A stretch of DNA of 64,000 bases, from NCBI GenBank assembly GCA_049840735.1, contig JASGJN010000026.1, forward strand, positions 64,001-128,000, read 5' to 3'. This document shows, piece by piece, positions 1 through 64,000 of the stretch. Origin of the DNA: Anaeromyxobacter sp. GTDB taxonomy: Bacteria > Myxococcota > Myxococcia > Myxococcales > Anaeromyxobacteraceae. The notes under the pieces were generated by a model. That model was not told the origin of the DNA. It ran no database searches and saw nothing but the letters and a program-made list of their open reading frames with translations. The number at the start of each line of letters is the position of its first letter. The first letter of the stretch is position 1. The translations under genes were made by a program, and so were the position numbers.

Positions 1-385
1 CGGGGTGCGCGCCCACGAGGCGCGCCGGGCCGGCGGCTACGACGACGCCCCGCCCCAGGCCCGCGCCCCCATCATCCGCCGCCACCCGGGCGCCCTGGAG
101 GGCGAGCCGCACTACGAGCTGGACGGCGAGGAGGTGGTGCGCCCGCCGCCGCGCCCGCGCGCCGTCCCCAGCCGCGGCGAGCCCACGGTGGACTACTCCT
201 TCGACCAGCGCGGCGGCCCCGGCGGCGCCGCCTTCGCGCGCGGGGAGCGGGTGGTGCACGGCACGCTGGGCGAGGGCGTGGTGGTGACCTGCGACGCCGG
301 CGGCGCAGAGGCCAAGGCCACGGTCCGCTTCTTCGAGGCGGGCGAGAAGCGGGTGCTGGCGCGGTTCCTCCAGCGCGCGGAGTGA
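1..385 (+). CDS. pcrA: C-terminal end of PcrA/UvrD-family DNA helicase (partial, runs off the window start)
   Basis: C-terminal Tudor-like motif GERVVHGTLGEGVV...KATVRFFEAGEKRVLARF typical of PcrA/UvrD; stop overlaps the next start (GTGA). Confidence 0.75.
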   Translation, partial: GVRAHEARRAGGYDDAPPQARAPIIRRHPGALEGEPHYELDGEEVVRPPPRPRAVPSRGEPTVDYSFDQRGGPGGAAFARGERVVHGTLGEGVVVTCDAGGAEAKATVRFFEAGEKRVLARFLQRAE

Positions 386-2148
386 GCGTGCGGGCCGGCG
401 AGGCGCTCCTCGACCTGGATGGCTTCGGCGGCCGGCTGGCCTTCGGCGCCCCGCGGCGCATCGTCGAGGCCTGGTCGCCGGCCGAGGTGCGGCCGGCGCT
501 GGAGGCGGTGGAGGCCGCGGCGCGGGGCGGTGCCTGGGCGGTGGGGTTCGTGGCCTACGAGGCTGCGTCCGCCTTCGACCCCGCGCTGCGCACGCACCCG
601 CCGGCGGCGGGGGTGCCGCTGGTGTGGTTCGGGGTGCACGATGAGGCCCGAGGAGCCAGGCCTCGGGCCTCAGGGGAGGCGCAGCTCGGCCCCCTCCTCC
701 CCGACGTCGCCGAGCCCACGTACCGCGCCGCCGTGGAGCGCCTGCGCGAGGCCATGGCGGCCGGCGTGGCCTACCAGGTGAACCACACCTTCCGGCTGCG
801 CGGCCCCTTCTCCGGCGACCCGCTGGCGCTCTACGAGCGGCTGCGGGCGGCGCAGGGGGGCGGGCTCTCGGCCTGCCTGTCGCTGGGGGATCGCGCGCTG
901 GTGTCGGCCTCGCCGGAGCTGTTCCTGGCCACCCGCGGCCGGCGGGTGGTGGCGCGGCCGATGAAGGGCACGGCGCGGCGCGGCCGGTTCCTCGAGGAGG
1001 ACCAGGCGGCGGCGGCGCGCCTGGCCGGCTCGGAGAAGGAGCGGGCCGAGAACGTGATGATCGTGGACCTGCTCCGGAACGACCTGGGGCGGGTGGCGGT
1101 GCCGGGCACGGTGGAGGTGACCGCGCTCTGCCAGGTGGAGCGCTACCGGACCGTGCTGCAGCTCACCTCCACCGTCGAGGCCGAGCTGCGCCCCGACGCC
1201 GGGCTCTGGTCGCTGCTCTCGGCGGCCTTCCCCTGCGGCTCGGTCACCGGCGCGCCCAAGGCCAGCGCCATGGGGCTCATCGCCGCGGCCGAGCCGACGC
1301 CGCGCGGCGTCTACTGCGGCGCGGTGGGCGTGGTGGCGCCGGGCGGCGACGCCACCTTCAACGTGGCCATCCGGACCGTCTGGCTCGACCTGGCGCGCGG
1401 CGAGGCGGTGGCCGGCGTGGGCGGCGGCATCACCTTCGCGTCGTCGGCGGAGGCGGAGTGGCAGGAGGCGCTGGCCAAGGGTGCGTTCCTCTCGGCGCCG
1501 CCACCGCCGGACTTCGCGCTGCTGGAGACGCTGCGGCTGGAGGACGGCCGCTACCCGCGGCTCGACGGCCACCTGGCCCGGCTGATCGCCTCCGCCCGGC
1601 ACCTGGAGCGCGCAGTGGACGCGGCGCGGGTGAGGGCGGCGCTGGAGGCCGAGGCGGCCGCGGCCGGCCCGGGCGCCTGGCGCGTGCGGCTCACGGTGGG
1701 TGCGGACGGCCGCCCCGTGGTGGAGCGGGCGCCCGCCCCGGCGCCACCCGAGGGGCCGGCGCCGGTGGCGCTGGCACGCCAGCCGGTCTCCTCGCGCGAT
1801 CCCTTCCTGTTCCACAAGACCACCTGGCGCGAGCCCTACGAGCGGGCCCGGCGCGAGGCGCCGCCCGGGCTCTTCGACGTGCTGCTCTGGAACGAGGCCG
1901 GCCAGCTGACCGAGTTCACCATCGGGAACGTGGTGCTGGACCTGGAGGGCGAGCGGGTCACGCCGCCGCGCGAGGCCGGCCTCCTGGGCGGGGTGTTCCG
2001 GGCCGAGCTGCTGGCCCGCGGCGAGGTGCGGGAGCGACCCCTCCCGATCGAGGTCCTGGGGCGGGCCCGGGCCGTCTGGCTGGTCAACGCGCTGCGGGGG
2101 TGGGTCCCGGTTCGCCTGGAGGCGGCGCGGCAGGGGACGGGCGTATGA
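382..2148 (+). CDS. pabB: Aminodeoxychorismate synthase component I fused to a class IV aminotransferase/ADC lyase domain (PabB-PabC)
   Basis: Chorismate-binding motifs SASPELF, PMKGT, KERAENVMIVDLLRNDLGR, GSVTGAPK; C-terminal LLETLR...FHKTT...LTEFTIGN...GLLGGVFR lyase-like domain. Confidence 0.9.
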   Translation: MSVRAGEALLDLDGFGGRLAFGAPRRIVEAWSPAEVRPALEAVEAAARGGAWAVGFVAYEAASAFDPALRTHPPAAGVPLVWFGVHDEARGARPRASGEAQLGPLLPDVAEPTYRAAVERLREAMAAGVAYQVNHTFRLRGPFSGDPLALYERLRAAQGGGLSACLSLGDRALVSASPELFLATRGRRVVARPMKGTARRGRFLEEDQAAAARLAGSEKERAENVMIVDLLRNDLGRVAVPGTVEVTALCQVERYRTVLQLTSTVEAELRPDAGLWSLLSAAFPCGSVTGAPKASAMGLIAAAEPTPRGVYCGAVGVVAPGGDATFNVAIRTVWLDLARGEAVAGVGGGITFASSAEAEWQEALAKGAFLSAPPPPDFALLETLRLEDGRYPRLDGHLARLIASARHLERAVDAARVRAALEAEAAAAGPGAWRVRLTVGADGRPVVERAPAPAPPEGPAPVALARQPVSSRDPFLFHKTTWREPYERARREAPPGLFDVLLWNEAGQLTEFTIGNVVLDLEGERVTPPREAGLLGGVFRAELLARGEVRERPLPIEVLGRARAVWLVNALRGWVPVRLEAARQGTGV

Positions 2149-2155
2149 TGGGGCG

Positions 2156-3295
2156 ATGCGCGCGCACAGCGAGCCCACCCCGTCGCTCCCGCCGGTGACC
2201 GAGGCGCTGATCCAGGCGCTGCCCAAGACCGACCTGCACTGCCACCTGGACGGCTCGCTCCGGCTCCAGACCTTGCTGGACCTGGCCGACGCGCAGGGCG
2301 TGCAGCTGCCCGCCAGCACGCCGGAGGGGCTGGCGGCCGCCATCCACATGGGCGAGCAGTGCCACTCGCTGGAGGACTACCTCACCGCCTTCGACGTCAC
2401 GCTGGCGGTGCTCCAGACCGAGGACGCGCTCTACCGCGTGGCCCGCGAGCTGGCGCTGGACTGCGCCGCCGAGAACGTGCGCTACCTCGAGGTGCGCTAC
2501 TCGCCGGTCCTGCACACGCGCCAGGGGCTCAAGCCCACCGCCATCGTGGACGCCGTGCTGGACGGGCTCCGCGCGGCGCAGCAGGAGGCCGGCATCCGCT
2601 CCAACGTGATCATCTGCGGGATCCGCCACATCGACCCGCAGACCTCGGTGCGGCTGGCGGAGCTGGCGGTGGCCTACAAGGGCAAGGGGGTGGTGGGCTT
2701 CGACCTGGCCGGCGCGGAGGAGGGCTACCCGGCCCGCCACCACCGCGAGGCCATCCAGCTCATCCTCGACAACAACGTGAACGTCACCATCCACGCCGGC
2801 GAGGCCTACGGGCCCGAGTCGATCGCGCAGGCGGTCCACCAGTGCGGCGCGCACCGCATCGGCCACGGCGTGCGGCTGCGCGAGAACGGCGACCTGCTCA
2901 ACTACCTCAACGACCACCGCATCCCGCTGGAGATGTGCCCCTCCTCCAACGTGCAGACGCGCTCGGTGAGCGGCGTGGCGGCCCACCCGCTCCGCTTCTA
3001 CTTCGACTTCGGGCTGCGGGTGACCATCAACACCGACAACCGGCTGGTCACCAACACCACCTGCACCAAGGAGCTGCTGCTGGCCCACCGCGAGCTGGGC
3101 TTCTCGCTGCAGGACCTGTGCACCGTGCTGGTGCAGGGCTTCAAGAGCGCCTTCCTCCCATTCCGCGAGAAGGCCGAGCTCCTGCGCGAGGTGAACCAGG
3201 AGATCGCCGACGTGCTGGCCCGCTTCTCGGCGGCGCCGGCGCCGGTGGCGGCCGGGGCCGCCGCGGCCGTGGTCCGGAAGGCGGGCTCGCCGTGA
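2156..3295 (+). CDS. add: Adenosine deaminase
   Basis: LPKTDLHCHLDGS, GFDLAGAE, TIHAGEA, HRIGHG, CPSSN and NTDN motifs. Confidence 0.93.
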   Translation: MRAHSEPTPSLPPVTEALIQALPKTDLHCHLDGSLRLQTLLDLADAQGVQLPASTPEGLAAAIHMGEQCHSLEDYLTAFDVTLAVLQTEDALYRVARELALDCAAENVRYLEVRYSPVLHTRQGLKPTAIVDAVLDGLRAAQQEAGIRSNVIICGIRHIDPQTSVRLAELAVAYKGKGVVGFDLAGAEEGYPARHHREAIQLILDNNVNVTIHAGEAYGPESIAQAVHQCGAHRIGHGVRLRENGDLLNYLNDHRIPLEMCPSSNVQTRSVSGVAAHPLRFYFDFGLRVTINTDNRLVTNTTCTKELLLAHRELGFSLQDLCTVLVQGFKSAFLPFREKAELLREVNQEIADVLARFSAAPAPVAAGAAAAVVRKAGSP

Positions 3296-3780
3296 CCGCC
3301 CGCCTCCACTTCAAGTCGCCGCTGGGCTGGCTCTCCGCCGAGGCCACCGACGAGGGGCTGTGCGGGCTGGTGATCGGCGAGCGCGGGCCGCCCCGCCCGC
3401 CGGTGACGGCCGCCGCGCGCGGCCACCTGGAGGCGGCGGAGCAGGCGCTGCGCGACTACTTCGCCGGGCGCGCGCCCGCCGCCCTGCCGGCGCTGGACCT
3501 CAAGGGCTCGCCCTTCCAGCGCGAGGTCTGGGCCGCGCTGCTGGCCATCCCCTGGGGCGAGGTGCGGACCTACGGCGAGCTGGCCCAGGCGCTGGGCAAG
3601 GCGGGCGGTGCGCGGGCGGTGGGCGGCGCCAACGCGGAGAACCCGGTGGCCATCCTGGTCCCCTGCCACCGCGTGGTCCAGGCCAGCGGCCGCATCGGCG
3701 GCTACGCGGGCGGGGTCGAGGTCAAGCGCTGGTTGCTGGCCCACGAGGCCGCGTACGCGCCGGCGCTGCGGCGGCCGTAG
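3292..3780 (+). CDS. ogt: Methylated-DNA--protein-cysteine methyltransferase
   Basis: GSPFQREVW..IPWGEVRTYG..ARAVGGANAENP..ILVPCHRVV motif; GTG start overlaps the add stop. Confidence 0.92.
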   Translation: MTARLHFKSPLGWLSAEATDEGLCGLVIGERGPPRPPVTAAARGHLEAAEQALRDYFAGRAPAALPALDLKGSPFQREVWAALLAIPWGEVRTYGELAQALGKAGGARAVGGANAENPVAILVPCHRVVQASGRIGGYAGGVEVKRWLLAHEAAYAPALRRP

Positions 3781-3826
3781 AGAACCTCAATCCCCCAAAG
3801 TGGTCGCAAGCGGCCGCTTGCCGGAC

Positions 3827-3876
3827 CCGTTCGGCCTGAGCGTAGCGCCCGCGCAGCGGGCGCGGAGTCGAAGGCC
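3827..3876 (+). repeat. REP-like structured repeat (GGCCT/AGGCC subtype); empty IS1111 target
   Basis: ccgttc-GGCCT-gagcgtagc-gcccgc gca gcgggc-gcggagtcga-AGGCC; same consensus as over 20 other copies in the window. Confidence 0.9.
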
Positions 3877-3999
3877 AGGGCGCTCCCGCCCGCGCCAATC
3901 CGGCGAGCGGATCCGTGCGCGCGGCTCGTTTGCTTCCTTGCTCCCCGGGGACGTGGTGCGTAGCATCCTTCCACCCCCTACACCAGGAGTGTCGCCGTC

Positions 4000-5238
4000 A
4001 TGGAAACCCTCGCGATGATCCTGGCTGGCGGCGAGGGGCGGCGGCTCGACCCCCTGACCCGCGAGCGCGCCAAGCCGGCCGTGCCGTTCGGCGGCCGCTA
4101 CCGGATCATCGATTTCGTCCTCTCGAACCTGGCCAACTCCGGGTTCCTGAAGATGAAGGTCCTGGTGCAGTACAAGTCGGAGTCGCTCAACACGCACCTG
4201 CAGCGCGGCTGGCGGCTGACCGCGGCGCTGAACCAGTACGTGGAGCTGGTGCCGGCGCAGATGCGCATGGGGCCGAAGTGGTTCGAGGGCTCGGCCGACG
4301 CCATCTTCCAGAACCTCAACATCATCACCGACGAGCAGCCCGAGTACACGCTGATCTTCGGCGCCGACAACATCTACCGCATGGACGTGCGGCAGATGAT
4401 GGACTTCCACCTCGAGAACAAGGCCGACCTGACGGTGGCGGCCATCCCCATCCCCGTGGGCGAGGCCAGCGAGTTCGGCATCATCGAGGTGGACGCCGAC
4501 GGGCGCATGATCGGCTTCACCGAGAAGCCGAAGGAGGGCGCCAAGACCATGCCCGGCGACCCGACCCGCTGCCTGGCGTCGATGGGCAACTACATCTTCA
4601 CCACCGAGGCGCTGGTCCAGGAGATTGTCCGCGACGCCGGGGACCCCAACAGCGCGCACGACTTCGGCAAGTCGATCGTGGCCTCGATGTACGAGCGGAG
4701 GCGCGTCTTCGTCTACGACTTCGCCAAGAACGTGGTGCCCAACCAGAGCGAGCGGGAGCGCGGCTACTGGCGCGACGTGGGGAGCATCGACGCCTACTTC
4801 CAGGCCAGCATGGACCTGGTGGCGGTGGACCCGGTCTTCTCGCTCTACAACGACCAGTGGCCGATCTTCACCATCCAGTACAACTACCCGCCGGCCAAGT
4901 TCGTCTTCAACAGCAGCCACGAGGACCGCGTCGGCGAGGCGACCGACTCGCTGGTCTCGGAGGGCTGCATCCTCTCCGGCGGCCGCGTGGACCGCTGCAT
5001 CCTCTCCCCCAAGGTGCGCGTCAACAGCTACACGCACGTGGAGGAGTCGATCCTCTTCGAGAACGTCAACATCGGCCGCCACTGCAAGATCCGCCGGGCC
5101 ATCATCGACAAGCACGTGCAGATCCCCGCCGGCACCACCATCGGCTACGACCTGGAGAAGGACCGGCGGCAGTTCCACGTCACCGACAGCGGCCTGGTGA
5201 TCATCCCCAAGGGCATGCGCATCGAGCCGTCGCGCTAG
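4000..5238 (+). CDS. glgC: Glucose-1-phosphate adenylyltransferase
   Basis: [46 protein letters not shown] motifs; AGGAG upstream. Confidence 0.96.
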
Positions 5239-5471
5239 ACGACCGTGCGCGATTCGGGATCGGCTTCGCTGCCCCTCCCCCGCGCATGCGCGCGGGTCCC
5301 CACCCTGCCCACGAACAAGTACGATTGGTCGCACGGCCCCGTGCGGGCCGGCCCCGTGCGAGCGCGGGACGAAGCGCGCCGGCGCGCCTCCGAGGATCAG
5401 GAGCCTGGACTGCCCCCGAACGGCGACGGCCGGCGGGCCCGGCGGTATCATGCCGGCAACGGGGAGGCGGC

Positions 5472-8400
5472 TTGGAGCGGGTCCGCAAGTTCTACGAAGA
5501 GTTGAGGCGGCGGCGGATCCTGCGGGCCATGGGCGCCTACGCGGTGGGGGCGTTCGCGCTGCTCCAGGTCTCGGAGCCGGTCGTCCACGGGCTCAGCCTG
5601 CCGGAGTGGGTCATCAAGGCGGTGGTGATCGCCTGCGCGGCCGGCTTCCCGGTCGCCTTCGTGCTGGCCTGGCTCTTCGACCTGACCGCGCGTGGCATCG
5701 AGCGCACGCCGGACGCCCCCTCCAGCCCGCGCCCGCCCACCCCGCCGGCCGCCGGCGCGCCGGTCCACCCGGGCGCCATGACGGCGCTCCTCGACGAGCT
5801 GGCGCGCGCGCCCGAGGTGGCGCCGCAGGAGCTGCGGCCGCTCCGCCCTGGCGAGACGGTGGGCCGGTTCGAGATCCTGCGGGAGATCGGCCGCGGCGGG
5901 TTCGGCGTGGTCTACGAGGCGCGCGACGGCGGCCTGGGCCGGCTGGTGGCGCTCAAGACCATCCAGCCCCGGCGCGGCGTCGACGCGGCCATGCTCGGCG
6001 CCGAGGCCGAGGCGGCCGCCCAGCTGCAGCACCCGAACATCGTCACCATCCACGACCTGGGCACCGACGGCGCGCGCGCCTGGATGGTGCTGGAGCTGCT
6101 GCGCGGCGAGACCCTGCAGGAGCGGCTGCGCCACGGGCCCATGACGCCGGCCGAGGCGCTCCGCACCTCGCTGGGCGTGGCCCGCGGGCTGGCCCACGCC
6201 CACCGCGCCGGCATCGTCCACCGCGACCTCAAGACCGCCAACGTCTTCCTGACCGAGGACGGCTCGGCCAAGATCCTCGACTTCGGCCTCTCGCGCATGT
6301 TCGGCAGCGCCGGGCTGGAGGGCGGCACGCCCGGCTACATGGCGCCGGAGCAGGCCCGGGGCGAGCCGCAGGACGCCCGCACCGACGTCTTCGCCGCGGC
6401 GGTGATGACCTGGGAGATGCTGACCGGCGCGCGGCCCTACCCGGTGGTGGACGGGCGCAACACGGTGCTCGACGCCGCCCACCCGCCGCGGCTGCCGGTG
6501 AGCGCCCCGGCGGCGCTGCGCCGGCTGCTCGCGGCGGCGCTGCAGCCGGAATCCGGCGAAGCGTCCGCGCGACGGGGCGGCCTGGCTGGAGGGGCTGATG
6601 GCGGTGGAGGCGGCCGGGGCGCGGCGGCGCTCGCGCCGCTCGCTGGCGCTGGGCGCAGGGGCGGCCGCGGTGGTGGCCGGGGGGCTGGTGGCGCTGGCCT
6701 GGGGGCGGCAGGGGCAGGGTCCAGGTGCGGGCGCCGAGCCGGCGGTGCGCATCCCGGTGGCGGTCGCCGACGTGCGCAACGGCACCTCCGACCCCGAGCT
6801 GGACGGCCTCTCCGGCATGCTGGTCACCTCGCTGGAGCAGTCGCGCGGGCTCCTGGTGCTGACCCGCTCGCGCCTGGTGGACGCCATCCGGCAGCTGGGC
6901 AAGGAGCCGCCGGAGGTGGTGGACGAGCCGCTGGCGCGCGAGATCGGGCGCAGCCTGGGCGTGAAGGCGCTGCTGCTGGCCACCGTCCACCGCTTCGACG
7001 ACGTCTACGCCATCGAGCTGCGGGCGCTGGACCCGACCACCAACGAGTACCTCTTCACCATCAAGGAGCAGGGGCGGGGCAAGGCGCTGGTGCCCGAGCT
7101 GATCGACCGGCTGGCCCGCGGCGCCCGCGACCGGCTGGCCGCCGGGCAGGTGGAGGTGGAGGGCTCGCGCCGCGCCGTGGCCGACCTGACCACGCCCAAC
7201 CTGGCCGCCTACGAGCGCTACTTCAACGCCCGCCGCGCCATCGACCTGCGCCAGTTCGACGTGGCCCGCCGCGAGCTGGACGCCGCCCTGGTGGAGGACC
7301 CGGACTTCGCCCTGGCCCACTATGCGCGGGTGGTCCTCGACGCCTGGACCCACCCGCTGGGCAACGCCGGGCTGGAGGGGCCGGAGGCGAAGAAGGACCA
7401 CGAGCGGCTGGAGGCGGCGGTGCGGCTGGCCGACCGGCTGCCGGAGCGCGAACGGCTGGGGCTCCTGGGCTGGAAGGCCACCGCCGACGGTGACAACGCC
7501 ACCGCGCGCAGGCTGCGCGACGAGGCGGCGCGCGCCTACCCGCAGGACAAGGACGCTGTCTTCTGGGCCGGCGACCAGCGCTACCACACCGGCGACGTGA
7601 AGGGCGCCATGCCCTACTTCGAGCAGGCGCTGGCGCTCGACCCGGACTACCGGCTGGTGCTCGAGCACCTGGTGCGGGCCTCGTCGCAGCTGGGCCGGCG
7701 CGACGACGAGCTCAAGTACGCGCAGCGCTGGGCGCAGGCGGCCGGCACGGTGGAGAGCAAGTTCGCGCTGGCGCACGCGCTGCTGGGGCTGGATCGCGTG
7801 GACGAGGCGCAGCGGGTCTACGACGAGGCGGCCGGCGCGCGCTGGGACGCGCCGCCCATGCTGGGCTGGCTGGCGCGGCACGGCCGGGTCAAGGAGGCGG
7901 AGGCGCGCGCCCGGGCCATGCTGGCCGCCCCGCCGCCGCCCGGCGTGGTGGAGCTCACCGCCCAGGCCCCCGCCGACGGCGGGCCCCTGCGCGGCGTGGC
8001 CGACGCGCTCGAGTCGCTGCTGGTGTACCAGGGGCGCGTGGGCGAGGCCGAGGCGCTCTCGCTGCCCCGCTACGCGCTGCGGCCGGAGAAGGAGCGGCTC
8101 TCGCGGCTGCTCACCTTCGGCATGATCACGCGCGACCCGGCCCGCGTGCGGCGCGCGGTGGCCGCGCTGGAGGGCGCCAGCGGGCCGGTGGACGCGGTGC
8201 AGTGGACCCAGGCCGCGGCCAGCGCCGGCATCACCGGCGACCGCGACGCGGCGCGGGCGCTGGAGGTGCGGGCGCGAGCGGCGCGGGACTGGACGTTCAT
8301 GCCCGCCAACGTCCGCGACCTGCTGGAGGGGATCCTGGCCCTGGGGACCGGCCGCTCCGGCGAGGCGGAGCCGCGCCTGCGCGCCGGCACCGGGCAGGAG

Positions 8401-8859
8401 CTGAAGGGCGTGGCCTACCAGTCGTCGGTCCTGCTCGGTGAGCTGCTGGTGCGGGATCACCGCGCGCGCGAGGCGCTGCCGGTGCTGGCGCAGGCCACGT
8501 CGGCCTCGACCGGCGCCGACGACCTGGTCCACTGCTGGCTGCACCCGCTGGTGTTGCTCCGGACCGCCCAGGCGCACGAGGCCGTGGGCGAGGTGGACCA
8601 GGCCCGGGCCGCGCTGGACCAGCTGCAGGCGATCTGGACCCGCGCCGACGCCGACCTGCCGCTGGTGATCGAGGCGCGCGAGCTGCGCAAGCGGCTGGGC
8701 GGGCCGGTCCGCCCGGCGGTCGCGCCCCCTGCGCCCCCTGCGCCGCCGGCCCCGCAGCCCTCCACGCCCGGCCTCCCACCCCCGCCCGCTCCGCCCGCGC
8801 CGGCGGGCGCGACGGTCCCGCCGCCGACTCCCTCACCTGCCGCCGGAGCCGCACCATGA
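5472..8859 (+). CDS. Membrane Ser/Thr protein kinase with TPR-like C-terminal region (one apparent +1 frameshift near 6550)
   Basis: TTG start after GGGAGG; N-terminal transmembrane segments; GRGGFGVVY, VALK, HRDLKTAN, DFG, GGTPGYMAPE. Removing one A in GAATC (6549-6553) gives QPDPAKRP and joins the 6598-8859 ORF. Confidence 0.85.
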
Positions 8860-9230
8860 GCGACGCCCCCGTCACCGGCGACCTGGCCGACAAGTTCGAC
8901 GCGCTCCAGGAGCAGTGGCGCCCGCACGCCGTGGCCGCGCTGAACGGCCAGGAGCTGAAGGTGGTCAAGGTGCAGGGCACCTTCCCCTGGCACCGCCACG
9001 CCGACTGCGAGGAGCTGTTCCTGGTCTGGCGCGGCACCTTCCGCGTCGAGTTCCGCGATCGGGTGGTGACGCTCGAGCCCGGCCAGTTCTGCGTGGTCCC
9101 GCGCGGCGTGGAGCACCGCACCGCCGCCGACGAGGAGGCCGAGGTGCTGATCGTCGAGCCCGCCGGCGTGGTGAACACCGGCGACGCGCCGGCGTCGGAG
9201 TACACGGCGCCGGTGGGGGCGAGGCTGTAA
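8856..9230 (+). CDS. Cupin domain protein
   Basis: FPWHRHADCEELFLV...GQFCVVPRGVEHRT cupin motifs. Confidence 0.88.
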   Translation: MSDAPVTGDLADKFDALQEQWRPHAVAALNGQELKVVKVQGTFPWHRHADCEELFLVWRGTFRVEFRDRVVTLEPGQFCVVPRGVEHRTAADEEAEVLIVEPAGVVNTGDAPASEYTAPVGARL

Positions 9231-9245
9231 AGGCGCGTTGGCCCT

Positions 9246-9643
9246 GCCCTTCGACTCCGCCGCGGCGTCGCCGCGGCTACGCTCAGGGCGAACGGGGTTC
9301 GCGCACTCGGGCGTTCTGAGCGTAGCGCCCGCGTGAGCAGGCGCGCGGAGGTAGGGCTGAGGGCGAACGGTGGCAGGCTCCGTTCGGCAAGGCTGAGGGC
9401 GGACGGTGGCAGGTCCGTTCGGTAAGGCTGAGGGCGGACGGTGGCAGGCTCCGTTCGGTAGGACTGAGGGCGAACGGTGGCAGGCTCCGTTCGGTAAGGC
9501 TGAGGGCGGACGGTGGCAGGCTCCGTTCGGCAAGGCTGAGGGTGGACGGTGGCAGGTCCGTTCGGAAGGGCTGAGGGCGAACGGTGGCAGGTCCGTTCGG
9601 CCTGAGCGTAGCGCCCGCACCGGCGGGCGCGGAGTCGAAGGCC
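9246..9643. repeat. REP cluster: reverse copy 9246-9295, degenerate copy about 9313-9350, seven 35-36 bp tandem units 9355-9600, forward copy 9593-9643
   Basis: Unit GGCTGAGGGCGRACGGTGGCAGG(C)TCCGTTCGG(C/T)AA repeated head to tail without spacers and ending in a complete REP. Confidence 0.92.
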
Positions 9644-9658
9644 AGGGATCCTCTCCCG

Positions 9659-10048
9659 CTACGCCAGGCTCCGCTCCACCGCCCCGCGGCCGACCAGGCG
9701 CTCCGCCTTGTTGAAGGCGATCTGCAGGTCCACCGGCTTTTCCATCACGTCCCAGGCGCCCAGCTCCAGCAGCAGGTCGCGCAGGTTCTGGTCCCCGCCG
9801 TAGGCGGAGATGACCAGCACCGGGATGCCGCGGGTGCGCGGGTTGGCCTTGAGCTGCTGCAGCGCGTCGCGCCCGTCCAGCTTGGGCATGGCCACGTCGA
9901 GCAGGATCAGGTCGGGCACCTCGGCGGCGGCGACCACCAGGGTCTCGGCGCCGTCCCGGGCGTAGACCACGGTGTGGCCGCGGCTGGCGGCGAACGCGGC
10001 GTACAGCTTCGCGACCGCAGCGTCGTCCTCGGCGACCAGGATCCGCAT
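9659..10048 (-). CDS. Single-domain response regulator (receiver)
   Basis: RILVAEDD, DLILLDVAMPKLDG, ISA and EKP receiver motifs. Confidence 0.92.
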   Translation of the reverse strand: MRILVAEDDAAVAKLYAAFAASRGHTVVYARDGAETLVVAAAEVPDLILLDVAMPKLDGRDALQQLKANPRTRGIPVLVISAYGGDQNLRDLLLELGAWDVMEKPVDLQIAFNKAERLVGRGAVERSLA

Positions 10049-10225
10049 CGGGGCCCTCGGGTGATGAGATGAGCGTCTCTGTGGGTGAGGATAGCGCTTG
10101 GGGCAAGGGGCGCAACGGCCGCCTGCAGGATCTTGTGGGCTCCGTGGGCCAGCCGGGCCGGCGTCCCAGGTGACGGGCAGGTGAAAACCGCCCGATCGCT
10201 CGGCTGGTTCGGCGGATCCGGCCGC

Positions 10226-12820
10226 TCAGCGGCTGAACCACCAGGTCCACTTGGCCATGAACGTGTCGGTGACCGGCCCGGACGCCAGGTTGACCGGGTG
10301 GACCGTGGCCGGCGGCGACGGGGAGGTGGGCTCGTCCTCGTAGCCCAGCTCGGACTGCGAGCGGGTGTAGACCAGGAACAGGGTCGAACCGAGCCGGTAC
10401 TCCCAGCGGAGCACGACGTTCAGGTTGAGCACGCCCTCCCGGAAGTCCGGGTTCTCCCAGCCGGCGTACGCGGGCAGGGGCTGCGACGGCTCGTGCAGGT
10501 CGCCAGGGTCCACCCGGCCGTCCGGCGCGCCGGCCTCGCGGTAGCGGGTGTAGCGCCCGTAGGAGCTGAAGAGCTGCGCGTAGGCCTGCAGCGTCAGCCG
10601 CGGCGTGAGCACCACCTGCTGGCGCAGCGTGGTGGAGACCGAGGGCGCCACCAGGTCGGCGAAGAGGTAACGCCCCTCCCCGTCGTCGAGCACGAAGCGG
10701 GCCGGCCAGGCGGCGCGCTCGCCGCGCAGCTCCAGCCGCGTCTCCAGCCGCGGGTGCGGGCGCAGGATCAGCTTCACCTCCGTGTTGCCGAACCAGTGCG
10801 ACTGCAGGTCGCCGGTGGCGAAGGTCCAGCCGGCGCCGGCCAGGGCCTCGAGGCGCACCGGGCGGCCCGGGTCGCTCGAGAACCAGAGCTCGCCGAAGGC
10901 GTCGCCCGGGCGCCGCTGGGCGACGCCGGTCTGGTCCATCTCGCGGACGTCCCAGCGCTCGAAGTCGAGCACGGTGGTGAAGCCCAGCCAGTGGAACGAG
11001 CGCAGCTCCAGCTCGGCGCCGGCCCAGAGCTGGCCGCCGCGCCGGAGCTGGCGGTCGTCGGTGGTGTACTTGGTCTCGGCGCCGCCGAAGAAGATCCAGC
11101 TCTGGAAGGGCCCGCCGCCGGAGGGGCGGACGTGTCGCAGGACCAGCCGGCCCACCTGCTCGTTCTGGGTCCGCTGGTAGCCGGCCGCGTTGAGCTCCAG
11201 CCTGGGCGACTGGTACTCCCACTGCAGCTCGAAGCGCCAGGGCTCGCCGCCGCCGCGCCCGGCCGCGGCGTAGGCGCCAACGCCCAGGTCCCCCCGCTTC
11301 AGCACCGTGCCGTCCGCCAGCGTCCGCTCCGGCGCGCCGCCCAGCGCCTGCGAGCCGTCGGCCTGCCCGCGGAAGAACCACTGGCCGTCGCGCGTCCGCA
11401 GCCCCCAGTCCACCGCGGCGGCGTTGCCCGCCAGCGCGTCGCAGCGGGCGGGGCGCACGTCGTCGTCCAGGTCGTTCTCCTCCGGCGTGCAGTCCGGGCC
11501 GGCCAGCAGCGTGGAGGTGGCGGTGAAGCCGAAGGTGCGGGTCGGGTCCGGGCGCCAGCGGGCCACGCCGGTGAGGAAGTTGCGGGTGGCCGGCGCCACC
11601 TGGGGCAGCGCCGTCTCCGGCCCGATGCGGAACGGCTGCGAGCCGTGGAAGCGGTACTGGCCCACCGGGGCCGACTCCGCGTCGCCCGAGCCGGCGCCGG
11701 TGACCAGCGCCTCCAGCACGCCGAGCTGCAGCGTGTCGCCGGCGGCGCCGGTCAGCTTGGCGGCCGCCAGGATGGGCGCGTCCAGGCCGATGCGGCGCGA
11801 GTAGAAGAGCTGGTGCGGCGGCTGCCGGTTGGGCGCCGAGAGCGGCCGGAAGATGTCCATGCCCTGCGTGAAGAAGGGGCGCTTCTCCGGGAAGAAGAGC
11901 TCGAAGGAGGAGAGGTTCTGGACGATCTGGTCGGCCTCGACCTGGCCGAAGTCGGGGTTGATGGTCCCCTGCAGCGAGAGGCCGCGGCCGATGGTGGTCT
12001 TGAGGTCCAGCCCCACGTCGCCGTAGGGCTCGGTGAGGCGCGGCTGGGGCTGGAGCGCGTCGTCGTACTGCGGCCGGCGCGTGACCCGGGCGGCGACGTA
12101 GGGCGCCAGCTCCATGGCGTTGACCGCCGCCAGGCCGGAGAGCCCCTCCAGCCGCGCCAGGTGCGCCACCTCCCCGCGCGTCGAGCGGGGCAGGGAGATG
12201 CTGAAGTCCTCCTCGTGGTTGCGGCCGATGTACCGCTTCATGCCGAAGCCGAAGACCGGCGCGGCGCCGTTGGAGAAGCGGAGCGCCGCCAGCGGGATCG
12301 CCACCTCGGCCGACCAGCCGTCGGCGGTGGCGCTGGCCGCGCCCTCCCAGACCGCGTCCCAGTCCGGGTTGTAGTCGTCGTCGTCTCCCACGATGCCGTC
12401 GGACTGGACGCCGGCGGCGGTGATGGCGAAGGAGAAGGCGCTCCGGCCGTCGCGGGTGGAGTCGATGTAGAGCTGCACCTCGTCCGACCAGGCCGGCGCG
12501 GCGTCGCGGCGCCCCAGCGGCCGGTGGATCTCCCCGGGCCGGCTGTCGTGGGCGTGGATGCCCACGTAGAGCGCGCGGTCGTCGAACAGGACTCGCACCT
12601 CGGTCCGCTCGCTGGGCGGGGCGCCCTCGTTCGGGAAGCGCTGGATGAACCCGTCGAAGGGGCGCGCCGCCTCCCAGTCGCGCTCCTCCAGCCGGCCGTC
12701 GATGGTGAGCCGCCCGTCGCGGCGCGCGGCCTGGATGGGCGCGCCCGGCTCGTCCGGGCGCGCGGCGGCCGGCAGGGCGAGCGTCAGGAGCAGGGCGAGG
12801 GCGCGAAGCGCGGTCGTCAC
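10226..12820 (-). CDS. Secreted/outer-membrane protein with CBM9-like sugar-binding domain and DUF5916-like barrel
   Basis: Signal peptide after GTG 12820; IDGRLEERDW, TEVRVLFDDRALYVG, NPDFGQVEAD, FFPEKRPFF, LFYSRRIG; aromatic C-terminus. Confidence 0.8.
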   Translation of the reverse strand: MTTALRALALLLTLALPAAARPDEPGAPIQAARRDGRLTIDGRLEERDWEAARPFDGFIQRFPNEGAPPSERTEVRVLFDDRALYVGIHAHDSRPGEIHRPLGRRDAAPAWSDEVQLYIDSTRDGRSAFSFAITAAGVQSDGIVGDDDDYNPDWDAVWEGAASATADGWSAEVAIPLAALRFSNGAAPVFGFGMKRYIGRNHEEDFSISLPRSTRGEVAHLARLEGLSGLAAVNAMELAPYVAARVTRRPQYDDALQPQPRLTEPYGDVGLDLKTTIGRGLSLQGTINPDFGQVEADQIVQNLSSFELFFPEKRPFFTQGMDIFRPLSAPNRQPPHQLFYSRRIGLDAPILAAAKLTGAAGDTLQLGVLEALVTGAGSGDAESAPVGQYRFHGSQPFRIGPETALPQVAPATRNFLTGVARWRPDPTRTFGFTATSTLLAGPDCTPEENDLDDDVRPARCDALAGNAAAVDWGLRTRDGQWFFRGQADGSQALGGAPERTLADGTVLKRGDLGVGAYAAAGRGGGEPWRFELQWEYQSPRLELNAAGYQRTQNEQVGRLVLRHVRPSGGGPFQSWIFFGGAETKYTTDDRQLRRGGQLWAGAELELRSFHWLGFTTVLDFERWDVREMDQTGVAQRRPGDAFGELWFSSDPGRPVRLEALAGAGWTFATGDLQSHWFGNTEVKLILRPHPRLETRLELRGERAAWPARFVLDDGEGRYLFADLVAPSVSTTLRQQVVLTPRLTLQAYAQLFSSYGRYTRYREAGAPDGRVDPGDLHEPSQPLPAYAGWENPDFREGVLNLNVVLRWEYRLGSTLFLVYTRSQSELGYEDEPTSPSPPATVHPVNLASGPVTDTFMAKWTWWFSR

Positions 12821-12937
12821 GGGAGGTCGAGGCTGGTTGCGGGGAGCGGCGGGGCGCGAGCGGGAGCCCTGTCTGTAGGAGTCCCGCCCGGGCAGAACGT
12901 GACGCGCCACCGGCCCAGCCTTATAACGCGGACCAAC

Positions 12938-14347
12938 ATGCCCTCCTGCCGGCTCCCCGCCCTCCTCGTCGCGCTGGCTGCGCTGGGGCTCACCGCCCCG
13001 TCCCGCACCTACCCCGACGCACCTCCGGCCACCGCAGAGGGGGCGCCCAGCCTCCCCTACGTCCGCTACCAGCTCGCGAATGGCCTGACCGTGATCCTGC
13101 ACCAGGACCGCACGGTGCCCTTGGTCGCGGTTCACGTCCAGTACGATGTCGGCTCGCGCGACGAACCGCCGGGCCGCACCGGCTTCGCCCACCTCTTCGA
13201 GCACCTGATGTTCCAGGGCACGGTCCACCTGCCCAAGGGCGAGTCCGACCGGCTGGTGGAGGCCGCCGGCGGGACCGGCAACGGCTCCACCTCGCAGGAC
13301 ACCACCGTCTACTGGGAGCAGGCCCCCTCGGGCGCGCTGGATCAGCTGCTCTACATCCAGTCCGAGCGGATGGGCTGGCTCTTGCCCGCGCTCACGCAGG
13401 AGAAGCTCGACAACCAGCGCGACGTGGTGCGCAACGAGCGGCGCCAGCGGATCGAGATGGCGCCCTACGGCCTGGCCTACGAGCGGATCCTCCAGAACCT
13501 CTGGGCCCCGGGGTTTCCCTACTCCTGGATGCCCATCGGCTCGCACGAGGACCTGGAGCGGGCCACGCTCGAGGACGTCTCGGCCTTCTTCAGGCAGTGG
13601 TACGGCCCGGAGAACGCGGTGCTGGTGGTGGCCGGCGACCTCGATCTCGAGCAGACCAAGGCCACCATCCAGCGCTGGTTCGGCCCCATCCCCACCGGCG
13701 GGCGGCCGGTCCACGCCCGCCCGGCGCCGGCCCCGCTCGGCGCCGCGAAGCAGGTCACGCTGGACGACCGGGTGCAGCTGCCGCGGCTCTACCTGGCGTG
13801 GCAGTCACCGGCCGTGTACGCCCCCGGCGACGCCACCCTCGACCTCCTGGGCGCCATCCTCACCGACGGCAAGGGCGCGCGCCTGGTGAAGCGGCTGGTG
13901 ATGGACGAGCAGATCGCCCAGGGCGTCTCGGCCGGCCAGGCCAGCCAGGTGCTGGCCTCCACCTTCTCGATCGTGGCCGTGCCCAAGCCCGGCGTCGCCA
14001 CGGAGCGCCTGCTGGCCGAGATCGACCAGGAGCTGGAGCGGATCGCGGCCACCCCGCCCACCGAGGAGGAGCTGCAGCGGGCCAAGAACAAGTACGAGGC
14101 CGGCGCGGTCTACGCGCTGGAGCCGGTCACCGCCCGCGCCGCGGCGCTGGCCGCCTACCAGCTCACCACCGGCGATCCGGGCTACCTGGCCAAGGACCTG
14201 GCCCGCTACAAGAGCGTCACCGCCGAGCAGATCTCCGCCGCGGCCCGGACCTGGCTGCGAGAGGACGCCCGCGTGATCCTGACCGTGATCCCCGCCGCGC
14301 CCACGGCCGCCGCCCCTGCCCCCGCCGCCGCCGGAGGTGACCGGTGA
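12938..14347 (+). CDS. M16 (pitrilysin-family) zinc peptidase, catalytic subunit
   Basis: Inverted zincin motif GFAHLFEHLMF, VVRNERRQ, signal peptide. Confidence 0.92.
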   Translation: MPSCRLPALLVALAALGLTAPSRTYPDAPPATAEGAPSLPYVRYQLANGLTVILHQDRTVPLVAVHVQYDVGSRDEPPGRTGFAHLFEHLMFQGTVHLPKGESDRLVEAAGGTGNGSTSQDTTVYWEQAPSGALDQLLYIQSERMGWLLPALTQEKLDNQRDVVRNERRQRIEMAPYGLAYERILQNLWAPGFPYSWMPIGSHEDLERATLEDVSAFFRQWYGPENAVLVVAGDLDLEQTKATIQRWFGPIPTGGRPVHARPAPAPLGAAKQVTLDDRVQLPRLYLAWQSPAVYAPGDATLDLLGAILTDGKGARLVKRLVMDEQIAQGVSAGQASQVLASTFSIVAVPKPGVATERLLAEIDQELERIAATPPTEEELQRAKNKYEAGAVYALEPVTARAAALAAYQLTTGDPGYLAKDLARYKSVTAEQISAAARTWLREDARVILTVIPAAPTAAAPAPAAAGGDR

Positions 14348-15936
14348 GCCCCGCCCGCCTGGCCCGCCCGCTGCTGCTGCTGGCGCTGCTGGCCGCTTGC
14401 GCCACCTCGGCGCCCAAGCCCGCCGCGCCGCCGCCCACACCCGCCGCTGCGGCGCCTGGCCCCGCCGCGCAGGCCGCGCCCGCGGCCCCGGCTGCCGACG
14501 CCCGCACCACGCCGCCGCTGGGCGCGCCCAAGGACCTGGTGCTCCCGCCGCAGCGCCACTTCACGCTCGCCAACGGCCTGCGGGTACGGCTGGTGGAGGA
14601 GCACCGGCTGCCCATCGTCCAGGTGCAGCTGGTGGTGGACGCCGGTGCGGCCCGCGATCCGCTCGACCGGCCCGGCCTGGCCGGCTTCACCGCCGCCATG
14701 CTGACCGAGGGGACCCGGACCCGCTCGGCCACGCAGCTCTCGGATCAGCTCGGCTACCTGGGCGCGTCGCTGGGCGGCGGCGCCGGGGTGGACGGCGCCT
14801 CGCTGGGCGGCGGCTCGCTCTCGCGCCACCTGCCCAGGCTGCTGGAGCTGTTCGCCGACGCGCTGACTGTGCCGGCCTTCCGCCCCGCCGACGTGACGCG
14901 GGTGCGCGACCAGCGGCTGGTGGCGCTGCTGCAGCAGCGCGATCAGCCGGGCTGGCTGGCCTCCCGCGCCTTCACCGAGGCGTTCTGGGGGAAGCACCCC
15001 TACGGCCACCAGGTCATCGGCACCGAGGCCTCGCTCCAGGCCATCACGCCCGAGGACCTGCGCCGCTTCCACGCCCAGCGCTGGCGCCCGGCCAGCGCCG
15101 AGCTGGTGGTGGTGGGCGACGTCACCGAGGAGGCCCTGCGCCCGCTGCTGGAGCGGACGCTGGGCAGCTGGCCGGCGGGCCAGGCCGCGCCGGCCCCCGC
15201 GGCGCAAGCGCCGGCGGCGCCCCACCGCACGCTGCTCATCGACAAGCCGGAGGCCTCGCAGACCTACCTCCTGCTCGGCATGCCCGGCCTGGATCGCCGC
15301 TCGCCGGACTACGCGGCCGCCGACGTGATGTTCCAGGTGCTGGGCGGCGGCGCCTCCTCGCGCCTGTTCCGCTCGCTCCGCGAGGCCAAGGGGTACACCT
15401 ACGGCCTCTCCGCCGGCGCCGACGCCCGCGCGCTGGGCGGCGCCAGCGTGGTGCGCGGCTCGGTGAAAGCGGACGTGACCGGCGCGGCGCTGACCGACCT
15501 GCTGGCCGAGCTGGCCCGGCTGCGCGAGCAGCCGGTGCCGGCGGAGGAGCTGCGCGACGCGGTGGACGGGATGCTGGGCGCGCTGCCCGCCGACTTCTCC
15601 ACCGTGGGCGGCATCGCCGGGCGCGTCTCGGAGCTGGTCATCTACGGGCTGCCGGACGACCACTGGAACCGCTACGCCGACCAGCTGCGCGCCGTCACCG
15701 CCGCCGACGTGCAGCGGGTGGCGCAGCGCTACCTCGACCCCTCGCGCATGACGTTGGTGCTGGTGGGCACGCCGGGGGTGGTGAAGCCGCAGCTGGCGTC
15801 GGTGCCGCTGGGGCCCCTGCAGCTCCTGCCCGCGCCGGGCGAGAAGGCGGCGGCAGGCAAGCAGCCAGCCGCAAGGCCCCCGGGCAAGAAGGTCAAGCGG
15901 CCCGCGCCGCCGGCTCCCGCGGCTGGCCCGCGGTAG
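14344..15936 (+). CDS. M16 peptidase family partner subunit (non-catalytic), probable lipoprotein
   Basis: Lipobox LLAAC; M16 fold motifs (LANGLRV, SSRLFRSLREAKGYTYG) without HxxEH; translationally coupled to the upstream gene. Confidence 0.88.
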   Translation: MSPARLARPLLLLALLAACATSAPKPAAPPPTPAAAAPGPAAQAAPAAPAADARTTPPLGAPKDLVLPPQRHFTLANGLRVRLVEEHRLPIVQVQLVVDAGAARDPLDRPGLAGFTAAMLTEGTRTRSATQLSDQLGYLGASLGGGAGVDGASLGGGSLSRHLPRLLELFADALTVPAFRPADVTRVRDQRLVALLQQRDQPGWLASRAFTEAFWGKHPYGHQVIGTEASLQAITPEDLRRFHAQRWRPASAELVVVGDVTEEALRPLLERTLGSWPAGQAAPAPAAQAPAAPHRTLLIDKPEASQTYLLLGMPGLDRRSPDYAAADVMFQVLGGGASSRLFRSLREAKGYTYGLSAGADARALGGASVVRGSVKADVTGAALTDLLAELARLREQPVPAEELRDAVDGMLGALPADFSTVGGIAGRVSELVIYGLPDDHWNRYADQLRAVTAADVQRVAQRYLDPSRMTLVLVGTPGVVKPQLASVPLGPLQLLPAPGEKAAAGKQPAARPPGKKVKRPAPPAPAAGPR

Positions 15937-15947
15937 CGTGTCTCGGC

Positions 15948-17647
15948 CAGGCGTGATTGGTAGCGCGAGGCCCCGCCCGAAGTAGTCGGCCGTGAGGGCG
16001 CCGGGTTAGGCCGCCGCAGCCCATGACCGTGGGGCACGCACAAATTCGCAGGCCCATCTCCACTCAGGGTACGAAGAAGAGCGGCGGGCGATCTTGGCCG
16101 ATCGCCCGCCGCTTACGGCTGTCGTCGGGTAGGAGCCCGGCGGATGCCAACGACCCCGAGATCATACGAGAGGCGATCCGTGAGGGAAAGGGCTGTGAGG
16201 AGGGTGGCGGGGCTGCTGCGGGCCCGGCTGCCGGAGCTGGACCTGGACCGGGTCTCGGACCCCCGGGCACGAGAGGGGCGGTGGGCGCTGTCGCAGATCC
16301 TCCGGGCCACGCTGCTGGGGCTGATGGCGGGCTGCCGCAGCCTGTGGGACGCGGAGCGGCTCACCGACAGCCTGGCGCCGGCGATGCGCCGCCGGCTGGG
16401 GCTGCCGCGGCGGCTGGCGGACACGACGGCGCGGGACGCGCTCTGCCGGGTGCCGCTCGAGTCGCTGCGGGCGGTGCTGCATCGGGCCGTCCGGGCGGCC
16501 TGGCGCCGCAAGGCGCTCGCGCCGGTGGGGCTGCCGTTCGGCGTGGTGGCGTTGGACGGCAAGGTGACGATGCTGCCGGTCCTCAACCACCCGCTGGTGC
16601 AGAACCACATCGAGGGGCAGGCGGTCCCGTTCGGCCTGGTGCGGACGGTGACGTGCGCGCTGGTCTCGGCGGCGGGGCGGCCCTGCATCGACGCCATCCC
16701 GATCCCGGCCGCGTCGAACGAGGTGGGCTTCTTCCAGCAGGCGTTCGAGCGCCTGACCGCTGCCCACGGCGGGATCTTCCGCGTGGTGACCTACGACGCC
16801 GGCGCGCTCTCCGAGGCCAACGCCAGCGCCGTGGTGGCCGCGGGCAAGGATTACCTGTTCACGCTCAAGGGCGAGCAGCGGACCATGTTCAAGCTGGCGA
16901 GCGAGCTGCTGAGCTCGCAGGAGATGGCGGCCCAGACGTTGGACGTGCTCGACAACGCTACCACCGTCACCCGCAGCCTGACGCTGCTGGGCGTCGATCC
17001 GAGCTGGAGCTATAGCGCGAGCAAGACGCCCGAGGAGTCGGTCTGGAGCCACGCCGGGACTTTCCTGAGGGTGGAATACGTGAAGCGGCGCAGCGGCGAG
17101 GTCATCGAGCAGGACGCGCGGGTGTTCGTGAGCAGCATGCAACCGGGCAGGCTGACGCCTGCTCAGTGGCTGCTCCTCGTCCGCAGCCACTGGGGTGTCG
17201 AGAACCAGAACCACCACACGCTCGACACCGCCTTCGCCGAGGACGAGCGGCCGTGGATCGAGGCCGACCCGCAGGGCATGCTGGCGGTGCTGCTGCTCAG
17301 GCGGATCGCCTACACGTTACTGGCGCTCTACCGCGCGGTCACGCTGCGGTCGGACGAGGGCCGGGCGCCCCGCTGGCGAGACCTCCTGGCCTCGGTGCGG
17401 GATGTCCTCGTCGCCGCCACCGAGGAGCAACTCGCGGGCCTCCGCCCGCACCAGGTCGCCGCCGCGACACGCTGAAACGCCGGGCTCCTACCCGCGGCGG
17501 CGACATCGAAGGGACCTGAGGTGAGCGGCCGCCGCGACCGGCGCCGGCCTGCCGTGGCCGCCGTACGCCTCGACGTCCAGCCCCGCAACCTCCCGCGACC
17601 CGGGCGGGAACCCCAAAGCACGCGTACCGCCTGACCGATCTGTCGTG
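15948..17647 (+). mobile_element. ISAs1-family insertion sequence, 1700 bp, with a 10-bp target-site duplication
   Basis: Direct repeat GTGTCTCGGC at 15938-15947 and 17648-17657; ends CA...TG with an imperfect inverted repeat (CAGGCGTGATTGGT vs CACGACAGATCGGT); encloses a DDE transposase. Confidence 0.8.
16144..17475 (+). CDS. ISAs1-family DDE transposase
   Basis: VALDGK, VTYDAG, DYLFTLKGEQ and RSHWGVENQNHHTLDTAFAEDE motifs; AGGAG 8 nt upstream of the ATG. Confidence 0.9.
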   Translation: MPTTPRSYERRSVRERAVRRVAGLLRARLPELDLDRVSDPRAREGRWALSQILRATLLGLMAGCRSLWDAERLTDSLAPAMRRRLGLPRRLADTTARDALCRVPLESLRAVLHRAVRAAWRRKALAPVGLPFGVVALDGKVTMLPVLNHPLVQNHIEGQAVPFGLVRTVTCALVSAAGRPCIDAIPIPAASNEVGFFQQAFERLTAAHGGIFRVVTYDAGALSEANASAVVAAGKDYLFTLKGEQRTMFKLASELLSSQEMAAQTLDVLDNATTVTRSLTLLGVDPSWSYSASKTPEESVWSHAGTFLRVEYVKRRSGEVIEQDARVFVSSMQPGRLTPAQWLLLVRSHWGVENQNHHTLDTAFAEDERPWIEADPQGMLAVLLLRRIAYTLLALYRAVTLRSDEGRAPRWRDLLASVRDVLVAATEEQLAGLRPHQVAAATR

Positions 17648-17736
17648 GTGTCTCGGCCCCCGGGCGGGACGGCCGTCCGACCGCCGAGGTAGAGTGCGTG
17701 GCGTGCTGGCCGCCTCCGCGGCCGGCCGCCCACGCC

Positions 17737-18664
17737 ATGCGCCAGCCCCTCCAGAACGAGTTCTCCTGGTCGAAGTCGCGCCACGAGAAGTTCGCCGAGT
17801 GCCGGCGAGCCTACTACTACGCGTACTACGGCAGCTGGGGCGGCTGGGAGGCCGAGCACGGCACCGCGGTCCGCGAGCTGTACGTGCTGAAGAAGCTCTC
17901 CTCGCGCTGGCAGTGGGCCGGCTCGGTGGTCCACGCCTCGCTGAAGCGCATGCTGGAGGCGGCGCGCGCCACCGGCCACTTCTGGCCGCTGGAGAAGCTG
18001 CTCGACCGGACCCACCAGCGCGCCCGGGCCGAGTGGTCGGGCTCGCGCGAGAAGAGCTACTGGCGGGAGGCCTCGAAGATCGTGGGGCTGGTGGAGCACG
18101 AGTACGGCGACCCGGTGGCGGGCGAGGACTGGAAGCGGCTGTACGACGAGGTGATCGACGGCGGGCTGCGCGCCTTCCACGCCAGCCCCATCTTCGAGGA
18201 GATCAAGGCCACGCCGCGCGAGCAGTGGCTGAGCGTGGACGAGCTCGACTCCTGGGTCTTCGAGGGCACCAAGATCTCGGGTGGCCATCGACTTCGCCTA
18301 CCGCGACCCCGAGGGCCGGGTGCAGGTGCTGGACTGGAAGACCGGCAAGGAGCGGGGCGTGGACCACACGCAAGTGGGCATCTACTCGCTCTACGCCCAG
18401 CAGAAGTGGTCGGTGCCGCCGGAGGCGGTCACCGGCGGCCTCATCTACCTGGTGGGCGGCGGCGGCGCCGAGCGCGTCTCGGTCTCCGCCGATCCGGCCT
18501 CGCTGGAGGGCTGCCGCACCGCCATGCGCGACTCCATCGCCGCCATGCGCGCCGCGCTGGTGGACCCGGCCCGCAACGCCGCGGTCGAGGACGCCTTTCC
18601 GCGCCACGAGCAGCGCGAGGCCTGCCGGCGCTGCCCGTTCCGCCGGCCGTGCGGGCGGCTCTGA
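17737..18664 (+). CDS. PD-(D/E)XK nuclease, RecB/AddB/Cas4-like (apparent +1 frameshift near 18278)
   Basis: N-terminal FSWS..ECRRAYYY, AIDF, VLDWKTG, QVGIYSLY and C-terminal CRRCPFRRPC; removing C18278 gives KIWVAIDF. Confidence 0.82.
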
Positions 18665-18706
18665 GCGGGGTCCTGGCGCCGACCTTCGGCCGGGGACTCC
18701 GCGGCT

Positions 18707-18859
18707 CCGTTCGTCCTGAGCGTAGCGCCCGCGTAGCGGGCGCGAAGTCGAAGGACAGGGGTCTTCGCTGGTCCGGTCGCGGCTCCCGTCCATGGTTCGA
18801 CTCCGGGCCGGCCACGCCGCGCTCCTGCCGCCAGCCCGGCCCTACGCTCACCATGAACG
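18707..18859. repeat. Two REP copies: forward GTCCT/AGGAC subtype (18707-18756) and reverse ATGGT/ACCAT variant (18792-18859)
   Basis: Both match the consensus with compensatory outer-stem changes. Confidence 0.85.
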
Positions 18860-18907
18860 TAGGGTGAAGCCCCGCCGGGACACAGCCCGCGCACCCAACG
18901 GCTGAGA

Positions 18908-19285
18908 GGATCCGGTCGGCGTTCGGGACCCGTTCCGGCGTTCAGGATCCGTTCGGCGTTCGGGACCCGTTCGGCGTTCGGGACCCGTTCGGCGTTCGGG
19001 ATCCGTTCGGCGTTCGGGATCCGTTCGGCGTTCGGGATCCGTTCGGCGTTCAGGATCCGTTCGGCGTTCGGGATCCGTTCGGCGTTCAGGATCCGTTCGG
19101 CGTTCGGGATCCGTTCGGCGTTCAGGATCCGTTCGGCGTTCAGGATCGGTTCGGCGTTCAGAATCCGTTCGGCGTTCAGGATCGGTTCGGCGTTCAGGAT
19201 CCGTTCGGCGTTCAGGATCCGTTCGGCGTTCAGGGTCCGTTCGGCCTGAGCGTAGCGCCGCGTCAGCGGCGCGGAGTCGAAGGCC
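18908..19285 (+). repeat. 18 copies of an 18-bp tandem unit GGATCCGTTCGGCGTTC(A/G), ending in a complete REP (19237-19285)
   Basis: Units counted directly from 18908 to 19232 (one is 19 bp); no spacers. Confidence 0.95.
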
Positions 19286-19810
19286 AGGTCTCCACGCTCG
19301 GGCCGCGGGCTGCCCGCACCATCCGCGCCGCCGGCAGCACCGCGCCTCCCGGCAGCGGTACGTCCAGCCGCTCACGCACGGTGAACCCAAGCGCCCGGTA
19401 GAACCCGATCGCCGGCCGGGCCGCGTCCACCCGCAGCGCGCGCCGCCCCTCCGCCCGGGCCGCCTCGGCCAGCGCTGCCACCAGCGCGGCGCCGACCCCG
19501 CGCCCCTGCGCGGCCGGGCGGACGAAGACCGCGGTCACCTCGCCGCCGCGCCGCGCGGCGTAGCCCACCACGCGGCCGGCGCGCTCGGCCACGAGGTAGG
19601 CCTCGCCCCCCGGCCCATGGCCCAGCGGTGGTAGAGCGCCGGCAGGCTGGACCAGGCGGCGCGCGCCGCGGCGGAGAGCGCGCGCGGCGGCAGCGCCCGC
19701 ACCGCGGCCCGCATCACGGCGGCGCAGGCGGCGGCGTCGGCGGGGCGGGCGGGCCGGAAACGGCCGCGGCCGCGCGCCCCGGTGCGGGACGGCGGCCGCG
19801 GGGAAGGCAT
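19263..19810 (-). CDS. GNAT-family acetyltransferase (apparent frameshift near 19612)
   Basis: FRPARPADAAA, VFVRPAAQGRGVGAALV and AIGFYRALGF motifs split over two frames at a G/C run. Confidence 0.78.
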
Positions 19811-19819
19811 CCGGCGACT

Positions 19820-21542
19820 CTACTTCTTCTCTTCGTCCTTCAGCCGGTCGTACTCCAGCGGGTGCTCCTCCTTCATCATCTCGAGCGAGATGCGCCCGTG
19901 GATCCACGCCCAGTTCATGGGGAAGATTCGAAGGCTTGAGGTGCACGTTGTAGAAGTGCACCACGAAGAGGAAGGCGATGGCCAGCGTGGCCTCCTCACC
20001 GTGGATGATCTGCGCCACGGTGATGAGCCAGCCCGGGGCCCAGCTGGCGAACCAGACCGGGAACCAGAAGATGAACCCGGTGCCGACCATCATCACGATG
20101 CCCCAGAACACCGCCCAGTAGTCGAACTTCTCCAGGTAGTTGTACTTGTCGAACCGGGGCCGCTCCTTGCGAAGCCCGAGCATGAACAGGATGTTGTCCC
20201 GCATGTCGATGGCGTCCTTTGGGCCGGGCAGCATCGACAGCGGCAGCACCTTCCGCGAGGCCAGCAGCGTCAGGTAGGCCAGGTGGTAGACGGCCGAGAT
20301 GATGATCAGCACCGCGCCCACGCGGTGCCACATGGCCGCGCCGTGCGGCCCGCCGAACAGCGCCAGGATCTCCTTCGAGTAGGGCGCCGCGACGCCGCTG
20401 CCGGCGCCGCGCAGCGGCCAGCCGGTCACGCCCAGCAGGATCACGCCGGAGAGCATGAAGATGTGCTGGACGCGCTGGTGGATGTCGAAGCGCTTGGCGC
20501 TCTTGATCTGCTCGTCGGTGGGCCCGCCGTGACCCTGCTTGCGCGCCAGCCGCACGCGCAGCTCGTAGAAGGTGTCCACCGCCACGTGGAAGACGAAGAA
20601 GAGCAGCGTCAGCGTGGTGAGCCAGGAGAAGGCGATGTGGACGAAGTGCGGGACCTGGCCGCCCATCTCCTGGATGGGCTTGTGGGCCACCAGCGCCGAG
20701 AAGGTGGTGGTCGCGCCGGCGTGGCAGCGGGCGCAGGCCTGCGCGCGGTTCCCGGCGTGGACGATGGAGGCCTCGTCGGTGGGCGGGAGGATGCCGTGCG
20801 AGCCGCCCTGGTCCCTGGGCTGCGCGTGGCAGTTCATGCAGGACGGGGCCACGTTGGAGCCGAGCCGCACCAGCCGGCCGTGGATGGAGTCGAAGTAGGT
20901 GGGGACGGTCTCGGGGTCGAGGCCGGCCTGCTGGGCGAAGGCGGCGTTGCCGTGGCAGGCGATGCAGTTGGCGGCGATGACGCGGCGGTCGGCGGGCACC
21001 TGCTCGCGCTGGCCGGGCTTGGGCTCCCACTTGCCCAGCGCCTGCACGCCGTGGATCACGCCGTGGCAGGAGGTGCAGGTGGGGCCGGCGGTGGGCGTGG
21101 GGCCGCGCAGCCAGGCGCCGTGGATCGAGGCCTTGTAGGCCATCGCCTCGCCGTCGTGGCAGTCGCCGCAGGCCAGGTAGGCGCGCGGGGAGGAGACCTT
21201 CACCTCCACGTCCTTGCCGTCCTCGCCCTTGCGCACCCAGCGGGCGTCGGTCAGCTTCTTCACCAGCGCGGCGGCGTCGGGCGTCAGCGCCGGCGGCTCG
21301 GTCCCGAAGGCGTGCTCGGCCGTGTAGCCCTGGTGGCAGTCGGCGCAGCCGATGCTGTTCGCGGCGTGGACCGACCCGAGGAACTGGGCCTTGTCCACCT
21401 TGGGCGCGTCGTTGTCGCCGTTCTCGTGGCAGTCCAGGCAGGCCTGGACGTCGGCCGGGACCTTCGGCGGCTCGTCGGCGAGGGCGAGGGTGGGCAGCGA
21501 CGCGGACGCGATGAGCGCGAGGGCGAGGCGGAGAGCTCTCAT
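19820..21542 (-). CDS. Multiheme cytochrome c fused to a membrane cytochrome b domain, CbcL-like (apparent +1 frameshift near 19927)
   Basis: Signal peptide; seven CxxCH motifs; b-type module QRVQH, MWHR, KYNYLEKFDYWAVFWG, IHGEEA, VHFYNVH. Correcting GATTC (19925-19929) gives SIFPMNWAW...EEHPLEY. Confidence 0.88.
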
Positions 21543-21557
21543 GGGGGCTCGCCCTGG

Positions 21558-21573
21558 TGCAACGGTCGTGCCC
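21558..21573 (-). promoter_or_regulatory. Candidate sigma-54 (-24/-12) promoter of the cytochrome gene
   Basis: Minus strand GGGCACGaccgTTGCA has exact GG-N10-GC spacing, about 15 nt upstream of the ATG. Confidence 0.5.
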
Positions 21574-21694
21574 CCTGCGGCCGGGGCGCGCAGGGCGCAA
21601 GCGCCTGGAATTCCGGGGGGCCTTAGCCATTTGCCCCACTGCTGATCGCAGAATCTGCGCAGCCGAGGGTCAGGTGCGGTGGGGTTGCGCGCCC

Positions 21695-21738
21695 GCCCTT
21701 CGACTCCGCGAGCCCTGCGGGCCCGCTACGCTCAGGGT
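21695..21738 (-). repeat. REP copy (reverse, end degenerate)
   Basis: gcccttcgactccgcgagccctgcgggcccgctacgctcagggt. Confidence 0.85.
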
Positions 21739-23538
21739 GCGCGGGCGCTCAGGTGCGCCTTGGAAGGCCAGCCCTCTCGCAGGTGGGCCACCCCGGCCGC
21801 GTCCAGGCGCAGGACGGGGTAGAGCCGGTAGCGCTCGTCGAAGGCCGGGTGGCGCCGGTAGAAGAAGTCGAGCCGGGCGTCCGGGTCCTTCGCGAAGGCG
21901 GGGTCCTGGAGCTGCTGCTCGAAGGCGGCCCTGGCCGCGGGGTCGCTGGCCAGCAGCTGGCGCGCGAAGGGCTCGAGCGCGTAGTCCTCGATGTACTCCT
22001 TCCGCTCGAAGCAGGTGTTGAACTCGCCCCAGGCCAGGTAGCTGTCCGGGCTGAGCGGCTCGAGCAGGTAGGCGGCCAGCAGCGCCGCGGGCTGGTCCAC
22101 CGGCACCAGCAGCGCGCCGGCCCCGACCTCGCGCGTCTCGGTGGCCCAGGCGCCGGCGACGGTGGCGGTCTGGTGCCCCTCGTAGCTGTCGGCCCGCAGC
22201 TCGACCTTGGTGGCGCGGAAGGCCTCCACCTCCAGCCGGCCCGGCGCGGTCAGCGGCACGGTGCGCACGCCGTGCAGGGCCAGCCGCGGCCCCAGCCGCC
22301 CGGCGTCGGCCGCGGGGATGAGCCAGCCGCCGGTGGGCAGCGTGACCTTCACCGCCGGCCTGGGCTCATGGGCCAGGGGCACGTTCCAGACCTGCGGGCG
22401 CGCGGGGTCGTAGCGGACCACCGGCCGGCCGAGGGCCTCGGAGGGCTCGAAGGTGTAGGCGTAGCCGCGGAAGGCCAGCGGCCGGGTGACGTCACCTGCC
22501 GTGAACGTCAGGGTCACCTCCTGCCCGCCCAGCCGCGCCTCCTGCGCGTCGGCCTCGGCCATGGCGGCGCGCCAGCGGACGCCGTCGCGCGCGGCGTCGG
22601 CCAGCAGCGCCCGCAGGAAGTCGGCGGTGCTCTTCACGCGCTCGGCGTAGCTGCGCCAGGAGTGGGTCTCGAGCAGGATGCCGATCCGGTGGTGGGCGGC
22701 CCAGTAGGTGTTGGCGAAGCGGGGCGGGGCGGCGCCGTGGGCGAAGCCGGAGGCGGGGTTCCCGTCGTTGCGGAAGGAGGGGTAGAAGTCCACCGGCAGG
22801 TGGCCGTCGGCGGTGAGCTGCTCCACCAGCGAGGCGGTCAGCGCCAGCCCCAGCGGCCGGAGCGAGGGCGCGTAGCCGAAGCGCGGCTCCATGGTGACCG
22901 AGACGTCGTGCTCGAACTGGGCGCCATCGGTGACGTGCAGGTCGGCGAAGACCACCGGATCCCAGGCCAGCAGCAGCCGCACGATGGCCTGCGTCTCGGG
23001 GGCGTCGGCCTTGGTGAAGTCGCGGTTGAGGTTGTGGTTCCGGGCCGTGACGCGCCAGCCCATCTCGCGCGGGCCCTGCTGGTTGGGCCGCTGGTTGGGG
23101 CCGAAGCGCTCGTGCCCGTCCACGTTGAGCACCGGGACGAAGACGGCCGTGACCTTCGTGAGCGGGCCGGCGTCGCGCCGGGCCAGGAGCTCGCGCAGCA
23201 CCAGGAAGCCGGCGTCCTTGCCGTCGATCTCGCCGGCGTGGATGCCGCCCTGGAACAGGACCACCGGGCGCGCCCGGCGCCGGGCGGTGGCGGGGTCGAG
23301 CACGCCGTCGGCGGAGGCGGCCAGCGCGACCATGGGCCGGCCTTCGGGCGTGGTACCGAACGTGAAGCAGCGCGCCCGGCCGGGGAAGGCGGCGGCGTAG
23401 GCGTGGCAGAGCTGGACGGCCTCGGCGTAGCGCCCGGTCTCCGACGAAGCCGGTGCGCTCGGCGGTGGTGCGCAGGTCGGCCGGGGCGGGTGTCGGGGCG
23501 GGTGCGAGCAGGGCCAGGGCCAGCAGGGGCGCGAGCAT
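21732..23538 (-). CDS. Secreted M14 zinc carboxypeptidase (apparent +1 frameshift near 23441)
   Basis: GGIHAGEIDGKD, NVDGHE, NLNRDF and DLHVTDG motifs; signal peptide MLAPLLALALLA lies in the adjacent frame. Confidence 0.87.
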
Positions 23539-23767
23539 GGGGCGGGCATTGTAATGGAGGGCTCGGACCTCGGGCGGCCGGGTCGTGGTCCTCGGGGATG
23601 GGGCCGGCGGCCCGGGCCGTCACGTGTGCAAGGGGCGACAGTGTGCCGCGGGCTGTCGCCAGGTGTGGGCGCGCTGTTTCCCTGGGGGCCAGGGTGGATT
23701 ACGCTGCGCGGGTTGGTCTGAGGCCTCGGGGGCGCCCGGTCACGGGCGCACGGCCAGAAGGGGAGCA

Positions 23768-25126
23768 ATGCGGAGCTGCGGGCAGCTTGCGCTGGCGCTG
23801 ACGTGTGCGCTGCTGCCCGTGGTCGCGTCCGCCCAGGCGGGCGGCGGGGGTGGCGCCGGCGGTGGCGGCCCCTCGGGCGCCTCGGTCCCGCTGGTCCGCA
23901 GCCCGGTGGTCCCCTTCCCGCAGCTCTCGCTCTGGCACGCCTACCGCGGCGCCGAGCGGGCCGCGCTGGAGAAGGTGGTGGCCCGCTACAACGCCCGCCC
24001 GAGCGCCCAGGCCAAGGTGGTCCCGCTGGCCATCGACGCGGAGGGCATGGGCGACCGGATCGCGGCCACGGTCCCGCGCGGCAGCGGCCCGGACCTCTTC
24101 ATCTTCGGCCAGGACCGGCTGGGCGGCTGGGTGGAGGCCGGCGACGTGCTGGAGCCGGCGGATCCCTGGGTAGCGGGCCTGCAGGAGGACTCGCGCGTCA
24201 GCCGGCTCGACGTTCGCACGCGCTTCGACCAGGACGTGGTGGGGGCGCTCACCTACCGCGGCCGGCTCTGGGCCCTGCCGCTCAACGAGAAGGCGGTGGC
24301 GCTGATCTACAACCGCAAGCTGGTCCCGGCGCCGCCGCGCACCAGCGCGGAGATGGTGGCGCTGGCGCGCAAGCTCACCGACCCGGTGGCGGGCCGCTAC
24401 GGGCTGGCCTTCCTCTACTCGAACCTCTACTACGACGCGGCGGTGTTCAACGGCTTCGGCGGCGGCGTGCTGGACGGCCGCGGCGCCCCGGCGCTGGACT
24501 CGCCGGAGAACGTGCGCGCCTTCGAGCTGGTGATGCGCTGGAAGCGCGACGGGGTGATCCCGGCGGAGCTCTCGGCCACGCTCTCGGCCTCGCCGGTGGA
24601 CGAGCGCGCGGCCCGCGCGCTGGTGACCTCGCTCTTCGACGCGGGCAAGGTGGCGATGGTGATCGACGGCCCCTGGCTGCTGGCGGACCTGGGGACGGGC
24701 GTGGACGTCGGCGTGGCGCCGCTGCCGGTGCTGGGGGAGGCGGGCTCGCGGCCGATGCGCCCCTGGGTGACGGTGGAGGGCATCTTCGTCACCGCCCAGT
24801 GCCGCGACAAGGACGCGGCCTTCGACTTCGCCCGCTTCCTGACGGACGTGGAGGCGGCCCGGACGCTGGCGCTGGAGGGGCGGCAGACGCCGGCGGCGCT
24901 GCGGGCCTTCGACGATCCGCGCCTGGCGGGCGACGAGGTGCTGGCGGGCTTCCGCAGGCAGGTGGAGGCGGGGATCCACATGCCCAACGCGCCGGAGATG
25001 ACGCTGGTCTACCCGCCGGCCTCGGTCGCGATCGAGTCGATGATCCGCGGCACGCCGCCCCGCGAGGCCCTGGGCAAGGCCCAGACCGCGGCGCAGCGCG
25101 ACGTCCGGGCGCTGCGGCGGCGCTGA
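23768..25126 (+). CDS. Sugar (maltose/maltodextrin-type) ABC transporter solute-binding protein
   Basis: Signal peptide; GPDLFIFGQDRLGGW, ALIYNRKLVP, MVIDGPW and MPNAPEM resemble MalE/CycB family motifs. Confidence 0.85.
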   Translation: MRSCGQLALALTCALLPVVASAQAGGGGGAGGGGPSGASVPLVRSPVVPFPQLSLWHAYRGAERAALEKVVARYNARPSAQAKVVPLAIDAEGMGDRIAATVPRGSGPDLFIFGQDRLGGWVEAGDVLEPADPWVAGLQEDSRVSRLDVRTRFDQDVVGALTYRGRLWALPLNEKAVALIYNRKLVPAPPRTSAEMVALARKLTDPVAGRYGLAFLYSNLYYDAAVFNGFGGGVLDGRGAPALDSPENVRAFELVMRWKRDGVIPAELSATLSASPVDERAARALVTSLFDAGKVAMVIDGPWLLADLGTGVDVGVAPLPVLGEAGSRPMRPWVTVEGIFVTAQCRDKDAAFDFARFLTDVEAARTLALEGRQTPAALRAFDDPRLAGDEVLAGFRRQVEAGIHMPNAPEMTLVYPPASVAIESMIRGTPPREALGKAQTAAQRDVRALRRR

Positions 25127-25176
25127 GGGGTCGCGTCCTTTCACATTACCCATTCGTCCCTGCAGGGCCCGCGGCT

Positions 25177-25203
25177 CCGTCCGCCCTGGGCCTGTCGAAG
25201 GGC
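25177..25203 (+). repeat. Short form of the REP lacking the inner hairpin
   Basis: ccgtcc-GCCCT-gggcctgtcga-AGGGC. Confidence 0.55.
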
Positions 25204-25382
25204 GAAGGGGACCGGTCGTGGTCCCGCTGGACGTCGTCCCTCCGCGCCTCCGGAACGGCCGCTTCGCTCGACTGGGGCCGCATCCGTCCCCGGACAGCAA
25301 GCCGCTGCGCGCGCCTCGAGGGAAGGACACGCGCAGCGGCCGGGGTGGGCGGCGGCGGGGATTCCGCCGCCCGGGGGTCGCT

Positions 25383-26639
25383 CTAGAACCAGGTCTCGGC
25401 CTGGAGGCCGAACGTGACGCCGCTGGTGTCGTCCGTGAACGTCGGGCCGCCGGTGCTGCCCTTCTGCGCGTCGTTCCAGGAGGCCCAGGTCGCGAAGGCG
25501 CGCAGCTCGGGGCGGGTGAAGAAGGCGCCGGCCGGGCCGGCCGTGGGCATCAGCGTGGGGGCCACGGTGGCCTTGAACATGCTGGTCTTGTCGCCGTTCT
25601 CGGGGATGACCTGGTTGTAGCCGACCTCGACCGCGAGCTTGGCGAAGTCGTTGAAGTGCCAGGCCGGCCGGGCGCCGACGCCCCACTGCTTGTTCACGTT
25701 GGTGCCGTCGTCGTCCTGCTGGTAGGTGCCGACCAGCGCGCCGGAGATGGTGGGCGTGGGCTGGAAGACCAGGTGCTCGATGACGCGGAGCCGCTTCACG
25801 TCGGAGTCGTTGCCGGTCGAGGGGTAGGGGTTCATCCCGTTGGCGTTGCCGGTGGCGTACTGCACGGCCAGCTTGTTGAAGCCGCCGAACAGGTTGGTCT
25901 GCACGTGCTGCACGGTGAACCAGGGGCTGAGCTTCTGCGCGCCCTCGGTCTTCACCTCGGAGGTCTCGCTCAGGTAGGCCAGCATCACGCCGGCCTCGAG
26001 GAAGCCGCCCGGGTTGACCGGCACGCCGGTGATGCGCACGTCCGGGCGCCACACGGCGCGGCGCGGCTCGGAGCCCTCGCCGGCGAAGTCCTTGTTCTGG
26101 AAGACGGCCAGCGAGAGCTTGCCGAAGCCGAGGTCCACGTCCTCGATGCCGCCGCCGAAGCCGGAGACGTCCCAGTAGTAGAAGTCGATGATGTGGACGT
26201 CCTGGCGCTGGTAGTAGCGCTTGCCCACCCAGACGGTGGCGTTCTTGAGCTGCGGCAGGACCACGCCCACCCAGTTCTGGCGCAGCGCGATGGCGTTGCC
26301 GTTGGCGTGGAGGATGTTGTCCTGCGAGTTGCCGGCCAGGCTCTCGTAGTCCTGCTCCTGCGAGGTGGAGTAGGAGAGCATCGCCGAGTACTTGAACTGC
26401 ACGCCCTCCTTGTTCTTGAAGAGCGTCTGGTCGAACTGCAGCTCGCCGTAGGTCTCGCACTCGTTGCCGAGGCGGAACTTGTAGTTGCTGCCCTGGTTGT
26501 TGAAGCAGACCTGCGAGCCGCCGCGGCTGGCGCCGCCGACGCCGGCGCGCAGGTAGCCGTGGAGATCGACCGCCGCGGCCGGGGCGGCGAGCGCCAGCGC
26601 AGCCAGCGCGAGCGCGATGCGGGAGGGGGAAGCCTTCAT
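25383..26639 (-). CDS. lamB: Maltoporin / carbohydrate porin
   Basis: VDLHGYLRAG, FRLGNECETYGE, WVGKRYYQRQDVHIIDFYYWDVSG, RPELRAFAT and terminal FGLQAETWF. Confidence 0.93.
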   Translation of the reverse strand: MKASPSRIALALAALALAAPAAAVDLHGYLRAGVGGASRGGSQVCFNNQGSNYKFRLGNECETYGELQFDQTLFKNKEGVQFKYSAMLSYSTSQEQDYESLAGNSQDNILHANGNAIALRQNWVGVVLPQLKNATVWVGKRYYQRQDVHIIDFYYWDVSGFGGGIEDVDLGFGKLSLAVFQNKDFAGEGSEPRRAVWRPDVRITGVPVNPGGFLEAGVMLAYLSETSEVKTEGAQKLSPWFTVQHVQTNLFGGFNKLAVQYATGNANGMNPYPSTGNDSDVKRLRVIEHLVFQPTPTISGALVGTYQQDDDGTNVNKQWGVGARPAWHFNDFAKLAVEVGYNQVIPENGDKTSMFKATVAPTLMPTAGPAGAFFTRPELRAFATWASWNDAQKGSTGGPTFTDDTSGVTFGLQAETWF

Positions 26640-26821
26640 GCGCAACCTCGTGGCGCCAGGGCGCCGGTGTGAGGGGCCTCGGGCAGGGCTCCGCCTGGTC
26701 GTGCAGGCCTCGTCGCCTGCACGCGGAGCACGCCCGCGGCCATCCGGTGTCCCCGCCGGCTCGAGCGCCGCCGGGGTTGCCATGAAGACGACGGTGTTGA
26801 CGGAGTGTGACTCGAGCGCCG

Positions 26822-27397
26822 CTACTCGATCAGCCCCAGCTCGCGCGCGCGCTCGGCGAGGCGCAGCTTCAGCCGCTCGAAGCGCTTGCGCAGCGTGGCG
26901 GGGTCCGGCGCGCCCTCCGGCTCCAGCACCTGGGCGATCTCGGCCCAGGAGAGCTCCTGGTCGATGCGCAGCGTGAGCAGGGCCTGGTCCTCCGCGGACA
27001 GCTCCTCGCGCAGCTTCTCCAGCCCTTGCCGCTGCTGCTCGCGCCGGAGCACGGTGGCGTTGCGGACCTCCTCCGCGATGCGGGAGGCCTCGCCGGTCAC
27101 CATCCGGCGCACGCGCCTGTTCCAGGCCTGCTTGCGCAGGTCGAGCGCGGTGTTCCAGGCCATGCGGAAGGCCCAGACCCGGAACGAGCTCTCGCCGCGG
27201 AAGGAGTCGAGCCCCTTCCACAGCTTCTCGGCGAACTCGCCGAACGCCTCGGTGGCGTCGCCTTCGTCGCGCAGCACGGTGTGCAGGTAGGCCAGGATGC
27301 GCGGGCCGAAGCCGCGCAGCGCGAAGGTGGCCGCGGCGTCGCGGTCCCCGGCGGCCAGCAGCCTGGTGATCTCGCTGTCGAGCTCCTGCGTGTCCAT
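26822..27397 (-). CDS. ECF-type RNA polymerase sigma factor
   Basis: Region 2 (DATEAF..LWKGLDSFRGESSFRVWAFRMAWNTALD) and region 4 (LSAEDQALLTLR..ELSWAEIAQVL). Confidence 0.88.
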   Translation of the reverse strand: MDTQELDSEITRLLAAGDRDAAATFALRGFGPRILAYLHTVLRDEGDATEAFGEFAEKLWKGLDSFRGESSFRVWAFRMAWNTALDLRKQAWNRRVRRMVTGEASRIAEEVRNATVLRREQQRQGLEKLREELSAEDQALLTLRIDQELSWAEIAQVLEPEGAPDPATLRKRFERLKLRLAERARELGLIE

Positions 27398-27539
27398 GCG
27401 CGCGGCCTCCCGGGGGCGGGCAGGATAGCGGAGCGTGCAGCGGGAGTCAGTCCCTCGGGCCGATGGCGAGTCGACGAGGCGCGCACGCGCGCGTGACCGC
27501 CGGTCCCGCCCCGCACGCTGGCCCAGCCCCCGCGGCACG

Positions 27540-27555
27540 GTGAAAACGGTTTCAC
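27540..27555. promoter_or_regulatory. Candidate LacI-family (cre-like) operator
   Basis: AT-rich near-palindrome GTGAAAACGGTTTCAC matching TGWAANCGNTNWCA in a divergent intergenic region. Confidence 0.55.
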
Positions 27556-27708
27556 GAACGCTGCGGGAGCCAGCTCCCTCCCAGCCCTGGAATTGCACAC
27601 ACGTACCGCGCGCCTGCGCCGCGCCCCCTGGTCCACCGTCCCCTGAACCGGAGCGCCCCGGCCTGCCGGCTGCTTGGTACACTGTCCGGACCGGAGGGCA
27701 GGGCTCGA

Positions 27709-31496
<3,788 letters not shown>

Positions 31497-31691
31497 TTAC
31501 CTGACCTGTTCGCCCGTGCGCGGCGTGCGCCCCCGCGCGCTGCTCCCCCGAAGGTGCTCCCGTCAGGGGCGCCAAGGTGCAAATACTGCCAAACGCTCTG
31601 CTCGGCACCAGTAGGGTCGAGGGACGGCCCTGCGGCCCCCGGCTTCGCTCGCGCCACGCTGCAGCGGGCGCGGCGCGCGCCCAGATGCCAG

Positions 31692-31726
31692 AAAAGGGAA
31701 AGCCCGCCGGATGCCTTTCGGCGGGC
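31692..31726 (-). terminator. Probable intrinsic terminator of the lipoprotein gene
   Basis: Stem GCCCGCCG/CGGCGGGC followed on the minus strand by TTTCCCTTTT. Confidence 0.65.
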
Positions 31727-31752
31727 CCCTCGGCGTCAGCCTCGTCAGCCGG

Positions 31753-32205
31753 CTACTGCGGCTGGATCAGCTTGCACTGGTTGACGTGGTTCTTCGCGGC
31801 GGCGTCGTCGGTCAGCTGGGTCACGCCGACGCGCGCGGCGAACACGCCCATGTGCGCCTCGGTGAGCAGGTAGATGTTCTTGCCGGCCTCGGCGTTCACC
31901 TTGGTGCGCACCTCGTTCTCGGCGTTGACCACCACCTCGTGCTGCCCGGGGGTGAGGGCCGCGACCGCGAAGGTCTTCGAGGCCAGCTGGCCGATGCGGG
32001 CGCCGTCGACGGAGACCGGGAAGGTCACCGCGCCACCCAGCGAGCCGGGGCGGAAGACGTAGACCAGCGCCTTGTCAGCGGGCGTGGTGAAGCTCTTGGC
32101 CTCGAGGTCCTTGTCGGCCGGCGCCATCGGGACCGAGGCACAGCCGGTGAACAGCGCGACCGCGGCGAACAGGACGACCGCCCGGAGGCGGGAGATAGCG
32201 TTCAT
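31753..32205 (-). CDS. DUF2846-like lipoprotein
   Basis: Lipobox FTGC-ASVPMA; AKSF..KALVYVFRP..G and LTPGQHEV pattern. Confidence 0.75.
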   Translation of the reverse strand: MNAISRLRAVVLFAAVALFTGCASVPMAPADKDLEAKSFTTPADKALVYVFRPGSLGGAVTFPVSVDGARIGQLASKTFAVAALTPGQHEVVVNAENEVRTKVNAEAGKNIYLLTEAHMGVFAARVGVTQLTDDAAAKNHVNQCKLIQPQ

Positions 32206-32392
32206 GTGTGGTGCTCCCCGTGGATGGACAAGCGGCACGTCCCCTGGGCGTGCCTGACTGCACCGGAGAGGCTAGCACGCACGGGCGAGCGCCCGACCCC
32301 CGCGGGGTGCGCTTCGGTGTCGCTAGGGAAAACGCGTAGTCCGCGCGCCGGGCGGAGGCTGGAAGCCGCCGAGAACCGGCGCTCCCGGGTGA

Positions 32393-33556
<1,164 letters not shown>

Positions 33557-35635
33557 TCAGGGTGCGGGCGCCTGGGCCCGCGCCGGCTCGGCCCCGGCGC
33601 CGCCCAGGTACCCCCGGATCCAGCCCAGGACCTCGTCGTGGAACACCTTCGCGTTCCGGGGCTTCAGGATCCAGTGATTCTCGTCGGGGAACACCATCAG
33701 GCGGGAGGGAATGCCCCTGCGCTGCAGCGCGGTGTAGGTGGAGATGCCCTGCGTCACCGTCACGCGGAAGTCACGCTCGCCGTGGGTGACGAAGGTGGGG
33801 GTCTTCCAGCGCTCCACGAAGCGGTGCGGCGACCAGCGGGCGTAGGACTCCGGGTTCTGCCAGGGGGTCCCCTTCAGCTCCCACTCGGGGAACCAGAGCT
33901 CCTCGGTGTCGTAGTAGGCGGCCTCCAGGTGGAAGTCGCCGGCGTGGGCCACGAGGCACCGGAACCGGTCGGTGTGGCCGTTGATCCAGTTCACCATGTA
34001 GCCGCCGTAGCTGGCCCCCGCGGCGCACATGCGCTGGCCGTCGGCCACCCCCGCCGCGATGCCGGCGTCCGCCAGCCGCATGATGTCCTGGAAGGGCGTG
34101 CCGCCCCAGTCGTCACGCACTGCGTCGACGTAAGCCTGCCCCCAGCCGGTGGAGCCGCGGGGGTTGGGCAGGATCACCGCCCACCCCTGGGCGGCGTAGA
34201 GCTGCGGGTTCCAGCGGTAGCCCCAGCCGTCGTGCCAGGCGCCCTGCGGGCCGCCGTGGATGAGCACCACCGCTGGGTGGCGCTCGCCCTCCCGGTGGCC
34301 GGGCGGCAGGACCAGCCAGCCGTGGATGTCCTTCCCGTCCTCGCCCGTGGTCGTGAGCGCCCGGACCTCGCCCAGGGCGATGCCGGAGAGGGCCTTCTGG
34401 CCGAAGCTGGTCAGCGGCCGGGCCGCGAGCTCGCCGCCGGCCTTCTCCAGCCGCACCACCTCGGCGGGGGCGCGCATGGAGGAGGCCAGCGCCACCGCCA
34501 CCTTGCCGTCGGCGCTGGTGGAGAGGCCGTCCAGCTCCAGGCCGCGGGTCAGCCGCGCGATGGCGCCGCTGGCCACGTCGAGCTCGTAGAGCTCGCTCCG
34601 CCCGGCGGTCTCGGCCAGGAAGCGGAGCGCCTTGCCGCCGCGGGTCCAGTGCAGCTCGCTGGCGGAGAGGTCGAAGGCGGCCGTCAGGTCCTTCGCGCCG
34701 GAGCCGTCCACCGCCGCCAGCATCACCCGGTGGCGATCCGACTCGTACCCGGCGCGGGCCTGGGAGAGCCAGGCCAGCCGCTTGCCGTCCGGGCTCGGGC
34801 GCGGGGTGCCGTCCCAGCCCGCGCCGCTGGTGAGCTGGCGCAGCGGGCCGCCGGCCACCGGCACGGCGTAGAGGTCGGCGTTGGTGGAGGTGGCCTCGAC
34901 CGCGTCGGTCATGGCCGTCACGTAGAGCGTCCGGCCGTCGGGGCTGAAGGCCAGGTCGGCGCCGCCGCCGCGGTGGCCGGGGGGCACGTCGCGTTCACCC
35001 GGGGTGAGGTCCGTCGCCGGCTTGCCGTCCAGCGGCACCAGCAGCGCGTGGGCGCGCCCGCGGCCGCGCCACTCGTCCCAGTGGCGGAAGAGCAGGCCTG
35101 TGGCCAGGTGCGGCCGCTTCGCGGCCTCGTCCTGCGAGCGCTGGTTGCAGGCCGCGTCGGCCCCGCAGGCCGGATCCACCTCCGCGGTGACCAGGAGCGC
35201 GCGCCCGTCCGGCGCCCAGGCGATGGCGTCCACGCCGCCGGGGAGCCCGGTCACCCGGCGCGCCTCGCCGCCGGCCAGGTCGATCACCCAGGCCTGGCGC
35301 GAGCCGCTGCGTGCCGAGCCGAAGGCGAGCTGCCGGCCGTCGGGTGAGAAGACGGGGCCGGAGACGCGCTCTTCGCCGAAGGTGAGCTGCCGTGCGGGGC
35401 CGCCCGCGGAGGGCACCACGAAGAGCGACGAGAAGAGCCGCTCGCCGTCTTGCGACGCGCGGGCCACCGTGAACGCGACCAGCCGTCCATCCGGGGCAAG
35501 CGCCGGCTCGGCCACCCGCTCGATCGCCAGCAGATCGGTGATGCTCAGCGGGCGGGCTCCGGGCGGAGCGGCCTGCGCGGGTACGGCGGGAGCAGCGAGG
35601 AGGAGGGCCGAAGCGAGCGGGAGCCAGCAGGGCAT
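33557..35635 (-). CDS. S9 family (prolyl oligopeptidase/dipeptidyl peptidase-like) serine peptidase
   Basis: Signal peptide, beta-propeller SPDG repeats, IHGGPQ, GASYGG, HGERDFRV and DENH catalytic motifs. Confidence 0.92.
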   Translation of the reverse strand: MPCWLPLASALLLAAPAVPAQAAPPGARPLSITDLLAIERVAEPALAPDGRLVAFTVARASQDGERLFSSLFVVPSAGGPARQLTFGEERVSGPVFSPDGRQLAFGSARSGSRQAWVIDLAGGEARRVTGLPGGVDAIAWAPDGRALLVTAEVDPACGADAACNQRSQDEAAKRPHLATGLLFRHWDEWRGRGRAHALLVPLDGKPATDLTPGERDVPPGHRGGGADLAFSPDGRTLYVTAMTDAVEATSTNADLYAVPVAGGPLRQLTSGAGWDGTPRPSPDGKRLAWLSQARAGYESDRHRVMLAAVDGSGAKDLTAAFDLSASELHWTRGGKALRFLAETAGRSELYELDVASGAIARLTRGLELDGLSTSADGKVAVALASSMRAPAEVVRLEKAGGELAARPLTSFGQKALSGIALGEVRALTTTGEDGKDIHGWLVLPPGHREGERHPAVVLIHGGPQGAWHDGWGYRWNPQLYAAQGWAVILPNPRGSTGWGQAYVDAVRDDWGGTPFQDIMRLADAGIAAGVADGQRMCAAGASYGGYMVNWINGHTDRFRCLVAHAGDFHLEAAYYDTEELWFPEWELKGTPWQNPESYARWSPHRFVERWKTPTFVTHGERDFRVTVTQGISTYTALQRRGIPSRLMVFPDENHWILKPRNAKVFHDEVLGWIRGYLGGAGAEPARAQAPAP

Positions 35636-35728
35636 GCGACGGACCTTGTACCACGCTCGCGGTTCTCGCCCATGGGGGCTACGTCGCCACTTTGCCGTGA
35701 GGTGAGAACCCAGTAACCTCGGTGATCC

Positions 35729-37558
35729 ATGGTTCCAGGGTCGAAGGTCAACTCCGGGGGCGGCGAGCCCTGCCCTCGGTGCGGCGCAGCGCCCGTCCCC
35801 GGCGCCAGCACCAACTTCTGCCCTGGCTGCGGCCTGGACCTCCGGCCGTCCGGGCGTGCGGGCCCTCCCTCGCTGCTGGGGCTGATCGTGGCCGATCGGT
35901 ACCGCCTCATCGGCCCGCTGGGCGAGGGCGGCATGGGCTCGGTCTACAAGGCCGAGCACATCCGCATGGGCAAGGCCCTGGCGGTGAAGATCCTGCGCGG
36001 CGACTTCGCCCGGGATCCCCAGGCGGTGGCGCGGTTCCGGGCCGAGGCGCAGCTGGTGTCTCGCCTCTCACATCCGCACACCATCGCCGTCTTCGACTTC
36101 GGCGAGATCGAGCGGCTGGGCGGCTTCTACCTGGCCATGGAGTACGTCCCGGGCCGGGACCTCGCCCACGCGCTCCGCTACGACGGCCCCTTCCACGAGA
36201 GCCGCGCCGCCCACCTGGCCGTCCAGGTGCTGGGCTCGCTGGCCGAGGCGCACGAGGCCGGCATCGTCCACCGGGACATGAAGCCCGGGAACCTGATGCT
36301 GATGCAGACGCGGCCGGGCGAGGACTTCGTGAAGGTCCTCGACTTCGGCATCGCCAAGCTGCGCGACGACGCCGGCGCCAGCACCACCAGCGTGGGCGCC
36401 ATCGTGGGCACGCCCAACTACCTCGCCCCGGAGCAGGCCCGCGGCGACGCGCTCGACGCCCGCGCCGACCTCTACGCGCTGGGCTGCGTCCTCTACGAGC
36501 TGATCTCCGGGCGGCCGCCCTTCGTGGCGGCCAACCCGCTGGCCATCGTCAGCGCGCACCTCAACGAGAAGCCGCAGCCGCTCACCGAGCTGGTGCCGGG
36601 GGTCTCGCGCCGCTTCGCCGAGCTGGTGCACCAGGCGCTGGAGAAGGATCCGGACCGGCGCTTCGCCTCGGCGGACGCCATGCGCGACGCCATCCTGGCG
36701 CTGGGCGAGCCGACCGAGTCCCGGCCGCTGCGGCGCCCCGAGGCGGCGCGCACCGGCGAGCTGGTCATCGCCAGCCGCGAGGACTTCGAGGCCTTCGAGC
36801 GGCAGCTGGTGCGCACCCGCCGGCGGCGCCGGCTGGTGCCGATCTGGCTCACGGCCGCGCTGCTGGTGGTGGGCGCGGTGGCCTGGCGCTGGGGCGACAT
36901 CTACGCCGCGCTGGCGGAGAAGGCGCCCGGGCTGGCCGCGGTGATCCCCGGCTCGCTCCGCCCGGCCGATCACTACGACGGCGAGGAGGCCGAGCCCAAC
37001 AACGCGCCGGCCCAGGCCAACCCGCTGCCCATCCCGCGCGGCCACGACGCCCGGCTGGCCGGGGGCGTGGCCCGCATCCGCGGCACGGTGGGCGCGCGGC
37101 TGGAACCCGACGCGGGCGACGTGGACGTCTTCAGGATCGTCGTGCCGGAGGCCGCCGGCGAGCGGATCCTGCTGGCCGACTGGTACTCCGACGCGATCCC
37201 GGGCCAGGGCATCCGCGGGCTGCGGGTGGTGCTGACGCTGCACAGCCCGGAGGCCACCCGGGCCGCCGGGACCGAGGCCATGGCCGCGCCGGTGATCGCG
37301 GCCTCCTCCGGCGCCGGCGTGGGCCTGCCGCAGCGGCTCCGCGCGCTGATCGAGCCGGGCACCTACTACCTCGCCGTGCGCGAGCAGCACGACCCGGCCA
37401 CCGGCGCGGTGGAGAAGCCGAGCGACCGGTATGTCGTGGCGGTGCGGCTGCTGCCGCCGGAGTACGACGCGCCGGCCACGCCGCTGCCACCGCTGCCCGC
37501 CCCGGAGCCGGTCCGTCCGGCGGCCAAGGGCGCGCCCAAGACGGCGAAGGGGCCGTAG
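35729..37558 (+). CDS. Ser/Thr protein kinase with N-terminal zinc ribbon, transmembrane segment and extracellular domain
   Basis: CPRC..CPGC; GEGGMGSVY, HRDMKPGN, DFGIAK, GTPNYLAPE; C-terminal EAEPNN motif. Confidence 0.92.
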   Translation: MVPGSKVNSGGGEPCPRCGAAPVPGASTNFCPGCGLDLRPSGRAGPPSLLGLIVADRYRLIGPLGEGGMGSVYKAEHIRMGKALAVKILRGDFARDPQAVARFRAEAQLVSRLSHPHTIAVFDFGEIERLGGFYLAMEYVPGRDLAHALRYDGPFHESRAAHLAVQVLGSLAEAHEAGIVHRDMKPGNLMLMQTRPGEDFVKVLDFGIAKLRDDAGASTTSVGAIVGTPNYLAPEQARGDALDARADLYALGCVLYELISGRPPFVAANPLAIVSAHLNEKPQPLTELVPGVSRRFAELVHQALEKDPDRRFASADAMRDAILALGEPTESRPLRRPEAARTGELVIASREDFEAFERQLVRTRRRRRLVPIWLTAALLVVGAVAWRWGDIYAALAEKAPGLAAVIPGSLRPADHYDGEEAEPNNAPAQANPLPIPRGHDARLAGGVARIRGTVGARLEPDAGDVDVFRIVVPEAAGERILLADWYSDAIPGQGIRGLRVVLTLHSPEATRAAGTEAMAAPVIAASSGAGVGLPQRLRALIEPGTYYLAVREQHDPATGAVEKPSDRYVVAVRLLPPEYDAPATPLPPLPAPEPVRPAAKGAPKTAKGP

Positions 37559-38019
37559 GCGCGCCACGGTCCGGCGGCGCCCTTCGACTCCGCCGCGGCT
37601 TCGCGGCGGCTACGCTCAGGGCGAACGGTGGTCCACTCCGTTCGGGCTGAGGGTGGCGTGCCCGGGCGACCGTAGGCGCGCACAGTCCGGCGGCGGCCCT
37701 TCGACTCCGCCGCGGCTTCGCCGCGGCTACGCTCAGGGCGAACGGTGCTCCTCCGTTCGGGCTGAGGGTGGCGAGCCCGAGAGGCCTTAGGCGCGGGCGG
37801 TCCAGCGGCGCCCTTCGACTCCGCCGCGGCTTCGCCGCGGCTACGCTCAGGGCGAACGGTGGTCCTCCGTTCGGGCTGAGAGTGGCGAGCCCGGGCGACC
37901 GTAGGCGCGCACAGTCCGGCGGCGGCCCTTCGACTCCGCCGCGGCTACGCTCAGGGCGAACGTGTTCCTCCGTTCGGGCTGAGCGTAGCGAGCCCGCAGG
38001 GCTCGCGGAGTCGAAGCCC
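37554..38019. repeat. BIME-like array of four REP-based units (three of about 115 bp, the fourth shortened) ending in a complete forward REP (37970-38019)
   Basis: Units start near 37554, 37671, 37786 and 37900; each is a TAGGCGCG linker, a reverse REP and a forward REP start. Confidence 0.9.
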
Positions 38020-38040
38020 AGGTCCCGAGCGAGCGCCGCA

Positions 38041-38075
38041 AATACAAAGGGCCGGCGCCTCTCGGCGCCGGCCCT
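38041..38075 (-). terminator. Intrinsic terminator of the rpsF-rpsR-rplI operon
   Basis: 12-bp perfect stem AGGGCCGGCGCC/GGCGCCGGCCCT with a 4-nt loop, followed by TTGTATTT on the minus strand. Confidence 0.8.
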
Positions 38076-38110
38076 CGGATGCAGTCCAGGCCCGGAGGCC
38101 CGGTCAGGCG

Positions 38111-38570
38111 CTACGCCTGGGCCTCGGCCTCAGCCTCGACCTTCACCTTGGCCTTGCCGACGACGTCGGAGTGCAGCTTCACGGGCACCTCGAAGTCACC
38201 GGTGGACTTGATGGGGTCGGCCAGGTCGATTCGACCGGCGGTCGATTTGCAGGCCGCGGGCGGCCAGCGCCTCGGCGATGTCCAGCGCGGTCACCGAGCC
38301 GTACAGCTTGTCCTGCTCGCCGACCTTGCGCTTCAGGGTGACGGGCGTGTCGGACAGCCGCTTGGCGACGGCCTGCGCGCTGGCCTTCAGCTTGGCCGCC
38401 TTGGCAGCGGCGACGGCCTTCTGGTGCTCGAGCTCGCGAACGTTCTTCGGGTTCGCGACCACGGCCAGGCCGCGGGGGAGCAGGTAGTTGCGCCCGTAGC
38501 CGGGCTTCACGTCCACCAGCTCGCCGCCCTTCCCCAGGTTCTCGATGTCTTCACGGAGGATGAGCTTCAT
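38111..38570 (-). CDS. rplI: 50S ribosomal protein L9 (apparent +1 frameshift near 38230)
   Basis: [35 protein letters not shown]; correcting GATTC (38228-38232) restores [20 protein letters not shown]. Confidence 0.93.
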
Positions 38571-38582
38571 CGCGGCGCTCCT

Positions 38583-38981
38583 TTACATCTGCCCGACGGT
38601 GTAGGGCAGGATCGCGAGCATCCGGCCGCGCTTGATCGCCGTGGCGACCTCGCGCTGGTGCTTCGCGCAGTTCCCGCTGATCCGGCGCGGGATGATCTTG
38701 CCGCGCTCGGTCAGGAAGTACTTCATCTGCCCCTGATCCTTGTAGTCGACCTTCAGCGTCTTGTCGGCGCAGAACCGGCAGACCTTGCGCCGGCCGAAGC
38801 CGCGCCGCCCGCCCATCTCCTCGCCGCCGCCGTCACGGTCGCCCCGGTCGCCGCGGTCGCCGCCGCCACGGCCGCCGAAGCCGCCGCCGCCGCCACCACC
38901 GCCGCCGAAGCCGCCGCCGCGCGGCCCACCGCCGCCGAAGCCGCCACCCATCTTGGAACCGCCCATGTCAGGACGTGCCAT
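38583..38981 (-). CDS. rpsR: 30S ribosomal protein S18 with a Gly/Arg-rich N-terminal extension
   Basis: [31 protein letters not shown] motifs. Confidence 0.96.
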
Positions 38982-38984
38982 GGC

Positions 38985-39434
38985 TTACTCCACCCCCTCG
39001 GCCTGCTCGCCCTCGAAGGGCTCCTCGCCAGGCGCGAACTCGCCACGCTCCTCGCGCGGCTTGGGCTCATCCTCCACCGGCTGGATCTTCACGTCGGCCT
39101 CGACCTGGCGGGACTCGAAGTCCACGTCCTCGGCGAGCTTCACCGACTGGAACTTGGTCACGACGTCGAGCATCTTGAGGTTGCGCTCGAACTCGTGCAC
39201 CAGGCCCGGCTTGCCGACGTACAGGCAGTGCATGTAGAGGGCCTTCGCGTTCTTCGCGACGGGGAAGGCCGTCTTGCGCTTGCCCTGGTTGGTGAACCGG
39301 ATGACCTTCCCGCCCTCGCGGCTGACCACGCCGCGGAGGCGCTCCTTGATCTCCTCCACCTGATCCTCGGGCGTCTCCGCCTTGAGCAGGTAGATGGTCT
39401 CGTACTCGCGTACGAGGTTCTTCGCTTCAGCCAT
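38985..39434 (-). CDS. rpsF: 30S ribosomal protein S6
   Basis: REYETIYLL, GKRKTAFPV, acidic tail; position upstream of rpsR. Confidence 0.93.
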   Translation of the reverse strand: MAEAKNLVREYETIYLLKAETPEDQVEEIKERLRGVVSREGGKVIRFTNQGKRKTAFPVAKNAKALYMHCLYVGKPGLVHEFERNLKMLDVVTKFQSVKLAEDVDFESRQVEADVKIQPVEDEPKPREERGEFAPGEEPFEGEQAEGVE

Positions 39435-39438
39435 GTCG

Positions 39439-39481
39439 CTCCCCTCGGGTTTCGTAGCGGCGGTTCACCCGCCGCGAGGAG
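39439..39481 (-). promoter_or_regulatory. Candidate S6:S18 autoregulatory mRNA leader
   Basis: Minus strand CTCCTC-GCGGCGG-gtgaa-CCGCCGC-tacgaaa-CCC-GAGGGGAG: hairpin with a CCC/CCG bulge and the Shine-Dalgarno paired in the basal stem, just before the rpsF ATG. Confidence 0.5.
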
Positions 39482-39517
39482 TCGTCACCGCCTGCCGGCA
39501 CCATGCCGGCGGGTCGG

Positions 39518-40105
39518 CTACTGCACGGTGTCCCCGGCGCGCGGGCGCCGGTTCACCTGGTTCATCGCCCTGGAGGCCCCCAGCTCGACGACGAGCCGGA
39601 CCGCCTCCGTGGCGCGCTCGACGCAGAGCTCCAGCTCGGCGTCGTCTGCCTTCGAGAACTTCCCGAGCACGTAGTCCGCCGGGTCCATCCGCGGCGGCGG
39701 CCGGCCCACGCCGATCCGCACCCGCGCATACTCCGGTCCGCCCACGTGCGCCTGGACGCTCTTCAAGCCGTTGTGGCCGCTGTGGCCGCCGCCGACCTTC
39801 AGCTGGATCCGGAACGGCTCCAGCTCGAGGTCGTCGTGGACCACCACCAGGTCCTCCAGCCCCACCTTCCAGAACCGCAGGGCGGCGCCGACGGCCTCGC
39901 CCGAGTGGTTCATGTACGTCTGGGGCTTCATGACCCAGACGCGCTCTGGCCCGAGGCGGGCCTCGGCCAGCTCCGCACCGAACTTGCCGGTGGCGAAGCT
40001 GGAGCGGGCGAGGGAGACGAGCCGGTCGGCGACCATGAAGCCGACGTTGTGGCGCGTCTTCGCGTACTCCTCGCCCGGGTTTCCGAGGCCGACCACGAGC
40101 TTCAA
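39518..40105 (-). CDS. pth: Peptidyl-tRNA hydrolase
   Basis: [31 protein letters not shown] and GHNGLKS motifs. Confidence 0.97.
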
Positions 40106-40114
40106 GCGGCGGCC

Positions 40115-40834
40115 TTACTTCTTGCCCTTGTCGCCACCCTTGGCGTCGCCGGCCTTGGCAGCGCCAGCGGCGGGAGCGGCAGCGCCCGCGGCCGGGGCCG
40201 CACCACCGGCGGCCGGAGCCGCGGCGGCACCCTCGGCAGGCGCGCCCGCGACGGCGGCCACCGGAGCGACCACCTCTTCCTTCTCGGGCACGGCGACGAA
40301 GGCGACCACGTAGTCGGCGACGTACTTGAACTTCACGCCCTCGGGCGCCTTCACCTCGCTGATGTGCAGCGAGTGGCCGATCTTGATGTTGGTGACGTCC
40401 ACCTCGATGACGGCCGGGATCTTGCCCGGGAGCGCCTCGACGGCGATGTCGTGCGCCGAGATCGAGAGGATGCCGCCCTCGGCGGTGCCGACGGCCTTGC
40501 CGGTGATGGAGACCGGGACGTTCACCTTCACCGGCTGGTCCATGCGGACCTCGAGGAAGTCCGCGTGCAGCAGCTTGCGGCTGACGGGATCGACCTCGTA
40601 CTCCTTGAACAGGACCGGCTTCTCGGTCCCGTCCACGCTCAGCTTGAGGAGCGTGTTGAACTTGTGCGGCGTCTCGATCGCCTTCAGCAGCTTGGCGGGG
40701 TCGACGGCGACGTGGGTGGGCTCGGTCTTGCCGCCGTACACGACGGCGGGGATGAGCCCCTTGGAACGGAGCCGGCGCGCGGGGCCCTTGCCCTTGCCCT
40801 CACGCTTCTCGGCGGAAAGAACGATCTCGGCCAT
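40115..40834 (-). CDS. rplY: 50S ribosomal protein L25 / general stress protein Ctc
   Basis: GKGPARRLR..GLIPAVVYG, LLHADF, C-terminal Ctc domain. Confidence 0.95.
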   Translation of the reverse strand: MAEIVLSAEKREGKGKGPARRLRSKGLIPAVVYGGKTEPTHVAVDPAKLLKAIETPHKFNTLLKLSVDGTEKPVLFKEYEVDPVSRKLLHADFLEVRMDQPVKVNVPVSITGKAVGTAEGGILSISAHDIAVEALPGKIPAVIEVDVTNIKIGHSLHISEVKAPEGVKFKYVADYVVAFVAVPEKEEVVAPVAAVAGAPAEGAAAAPAAGGAAPAAGAAAPAAGAAKAGDAKGGDKGKK

Positions 40835-41058
40835 CTCATCCTCCCAGTGGACTCGCCGCTCTCTCGGAGCGTGCGAGGGGCCGTCGCGGAAAAGCGCTCG
40901 GGCCCTGGGTGTCTCGTCGGGGACCCCGCCAGAACACCTCGGGCGGGACCACAGGAACGCGCGTGATTACTTGAATTCCCGCAGGGCGTCAAGCCGTTCC
41001 AGCCGGCTTGGCGGGCCTTCCCGGGCGATCGGCCACAGGATCAGGGCTGGAGGCGCAC

Positions 41059-41244
41059 ATGCCCGACCTGACCCGCCCGGACGTCCCCTTCGACGATCAG
41101 GACCCTGACCAGCGCAAGGTGGTGGAGGATCAGGAGTCCTTCCCGGATCGTCCCCCGATCAGGGAGGGATCCCCCCTGGTCGATCCCGACCGGGCGCCTG
41201 GCAGCCCGGAGGGTGTACCGCCGGGGCCGGGATCGCCGCGGTAG
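41059..41244 (+). CDS. Small acidic Pro-rich hypothetical protein (61 aa)
   Basis: GGAGG 5 nt before the ATG; host-like codon usage; fills the rplY-prs gap on the opposite strand. Confidence 0.5.
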   Translation: MPDLTRPDVPFDDQDPDQRKVVEDQESFPDRPPIREGSPLVDPDRAPGSPEGVPPGPGSPR

Positions 41245-41255
41245 CGGTCCCGTTC

Positions 41256-41400
41256 ATCCTTCGACTTCGGGCCCGGCATCGAGCGCAAGCGGGCCGAGAC
41301 CGGGCCCTACCCCAGGACGAACGGGTGGTAACCGGACGCCCTGAGTGCCCCCGTTCGCCCTGAGCGTAGCCGCGGCAAGGCCGCGGCGGAGTCGAAGGGC
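41256..41400. repeat. REP pair: degenerate reverse copy 41256-41324 and forward GCCCT/AGGGC copy 41351-41400
   Basis: Consensus matches; the forward copy is the reverse complement of 30228-30277. Confidence 0.85.
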
Positions 41401-41439
41401 AGGAGTCGAACGGGCAGGCCGAACGGCCCCTGCTCGCCA

Positions 41440-42405
41440 CTACACGAACAGCGAGCTGAGCGAGTCGGCCGAGTGGATGCGCCGCACGGCCTCGGCCAGC
41501 AGGGCCGCCACGGGCAGCGGCGTGATCTTGGGGCAGGCGGCCACGGTCGGCGTCGGGGCGATGGTGTTGGTGATCACCACCTCCTCGATCGGGCTCTTCA
41601 TGATCCGCTCGACGGCCGGGCCGGAGAGCACGCCGTGGGTGGCGTACGCGTAGACCTTGAGCGCGCCCTTGTCCATCAGCGCGTTGGCGGCCTGCGTGAG
41701 CGTCCCGGCGGTGTCGATCATGTCGTCCAGCAGGACGGCGATCTTGCCCTGGACCTCGCCGATCACGTTCATGATCTCGGCCACGTTGGGCTTGGTGCGC
41801 CGCTTGTCCACGATGCCGAGGGTGGCGCCGATGCGCTTGGAGTAGGCGCGGGCGCGCTCCACGCCGCCGGCGTCCGGCGAGACCACCACCACGTTCTGCG
41901 CGTCGCCGTCGAAGCGGCGGCGCATGTGCTCGAGCAGCACCGGCGCGGCGTAGAGGTGATCGAAGGGGATGTTGAAGAAGCCCTGGATCTGCCCGGCGTG
42001 CATGTCCATCGACACGACGCGGGTGGCGCCGGCGGCCTCCAGCAGGTCGGCCACCAGCTTGGCGGTGATGGGCACGCGGGGCGCGCTCTTCCGGTCCTGG
42101 CGGGCGTAGCCGTAGTAGGGCAGCACGGCGTTGATGGAGCCGGCCGACGCGCGCTTGAGCGCGTCGATCATGATCAGCAGCTCCATCAGGTTGACGTTGG
42201 CGTCGGGCGAGGTGGACTGGATGACGAACGTGTCCATCCCGCGGACGTTCTCGCCGATCTCGACCTGGATCTCGCCGTCGGAGAAGCGGCCGACCGTGGA
42301 GCGGGCCAGCGGGCGGCCCAGATCCGCGCAGATGGCCTCGGCCAACGCCCGGTTGGAGTTGCCAGAAAAGACCTTGTACTCCGGCCGGCCGCCGTTGAGT
42401 TCCAT
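41440..42405 (-). CDS. prs: Ribose-phosphate pyrophosphokinase
   Basis: [38 protein letters not shown] and DDMIDTAGT motifs. Confidence 0.97.
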
Positions 42406-42525
42406 CGCGCCCTCCGCTGGTGTCTTCGACTCGCGCCGGCGCCGCCAGCCGCCGCGAGGGCGCCCTTATACCGGACAGGTCCGACTGCGTCGACCTGCGT
42501 CGGAAAACCGCTCGGATCAGCGGAC

Positions 42526-42831
42526 TTAGTCGTCCGCCAGGTGCGCGTCGGTCCCGGTGGGCCTGGGGGAAGGGCCCTTCTTCACCTCCCGGTCGTACTC
42601 GGCCAGGATGGTCTTCTCCATGCGCTCCCGCGTCTCGGAGTTGAGCGGGTGGGCGATGTCCTTGAACGTCCCGTCCTTCCGCCGCTTCGCCGGCATGGCG
42701 ATGAAGAGGCCGCTGTTGCCGTGGATCACCTTCAGGTCCCGGATCACGAAGCAGTGGTCCAGGGTGATGGTGACGTAGGCCTTCAGCTTCTCCTCGCTGA
42801 CCGGGAAGACGCGGACCTCGGTGATCTCCAT
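42526..42831 (-). CDS. spoVG: SpoVG-family nucleic-acid-binding protein
   Basis: MEITEVRVFPV..KLKAYVTITLD..FVIRDLKVI..GLFIAMP..FKDIAHP. Confidence 0.93.
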   Translation of the reverse strand: MEITEVRVFPVSEEKLKAYVTITLDHCFVIRDLKVIHGNSGLFIAMPAKRRKDGTFKDIAHPLNSETRERMEKTILAEYDREVKKGPSPRPTGTDAHLADD

Positions 42832-43697
42832 GGTGTCGCCCTCGGTTGCCGTCGCACCGTCCGCACGAGGAAGACCTGCAGCCCGTCCTTCCTCCTCGAA
42901 GCGATCGCCTTCGCGGCCTCACGCGCTGGCTTCCGGCCCGGAAAGACGCCGAAAACAGTGGGGCCACTGCCCGACATTATAGCCGCCGTCGCCCCCGCAC
43001 CCACCAGCCGCCCCAAGAGCGGCGAGAGCTCCGGACGATGGGTCAGGCAGGCCTCCTGGAGATCGTTCCCCAGCAGGGTCGGCCGGAAGCGCGCCGGGCG
43101 CCTGGGCTGCTTGACGGTCCGTCCCTGGCGCGCCGCGTCGAGCCACCCGTAGGCCTCGCCGGCGCGGATCGCGAGCGCCGGGTCGCGCGGGTAGACCAGC
43201 ACCAGGTCGAGCGGCGGGACGACGGCCGGGCGGAGCTTCTCCCCTCTTCCGGTCGCCCAGGCCGGCCCGGGACCGAGGAAGAACGGCACGTCCGAGCCGA
43301 CCTCCAGCGCCAGCCTTGCCAGCGCGGCCCGATCGCGGACGCGGAAGGCGCGGGCCAGGCAGCGCAGCACCGCCGCCGCGTCGGAGGAGCCGCCGCCCAG
43401 CCCGGCGGTGACGGGCGTCTGCTTCCGGATCCGGATGGCGATCGAGCGGTCGATCCCGAACCGCTCGCGGAACAGCTGGGCGGCGCGCGCGGCCAGGTTG
43501 CCGTCGCCGTCCAACTCCGGGCGGCCGGGCACCCGGCAGGTGACCGGGCCGGCGCGGGCGCCGACGCGGACGTCCACCTCGTCGCCGAGGTCGAGCGGGA
43601 CCATCAGGGTGAGCAGGTCGTGGTAGCCGTCGGCGCGCGCCGGGCCGACGCGCAGCACCAGGTTCACCTTGGCGGGGGCCAGCGTATGGAGGTGCAC
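42783..43697 (-). CDS. ispE: 4-diphosphocytidyl-2-C-methyl-D-erythritol kinase
   Basis: APAKVNL, DGYHDL, PVTAGLGGGSSDAA, GSDVPFF and MSGSGPT motifs. Confidence 0.94.
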   Translation of the reverse strand: MHLHTLAPAKVNLVLRVGPARADGYHDLLTLMVPLDLGDEVDVRVGARAGPVTCRVPGRPELDGDGNLAARAAQLFRERFGIDRSIAIRIRKQTPVTAGLGGGSSDAAAVLRCLARAFRVRDRAALARLALEVGSDVPFFLGPGPAWATGRGEKLRPAVVPPLDLVLVYPRDPALAIRAGEAYGWLDAARQGRTVKQPRRPARFRPTLLGNDLQEACLTHRPELSPLLGRLVGAGATAAIMSGSGPTVFGVFPGRKPAREAAKAIASRRKDGLQVFLVRTVRRQPRATPWRSPRSASSRSARRS

Positions 43698-43835
43698 GGC
43701 CGACCTCTACCACACCCGCCCAGCGGCCCCGACCTCCGCATGTCACGTCCTGACGCCTCGCGTCTCCTTTCCGGTTGCGAGCCGGCCACACCTGCGTAGG
43801 CTCCGCGCCGCATCTCTCCAGGGAGGAACGACACC

Positions 43836-44249
43836 ATGAAGCGCATCACGCTGTTCGCGTTCGTCGTCGCCGCCGCGGTGACCGCCGCCGGCTGCAGCAC
43901 CGAGGCCGCCTTCGGCCCGCCGGCCACCATGAAGCTCTCCGCGCCGCCGGCCCCGACGCTCGCCGCCAAGACGTCGGCCGACGCCGTGGTCCGCACGGGC
44001 CCGCACGACTCGGCCAAGCAGGTCGCCACGCTGCCCGCCGGCGCCGCCCTGCAGGCCTCCGCCGAGGTCTCCCGCGGCTACCGCCGGGTGAAGACGGCCG
44101 AAGGCCAGACCGGCTACGTGCTGGCCAGCGCGCTGACCGTCAGCGAGGCGGCGGCTCCGGCCGCTGCGCCCGCGGCAGCGCCCGCTCCGGCGGCCCCGGC
44201 CACCGAGCCGGCCCCGGCGCCTGCGCCTGCGCCGGCGACCGCGCAGTAG
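43836..44249 (+). CDS. SH3-like domain lipoprotein with Ala/Pro tail
   Basis: GGAGG upstream; lipobox TAAGC; VRTGP...GYRRVKTAEGQTGYV SH3b-like pattern. Confidence 0.75.
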   Translation: MKRITLFAFVVAAAVTAAGCSTEAAFGPPATMKLSAPPAPTLAAKTSADAVVRTGPHDSAKQVATLPAGAALQASAEVSRGYRRVKTAEGQTGYVLASALTVSEAAAPAAAPAAAPAPAAPATEPAPAPAPAPATAQ

Positions 44250-44437
44250 GCTCGCAGCCCAGGGAACATGGACGGGCGCGGGGACCTCGGGTCTCCGCGC
44301 CCGCTCCAGCTTCAGAGGCTGGCCAGCCAGGCCCTGGCTGCGCGCGCGTCCGCGAACTCCGGGGTGACCTCGCCCGGCCAGGTCCCGCGAAATTTGGACA
44401 GGGTGTTCCAGCGCGCAAACGATTAGACTGCCGCCCC

Positions 44438-45253
44438 GTGCGCGACCGAAGCTACGACCACGTGCCCTACCGGATGAGCGAGATCGAGCACCGGTACGGC
44501 GACAACGTCCACATCATCGCCAACCCCTTCCTCCTCGGGCAGCTGGCCACGCTCTGCTCGAAGGAGACGCGGCAGCCGGAGATCAACCGGCTGGTGCGCC
44601 TCCTCTACGAGGACCTCATCCGCACGGTGCTGAACGTCGAGTTCCCGCGCCGGCGCGTGGCGGTGCCCACCCGCATGATCGACACCTCGCCCCAGGCCAT
44701 CTTCGAGGGCGAGGTGATCGACCGGCACGTGCGCGCCGTCACCGTCAACATCGCCCGGGCCGGCGCCGTCCCGTCGCAGCTCACCTACGACCTGCTCAAC
44801 GAGACGCTCGACCCGTCGCTGGTCCGCCAGGACCACATCATCATGAGCCGCATGCTGGGCGACCACGAGGAGGTGGTCGGCGCCGGCATCGGCGGCATGA
44901 AGATCGGCGGCGACGTGGACGAGGCCTTCCTGCTCTTCCCCGACCCGATGGGCGCCACCGGCTCGTCGCTGGCCACCGCCATCGAGACCTACAAGAAGAA
45001 GGTCCCGGGCAAGCCGCGGCGGATCGTGAACCTCCACCTGATCGTCACGCCCGAGTACCTGCGCACCATGACCAAGGCGCACCCGGACGTCGCGATCTAC
45101 GCCATCCGCCTCGACCGCGGCCTCTCCTCGCCGGAGGTGCTCGCCACCATCCCCGGCACCCGCTGGGACGAGGAGCGCGGCCTGGACGACCACCAGTACA
45201 TCGTCCCGGGCGGCGGCGGCTTCGGCGAGATCATGAACAACGCCTATGTCTAG
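44438..45253 (+). CDS. upp: Uracil phosphoribosyltransferase
   Basis: [16 protein letters not shown] and [10 protein letters not shown] phosphoribosyltransferase motifs. Confidence 0.82.
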
Positions 45254-45771
45254 CGCCGCGCCCATCGACGTCCTCATCTCCGAGGCCGACCTCCGCTCCC
45301 GCGTGGCGGAGCTCGGCGCCCAGAATCACCCGCGACTACCAGGGGCGCTCCCTGGTGGTCATCGGCGTGCTCAAGGGAAGCTTCATCTTCCTGGCCGACC
45401 TGGTCCGGGCCATCGACCTGCCGCTCTCGGTGGACTTCATCGGCATCAGCTCCTACCAGGGCACCCGGTCCACCGGCGTGGTCCAGATCACCAGCGACCT
45501 GACGCGGCCCATCGAGGGCAAGGACGTGCTGCTGGTCGAGGACATCGTCGACACCGGCCTGACCATGAAGTACCTGCTGGAGAACCTGGCCACGCGGCTG
45601 CCCACCAGCGTGAAGATCGCGGCGCTGCTGGAGAAGCCGGCGCGCGCGCAGGTGAAGATCCCCATCGACTACCGGGGGTTCGTGATCGGCGACGAGTTCG
45701 TGGTGGGTTACGGGCTCGACTGGGACGGCAAGATGCGCAACCTGCCGTTCATCGGGGTGCCGAGGAGCTGA
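45246..45771 (+). CDS. hpt: Hypoxanthine phosphoribosyltransferase (apparent +1 frameshift near 45324)
   Basis: [30 protein letters not shown]; correcting GAATC (45323-45327) gives AQITRDY. Confidence 0.93.
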
Positions 45772-45812
45772 CCGGGACCCCGCCCTCGCGGGCGACCGGC
45801 ACGGAGCGCGAC

Positions 45813-46527
45813 ATGGCTGACGGACGGGTCTCGGGTTCGGCGGGGAAGACGCTCCTCGTCTGGTTGGCCATCCTGGGCCTGCTGGCCGCGGTGGGCTGGC
45901 TGGCCTCCGAGCGGAACGCGCGCACCTGGTACCTGGTCCCGGAGGACGGGCGGCTGGTGGTGAAGCGCGGGTTGATGCTGCCCGCGGGCCGGGGCGACTT
46001 CGAGACGGCCAACCCGGACCTGGCCAAGGCCTACGCCCCGCTGGTCCCGCCCTCGGCGGGCAGGCTGCCGGCCGCCGAGCGCACCTTCTCCGACCAGGCC
46101 GACCTGGATCAGGGGCTGTACGACACCCTCGCCGGATGGGCGCGGGAGGACGTGGCCACCGGCGAGCAGGCCCGGCTGGACCGCGGGCTGGGCTACATCG
46201 GCCGCGCCCTGCTGCTGCCCGGCCTCTCCACCGCGCAGCGCGATCGATCTCGCCGCCCTGCAGGCCGAGTCGGGCTACTACGAGGCCCGCCGGCTGCTCG
46301 AGTCGGCCAGGCTGCTGCTGGCGCAGGCCTCGGAGAAGCTGCGGGCGACCGCCAACATGCCCGCCTCCCCGCACGCCCTGGACGCCCAGCTCCTGCTCAA
46401 GGAGCTGGGGCCGGCCCTGGACTCCGCCAGCGCCGCTGCCCGGGCGGCCGCCCAGTCGGCCAGGGAGGACGCTGCCCGGGCGAGCCAGGTGGAGGCGGCG
46501 CCGGCGCCGGCGCCGGCGACGAGGTAG
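45813..46527 (+). CDS. Membrane-anchored hypothetical protein (apparent +1 frameshift near 46245)
   Basis: N-terminal transmembrane segment; host-like codon usage continues in the +1 frame after GATCGATC to TAG 46525-46527. Confidence 0.7.
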
Positions 46528-46617
46528 GCCGCAACCCACCGATACCGCCCGCAGATCCGTGCGCCTGCCTGCCTGATCCCATGAGAAGCGGCCCGGCCGG
46601 TGTAACATCGCCTGGCC

Positions 46618-49600
46618 ATGGCCTCCTTTCACGCTAGGAACGGGGCGGGCGAGCTGCTCGCCCGCTACTCCTTCGTCGAGCCGCTCCTCGAGGGCAAGCG
46701 CGTCCTCGAGGTCGGCGCCGCTGCAGCGACCGAGGGCGCGACGGCGCTCTTCCTCGCTGATCGCGGCGCCGCCGCGGTCCTCTCGATCGACGCCGACGAG
46801 GGCGGGCTGGAGGCCGCGCGCGCGGCCGGCCATCACCCGTTCGTCCAGTTCCTGGCGACCCAGCCGTCCGAGCTCCGGCCGGGCACCTTCGACCTGGTGC
46901 TGGTCGCCGACGGCGCGCCGCTGGCGGCCGATCCGGAGCAGGTGGCGGCGCTGCGGCGGCTGCTCTCGCCGGGCGGGCGGCTGGTGACGGCGCTGCCGGC
47001 GGAGGGCGGCGGGCTGGGCGACCTGGCCGGTGAGCCGCCGGGCGGCGAGGCGCCGGCGTACGAGACCTTCGTGAACGCGCTGGCGGATCACTTCCCGCTG
47101 GTGGAGGTGGCGGCGCAGTCGATGACGGTGGGCTGGGTCTTCGGCCTGCCGTCGGAGGACGAGCCGGAGATCGCCATGGACGGCCAGCTGGCCGGGACGC
47201 CGGAGACGGCGGCCTACGTGGCCATCTGCGGCGAGGAGCCGAGCGGGCTGTCCGGCTTCTCGGTGGTGGCGCTGCCGTCGGGGCCGCTGGTCCAGGCGGC
47301 GCGCGCGCGGGCCGGGCTGCCCGGCGAGGTGGACGTGCTGCGGGCGCAGCTGCGCGAGGCGGAGGCCGCCCGCGCGGTGCAGGAGGAGGCGCTGGCGGAG
47401 CTGCGCGCCCGGGCCGAGGCGGCCGAGGCGGCGCGGGCCGAGGCGCTGGCGGCGGCGGAGCTGGCGACGCGCGATCGCGACGAGGCGCAGGCGGCGCGGG
47501 CGCTGGCGGAGGTGGCGCAGGCCGAGGCGCAGGCGCAGGCGCGCGCCGCCGAGGAGGCCCGCGACCAGGCGGTCGCGGCGCGGGACGAGGCGGGCGCGGA
47601 GCGCGACGACGCCGTCGGCGCGCGCGTGCAGGCGTTCGCGCTGCGCGACCAGGCCGAGGTGGTCCGGCAGGCGGCGGACGAGGCGCGGCTGGAGGCCGAG
47701 GGGCAGCGCGATCGCGCCCAGCAGGCCGCGGCGCTGGAGCGCGAGGAGCGGGACCGGGTCCGCGAGGCGCTGGAGGCGGCCCAGGCCGAGCTGGCCGGGC
47801 TGCGCAACGAGCGCGACACCGCGCTGGCCGAGGTGGCGGCCCGGCGCGGGCAGCTGGAGGCGGCCACGGCCGAGCTGGCGGCGCTGCAGGAGGCGCGGGA
47901 CGAGGTGGCGCGCGAACGCGACCAGGTCCGCGGCGAGCGCGACCAGGCGCAGGCGCGCGAGACCGACGCGCAGCGGTCGCGCGAGGTGGCGCTGGCCGAG
48001 ACGGTGGCGCTGGGCGAGGCGGTCTCCCGGGCCGACGCGGCCGCGGCCGACGCGGCCCGCGAGCGCGACCAGGCCATCGCCGCGCGCGAGGCGGTGTCGG
48101 CCGACCTGGCCGACCTGCACCTGGCGCTGGACGAGGCCCGGCTGGCGCGGTCGGCGCTGGAGTCGCAGCTGGAGCGGATCAGCGCCGACGCCATCGCGCG
48201 GACCGAGCAGCTGCGCACGCTGGAGGTGGCGGCGGCGCGGGTGCCCGAGCTGGAGTCGCAGGCCGGGCGGCTGTCCGAGCTGGAGGGCGCGCTGGCGGCC
48301 ATGACCGGCGAGCGCGACGAGGCGCGCGACTCGCTGGCCCGGGCCGAGGCGGCGCTGCACGAGCGGCGCGCGGACGAGGACGAGGCGGCGGCGGCGCTGC
48401 AGGCGGCCCGCTCCGAGCTGCAGGCGGCGCGCACCGGGCTGGACGCGGCGCTGGACCGGGCCGGCGTGGCCGAGCAGCGCGTGACCGAGCTGGAGGAGGC
48501 GGTGGACGCCGGCGCGGCCGAGGTGAAGCTGCTGCGCGAAGAGCTGGAGCCGGCGCGGGCGCGGCTGGCCGAGCTGGACGCGTCGCTGGCCGCGGCGCGG
48601 GGCAACGCGGCCGAGCTGGAGGCGGCGCTGGCGCGGGCCGGCGAGCGCGAGTCCACGGCCTCGCTGCGGCTGATCGAGCTGGAGGGCACGGCCGGGCGCG
48701 CGGCGGAGCTGGAGGCCGCGGCGTCGCGGGTGGCGGAGCTGGAGGCGGCGGCGTCGATGCGCGCGGCGGAGCTGGAGGCGGCCAACGGGCGCGCGGCCGG
48801 GCTGGAGCAGGCGGCGGCGGCGCGGTCGGCCGAGCTGGAGGCCGCGGCCGGGCGGGCCGCCGAGCTGGAGACGGCGCTGGCGCGCGAGCGCGAGGCGCTG
48901 GCCGGCGCGCAGGCGGCGCTGGAGGCGGCGCGCCGCGAGCTGGACGAGGCGCGCGCGCGGGCCGGGCAGCTGGACGGGCTGCACGCCGAGCTGCAGGACC
49001 ACCGGGCCCGCGCGGTGGAGGGCGAGGGGCTGGCGGCCGAGCTGGAGATCCTGCGGGCGCGGGCCGGCGTGGCCGACGCGCTGGCGGCGGAGCTGGAGGA
49101 GCTGCGCGGCCGCGCGGCCGGGCTGGAGCAGCGCGCCGAGCAGGCCGAGCAGGTGGCGTCCCGCAGCGCCGACCGCGACGCGCTCCGCGACGAGCTGGAG
49201 CGGCTGCGGGCGGCGGTGGCCGAGGAGGACGCGACCCGCTCGGTGGAGCAGGAGACGCTGCGCGCCAAGGCCGACGCGGCCGAGGCGCTGGCGGCGGAGC
49301 TGGAGGCGCTGCGCGGGCGGGTGGCCGACTCGGCCGGCCTGTCCGGCGAGGTGGAGGCGCTCCGGGCCGAGGCGGCCGCGGCGGCGCAGCTGCGGGCCGA
49401 GGTGGCCGCGCTCAGGGCGCGCGGCCCGGTCCCGGTGAACAACGACGAGCTGGCCGCCGAGCTGGAGCTGCTGCGGGCCAAGTCCGAGCTGGCCGAGCAG
49501 CTCTCGGCCGACCTGGCCGCCTCCGAGGGGGCGCGGCGCGCCGCCGAGGAGAAGCTGGGCGAGCTGAAGGACGCGGCGGACAAGAAGGTGTCCGAGGCGC

Positions 49601-50502
49601 GGCGCGCGGCCTACGACGCGGCCGGCGCCGCGGCGTCGGCGCGCAAGGACCAGGAGGCGCTGCGGACCGAGCTGGCCGAGGTGAGCCTGGCCCGCGAGAC
49701 GCTGGAGGCGCAGGTGGCCGAGGCGGGCGCGCGGCTGGAGGCGGAGGGCGAGCGGCTGCGGGCCGCGGAGGCGGAGCTGGCGGCGCTCAAGGCGCAGGCG
49801 GCGGCCGCGCCGGTCGAGTCCGTCGAGCTGGTCGCGTCGGTGGCGGACGGCGAGGACCTGGAGCTGGCGCGCGCCGAGGCGGCGCGGCTGCGGGCCGAGG
49901 TGGAGCACTACGCCCGGGCCCGCGCGGCCCTGGAGACCGAGGTCTCGGCGGCGAAGAACGCGGCCGAGGCGGCCGAGGCGCAGGTGGCCGAGTTCGCCGC
50001 CGAGCTGCAGGCGGCGCGCTGGGAGCGCGAGGAGCTGGAGGGCCGGCTGCAGGGGCCGGCCGCGCCGGCGGGCGCGGCGGGCGAGCTGGCCCGGGCGCGC
50101 GACGAGCTGGCGGCCAAGGCCGCCGAGGTGGCGCTGCAGAAGCGCGAGCTGGCGCAGCTGCAGGCGGTGGTGGCGGAGCTGAACGCCCGCGGCCCGGCCG
50201 CCGACGCCGGCCCCGACCTGCGCACCGCCGAGCTGGAGGCGCAGCTCTCCGAGGCGCTGCGCCGGGCCGCCGACGCCGAGGCGGCCGCCGCGGCCCGGGT
50301 GGCCGCGCCGGGCGCCGACACCGCCGAGTCGCTGCACCGGGCCACCCAGGAGCGCGACAGCTACGCCGCGCAGGTGGCCGAGCGCGACGGGAAGATCGCC
50401 CGCCTGCAGCGCGAGGTGGCCGACAAGACCGAGCGCCTGGGGCGGCTGGCCAAGGAGATGGGCGAGCTGAAGGCCAAGGGGCTGGGGAAGATCTTCAGGT
50501 AG
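46618..50502 (+). CDS. Methyltransferase-like N-terminal domain fused to a very long coiled coil (1294 aa)
   Basis: LARYSF..LEGKRVLEVG, FDLVLV, RRLLSPGGRLV class I methyltransferase-like motifs, then about 1000 aa of A/E/R/L heptads. Confidence 0.82.
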   Translation: MASFHARNGAGELLARYSFVEPLLEGKRVLEVGAAAATEGATALFLADRGAAAVLSIDADEGGLEAARAAGHHPFVQFLATQPSELRPGTFDLVLVADGAPLAADPEQVAALRRLLSPGGRLVTALPAEGGGLGDLAGEPPGGEAPAYETFVNALADHFPLVEVAAQSMTVGWVFGLPSEDEPEIAMDGQLAGTPETAAYVAICGEEPSGLSGFSVVALPSGPLVQAARARAGLPGEVDVLRAQLREAEAARAVQEEALAELRARAEAAEAARAEALAAAELATRDRDEAQAARALAEVAQAEAQAQARAAEEARDQAVAARDEAGAERDDAVGARVQAFALRDQAEVVRQAADEARLEAEGQRDRAQQAAALEREERDRVREALEAAQAELAGLRNERDTALAEVAARRGQLEAATAELAALQEARDEVARERDQVRGERDQAQARETDAQRSREVALAETVALGEAVSRADAAAADAARERDQAIAAREAVSADLADLHLALDEARLARSALESQLERISADAIARTEQLRTLEVAAARVPELESQAGRLSELEGALAAMTGERDEARDSLARAEAALHERRADEDEAAAALQAARSELQAARTGLDAALDRAGVAEQRVTELEEAVDAGAAEVKLLREELEPARARLAELDASLAAARGNAAELEAALARAGERESTASLRLIELEGTAGRAAELEAAASRVAELEAAASMRAAELEAANGRAAGLEQAAAARSAELEAAAGRAAELETALAREREALAGAQAALEAARRELDEARARAGQLDGLHAELQDHRARAVEGEGLAAELEILRARAGVADALAAELEELRGRAAGLEQRAEQAEQVASRSADRDALRDELERLRAAVAEEDATRSVEQETLRAKADAAEALAAELEALRGRVADSAGLSGEVEALRAEAAAAAQLRAEVAALRARGPVPVNNDELAAELELLRAKSELAEQLSADLAASEGARRAAEEKLGELKDAADKKVSEARRAAYDAAGAAASARKDQEALRTELAEVSLARETLEAQVAEAGARLEAEGERLRAAEAELAALKAQAAAAPVESVELVASVADGEDLELARAEAARLRAEVEHYARARAALETEVSAAKNAAEAAEAQVAEFAAELQAARWEREELEGRLQGPAAPAGAAGELARARDELAAKAAEVALQKRELAQLQAVVAELNARGPAADAGPDLRTAELEAQLSEALRRAADAEAAAAARVAAPGADTAESLHRATQERDSYAAQVAERDGKIARLQREVADKTERLGRLAKEMGELKAKGLGKIFR

Positions 50503-50546
50503 CGGCGCGGCGATCCCCGGGGGACCTGGCCACGCGCCAAGGGCCT

Positions 50547-50700
50547 GGGCTTCGACTCCGCGAGCCCTGCGGGCTCGCTACGCTCAGCCCGAACGGTGGC
50601 GGCCCCCGTTCGTGCTGATGGTCCTGGACGCACCGGCACGGACACGGGATCAGTTCGGCCTGAGCGTAGCGCCCGCGCAGCTGGCGCGGAGTCGAAGGAC
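50547..50700. repeat. REP pair: reverse 50547-50596 and forward 50651-50700 (empty IS1111 target)
   Basis: Consensus matches. Confidence 0.88.
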
Positions 50701-50818
50701 AGGCGTCCAGCGGTCTTCGCGCCCCGGCCCCTGTGCGCGCAGGGATCACACCGGCCCGCCCCGCCTCCGCACGCGGTCCTTTCGCCGGCCCCGACGTTCG
50801 GTGCTATCGTTGCCGACC

Positions 50819-51394
50819 GTGAGCGACAGCGACAACCGGCGGTACGAGCGGATCGAGATCGAGCTTCCCTGCCGCCTGTTCATCCCCGGGCGCGAGGGGC
50901 TCCAGTTCGAGGCGTTCTGCACTTCGCGGAACCTCGGGCTGGGCGGGGCCTTCGTGGCCGCCACCTTCCTGCTGCGCGAGGGGCTGGAGCTGTTCATCGA
51001 GCTGGGCCTGCCGGAGGGGCCGCTCTCCATCCGCTCCCGCGTCGCGCACTCGGTCGATCTCGACGACGCCGAGTTCACCACCGGCATGGGGATCGAGTTC
51101 CTGGACGTCGACGCCCACGGGCGCGAGACGCTGCTCAGGTACTTCACCCCGTCCCGCTACCTGTCCTTCTACGAGGGCTTCGTGGAGGAGTTCCCGCACC
51201 TCCGCAAGACGGTGCCCATGCGCGACGTGGCGCTGGTGCTGAACCTCTGGGAGGAGTGGAAGATCCGGCAGGAGGGCGGCCCGGCCTCGACGGCCTCGGG
51301 CGCGCCGCCCGCGCCGCCGCTCCACCCCGGCGGGCGTCCGGCCGCGCAGGGCGCCCTGCCCGGCCCTGCACGGCAGAACGGCCGCAAGCGCTGA
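50819..51394 (+). CDS. PilZ domain protein
   Basis: RRYER (RxxxR), NLGLGGAF (D/NxSxxG-like) and GMGIEF motifs. Confidence 0.82.
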   Translation: MSDSDNRRYERIEIELPCRLFIPGREGLQFEAFCTSRNLGLGGAFVAATFLLREGLELFIELGLPEGPLSIRSRVAHSVDLDDAEFTTGMGIEFLDVDAHGRETLLRYFTPSRYLSFYEGFVEEFPHLRKTVPMRDVALVLNLWEEWKIRQEGGPASTASGAPPAPPLHPGGRPAAQGALPGPARQNGRKR

Positions 51395-51484
51395 CCGCTG
51401 AGCTGCCCCGGCCGCGACGGCGGTCGGGGCACCCTGACCATGCGCTCGCGTGCGCGCCCGCCCGGCGCCGGTTAGGGCAGTGGC

Positions 51485-51880
51485 GTGCCCGACCCGCGTC
51501 CGCCCTCCCTCGGCCTGCGCCACGCCGCGCTCCGCGTCCGCGACCTCGCCGCTGCGGAGGCCTTCTTCACGGGGCCGCTCGGCTACCGCGTGGAGTGGCG
51601 TCCGGACCCGGACAACGTCTACCTGATCCGCGACGCGGACAACCTGGCGCTGCACCGCGTCGACGCGGCGGACGGCCCGGGGCTGCTCGATCACCTCGGG
51701 CTGCTGGTGGCGAAGGCGGAGGACGTGGACGCCTGGGAGCGCCACCTGGACGCGGCGGGCGCCCGCGTCGTCGCCCGGGCCAGGACGCACCGCGACGGCG
51801 CCCGCTCGCTCTACGTGGAGGGGCCGGAGAAGATCGTCGTCCAGATCCTCCATCACCCGAAGGCGCTCGGGGGCGCCTGA
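51485..51880 (+). CDS. VOC/glyoxalase family protein
   Basis: LRHAALRVRDL..FFTGPLG, LDHLG and RSLYVEGPE pattern. Confidence 0.85.
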   Translation: MPDPRPPSLGLRHAALRVRDLAAAEAFFTGPLGYRVEWRPDPDNVYLIRDADNLALHRVDAADGPGLLDHLGLLVAKAEDVDAWERHLDAAGARVVARARTHRDGARSLYVEGPEKIVVQILHHPKALGGA

Positions 51881-51954
51881 TCGCCCACGCCCCGGTCGCT
51901 CGTCAGGGCAAACGATTGCCGGGGGCCCCGACCGGCGCTACCGTCCACGCCCAA

Positions 51955-54135
51955 ATGAAGCGCGTCCGCGTCGCCCTCCTGTGGCACATGCACCAGCCCC
52001 TCTACCGCGAGCCGGAGACGGGCGAGTACCTCATGCCCTGGGTCCGGCTGCACGCGACGCGCGCGTACAACGACATGGCGTGGATCCTGGAGCGCCACCC
52101 CGGCGTCCGCTGCACGGTCAACTTCGTGCCGGTGCTGCTGGAGCAGCTCGATGACTACGTGGAGGGGCGGGCCCGCGACCGGTTCCTGGACCTGACCGCG
52201 CGCCCGCCGGGCGACCTCACCGCCGAGGAGCGCCAGACCATCCTGCGGTCGTTCTTCATGGTGGGCTGGGAGACCAACATCCAGCCGCTGCCGCGCTACT
52301 GGGAGCTGCTCCAGAAGCGCGGCCGGGACCTGCGCCACGTGGACCTGGCCAAGCTGGCCCAGGGCTTCGGCGACCAGGAGCTCACCGACCTCCAGGTGCT
52401 CTTCAACCTGGCGTGGATGGGCTTCGGCGCGCTGGCTGACGAGCCGGCGCTGCGCGCGCTGCGGGAGAAGGGGCGGGACTTCACCCGCGCCGACGTGGCC
52501 ACGCTGCTCTCCGCCCAGTCGAGCATCGTGGCGGGGATCATCCCGCGCTGGCGGCGGCTGCAGGAGCGCGGGCAGGTGGAGCTCTCCTCCACGCCCTACT
52601 ACCACCCCATCCTCCCGCTGGTCTGCGACACCGACGCGGCCCGCCGCGCCATGCCGGGCGCGCACCTGCCGCCGCGCTTCGTCCACCCCGAGGACGCGCG
52701 CTGGCACGTCCGCGAGGCCGTGGCCACGCACGCCCGCCGCTTCGGCGCGCCGCCCGCCGGCATGTGGCCGGCGGAGGGCTCGGTCTCGCCCGAGGCGGTG
52801 GAGGTGCTGGCCAGCGAGGGCGTGCGCTGGGCGGCGAGCGACGAGGGCGTGCTGCTCCAGTCGCTGGGGCCGGGCGCCTCGCGGCTGCGCTCGCTCTACC
52901 GCCCCTGGCGCGTGACCGCCGGGCCGGGGCGCGAGCTGGCCATGCTCTTCCGCGACCGCTCGCTCTCCGACGTGATCGGCTTCACCTACTCGAAGGTGGC
53001 CGCCAAGCACGCCGTGCAGGACTTCATCGCCCATCTGCAGGGCGTGGGCGAGGCCTGGCAGCACGAGGGGCAGCCCGGCCCGGCCACCGTGGGCGTGTTC
53101 CTCGACGGCGAGAACGCCTGGGAGCACTACCCGAACTCCGGCCACGAGTTCCTGGACCGGTTCTACGGCGCGCTGGAGTCGCACCAGGACCTCCAGACGG
53201 TGACGCTCTCCGAGGCCACCGCCGACGCGCCCGGGCCGGTCATCCCGCGCATCCACTCCGGCTCCTGGATCGAGGCCAACTACCGGATCTGGATGGGCCA
53301 CGCCGAGGACCGGCAGGCCTGGGCCGCGCTGGGCAAGGCGCGCGAGATCGTGGCGCAGGCCGAGGCGGCCGGGACGGTGCCGGCGGAGCGGCTGGAGCGG
53401 GCCCGCCGCCACCTGTACGCGGCCGAGGGCTCGGACTGGTACTGGTGGTACGGCGAGGACTTCACCACCGAGCTGGCGGCGGAGTTCGACGGCCTCTTCC
53501 GCAACCACGTGATCCGGGCCGCGCTGCTGTGCGGCGCCCACCCGCCGCCCGAGGCGCTCACGCCCATCAAGCGCGCCGGCGGCGCCTCCGCCACCGGCCT
53601 CGAGGCGAAGCCGCTGCGCGAGCCGACGCTCCTGCTCACGCCGGAGCTGGACGGCAGGGAGACCACCTACTTCGAGTGGCAGGGCAGCGGCCTCTACCGC
53701 CCCGGCCAGCACCGCGGCTCGATGTTCGGCGGCGCGCAGGCCTTCCACGTGCTGCGCTACGGCTTCGACCTGGACGCGCTCTACGTCCGCCTCGACCCCG
53801 CCGAGTCGCCGGCCCGCTCGGCCGAGGTGGCCACGCACCTGCGCCTCACCTTCATGCTGCCGGACCGCCAGGCCTGGCTCGACTTCCCCATCCTGCCCGA
53901 CGGCCAGCGCCACGCCGGCCAGCTGCAGGGCAAGGCCGCCGGCCAGATCGCCTTCGCGCAGGTGGTCGAGCTGGCCGTCCCGTTCCGCGCCCTGGACCTC
54001 CCGCCCGGCCTGCAGGTGGCGGTGAGCGTGACCGCGCTCCGCAACGAGGTCGAGGTGGAGCGGCTGCCGCGCTACGGCTTCCTGCACTTCACCGTGCCGG
54101 ACGCCGACTTCGAGCGGGTGAACTGGCGGGTGTAG
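51955..54135 (+). CDS. Glycoside hydrolase family 57 (amylopullulanase-like)
   Basis: LWHMHQP, TPYYHPILPL, GMWPAEG, LDGENAWE and AEGSDWYWW conserved GH57 regions. Confidence 0.93.
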   Translation: MKRVRVALLWHMHQPLYREPETGEYLMPWVRLHATRAYNDMAWILERHPGVRCTVNFVPVLLEQLDDYVEGRARDRFLDLTARPPGDLTAEERQTILRSFFMVGWETNIQPLPRYWELLQKRGRDLRHVDLAKLAQGFGDQELTDLQVLFNLAWMGFGALADEPALRALREKGRDFTRADVATLLSAQSSIVAGIIPRWRRLQERGQVELSSTPYYHPILPLVCDTDAARRAMPGAHLPPRFVHPEDARWHVREAVATHARRFGAPPAGMWPAEGSVSPEAVEVLASEGVRWAASDEGVLLQSLGPGASRLRSLYRPWRVTAGPGRELAMLFRDRSLSDVIGFTYSKVAAKHAVQDFIAHLQGVGEAWQHEGQPGPATVGVFLDGENAWEHYPNSGHEFLDRFYGALESHQDLQTVTLSEATADAPGPVIPRIHSGSWIEANYRIWMGHAEDRQAWAALGKAREIVAQAEAAGTVPAERLERARRHLYAAEGSDWYWWYGEDFTTELAAEFDGLFRNHVIRAALLCGAHPPPEALTPIKRAGGASATGLEAKPLREPTLLLTPELDGRETTYFEWQGSGLYRPGQHRGSMFGGAQAFHVLRYGFDLDALYVRLDPAESPARSAEVATHLRLTFMLPDRQAWLDFPILPDGQRHAGQLQGKAAGQIAFAQVVELAVPFRALDLPPGLQVAVSVTALRNEVEVERLPRYGFLHFTVPDADFERVNWRV

Positions 54136-54199
54136 CGGCGTTCTCCCGCTGAGCCGTGCTCCGGATCCGTTCGGCCTTCTATGAAGCGGCGTCCCCGGT

Positions 54200-54485
54200 C
54201 AAGGGCCGGTGATGTCGTTTGTCCTGAAGCCTGGGCGGCGCTGGTTGGCCATCGGTCAGGGAGTCAGGCGAACGCGAGTTCCATCAGCCTTCTATTCGCG
54301 CTCAACAGGGGCGGCAGTGCCGCCGGCGCAGTGGGGGATTCGAGCAGGGGGCGCCATCTGAGCGACGGCCGTTCCTGGTGACCGGCCAAGGCCGAACTCG
54401 CGCTCACCCTGTCTCGAAACCCGCTTTCGCCTCACTCCCGGATCTCCGGCCCGGCGTCCGCCCGACTGGGTCCGATTTCGGTCGT
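54200..54485 (-). ncRNA. Predicted seekRNA/bridge RNA of the IS1111 element (ends approximate; target-binding loop 54339-54418)
   Basis: Stem-closed internal loop with guides GUUCGGCCUU (54397-54388) and CGCUCAGAUGG (54364-54354) matching the insertion site; IS-end matches at 54279-54295. Confidence 0.85.
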
Positions 54486-55525
54486 CTAGGCCATCGCGTT
54501 TCCCCTGCAGGTGCGGCTGCCGTCGAAGTCCTTCCCGTCCCTCATCATCGCGAACAGGATTCCGGAGAGTTTGCGCGCCAGCGCCACGACGGCGACTGCG
54601 CGTCCCCTCCGCCGGTGGATCTTCCCCGCCCATTCGCGCAGCGGTAGCGACTCTGCGCTCTTGCTGCGCAAGACGCAGTGCGCGGCCTGGACGAGAAGCC
54701 AGCGCACCCTGGCGTTGCCGGTCTTGGTGATCCGCCCCTTGCGCTGTTTCTCGCCCGAGCTCAGCTCGCTAGGGACCAGGCCGCAGTAGGCGGACACCTG
54801 CTGGGCACTCTGGAAGCGCTTGGGATCATCGATGACGACGTCGTATGCGATGGCCGTCACGATGCCCACGCCTGGCGCCGTCGTGAGCCTCCGTACCACT
54901 GCGCTGTCGCGGGCGATGGCCTCGAGGTCAGCGTCGGCCTTGGCGATCCGGGCGTTCAGCGTGTCGAACATCAGCAGCAACGGCTCGATCTCGTCGCGGA
55001 CCTCGTCCGGCAGGGCCCATCTCATCTCCCAACACCACCCGCGCGAAGTGCTCGGCTTCGCAGCTCGGGGCCCGTAGCCCGTGGCTCCGCAAGGACGTCC
55101 GGGTCACCGTGATGAACCGCGACCTGGTGCGGACCAGCGTGTCTCTCACCGACAGGCGGACAGCGACCGTCCGCCGGGATTCCGACCTCCGGTGGGCCGC
55201 TCGGTAGGTCCCTGAACGGCAAGCCTCGGCCAGCGCTCGGGCATCTCGCCGATCTGGTCTTTACCCGCCTCGTCCGCGTCCCGTACATCGGCGCGTAGTT
55301 CGGGTCGGCCACGATCACTTCGTGCCCGAGCGATTCGATGTGCCGCGCCACCCATTCGCTTTCCGTGGAGGCCTCCAGCAGGAGCTTGGCCCGCGGCCTG
55401 TTCGCGAGCACCTCGGCGAACCGGTCGGCCCGGGTGGGGATCCGCACCTCCAGAACCCCGCCCTCCGCGTTCAGGATGCAAAGCTGGCTGTCCTTCTTGT
55501 GCAGGTCGATGCCAATATGGTCCAC
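54486..55525 (-). CDS. IS110/IS1111 DEDD (RuvC-like) recombinase (apparent +1 frameshifts near 55255 and 55020-55030)
   Basis: IGIDLHK, LLEAST, restored KTDRRDA, APGVG, AYCGLVP.ELSSG, ITKTGN and AVVALARKL motifs across three frames. Confidence 0.93.
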
Positions 55526-55614
55526 GGCTGGTCTCCACTCTCTGCGGCTCTGACCGCGTTGTGGGGCATTCGTGCCACCACCCCGAGGTGGAGGCCAGCC
55601 GCTTCATTCCATCT

Positions 55615-55653
55615 GAGCGTAGCGAGCCCGCAGGGCTCGCGGAGTCGAAGGCC
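55615..55653 (+). repeat. Right part of the REP interrupted by the IS (left part at 54167-54177)
   Basis: gagcgtagcgagcccgcagggctcgcggagtcgaaggcc, nearly identical to 37981-38019. Confidence 0.92.
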
Positions 55654-55763
55654 AGGGGTTCACTTCCAGGCACCTCCTCCCGATCTTGCTGGATCTGGCA
55701 AACCGGTTGGCTATACAAACTGAACCGAGGGTAGGGCCCGACTGGACCGGGCCGGGGGGACGC

Positions 55764-56999
55764 ATGACCGCGAACGAGGGCACGCCAACGCTCCAGGAGT
55801 GGACGGAGCGGTACGAGCAGTGGACGGGCAAGGACCTGGGGTTCAGCCGCGTGGCGGCGGGGCTGTTCCTGCTGGTCGGGGCGGGGTTGGTGCTCGCAGA
55901 GCACTGGCGCTGGGCGTACGTGGCCGTCGCGGCGGCGCCCGTGTTTATCTGTCTGGCCCGGCTGATCGAATCCAGCGTCCATCGCTGGACGGCGCTCAAG
56001 CGCGCAGACCTCGAACAGCCCATCCGACCGCGGCCTCGGGAGCTGGGGTGGGTCGCACTCGGGATCGGCGTGGCCGCCGGCATGGTCGTCCTGGGCTGGC
56101 CAGAGTTCTGGATCGGGTTCGATCCCTGGTTCTTCTTCGGGCTCGCGCTGCTGATCACCGCCGCGGCGTTCGCCGTGGGGCTTCCGATCGTGGGGGAGGA
56201 TACGTCCTGGGCCGCCGTGCTGCTGGCTGGTGCCGGAGGTGCATCGCTCCTCTCGGAGGCCGGGGTCCTGGGCGCGGCGGTCGTCTCCGGATCCGGCCTC
56301 CTGCTGCTCAGCACCGGCGCTCGCGTGGCGCGCGACTACCGGCGCACGCGAAAAGGCTTCGTCGCGGCCTGGAGCGAGGCGCTTCGCAGGTCGCCCCCGC
56401 AGCGCGACCTCGTCAGGGTCGCGTACGACACCCGCAGCCTGGCCACGCTCTCCGCCCACGCGCGCGGCGTCGGAGACGTGATCGTGGGTCTCTGGATGTT
56501 GGCGGCTGCCGGGTTCAACGAGCTGTTTGGAGCGTCAGTCGGTCTGCCCATGCTCCTTGGGACGCTGCTCGTGTACCTGGCGGTCCTGGCGCCGGCGCGC
56601 CGCTACTACCAGCGGACCGGGCTCGTAGCCGCCGATCCCGGAAAGCTGATCTCGAAGATGCGAAGGATCGGGCTGCCGCTAGCCATCGTGGTCCTGCTCT
56701 TCCAGGCGTCCTTCGCGGCGATGATGCTGCACGGGGCGACGCGCTGGATCTGCATGGGGCTCCTCATCACGCCGGCGGCCCTGCTCCCGTGGGTTGCCAA
56801 CGGGAACCTGGATGCATTCATGGTGATCCCGCTGTCGCAAATCCCGTTCACCGTGGTGCGGGATCCGGGCGTCAACACGATGACCTGGGTGGTCCTGGGC
56901 ATCTCGCTGGCGGCGTTCGGCCTCTTCGGCCACGTCAGGTTCCAGCAGCTCAGCGCGAAGCTCCGCGGACCGCCTCCTGGCGAAGCAGCCTCCACATGA
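55764..56999 (+). CDS. Multi-pass membrane hypothetical protein
   Basis: Many hydrophobic segments in two blocks; stop overlaps the regulator start (ATGA). Confidence 0.75.
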   Translation: MTANEGTPTLQEWTERYEQWTGKDLGFSRVAAGLFLLVGAGLVLAEHWRWAYVAVAAAPVFICLARLIESSVHRWTALKRADLEQPIRPRPRELGWVALGIGVAAGMVVLGWPEFWIGFDPWFFFGLALLITAAAFAVGLPIVGEDTSWAAVLLAGAGGASLLSEAGVLGAAVVSGSGLLLLSTGARVARDYRRTRKGFVAAWSEALRRSPPQRDLVRVAYDTRSLATLSAHARGVGDVIVGLWMLAAAGFNELFGASVGLPMLLGTLLVYLAVLAPARRYYQRTGLVAADPGKLISKMRRIGLPLAIVVLLFQASFAAMMLHGATRWICMGLLITPAALLPWVANGNLDAFMVIPLSQIPFTVVRDPGVNTMTWVVLGISLAAFGLFGHVRFQQLSAKLRGPPPGEAAST

Positions 57000-57298
57000 A
57001 GCCCCCCCACGAGCAGCTCCTCCAGCTCGACCGCGTCATCCACGAGCCGGCGCGGCTGGCCATCCTCACCATCCTGGCCGCGGCCCAGGAGGTGGGGTTC
57101 CGCTACCTGGAGTCGTCCACCCGGCTCACCAAGGGCAACCTCTCCTCGCACATGTCCAGGCTGGAGGCGGCCGGGTACGTGGAGATCCTGAAGGCGTTCC
57201 AGGGCAAGACGCCGGTGACGAGCTACCGGATGACGCCGGAGGGGCGGAAGGCGCTCAAGGCGTACCGGCTGCAGCTCTTGTCGGGGCTGGAGGGGTGA
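56996..57298 (+). CDS. Winged-helix transcriptional regulator (ArsR/MarR-like)
   Basis: LDRVIHEPARLAIL..LTKGNLSSHMSRLEAAGYVEI.K..GKTPVTSYRMTPEGR. Confidence 0.9.
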   Translation: MKPPHEQLLQLDRVIHEPARLAILTILAAAQEVGFRYLESSTRLTKGNLSSHMSRLEAAGYVEILKAFQGKTPVTSYRMTPEGRKALKAYRLQLLSGLEG

Positions 57299-57323
57299 GC
57301 CGTCGTCCGGCAGGGCACTCCCT

Positions 57324-57374
57324 GGCCTTCGACTCCGCCGCGCCCGGGGGCGCGGCTACGCTCAGGCCGAACGG
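57324..57374 (-). repeat. Reverse REP (GGCCT subtype); empty IS1111 target
   Basis: ggccttcgactcc...gctacgctcaggccgaacgg. Confidence 0.9.
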
Positions 57375-57428
57375 GGGGTGAAACGCCCGAGCGCGCTCAG
57401 AAGGCTCCTCACGCACAGCTGCGCCCGC

Positions 57429-57804
57429 TCACGGCCACACGTTCACCCCCGCCTTCCCCTCCCACCCCTTCGAGCGGATCACGCAGAAGCGCTGGCCGGT
57501 GGGCGCCTCCATCACCCACCAGCGCTTCACCCAGCCGATGCGCTTCGCGCCCAGCTTCTCCAGGCGCGCGACCTCGGCCTCCTGGTCGTCGGTCTCCGAT
57601 GTCGAGGTGCACGCGGCTGGGGTGGTCCACCCGCTGGACCTCCACCGCCAGGTCGCGCGCGTCGGCGTGGAGCCCGACGTAGATGTCGTCCTCGCGCTCC
57701 TCGCGCGGCGCCATCCCCAGCGCGCCGCTCCAGAAGCGCGTCGAGGCCTCCAGCTCGTTCCCCTCGCAGTCGATGATGAACCCTGCCAGCCGGCTCCTGT
57801 GCAT
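57429..57804 (-). CDS. VOC/glyoxalase-like protein (apparent +1 frameshift near 57597)
   Basis: MHRSRLAGFIIDC..RFWSGALG..SRVHLDI, then ETDDQEAEVARLEKLGA..WWVMEAPTGQRFCV in the next frame. Confidence 0.83.
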
Positions 57805-57940
57805 GCCCCCGTCTAGCGCGATCGCAGACTGCGCGAGCGTCAGCCGAGGGGGCGTCCCCGTCCAGGGCGCGTCGCAGGGATCGAAGCCGACGGCCGGCGC
57901 CGGGTGTATGAGGACGAGGTATCCAACCAAGGAGGACCCC

Positions 57941-58351
57941 ATGGGCCTGCTGGACGATCTGACCAAGAACCTGGGCGGCGCGGCGCTGGGCGGCGGGCAA
58001 GCGGGCGGGGGCGCGCAGGGCGGGCAGGGGGCGCTGATGCAGGCGGCCATTCACTGGCTGTCAAGCGGCGGGCTGCAGCAGGTGATGGGCGCGCTCCAGC
58101 AGCAGGGGCTGGGCCACCTGGTGGACTCCTGGGTCTCCACCGGCGCGAACAAGTCGATCTCCCCGGACCAGCTGGGCAAGGCCATCGGGCCGGATCAGCT
58201 CGGCAAGCTCGCGAAGGACTCCGGGCTCGACACCGGCGCCGTCACGCAGCAGCTCTCGACGCTGCTGCCTGGGCTGGTGGACAAGCTCTCACCGGGCGGA
58301 AAGCTGCCTGACCTCGGCGCCGTGGGCGGCCTGCTCAAGGGGCTCTTCTGA
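57941..58351 (+). CDS. YidB/DUF937 family protein
   Basis: MGLLDD..GGL..GLGHLVDSWVSTGANKSISPDQL..LPGLVDKLSPGGKLP; AGGAGG upstream. Confidence 0.88.
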   Translation: MGLLDDLTKNLGGAALGGGQAGGGAQGGQGALMQAAIHWLSSGGLQQVMGALQQQGLGHLVDSWVSTGANKSISPDQLGKAIGPDQLGKLAKDSGLDTGAVTQQLSTLLPGLVDKLSPGGKLPDLGAVGGLLKGLF

Positions 58352-58513
58352 TCGCACCCGTGGGCGGGGGCGACGCCGTAGGTTGATCTCCTACATGCGC
58401 TTTGTGGAGAGAAGCCCCGTTCCCACGGGAATTGCCCGTTGCGTCGGGTCATGCAAGGGTGCACGCGACCGGGCTCGGGGCGGGCTCGGATAGACCGGTC
58501 AGGAGTCAACGTC

Positions 58514-59443
58514 GTGCCCGGCGTGAAGCCGACCATCTTGCTGGCCGAGGACAGCCCGACCAACGCTGTCCTGCTGATGCTGTTGCTCGGCGACGACCAC
58601 GACGTGCTGCTGGCCCGCGACGGCCGGCGCGCGGTCGAGGTCGCCAAGACCGAGCAGCCCGACATCATCATCATGGACGGCATGATGCCGGTGCTGGACG
58701 GCTTCGAGGCCTGCGCGAAGCTGAAGGAGGATCCGGTCACCGCCGGCATCCCCATCATCTTCCTGACCGGCCTCGAGGACGAGGAGCGGGAGATCCGGGC
58801 GCTCGAGCTGGGCGCCTTCGACTTCATCTCCAAGCCCATCCGCCCGGCCCTGGTGCGCGCCCGCATCCGCAACTGCCTGGAGCTCAAGCGCCAGCGCGAT
58901 CTGCTGGCCCAGCTCTCCTTCACCGACGGCCTCACCGGCCTGGCGAACCGCCGCCGCTTCGACGAGGTGATGGAGCTGGAGTGGCGCCGCGCCGCCCGCG
59001 CCCGCCGGCAGCTCTCGGTGCTGCTGATGGACGTCGACTGCTTCAAGCTCTTCAACGACACGCGCGGCCACGTGGCCGGCGACGACTGCCTGCGCCGCGT
59101 GGCCATGGCCGCCGCCACCGCGATGCGCCGCCCCGGCGACCTGCTGGCCCGCTACGGCGGCGAGGAGTTCGCCTGCGTGCTGCCGGAGAGCGACCTCGAC
59201 GGCGCGCGCTTCCTGGCCGAGCGGATCCGCGAGCAGGTCGAGGCGCTGGGCCTGCCGCACCCGGCGTCCAAGTGCAAGCCGGTGGTGACGGTCTCGGTGG
59301 GCGTGGCCACCGTGGTCCCGGGCGACGACCGCGAGCCGGGCTGGCTGCTGGAGGCCGCCGACCGCGGGCTCTACCTGGCCAAGGAGCGCGGCCGGAACCA
59401 GGTCGGCGTGGCGCTGGCCGACTCCAGCATCGCCGCGGCCTGA
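58514..59443 (+). CDS. Response regulator diguanylate cyclase (REC-GGDEF); start approximate
   Basis: Receiver motifs plus DGLTGLANRR, DVDCFK and RPGDLLARYGGEEF (RxxD inhibitory site and GGEEF). Confidence 0.93.
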   Translation: MPGVKPTILLAEDSPTNAVLLMLLLGDDHDVLLARDGRRAVEVAKTEQPDIIIMDGMMPVLDGFEACAKLKEDPVTAGIPIIFLTGLEDEEREIRALELGAFDFISKPIRPALVRARIRNCLELKRQRDLLAQLSFTDGLTGLANRRRFDEVMELEWRRAARARRQLSVLLMDVDCFKLFNDTRGHVAGDDCLRRVAMAAATAMRRPGDLLARYGGEEFACVLPESDLDGARFLAERIREQVEALGLPHPASKCKPVVTVSVGVATVVPGDDREPGWLLEAADRGLYLAKERGRNQVGVALADSSIAAA

Positions 59444-59514
59444 TCCGCGCGTCGAGGCTCGAGCCGCGTCCCGCGCCTGGAGCGCCGCCGCCGCGCTCGT
59501 GTATCCTCGCGCCC

Positions 59515-59982
59515 ATGAGAAGCCCGCTCCGCGCCCTGCTCCTGGCCGCGCTCGCCCTCCCCGCCGCGGCCGCCGCCGCCCCGTGGACCGGGGCGCAGCA
59601 GAAGGCCTTCCTCGAGCAGTGCCGGCAGCCCGGCACGCCCGGCGCGGACGTGAAGGGTTACTGTGAGTGCATGATGGACCGGGCGCAGGGCATCGCGTCC
59701 TACGAGCAGCTCACCACCCCCGGCGCGCCCGGCGAGGTGGAGAGGAAGCTGGACGCGGCCATGGCCACCTGCCTCGACGCCGACCCGGCGCAGTACCAGG
59801 CGCTGCTGGTCCAGCGCGAGAAGGCCTGCACCGCCGCGGGTGAGTCCGCCGCCTGGTGCGCCTGCGCGCGCAAGTGGACGGCCGGCCGCTGGGCCAGGCT
59901 CTCGGCCCTGGTGACCTCGCTGATGGACGACGAGGCCCGCAAGGCCGAGCGGGCCAAGCTGCTCAAGGCCTGCCCCAAGTAG
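59515..59982 (+). CDS. Secreted cysteine-rich hypothetical protein
   Basis: Signal peptide; two internal repeats of the pattern C..CxC..C (8 Cys). Confidence 0.72.
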   Translation: MRSPLRALLLAALALPAAAAAAPWTGAQQKAFLEQCRQPGTPGADVKGYCECMMDRAQGIASYEQLTTPGAPGEVERKLDAAMATCLDADPAQYQALLVQREKACTAAGESAAWCACARKWTAGRWARLSALVTSLMDDEARKAERAKLLKACPK

Positions 59983-60080
59983 CCGCAGTCCCTGGGCGCG
60001 TCCCGTGTCCCTGGGAGCCCCGCTTGCCGCAGCAAGGCGTGGAGCGGCGGCAGGGCCCTCGTGTATCCTGCCCCCCTCTC

Positions 60081-60977
60081 ATGGCCGAGACCGATCCGCC
60101 GACCCGCAGCCGCCAGACCGGGGAAGCCCCGGCTGTCGGCAGCCCGTTCTCGGTCGTGATGGTGCGCGGCCCGGCGGCCGGCGTGCGCGTGCCGCTCGAG
60201 GGGGAGGTGGTGGTCGGGCGCGACCCGCGCTGCGAGCTGCCGGTCCCCTCCGGCGACGTCTCGCGCCGCCATGCCCGCATCGTCCCCGAGGGCGACGGGC
60301 ACCGGATCATCGACCTCGAGTCCACCAACGGCACCTTCGTCAACGGCCGCTCCGTGCGCGACCACCGCCTGGCGGCCGGCGACCGGATCGAGCTGGGCTC
60401 CTGCGTGCTCCGCTACCTGCGCCAGGGCGAGGCCGACGCCGAGGACATCGCCGCGCTGGCCGAGCTGGTCCGGCGCGACGCGCTGACCGGACTCGCGAAC
60501 CGCCGCGCCTTCGAGGAGGCGCTGCGCCGCGAGGTGGCCCGCGCCCGCCGCGCCGGCGACCTGCTCTCGGTGGTGGCCATCGACGTGGACCACTTCAAGA
60601 ACGTGAACGACGAGCACGGCCACGCCGCCGGCGACCAGGTGCTGGTGGAGGTGGCCTTTCGCGCCGCCAGCGCGCTGCGCACCGAGGACCTGCTGGCCCG
60701 CATCGGCGGCGAGGAGCTGGCGGTGCTGCTGCCCGGGGCCACGCTGCCCGCGGCGGCGGAGGTGGCGGAGCGGATCCGGCGCGCGGTGGCGGATCGCACC
60801 GTGAGCGTGCCGGACGGCGAGGTGGCGGTGACGGTCTCGCTGGGCTGCGCCACGCTCGCGCCCGGCGAGTCGGATCCCAGCAGCCTGGTGGCCCGCGCCG
60901 ACGCGCGGCTCTACGACGCCAAGCGCGCCGGCCGCAACCGCGTGGTCTTCGCGACCGTGCCGGCCGCGGCCCAGTAG
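60081..60977 (+). CDS. FHA-GGDEF diguanylate cyclase
   Basis: FHA motifs GR, VSRRHA, DLESTNGTFVNG; GGDEF domain with RTEDLLARIGGEEL. Confidence 0.92.
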   Translation: MAETDPPTRSRQTGEAPAVGSPFSVVMVRGPAAGVRVPLEGEVVVGRDPRCELPVPSGDVSRRHARIVPEGDGHRIIDLESTNGTFVNGRSVRDHRLAAGDRIELGSCVLRYLRQGEADAEDIAALAELVRRDALTGLANRRAFEEALRREVARARRAGDLLSVVAIDVDHFKNVNDEHGHAAGDQVLVEVAFRAASALRTEDLLARIGGEELAVLLPGATLPAAAEVAERIRRAVADRTVSVPDGEVAVTVSLGCATLAPGESDPSSLVARADARLYDAKRAGRNRVVFATVPAAAQ

Positions 60978-61065
60978 GAGCCACCCGGGCAGGCGTCCGG
61001 CCCCGCGCCCCGGGGGGTACCTTTCGACTGCGGTGAGGGGGTCCGCGGGTTATCCTCCGCGCCGC

Positions 61066-62271
61066 GTGCCTGCCCAGCCCAGAAGCTCCCGCTCCGCACT
61101 GGCGGTCCTCTTCACCATCGTCTTCATCGACCTGCTCGGCTTCGGGATGGTCATCCCGGTGATGGCGCTCTACGCCGAGCACCTGGGCGCGTCCAAGGCC
61201 CAGACCGGCTGGCTGATGACCGGGTACTCGGCCATGCAGTTCGTCTTCACGCCGCTGTGGGGCCGGCTCTCGGATCGCTTCGGCCGCCGCCCGCTGCTCC
61301 TCATCTCCATCTTCATGACCTCGGCGGCGTTCGTCATGTACGCGCTGGCGCCGTCGTTCGGCTGGCTGCTGGCGTCCCGCCTCTTCGCCGGCTTCGCCAC
61401 CGCCAACATCGCCATCGCGCAGGCCTACATCGCCGACGTCACGCCGCCCGAGGGGCGCGCCAAGGGCATGGGGCTCATCGGCGCCGCCTTCGGCCTGGGC
61501 TTCGTGCTCGGGCCGGCGCTGGGCGGCTACCTCTCCAGCTTCGACCCCGCCTACCCCGGCTTCGCGGCCGCGGGGCTGGCGCTGGTCAACGGCCTGGCCG
61601 CGACGCTGGTGCTGCGCGAGCCCACCCAGCGGACCGTGGCGCCGAAGCGCGCCGGCATGCGGGCCATGCTGGAGGAGCTCTCGCGCCCCGGGATCCGGCG
61701 GCTCATCGCCATCTTCTTCCTGGCCATCATGGCCTTCAGCGCCATGGAGGCCACCTTCTCGCTGCTGGCGGCGCACCGCTACGGGCTGGCCGAGCGGCAG
61801 GTGAGCTACGTCTTCGTCTTCATCGGCGTCGTCATCACCGTCGTGCAGGGCGGGCTGATCGGCCCGCTCACGCGCCGGTTCGGCGAGCAGCGGCTGCTCG
61901 TGGCCGGGCTCCTGCTGCAGGTGGCCGGGCTGGCCGCGCTGCCGTGGGCGGGCGGCGTCCCCGGGCTCTTGGCGGCCTGCCTCCCGCTGGCGGCCGGCAG
62001 CGGCCTCACCAACCCGGCCATGAGCGCGCTCCTCTCCCGGAGCGCCAGGGCCGAAGACCAGGGGGGCACGCTCGGCATCGGGCAGTCGGCCTCGGCGCTG
62101 GGTCGCATCGCCGGGCCCATCTCTGCCACCAACGCCTACGATCACCTCTGGTTCGCGGCGCCTTACATGGGCGGCGCCGCGCTGGTGCTGGTCACGGCTG
62201 CCATCGCGGCCACCCTGCGCCGGCCTGCCCCAGCCGCCGAGCCGGGGGGCGCCGCGCGCGAGATCAGCTAG
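61066..62271 (+). CDS. MFS transporter, TetA/DHA1-like
   Basis: DLLGFGMVIP, GRLSDRFGRRP, AYIADVT..RAKGMG and GFVLGPALGG motifs. Confidence 0.92.
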   Translation: MPAQPRSSRSALAVLFTIVFIDLLGFGMVIPVMALYAEHLGASKAQTGWLMTGYSAMQFVFTPLWGRLSDRFGRRPLLLISIFMTSAAFVMYALAPSFGWLLASRLFAGFATANIAIAQAYIADVTPPEGRAKGMGLIGAAFGLGFVLGPALGGYLSSFDPAYPGFAAAGLALVNGLAATLVLREPTQRTVAPKRAGMRAMLEELSRPGIRRLIAIFFLAIMAFSAMEATFSLLAAHRYGLAERQVSYVFVFIGVVITVVQGGLIGPLTRRFGEQRLLVAGLLLQVAGLAALPWAGGVPGLLAACLPLAAGSGLTNPAMSALLSRSARAEDQGGTLGIGQSASALGRIAGPISATNAYDHLWFAAPYMGGAALVLVTAAIAATLRRPAPAAEPGGAAREIS

Positions 62272-62280
62272 AATCGCCGG

Positions 62281-63282
62281 ATGCCGGAGCTGCGCAGGGA
62301 CCCCATCGTCGGCCGCTGGGTCATCATCGCCACCGAGCGGGCCCGCCGCCCCAACGAGCTGGCGCAGGAGGCGCCGCCGTTCCCGCGGGGCCTGTGCCCG
62401 TTCTGCCCCGGGCACGAGGACAAGACGCCGGGCGAGGTGTACGTGTGGGGCCGCCACGGCCACTCCCCGGCCAACGGCCAGGGCTGGAAGGTGCGCGTCA
62501 TCCCCAACCGCTTCCCCGCGCTCAAGATCGAGGGCGAGCTGGACCGGCAGGCGGAGGGCATCTACGACCGGATGAACGGCATCGGCGCGCACGAGGTGAT
62601 CATCGAGACGCCCGATCACCAGAAGACCACCAAGGACCTCACGCCCGCCGAGCTGACCGAGGTCCTCCTCGCCTGCAAGTCGCGCATCCTCGACCTGCGC
62701 AACGACCAGCGCTTCCGCTACGTCCTGCTCTTCAAGAACCACGGCGCCATGGCCGGCGCCTCGCTGGAGCACTCCCACTCGCAGCTCATCGCGCTGCCGG
62801 TGGTGCCGCGCCAGGTCGTCTCGGAGCTGGAGGGCTCGAAGCGCCACCACGACCTCAAGGAGCGGTGCATCTACTGCGACATCGTCGGCCAGGAGCGGAA
62901 GGACCGCTCGCGGCTGGTGTACGAGAACGACGACTTCGTGGTGCTGGCGCCCTGGGCGCCCCGCAGCCCGTTCGAGACCTGGATCGTGCCCCGCCGGCAC
63001 GAGTCCAACTACGAGGCGGAGCCGCGCGAGCGCCTGGCGCAGTGCGCCCAGGCGCTGGGGACCACCCTCCGCAGGCTGGCGGCGGCGCTGGGGAACCCGC
63101 ACTACAACTTCATGCTGCACTCCAACCCGCTGCGGGACGCGTCCAGCCCCAGTTATCACTGGCACATCGAGGTGATGCCGGCCCTGACGCAGCTCGCCGG
63201 CTTCGAGTGGGGCTCGGGCTTCCACATCAACCCGGTCCCTCCGGAAGAGGCAGCGGAGTTCCTCCGCAAGGTTGCTGGCTGA
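62281..63282 (+). CDS. galT: GalT-like hexose-1-phosphate nucleotidylyltransferase
   Basis: ELRRDP, ERARRP, CPFCPG, FKNHG..AGASLEHSHSQ and YHWHIE motifs. Confidence 0.9.
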   Translation: MPELRRDPIVGRWVIIATERARRPNELAQEAPPFPRGLCPFCPGHEDKTPGEVYVWGRHGHSPANGQGWKVRVIPNRFPALKIEGELDRQAEGIYDRMNGIGAHEVIIETPDHQKTTKDLTPAELTEVLLACKSRILDLRNDQRFRYVLLFKNHGAMAGASLEHSHSQLIALPVVPRQVVSELEGSKRHHDLKERCIYCDIVGQERKDRSRLVYENDDFVVLAPWAPRSPFETWIVPRRHESNYEAEPRERLAQCAQALGTTLRRLAAALGNPHYNFMLHSNPLRDASSPSYHWHIEVMPALTQLAGFEWGSGFHINPVPPEEAAEFLRKVAG

Positions 63283-63317
63283 CCTGCGCGACGGCGTCGC
63301 GCATACTGTGACCACCG

Positions 63318-64000
63318 ATGGAGATCCTGTTCGTTTCCTCGGAGGTGGCCCCCTGGTCCAAGACCGGCGGCCTGGGCGACGTGGCCGGGGCGCTGCCCCG
63401 GGCGCTGGCCGCTCGCGGCCACCAGGTCACGGTGGTCACCCCGCGCTACCATGCCATCGACGTCCAGAAGGAAGGGCTGCGCCCGGCCGGCCACGAGCTG
63501 GTGATCCGCGGCCAGCGTGTTTCGCTGTGGGTGAAGGAGGAGGGCGCCCGGGTCTTCTTCGTCGAGCACGACCCGTACTTCGGCAGCCGGCTCGGTCCCT
63601 ACGGCGACAAGCTGGGCGAGTACGGCGACAACGCCGAGCGGTTCGCGCTGCTGGTCCGGGTGGCGCTGGCGCTGCCCGGCGAGCTGGGCTTCCGGCCGCA
63701 CATCGTCCACGGCAATGACTGGCAGACCGGGCTCATCCCCTACGTGCTGCGGCGCGAGCACGCCACTGACCGCGCCCTCTCCCGCGCCCGCTCCGTCTTC
63801 ACCATCCACAACCTGGCCTACCAGGGCGTCTTCCCCAAGGCGGTGGTGCCTGCGCTGGGGCTGCCCTGGGACGTCTTCCGGTATCAGTCGATGGAGTTCT
63901 GGGATCAGCTCTCCTTCATGAAGGCGGGGCTGACCGGCTCGGACGCGCTCACCACCGTCTCGCCCACCTACGCCCGCGAGATCCTCACGCCCGAGGGCGG
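63318..64000 (+). CDS. glgA: Glycogen synthase (partial, runs off the window end)
   Basis: SEVAPWSKTGGLGDV, DNAERF, HGNDWQTG, FTIHNLAYQG and TTVSPTYA motifs. Confidence 0.95.
   Translation, partial: MEILFVSSEVAPWSKTGGLGDVAGALPRALAARGHQVTVVTPRYHAIDVQKEGLRPAGHELVIRGQRVSLWVKEEGARVFFVEHDPYFGSRLGPYGDKLGEYGDNAERFALLVRVALALPGELGFRPHIVHGNDWQTGLIPYVLRREHATDRALSRARSVFTIHNLAYQGVFPKAVVPALGLPWDVFRYQSMEFWDQLSFMKAGLTGSDALTTVSPTYAREILTPEG

Follow-up and report, generated by a model that had tools for sequence, protein, structure and literature searches.

An IS1111-type insertion sequence and its transposase

The window analysed here, that is, the whole stretch of 64,000 nucleotides under study (G000:C26:64001-128000), has a G+C content of 73.5% and carries between positions 54178 and 55612 what is, by its sequence, one copy of an IS1111-type insertion sequence. 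The element, its gene, its subterminal repeats and the two parts of its target are as follows.

54178..55612, minus strand: IS1111-type insertion sequence of 1435 bp; its ends are exactly common to five copies, and the flanks beyond the repeat differ
54486..55525, minus strand: transposase gene, disrupted in the window copy by an insertion of 7 bp (near 55018-55030) and by a single additional T (55255), as seen in an alignment of the five copies
54181..54190: right-end subterminal inverted repeat, ATGAAGCGGC on the plus strand, separated from the terminus by 3 nt
55598..55607: left-end subterminal inverted repeat, GCCGCTTCAT on the plus strand, separated from the terminus by 5 nt
54169..54177, plus strand: target half GTTCGGC and core CT, the same in all five copies
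55613..55656, plus strand: core CT and target half GAGCG, then the remaining REP-like repeat (TAG, a variable GC-rich hairpin, CGGAGTCGAAGGCCAGG), from the consensus of 101 free sites and the copy flanks

The genome holds five copies of the element, which align at 98-100% identity, and in the window copy the CT core is found at both junctions (54176-54177 and 55613-55614). The subterminal inverted repeats of 10 bp, with terminal extensions of 3 and 5 nt, fit the repeats of 7-17 bp with short extensions that characterize the IS1111 group. Furthermore, there are 308 nt of non-coding sequence downstream of the transposase gene (54178-54485) as compared to 87 nt upstream of it (55526-55612), and a longer non-coding region 3′ of the gene is likewise a mark of this group.

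The window copy contains two open reading frames of 167 and 179 aa, whereas the copy on contig C21 (L003) has an intact frame of 343 aa. The intact protein matches the Pfam families PF01548 (DEDD; 50.2 bits) and PF02371 (83.8 bits), such that a RuvC-like DEDD domain at the N-terminus is combined with a C-terminal PF02371 domain carrying a conserved serine, as is typical of the IS1111/IS110 family. According to the available text of PMC11187229, IS1111 transposases have a GL-P----S(t)G motif and a length of 330-350 aa; the 343 aa found here lie within this range, and GLVPSELSSG at residues 246-255 fits the signature. The protein is homologous to those of ISCro4 (9t56, E 1.3e-15) and IS621 (8wt6, E 9.1e-13), and its residues D7, E51, D91, D94 and S254 lie within motifs that align to both; the catalytic residues of IS621 are named in the accessible portion of PMC11208158. 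These two, both of the IS110 group and both distant, are the only named relatives that we saw for the transposase, and the element may already bear a name. A first-pass annotation, made from the sequence alone, had assigned the element to IS1111, and the DEDD and PF02371 domains, the 10-bp subterminal repeats and the downstream non-coding region of about 300 nt bear out this assignment.

As judged from its reading frames, the window copy cannot make its own transposase. The gene is intact in three of the five copies, among them those on C21 and C22, and the copy on contig C4 is broken like that of the window. The three intact copies might mobilise the window copy, because its RNA region (see below) and its ends are intact. 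The C21 copy has in its flank, some 190 nt past the right end, a 12-nt stretch that matches the left-end repeat in inverted orientation (TGAAGCGGCTGG); this may be left over from the end of another element, or be due to chance.

A REP-like repeat as the target

All five copies sit in the same site, GTTCGGC-CT-GAGCG, with the flanks CCGTTCGGCCT on one side and CTGAGCGTAG on the other and with CT at either junction; in the orientation of the transposase, the target reads CTACGCTC-AG-GCCGAACGG. In uninterrupted form, the 14-mer GTTCGGCCTGAGCG is found at 101 genomic sites, as against 0.18 expected from base composition, and 340 more sites differ from it by one mismatch. The free sites share the form CC-GTTCGGCCTGAGCG-TAG, followed by a variable GC-rich hairpin and then by CGGAGTCGAAGGCCAGG, and on this sequence evidence the target is a REP-like repeat of the host. 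The annotation had proposed exactly this 14-bp target, specified on opposite strands with an overlap at CT, and had recognized it as a host REP repeat; five out of five element copies are located in this target, and it is a repeat of the host with the 101 free copies just mentioned.

Among the genomes searched, the repeat is abundant only in the present one. In 30 relatives (18 of them of the same genus; several of the genomes are incomplete), the 14-mer was found 0-6 times per genome, compared to 101 times here. The element itself was not found in these same 30, partly incomplete genomes, in which the search gave only matches of 23-54 nt (E 5e-5 to 1e-3).

The repeat is also present in tandem arrays of five to seven units each, with periods of about 82-83, 105 and 111 bp; these arrays lie outside the window, at G000 C10:71754-72428, C26:251251-251595, C20:653872-654555 and C21:302453-303005. 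The window contains five uninterrupted 14-nt targets, at 3829, 9595, 19239 and 50653 on the plus strand and at 57359 on the minus strand (C26:67829, 73595, 83239, 114653 and 121359 in contig coordinates), one of which is less than 2 kb away from the element.

Two strands of the downstream region spell the target

The non-coding region downstream of the gene contains, on the strand of the transposase, the following parts of a predicted RNA.

54272..54416, minus strand: bridge/seekRNA module (target loop arm, second arm and donor-matching strand), as delimited by the covariance model R1
54400..54407, minus strand: 5′ arm of the outer stem, GUGAGCGC, which pairs with 54348-54354; helix 1
54389..54397, minus strand: 5′ guide (T), GUUCGGC and CU (core), then U54388; identical to plus 54169-54178
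54366..54388, minus strand: inner hairpin between the two guides; helix 2
54354..54364, minus strand: 3′ guide (B), CGCUC and AG (core) and AUGG; reverse complement of plus 55609-55619
54348..54354, minus strand: 3′ arm of the outer stem, GCGCCCC; helix 1
54298..54329, minus strand: second arm, GCGCC (54329-54325) with GAGCGC (54303-54298), around a hairpin at 54324-54310; helices 3 and 4
54297-54281, minus strand: single strand GAAUAGAAGGCUGAUGG after the second arm
54287..54295, minus strand: donor-matching strand AUAGAAG(GC), identical to the right end of the element (TAGA) and the AG core

The two guides had been pointed out in the annotation as copies of the junctions, and they are correct base for base. 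The plus strand at 54388-54397 reads AAGGCCGAAC, and the corresponding minus-strand RNA, GUUCGGCCUU, is identical to the left junction at plus 54169-54178 over 10 nt. The plus strand at 54354-54364 reads CCATCTGAGCG and is identical to plus 55609-55619, such that the RNA, CGCUCAGAUGG, is the reverse complement of the right junction over 11 nt. A scripted search likewise returned 10 and 11 nt as the longest junction matches. The 5′ guide is the complement of the transposase-sense target strand across the right half and the core. The 3′ guide has the same sequence as that strand over the left half and the core and therefore pairs with the other strand. This is the guide order of IS1111 elements, as the annotation had stated: the available text of Siddiquee et al. 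2024 (PMC11187229) places the seekRNA of this group downstream of the transposase gene, and within the RNA the top-strand match precedes the bottom-strand match. The last four nucleotides of the 3′ guide (AUGG) match the element's own left end, and the U that follows the 5′ guide also matches an end of the element; hence, the guides spell the junctions as they are after strand exchange.

A 96-nt fold of the region has an outer and an inner stem with the internal loop between them (-48.1 kcal/mol; z -3.08; 1 of 200 shuffles as good), and together with the base pairs supported by the family (see below) it reproduces the structure that the annotation had drawn, with one extra U-G pair. The entire non-coding region of 321 nt folds weakly better than its shuffles (z -1.94, 3 of 100 as good). 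A scan of 53900-55900 against Rfam 15 at E values up to 1 gave no family match.

A conserved RNA module in related elements

A scan with one genome per species yielded 80 related loci with transposases of 45-67% identity, mostly in MAGs of Gemmatimonadota and Vicinamibacterales. In these loci and L003 taken together, 81 in number, a pattern search recognizes the same subterminal repeat at both ends of 62, many of the others being cut by contig ends. Most relatives have ends that can be written as flank-AG-(6-nt extension)-TGAAGCGGC and, opposite to this, CCGCTTCA-(nAGA)-AG-flank, and their flanks are very unlike those of the present element. In the relatives, too, a strand about 90-120 nt past the stop codon is the reverse complement of the right junction, and a second strand about 20 nt further, beyond a small hairpin, is a direct copy of the left junction.

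We aligned 36 distinct sequences (alignment A1), taken from loci in which a match to the right flank had already been seen. Constant stems (GUGAGCGCG ... GCGCC; UGGC ... GCCG) enclose two variable loop strands, and RNAalifold returned the structure of the annotation with a second arm added. In A1, 95% of the cells are paired as compared to 89.2% in shuffles, compensatory changes are seen in 11 of 20 pairs as compared to 2-4 when the 3′ partners are slid, and the covariation score was reached by none of 500 shuffles, although the relatives are phylogenetically structured, such that shuffle controls overstate their independence. The pairs supported by the family are 54407-54400 with 54354-54348 and 54388-54385 with 54369-54366. 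Helix 1, the outer stem, is paired in 96% of cells and has compensatory changes in four of its seven pairs; helix 2, the inner hairpin, is paired in 97.9%, with a GC to AU swap in 6 of the 36 sequences; and in helix 4, within the second arm, three of four pairs show compensatory changes.

The covariance model R1, a module of 148 positions, finds the window copy at C26:118272-118416 (window 54272-54416) with 102.8 bits and an E value of 5.5e-24. It also matches 76 of the 80 homologous loci, downstream of the gene and on the same strand. A search of the element's own genome with R1 for orphan or divergent guide RNAs returned only the five element copies among the 150 of about 16,880 candidates that were scored.

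Guide strands follow the flanks of each element

Since A1 had been built from loci with a known right-flank match, the correspondence between guides and flanks was evaluated again on every locus with the two inverted repeats and sufficient flanking sequence (56 in total), with the loops placed by alignment alone and without use of the flanks. These loci contain 36 distinct guide pairs. The longest exact match to an element's own flank averaged 7.69 nt for the 5′ guide and 7.97 nt for the 3′ guide, compared to 3.73 and 4.26 nt to the flanks of other elements, and the observed sum of matches was reached in none of 20,000 permutations. Matches of at least 7 exact nt to the own flanks are found for both guides in 18 of the 36 pairs, and for either guide taken alone in 26 of 36. 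The remaining pairs mostly have 1-3 mismatches, and a few are without a fit to the flank. Matches of at least 7 nt to foreign flanks, which amount to 60 and 110 of 1260 pairs, arise because relatives share targets. The annotation had suggested that a covariance model built from homologues should reveal guides that vary together with each element's flanks, and this expectation is upheld by the 36 pairs.

Two relatives, L031 (the closest one, with 67% identity) and L101, have the same 3′ guide and left flank (…CGCTC-AG) as the present element, but 5′ guides that differ from it, GCUCAUCCUU and CGUCAUCCUU, respectively. In L101 the changed 5′ guide matches the element's own right flank; the contig of L031 stops short of the right end. 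As far as sequence comparison goes, this looks like the natural re-writing of one guide half. Furthermore, most relatives show agreement between their left-end extension and the two 3′-guide nucleotides that come directly behind the core (UU with TTGGTA, AG with AGGGGA), the exceptions being L089, L090 and L104.

In three loci (L036, L040 and L052), the right junction has a GG core and the left junction an AG core. Their 5′ guide has CC, in keeping with the GG, but their 3′ guide retains AG; at the first base of the core, therefore, one guide contradicts the other.

Proposed mechanism and alternatives

Taken together, the minus-strand non-coding stretch is very probably the target-binding loop of a bridge/seekRNA that guides an IS1111 element into the REP-like repeat. 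In such a mechanism, a transposase-sense transcript would carry the bridge (seek) RNA downstream of the gene, and the internal loop held open between the conserved outer stem and the conserved inner hairpin would be the loop that binds the target. Its 5′ strand, GUUCGGC-CU, would pair with the transposase-sense strand of the right target half and its 3′ strand, CGCUC-AG, with the other strand of the left target half, such that both guide strands would span the 2-nt core, the presumed site of strand exchange. The extensions of one (U) and four nucleotides (AUGG), which match the element's own ends, would correspond to the junctions after strand exchange. The DEDD/Ser recombinase of 343 aa would then insert an excised circle at GTTCGGC-CT-GAGCG within the REP-like repeat. 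That the RNA is produced, is bound by the protein and directs recombination we infer from the work on ISEc11, ISPa11, ISKpn4, ISPst6 and IS621; a look through public RNA runs yielded none for the present sequence.

One might ask whether the module acts as DNA rather than RNA, with a folded single strand or a protein-binding site at the right end that pairs with the target, as the guide sequences of IS200/IS605 elements do. The U-G pair that closes the inner hairpin is kept in 34 of 36 sequences, and the G-U pairs, this one included, fit only the transposase-sense strand; the U-G pair and the outer stem include the last base of each of the two guides as quoted in the annotation. However, single-stranded DNA of the same strand is indistinguishable from RNA in the present data, and G-T pairs are tolerated in DNA hairpins. 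We nonetheless regard a DNA module as very unlikely, for the module lies 90-230 nt inside the element and away from the cleavage site, the homologous IS621 and ISCro4 proteins have been solved with bridge RNA, and IS1111 transposases co-purify with RNA from the corresponding region (available text of PMC11187229).

It is highly improbable, too, that the matches are a by-product, with pieces of the REP target acquired by the element, or chance similarities in GC-rich DNA, and that the protein alone chooses the target. A genome of 73.5% G+C so rich in REP-like repeats (101 exact and 340 one-mismatch targets) would offer ample material for this. Yet the matching segments are on opposite strands, with a conserved hairpin between them, and relatives with unrelated targets have constant stems but change the same two loop positions so as to agree with the flanks of each element; no captured piece of REP would behave in this way across 36 different guide pairs. 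For other members of the IS1111 group, retargeting by guide swap has already been carried out (PMC11187229, in the part available).

A 3′ UTR element that controls expression of the transposase or stability of its transcript, with the target resemblance being secondary, would agree with a position right after the stop codon on the coding strand and with the fact that a consensus scan of 54100-55700 found no separate promoter of the sigma-70 type and no intrinsic terminator (such a scan may not suit a genome of 73.5% G+C), but it is a most improbable account, as regulation alone leaves the tracking of the flanks by the loop strands without a reason and does not explain the strand that follows the element's right end.

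Recognition of the donor

In a bridge/seekRNA of the kind proposed here, the element's own ends may be read as well. After the second arm, we read the strand AUAGAAG as a putative donor-side guide in the multiloop. Among the relatives, this strand has the form AnAGAAG, and its variable base tracks the right-end extension: CAGA is found with ACAGAAG, GAGA with AGAGAAG, TAGA with AUAGAAG and, in L090, TAAA with AUAAAAG, the exception being L107. The states of the donor strand follow clades, so that they represent few independent events. According to the available text of PMC11208160, 93% of IS1111 elements have a predicted bridge RNA in their right end, and many elements of the group have their donor-binding nucleotides in a multiloop rather than in an internal loop, which is consistent with the position of AUAGAAG.

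A second donor guide, with complementarity to the left end, did not emerge from any of the following searches. Matches of 5-mers to the circle junction, evaluated on alignment columns, were of the same strand only (the 3′ guide extension and AnAGAAG), with no complementary ones. The linker between the arms gave no signal when compared to the reverse complement of the left end (4.8 for the own type, 4.4 for other types), and 6-mer matches across the entire non-coding region included none at a consistent position. A further candidate, GAUGGAA (54285-54279), equals the left end of the present element, but was rejected as a guide, because the equivalent position in the relatives does not track the left end.

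A tentative and rather doubtful reading is that, in this soil-bacterial subfamily of IS1111, the RNA reads the donor with the single guide AnAGAAG, while the left end is recognized by the protein via the 10-bp subterminal repeat, or by a mode of pairing not seen in IS621. If true, reading of the donor with a single guide would amount to hybrid recognition of the donor by RNA and protein.

Five relatives (L034, L042, L056, L061 and L100) have CAGAAAG instead of CAGAAG at the right junction, while their donor RNA strand is still ACAGAAG; this means either that the right end has one A more or that the two junctions do not have the same core.

Another observation concerns the sequence just inside the right subterminal repeat, where 32 of 39 distinct right ends have a TTGAC hexamer (among them L035, L037, L062, L065, L089, L090 and L104); in the window it is TTGACC, at 54197-54202 on the minus strand. 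In a subgroup with TTGACA directly before the repeat, joining of the ends puts TAGGAT, TAGTAT, TAAGAT or GAGGAT 17 nt downstream. This combination would be a candidate promoter formed only in the excised circle, and a circle-formed promoter has been described for IS110-family elements (PMC11208160, in the part available). In the present element, the sequence at this 17-nt distance is GAAGAT, a weaker hexamer.

Relation to known systems

The element appears to be an additional, well-supported example of the IS1111 elements guided by bridge/seekRNA, a mechanism that is itself already known and that our data leave unchanged. What it adds is a likely natural case, from a high-GC soil lineage, of an IS1111 element whose target is chosen under RNA guidance, with a guide that would be tuned to a repeat abundant, among the genomes searched, only in the present host. 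The relatives furthermore provide a family data set that comprises a single conserved scaffold, a covariance model and no fewer than 36 natural guide pairs. Some of these pairs have only one guide changed, and guides thus appear to be re-written in nature one half at a time.

Elements of the IS110/IS1111 type that target REP sequences are reportedly the subject of work by Tobes and Pareja from 2006. As far as the available texts describe them, ISPa11, ISPpu9 (PMC12288879) and ISPpu10 (PMC11208160) resemble the present element in that they insert at one fixed position of a REP-like repeat, and in that the repeat offers on the order of a hundred sites per genome; the repeat targeted here is a different one.

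There is a close likeness by description to the seekRNA elements ISEc11, ISPa11, ISKpn4 and ISPst6 (PMC11187229, in the part available). Like these, the present element has a DEDD transposase of about 340 aa with a GL-P----SG motif, subterminal inverted repeats with short extensions, and a long non-coding region downstream of the gene. It also shares with them two short and overlapping target matches on opposite strands, of which the top-strand match comes 5′. It differs in its target and in its host lineage (its relatives being mostly from MAGs of Gemmatimonadota and Vicinamibacterales), the comparison being one of descriptions rather than of sequences.

IS621, for which the accessible portions of Durrant et al. 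2024 (PMC11208160) and Hiraizumi et al. 2024 (PMC11208158; 8wt6) were compared, has a homologous protein (E 9.1e-13) and likewise an internal loop that reads opposite target strands with an overlap at a 2-nt core. The guide extensions of the present element resemble the 2-nt handshake guides of IS621 (PMC11208158). However, the RNA of IS621 lies in the left end before the gene, whereas here it lies in the right end after the gene, and the order of the guides in the target loop is reversed between the two. In contrast to IS621, the present element has its donor-matching strand in a multiloop, with one donor guide recognizable, and its subterminal repeats are of 10 bp as compared to 2-3 bp in IS621.
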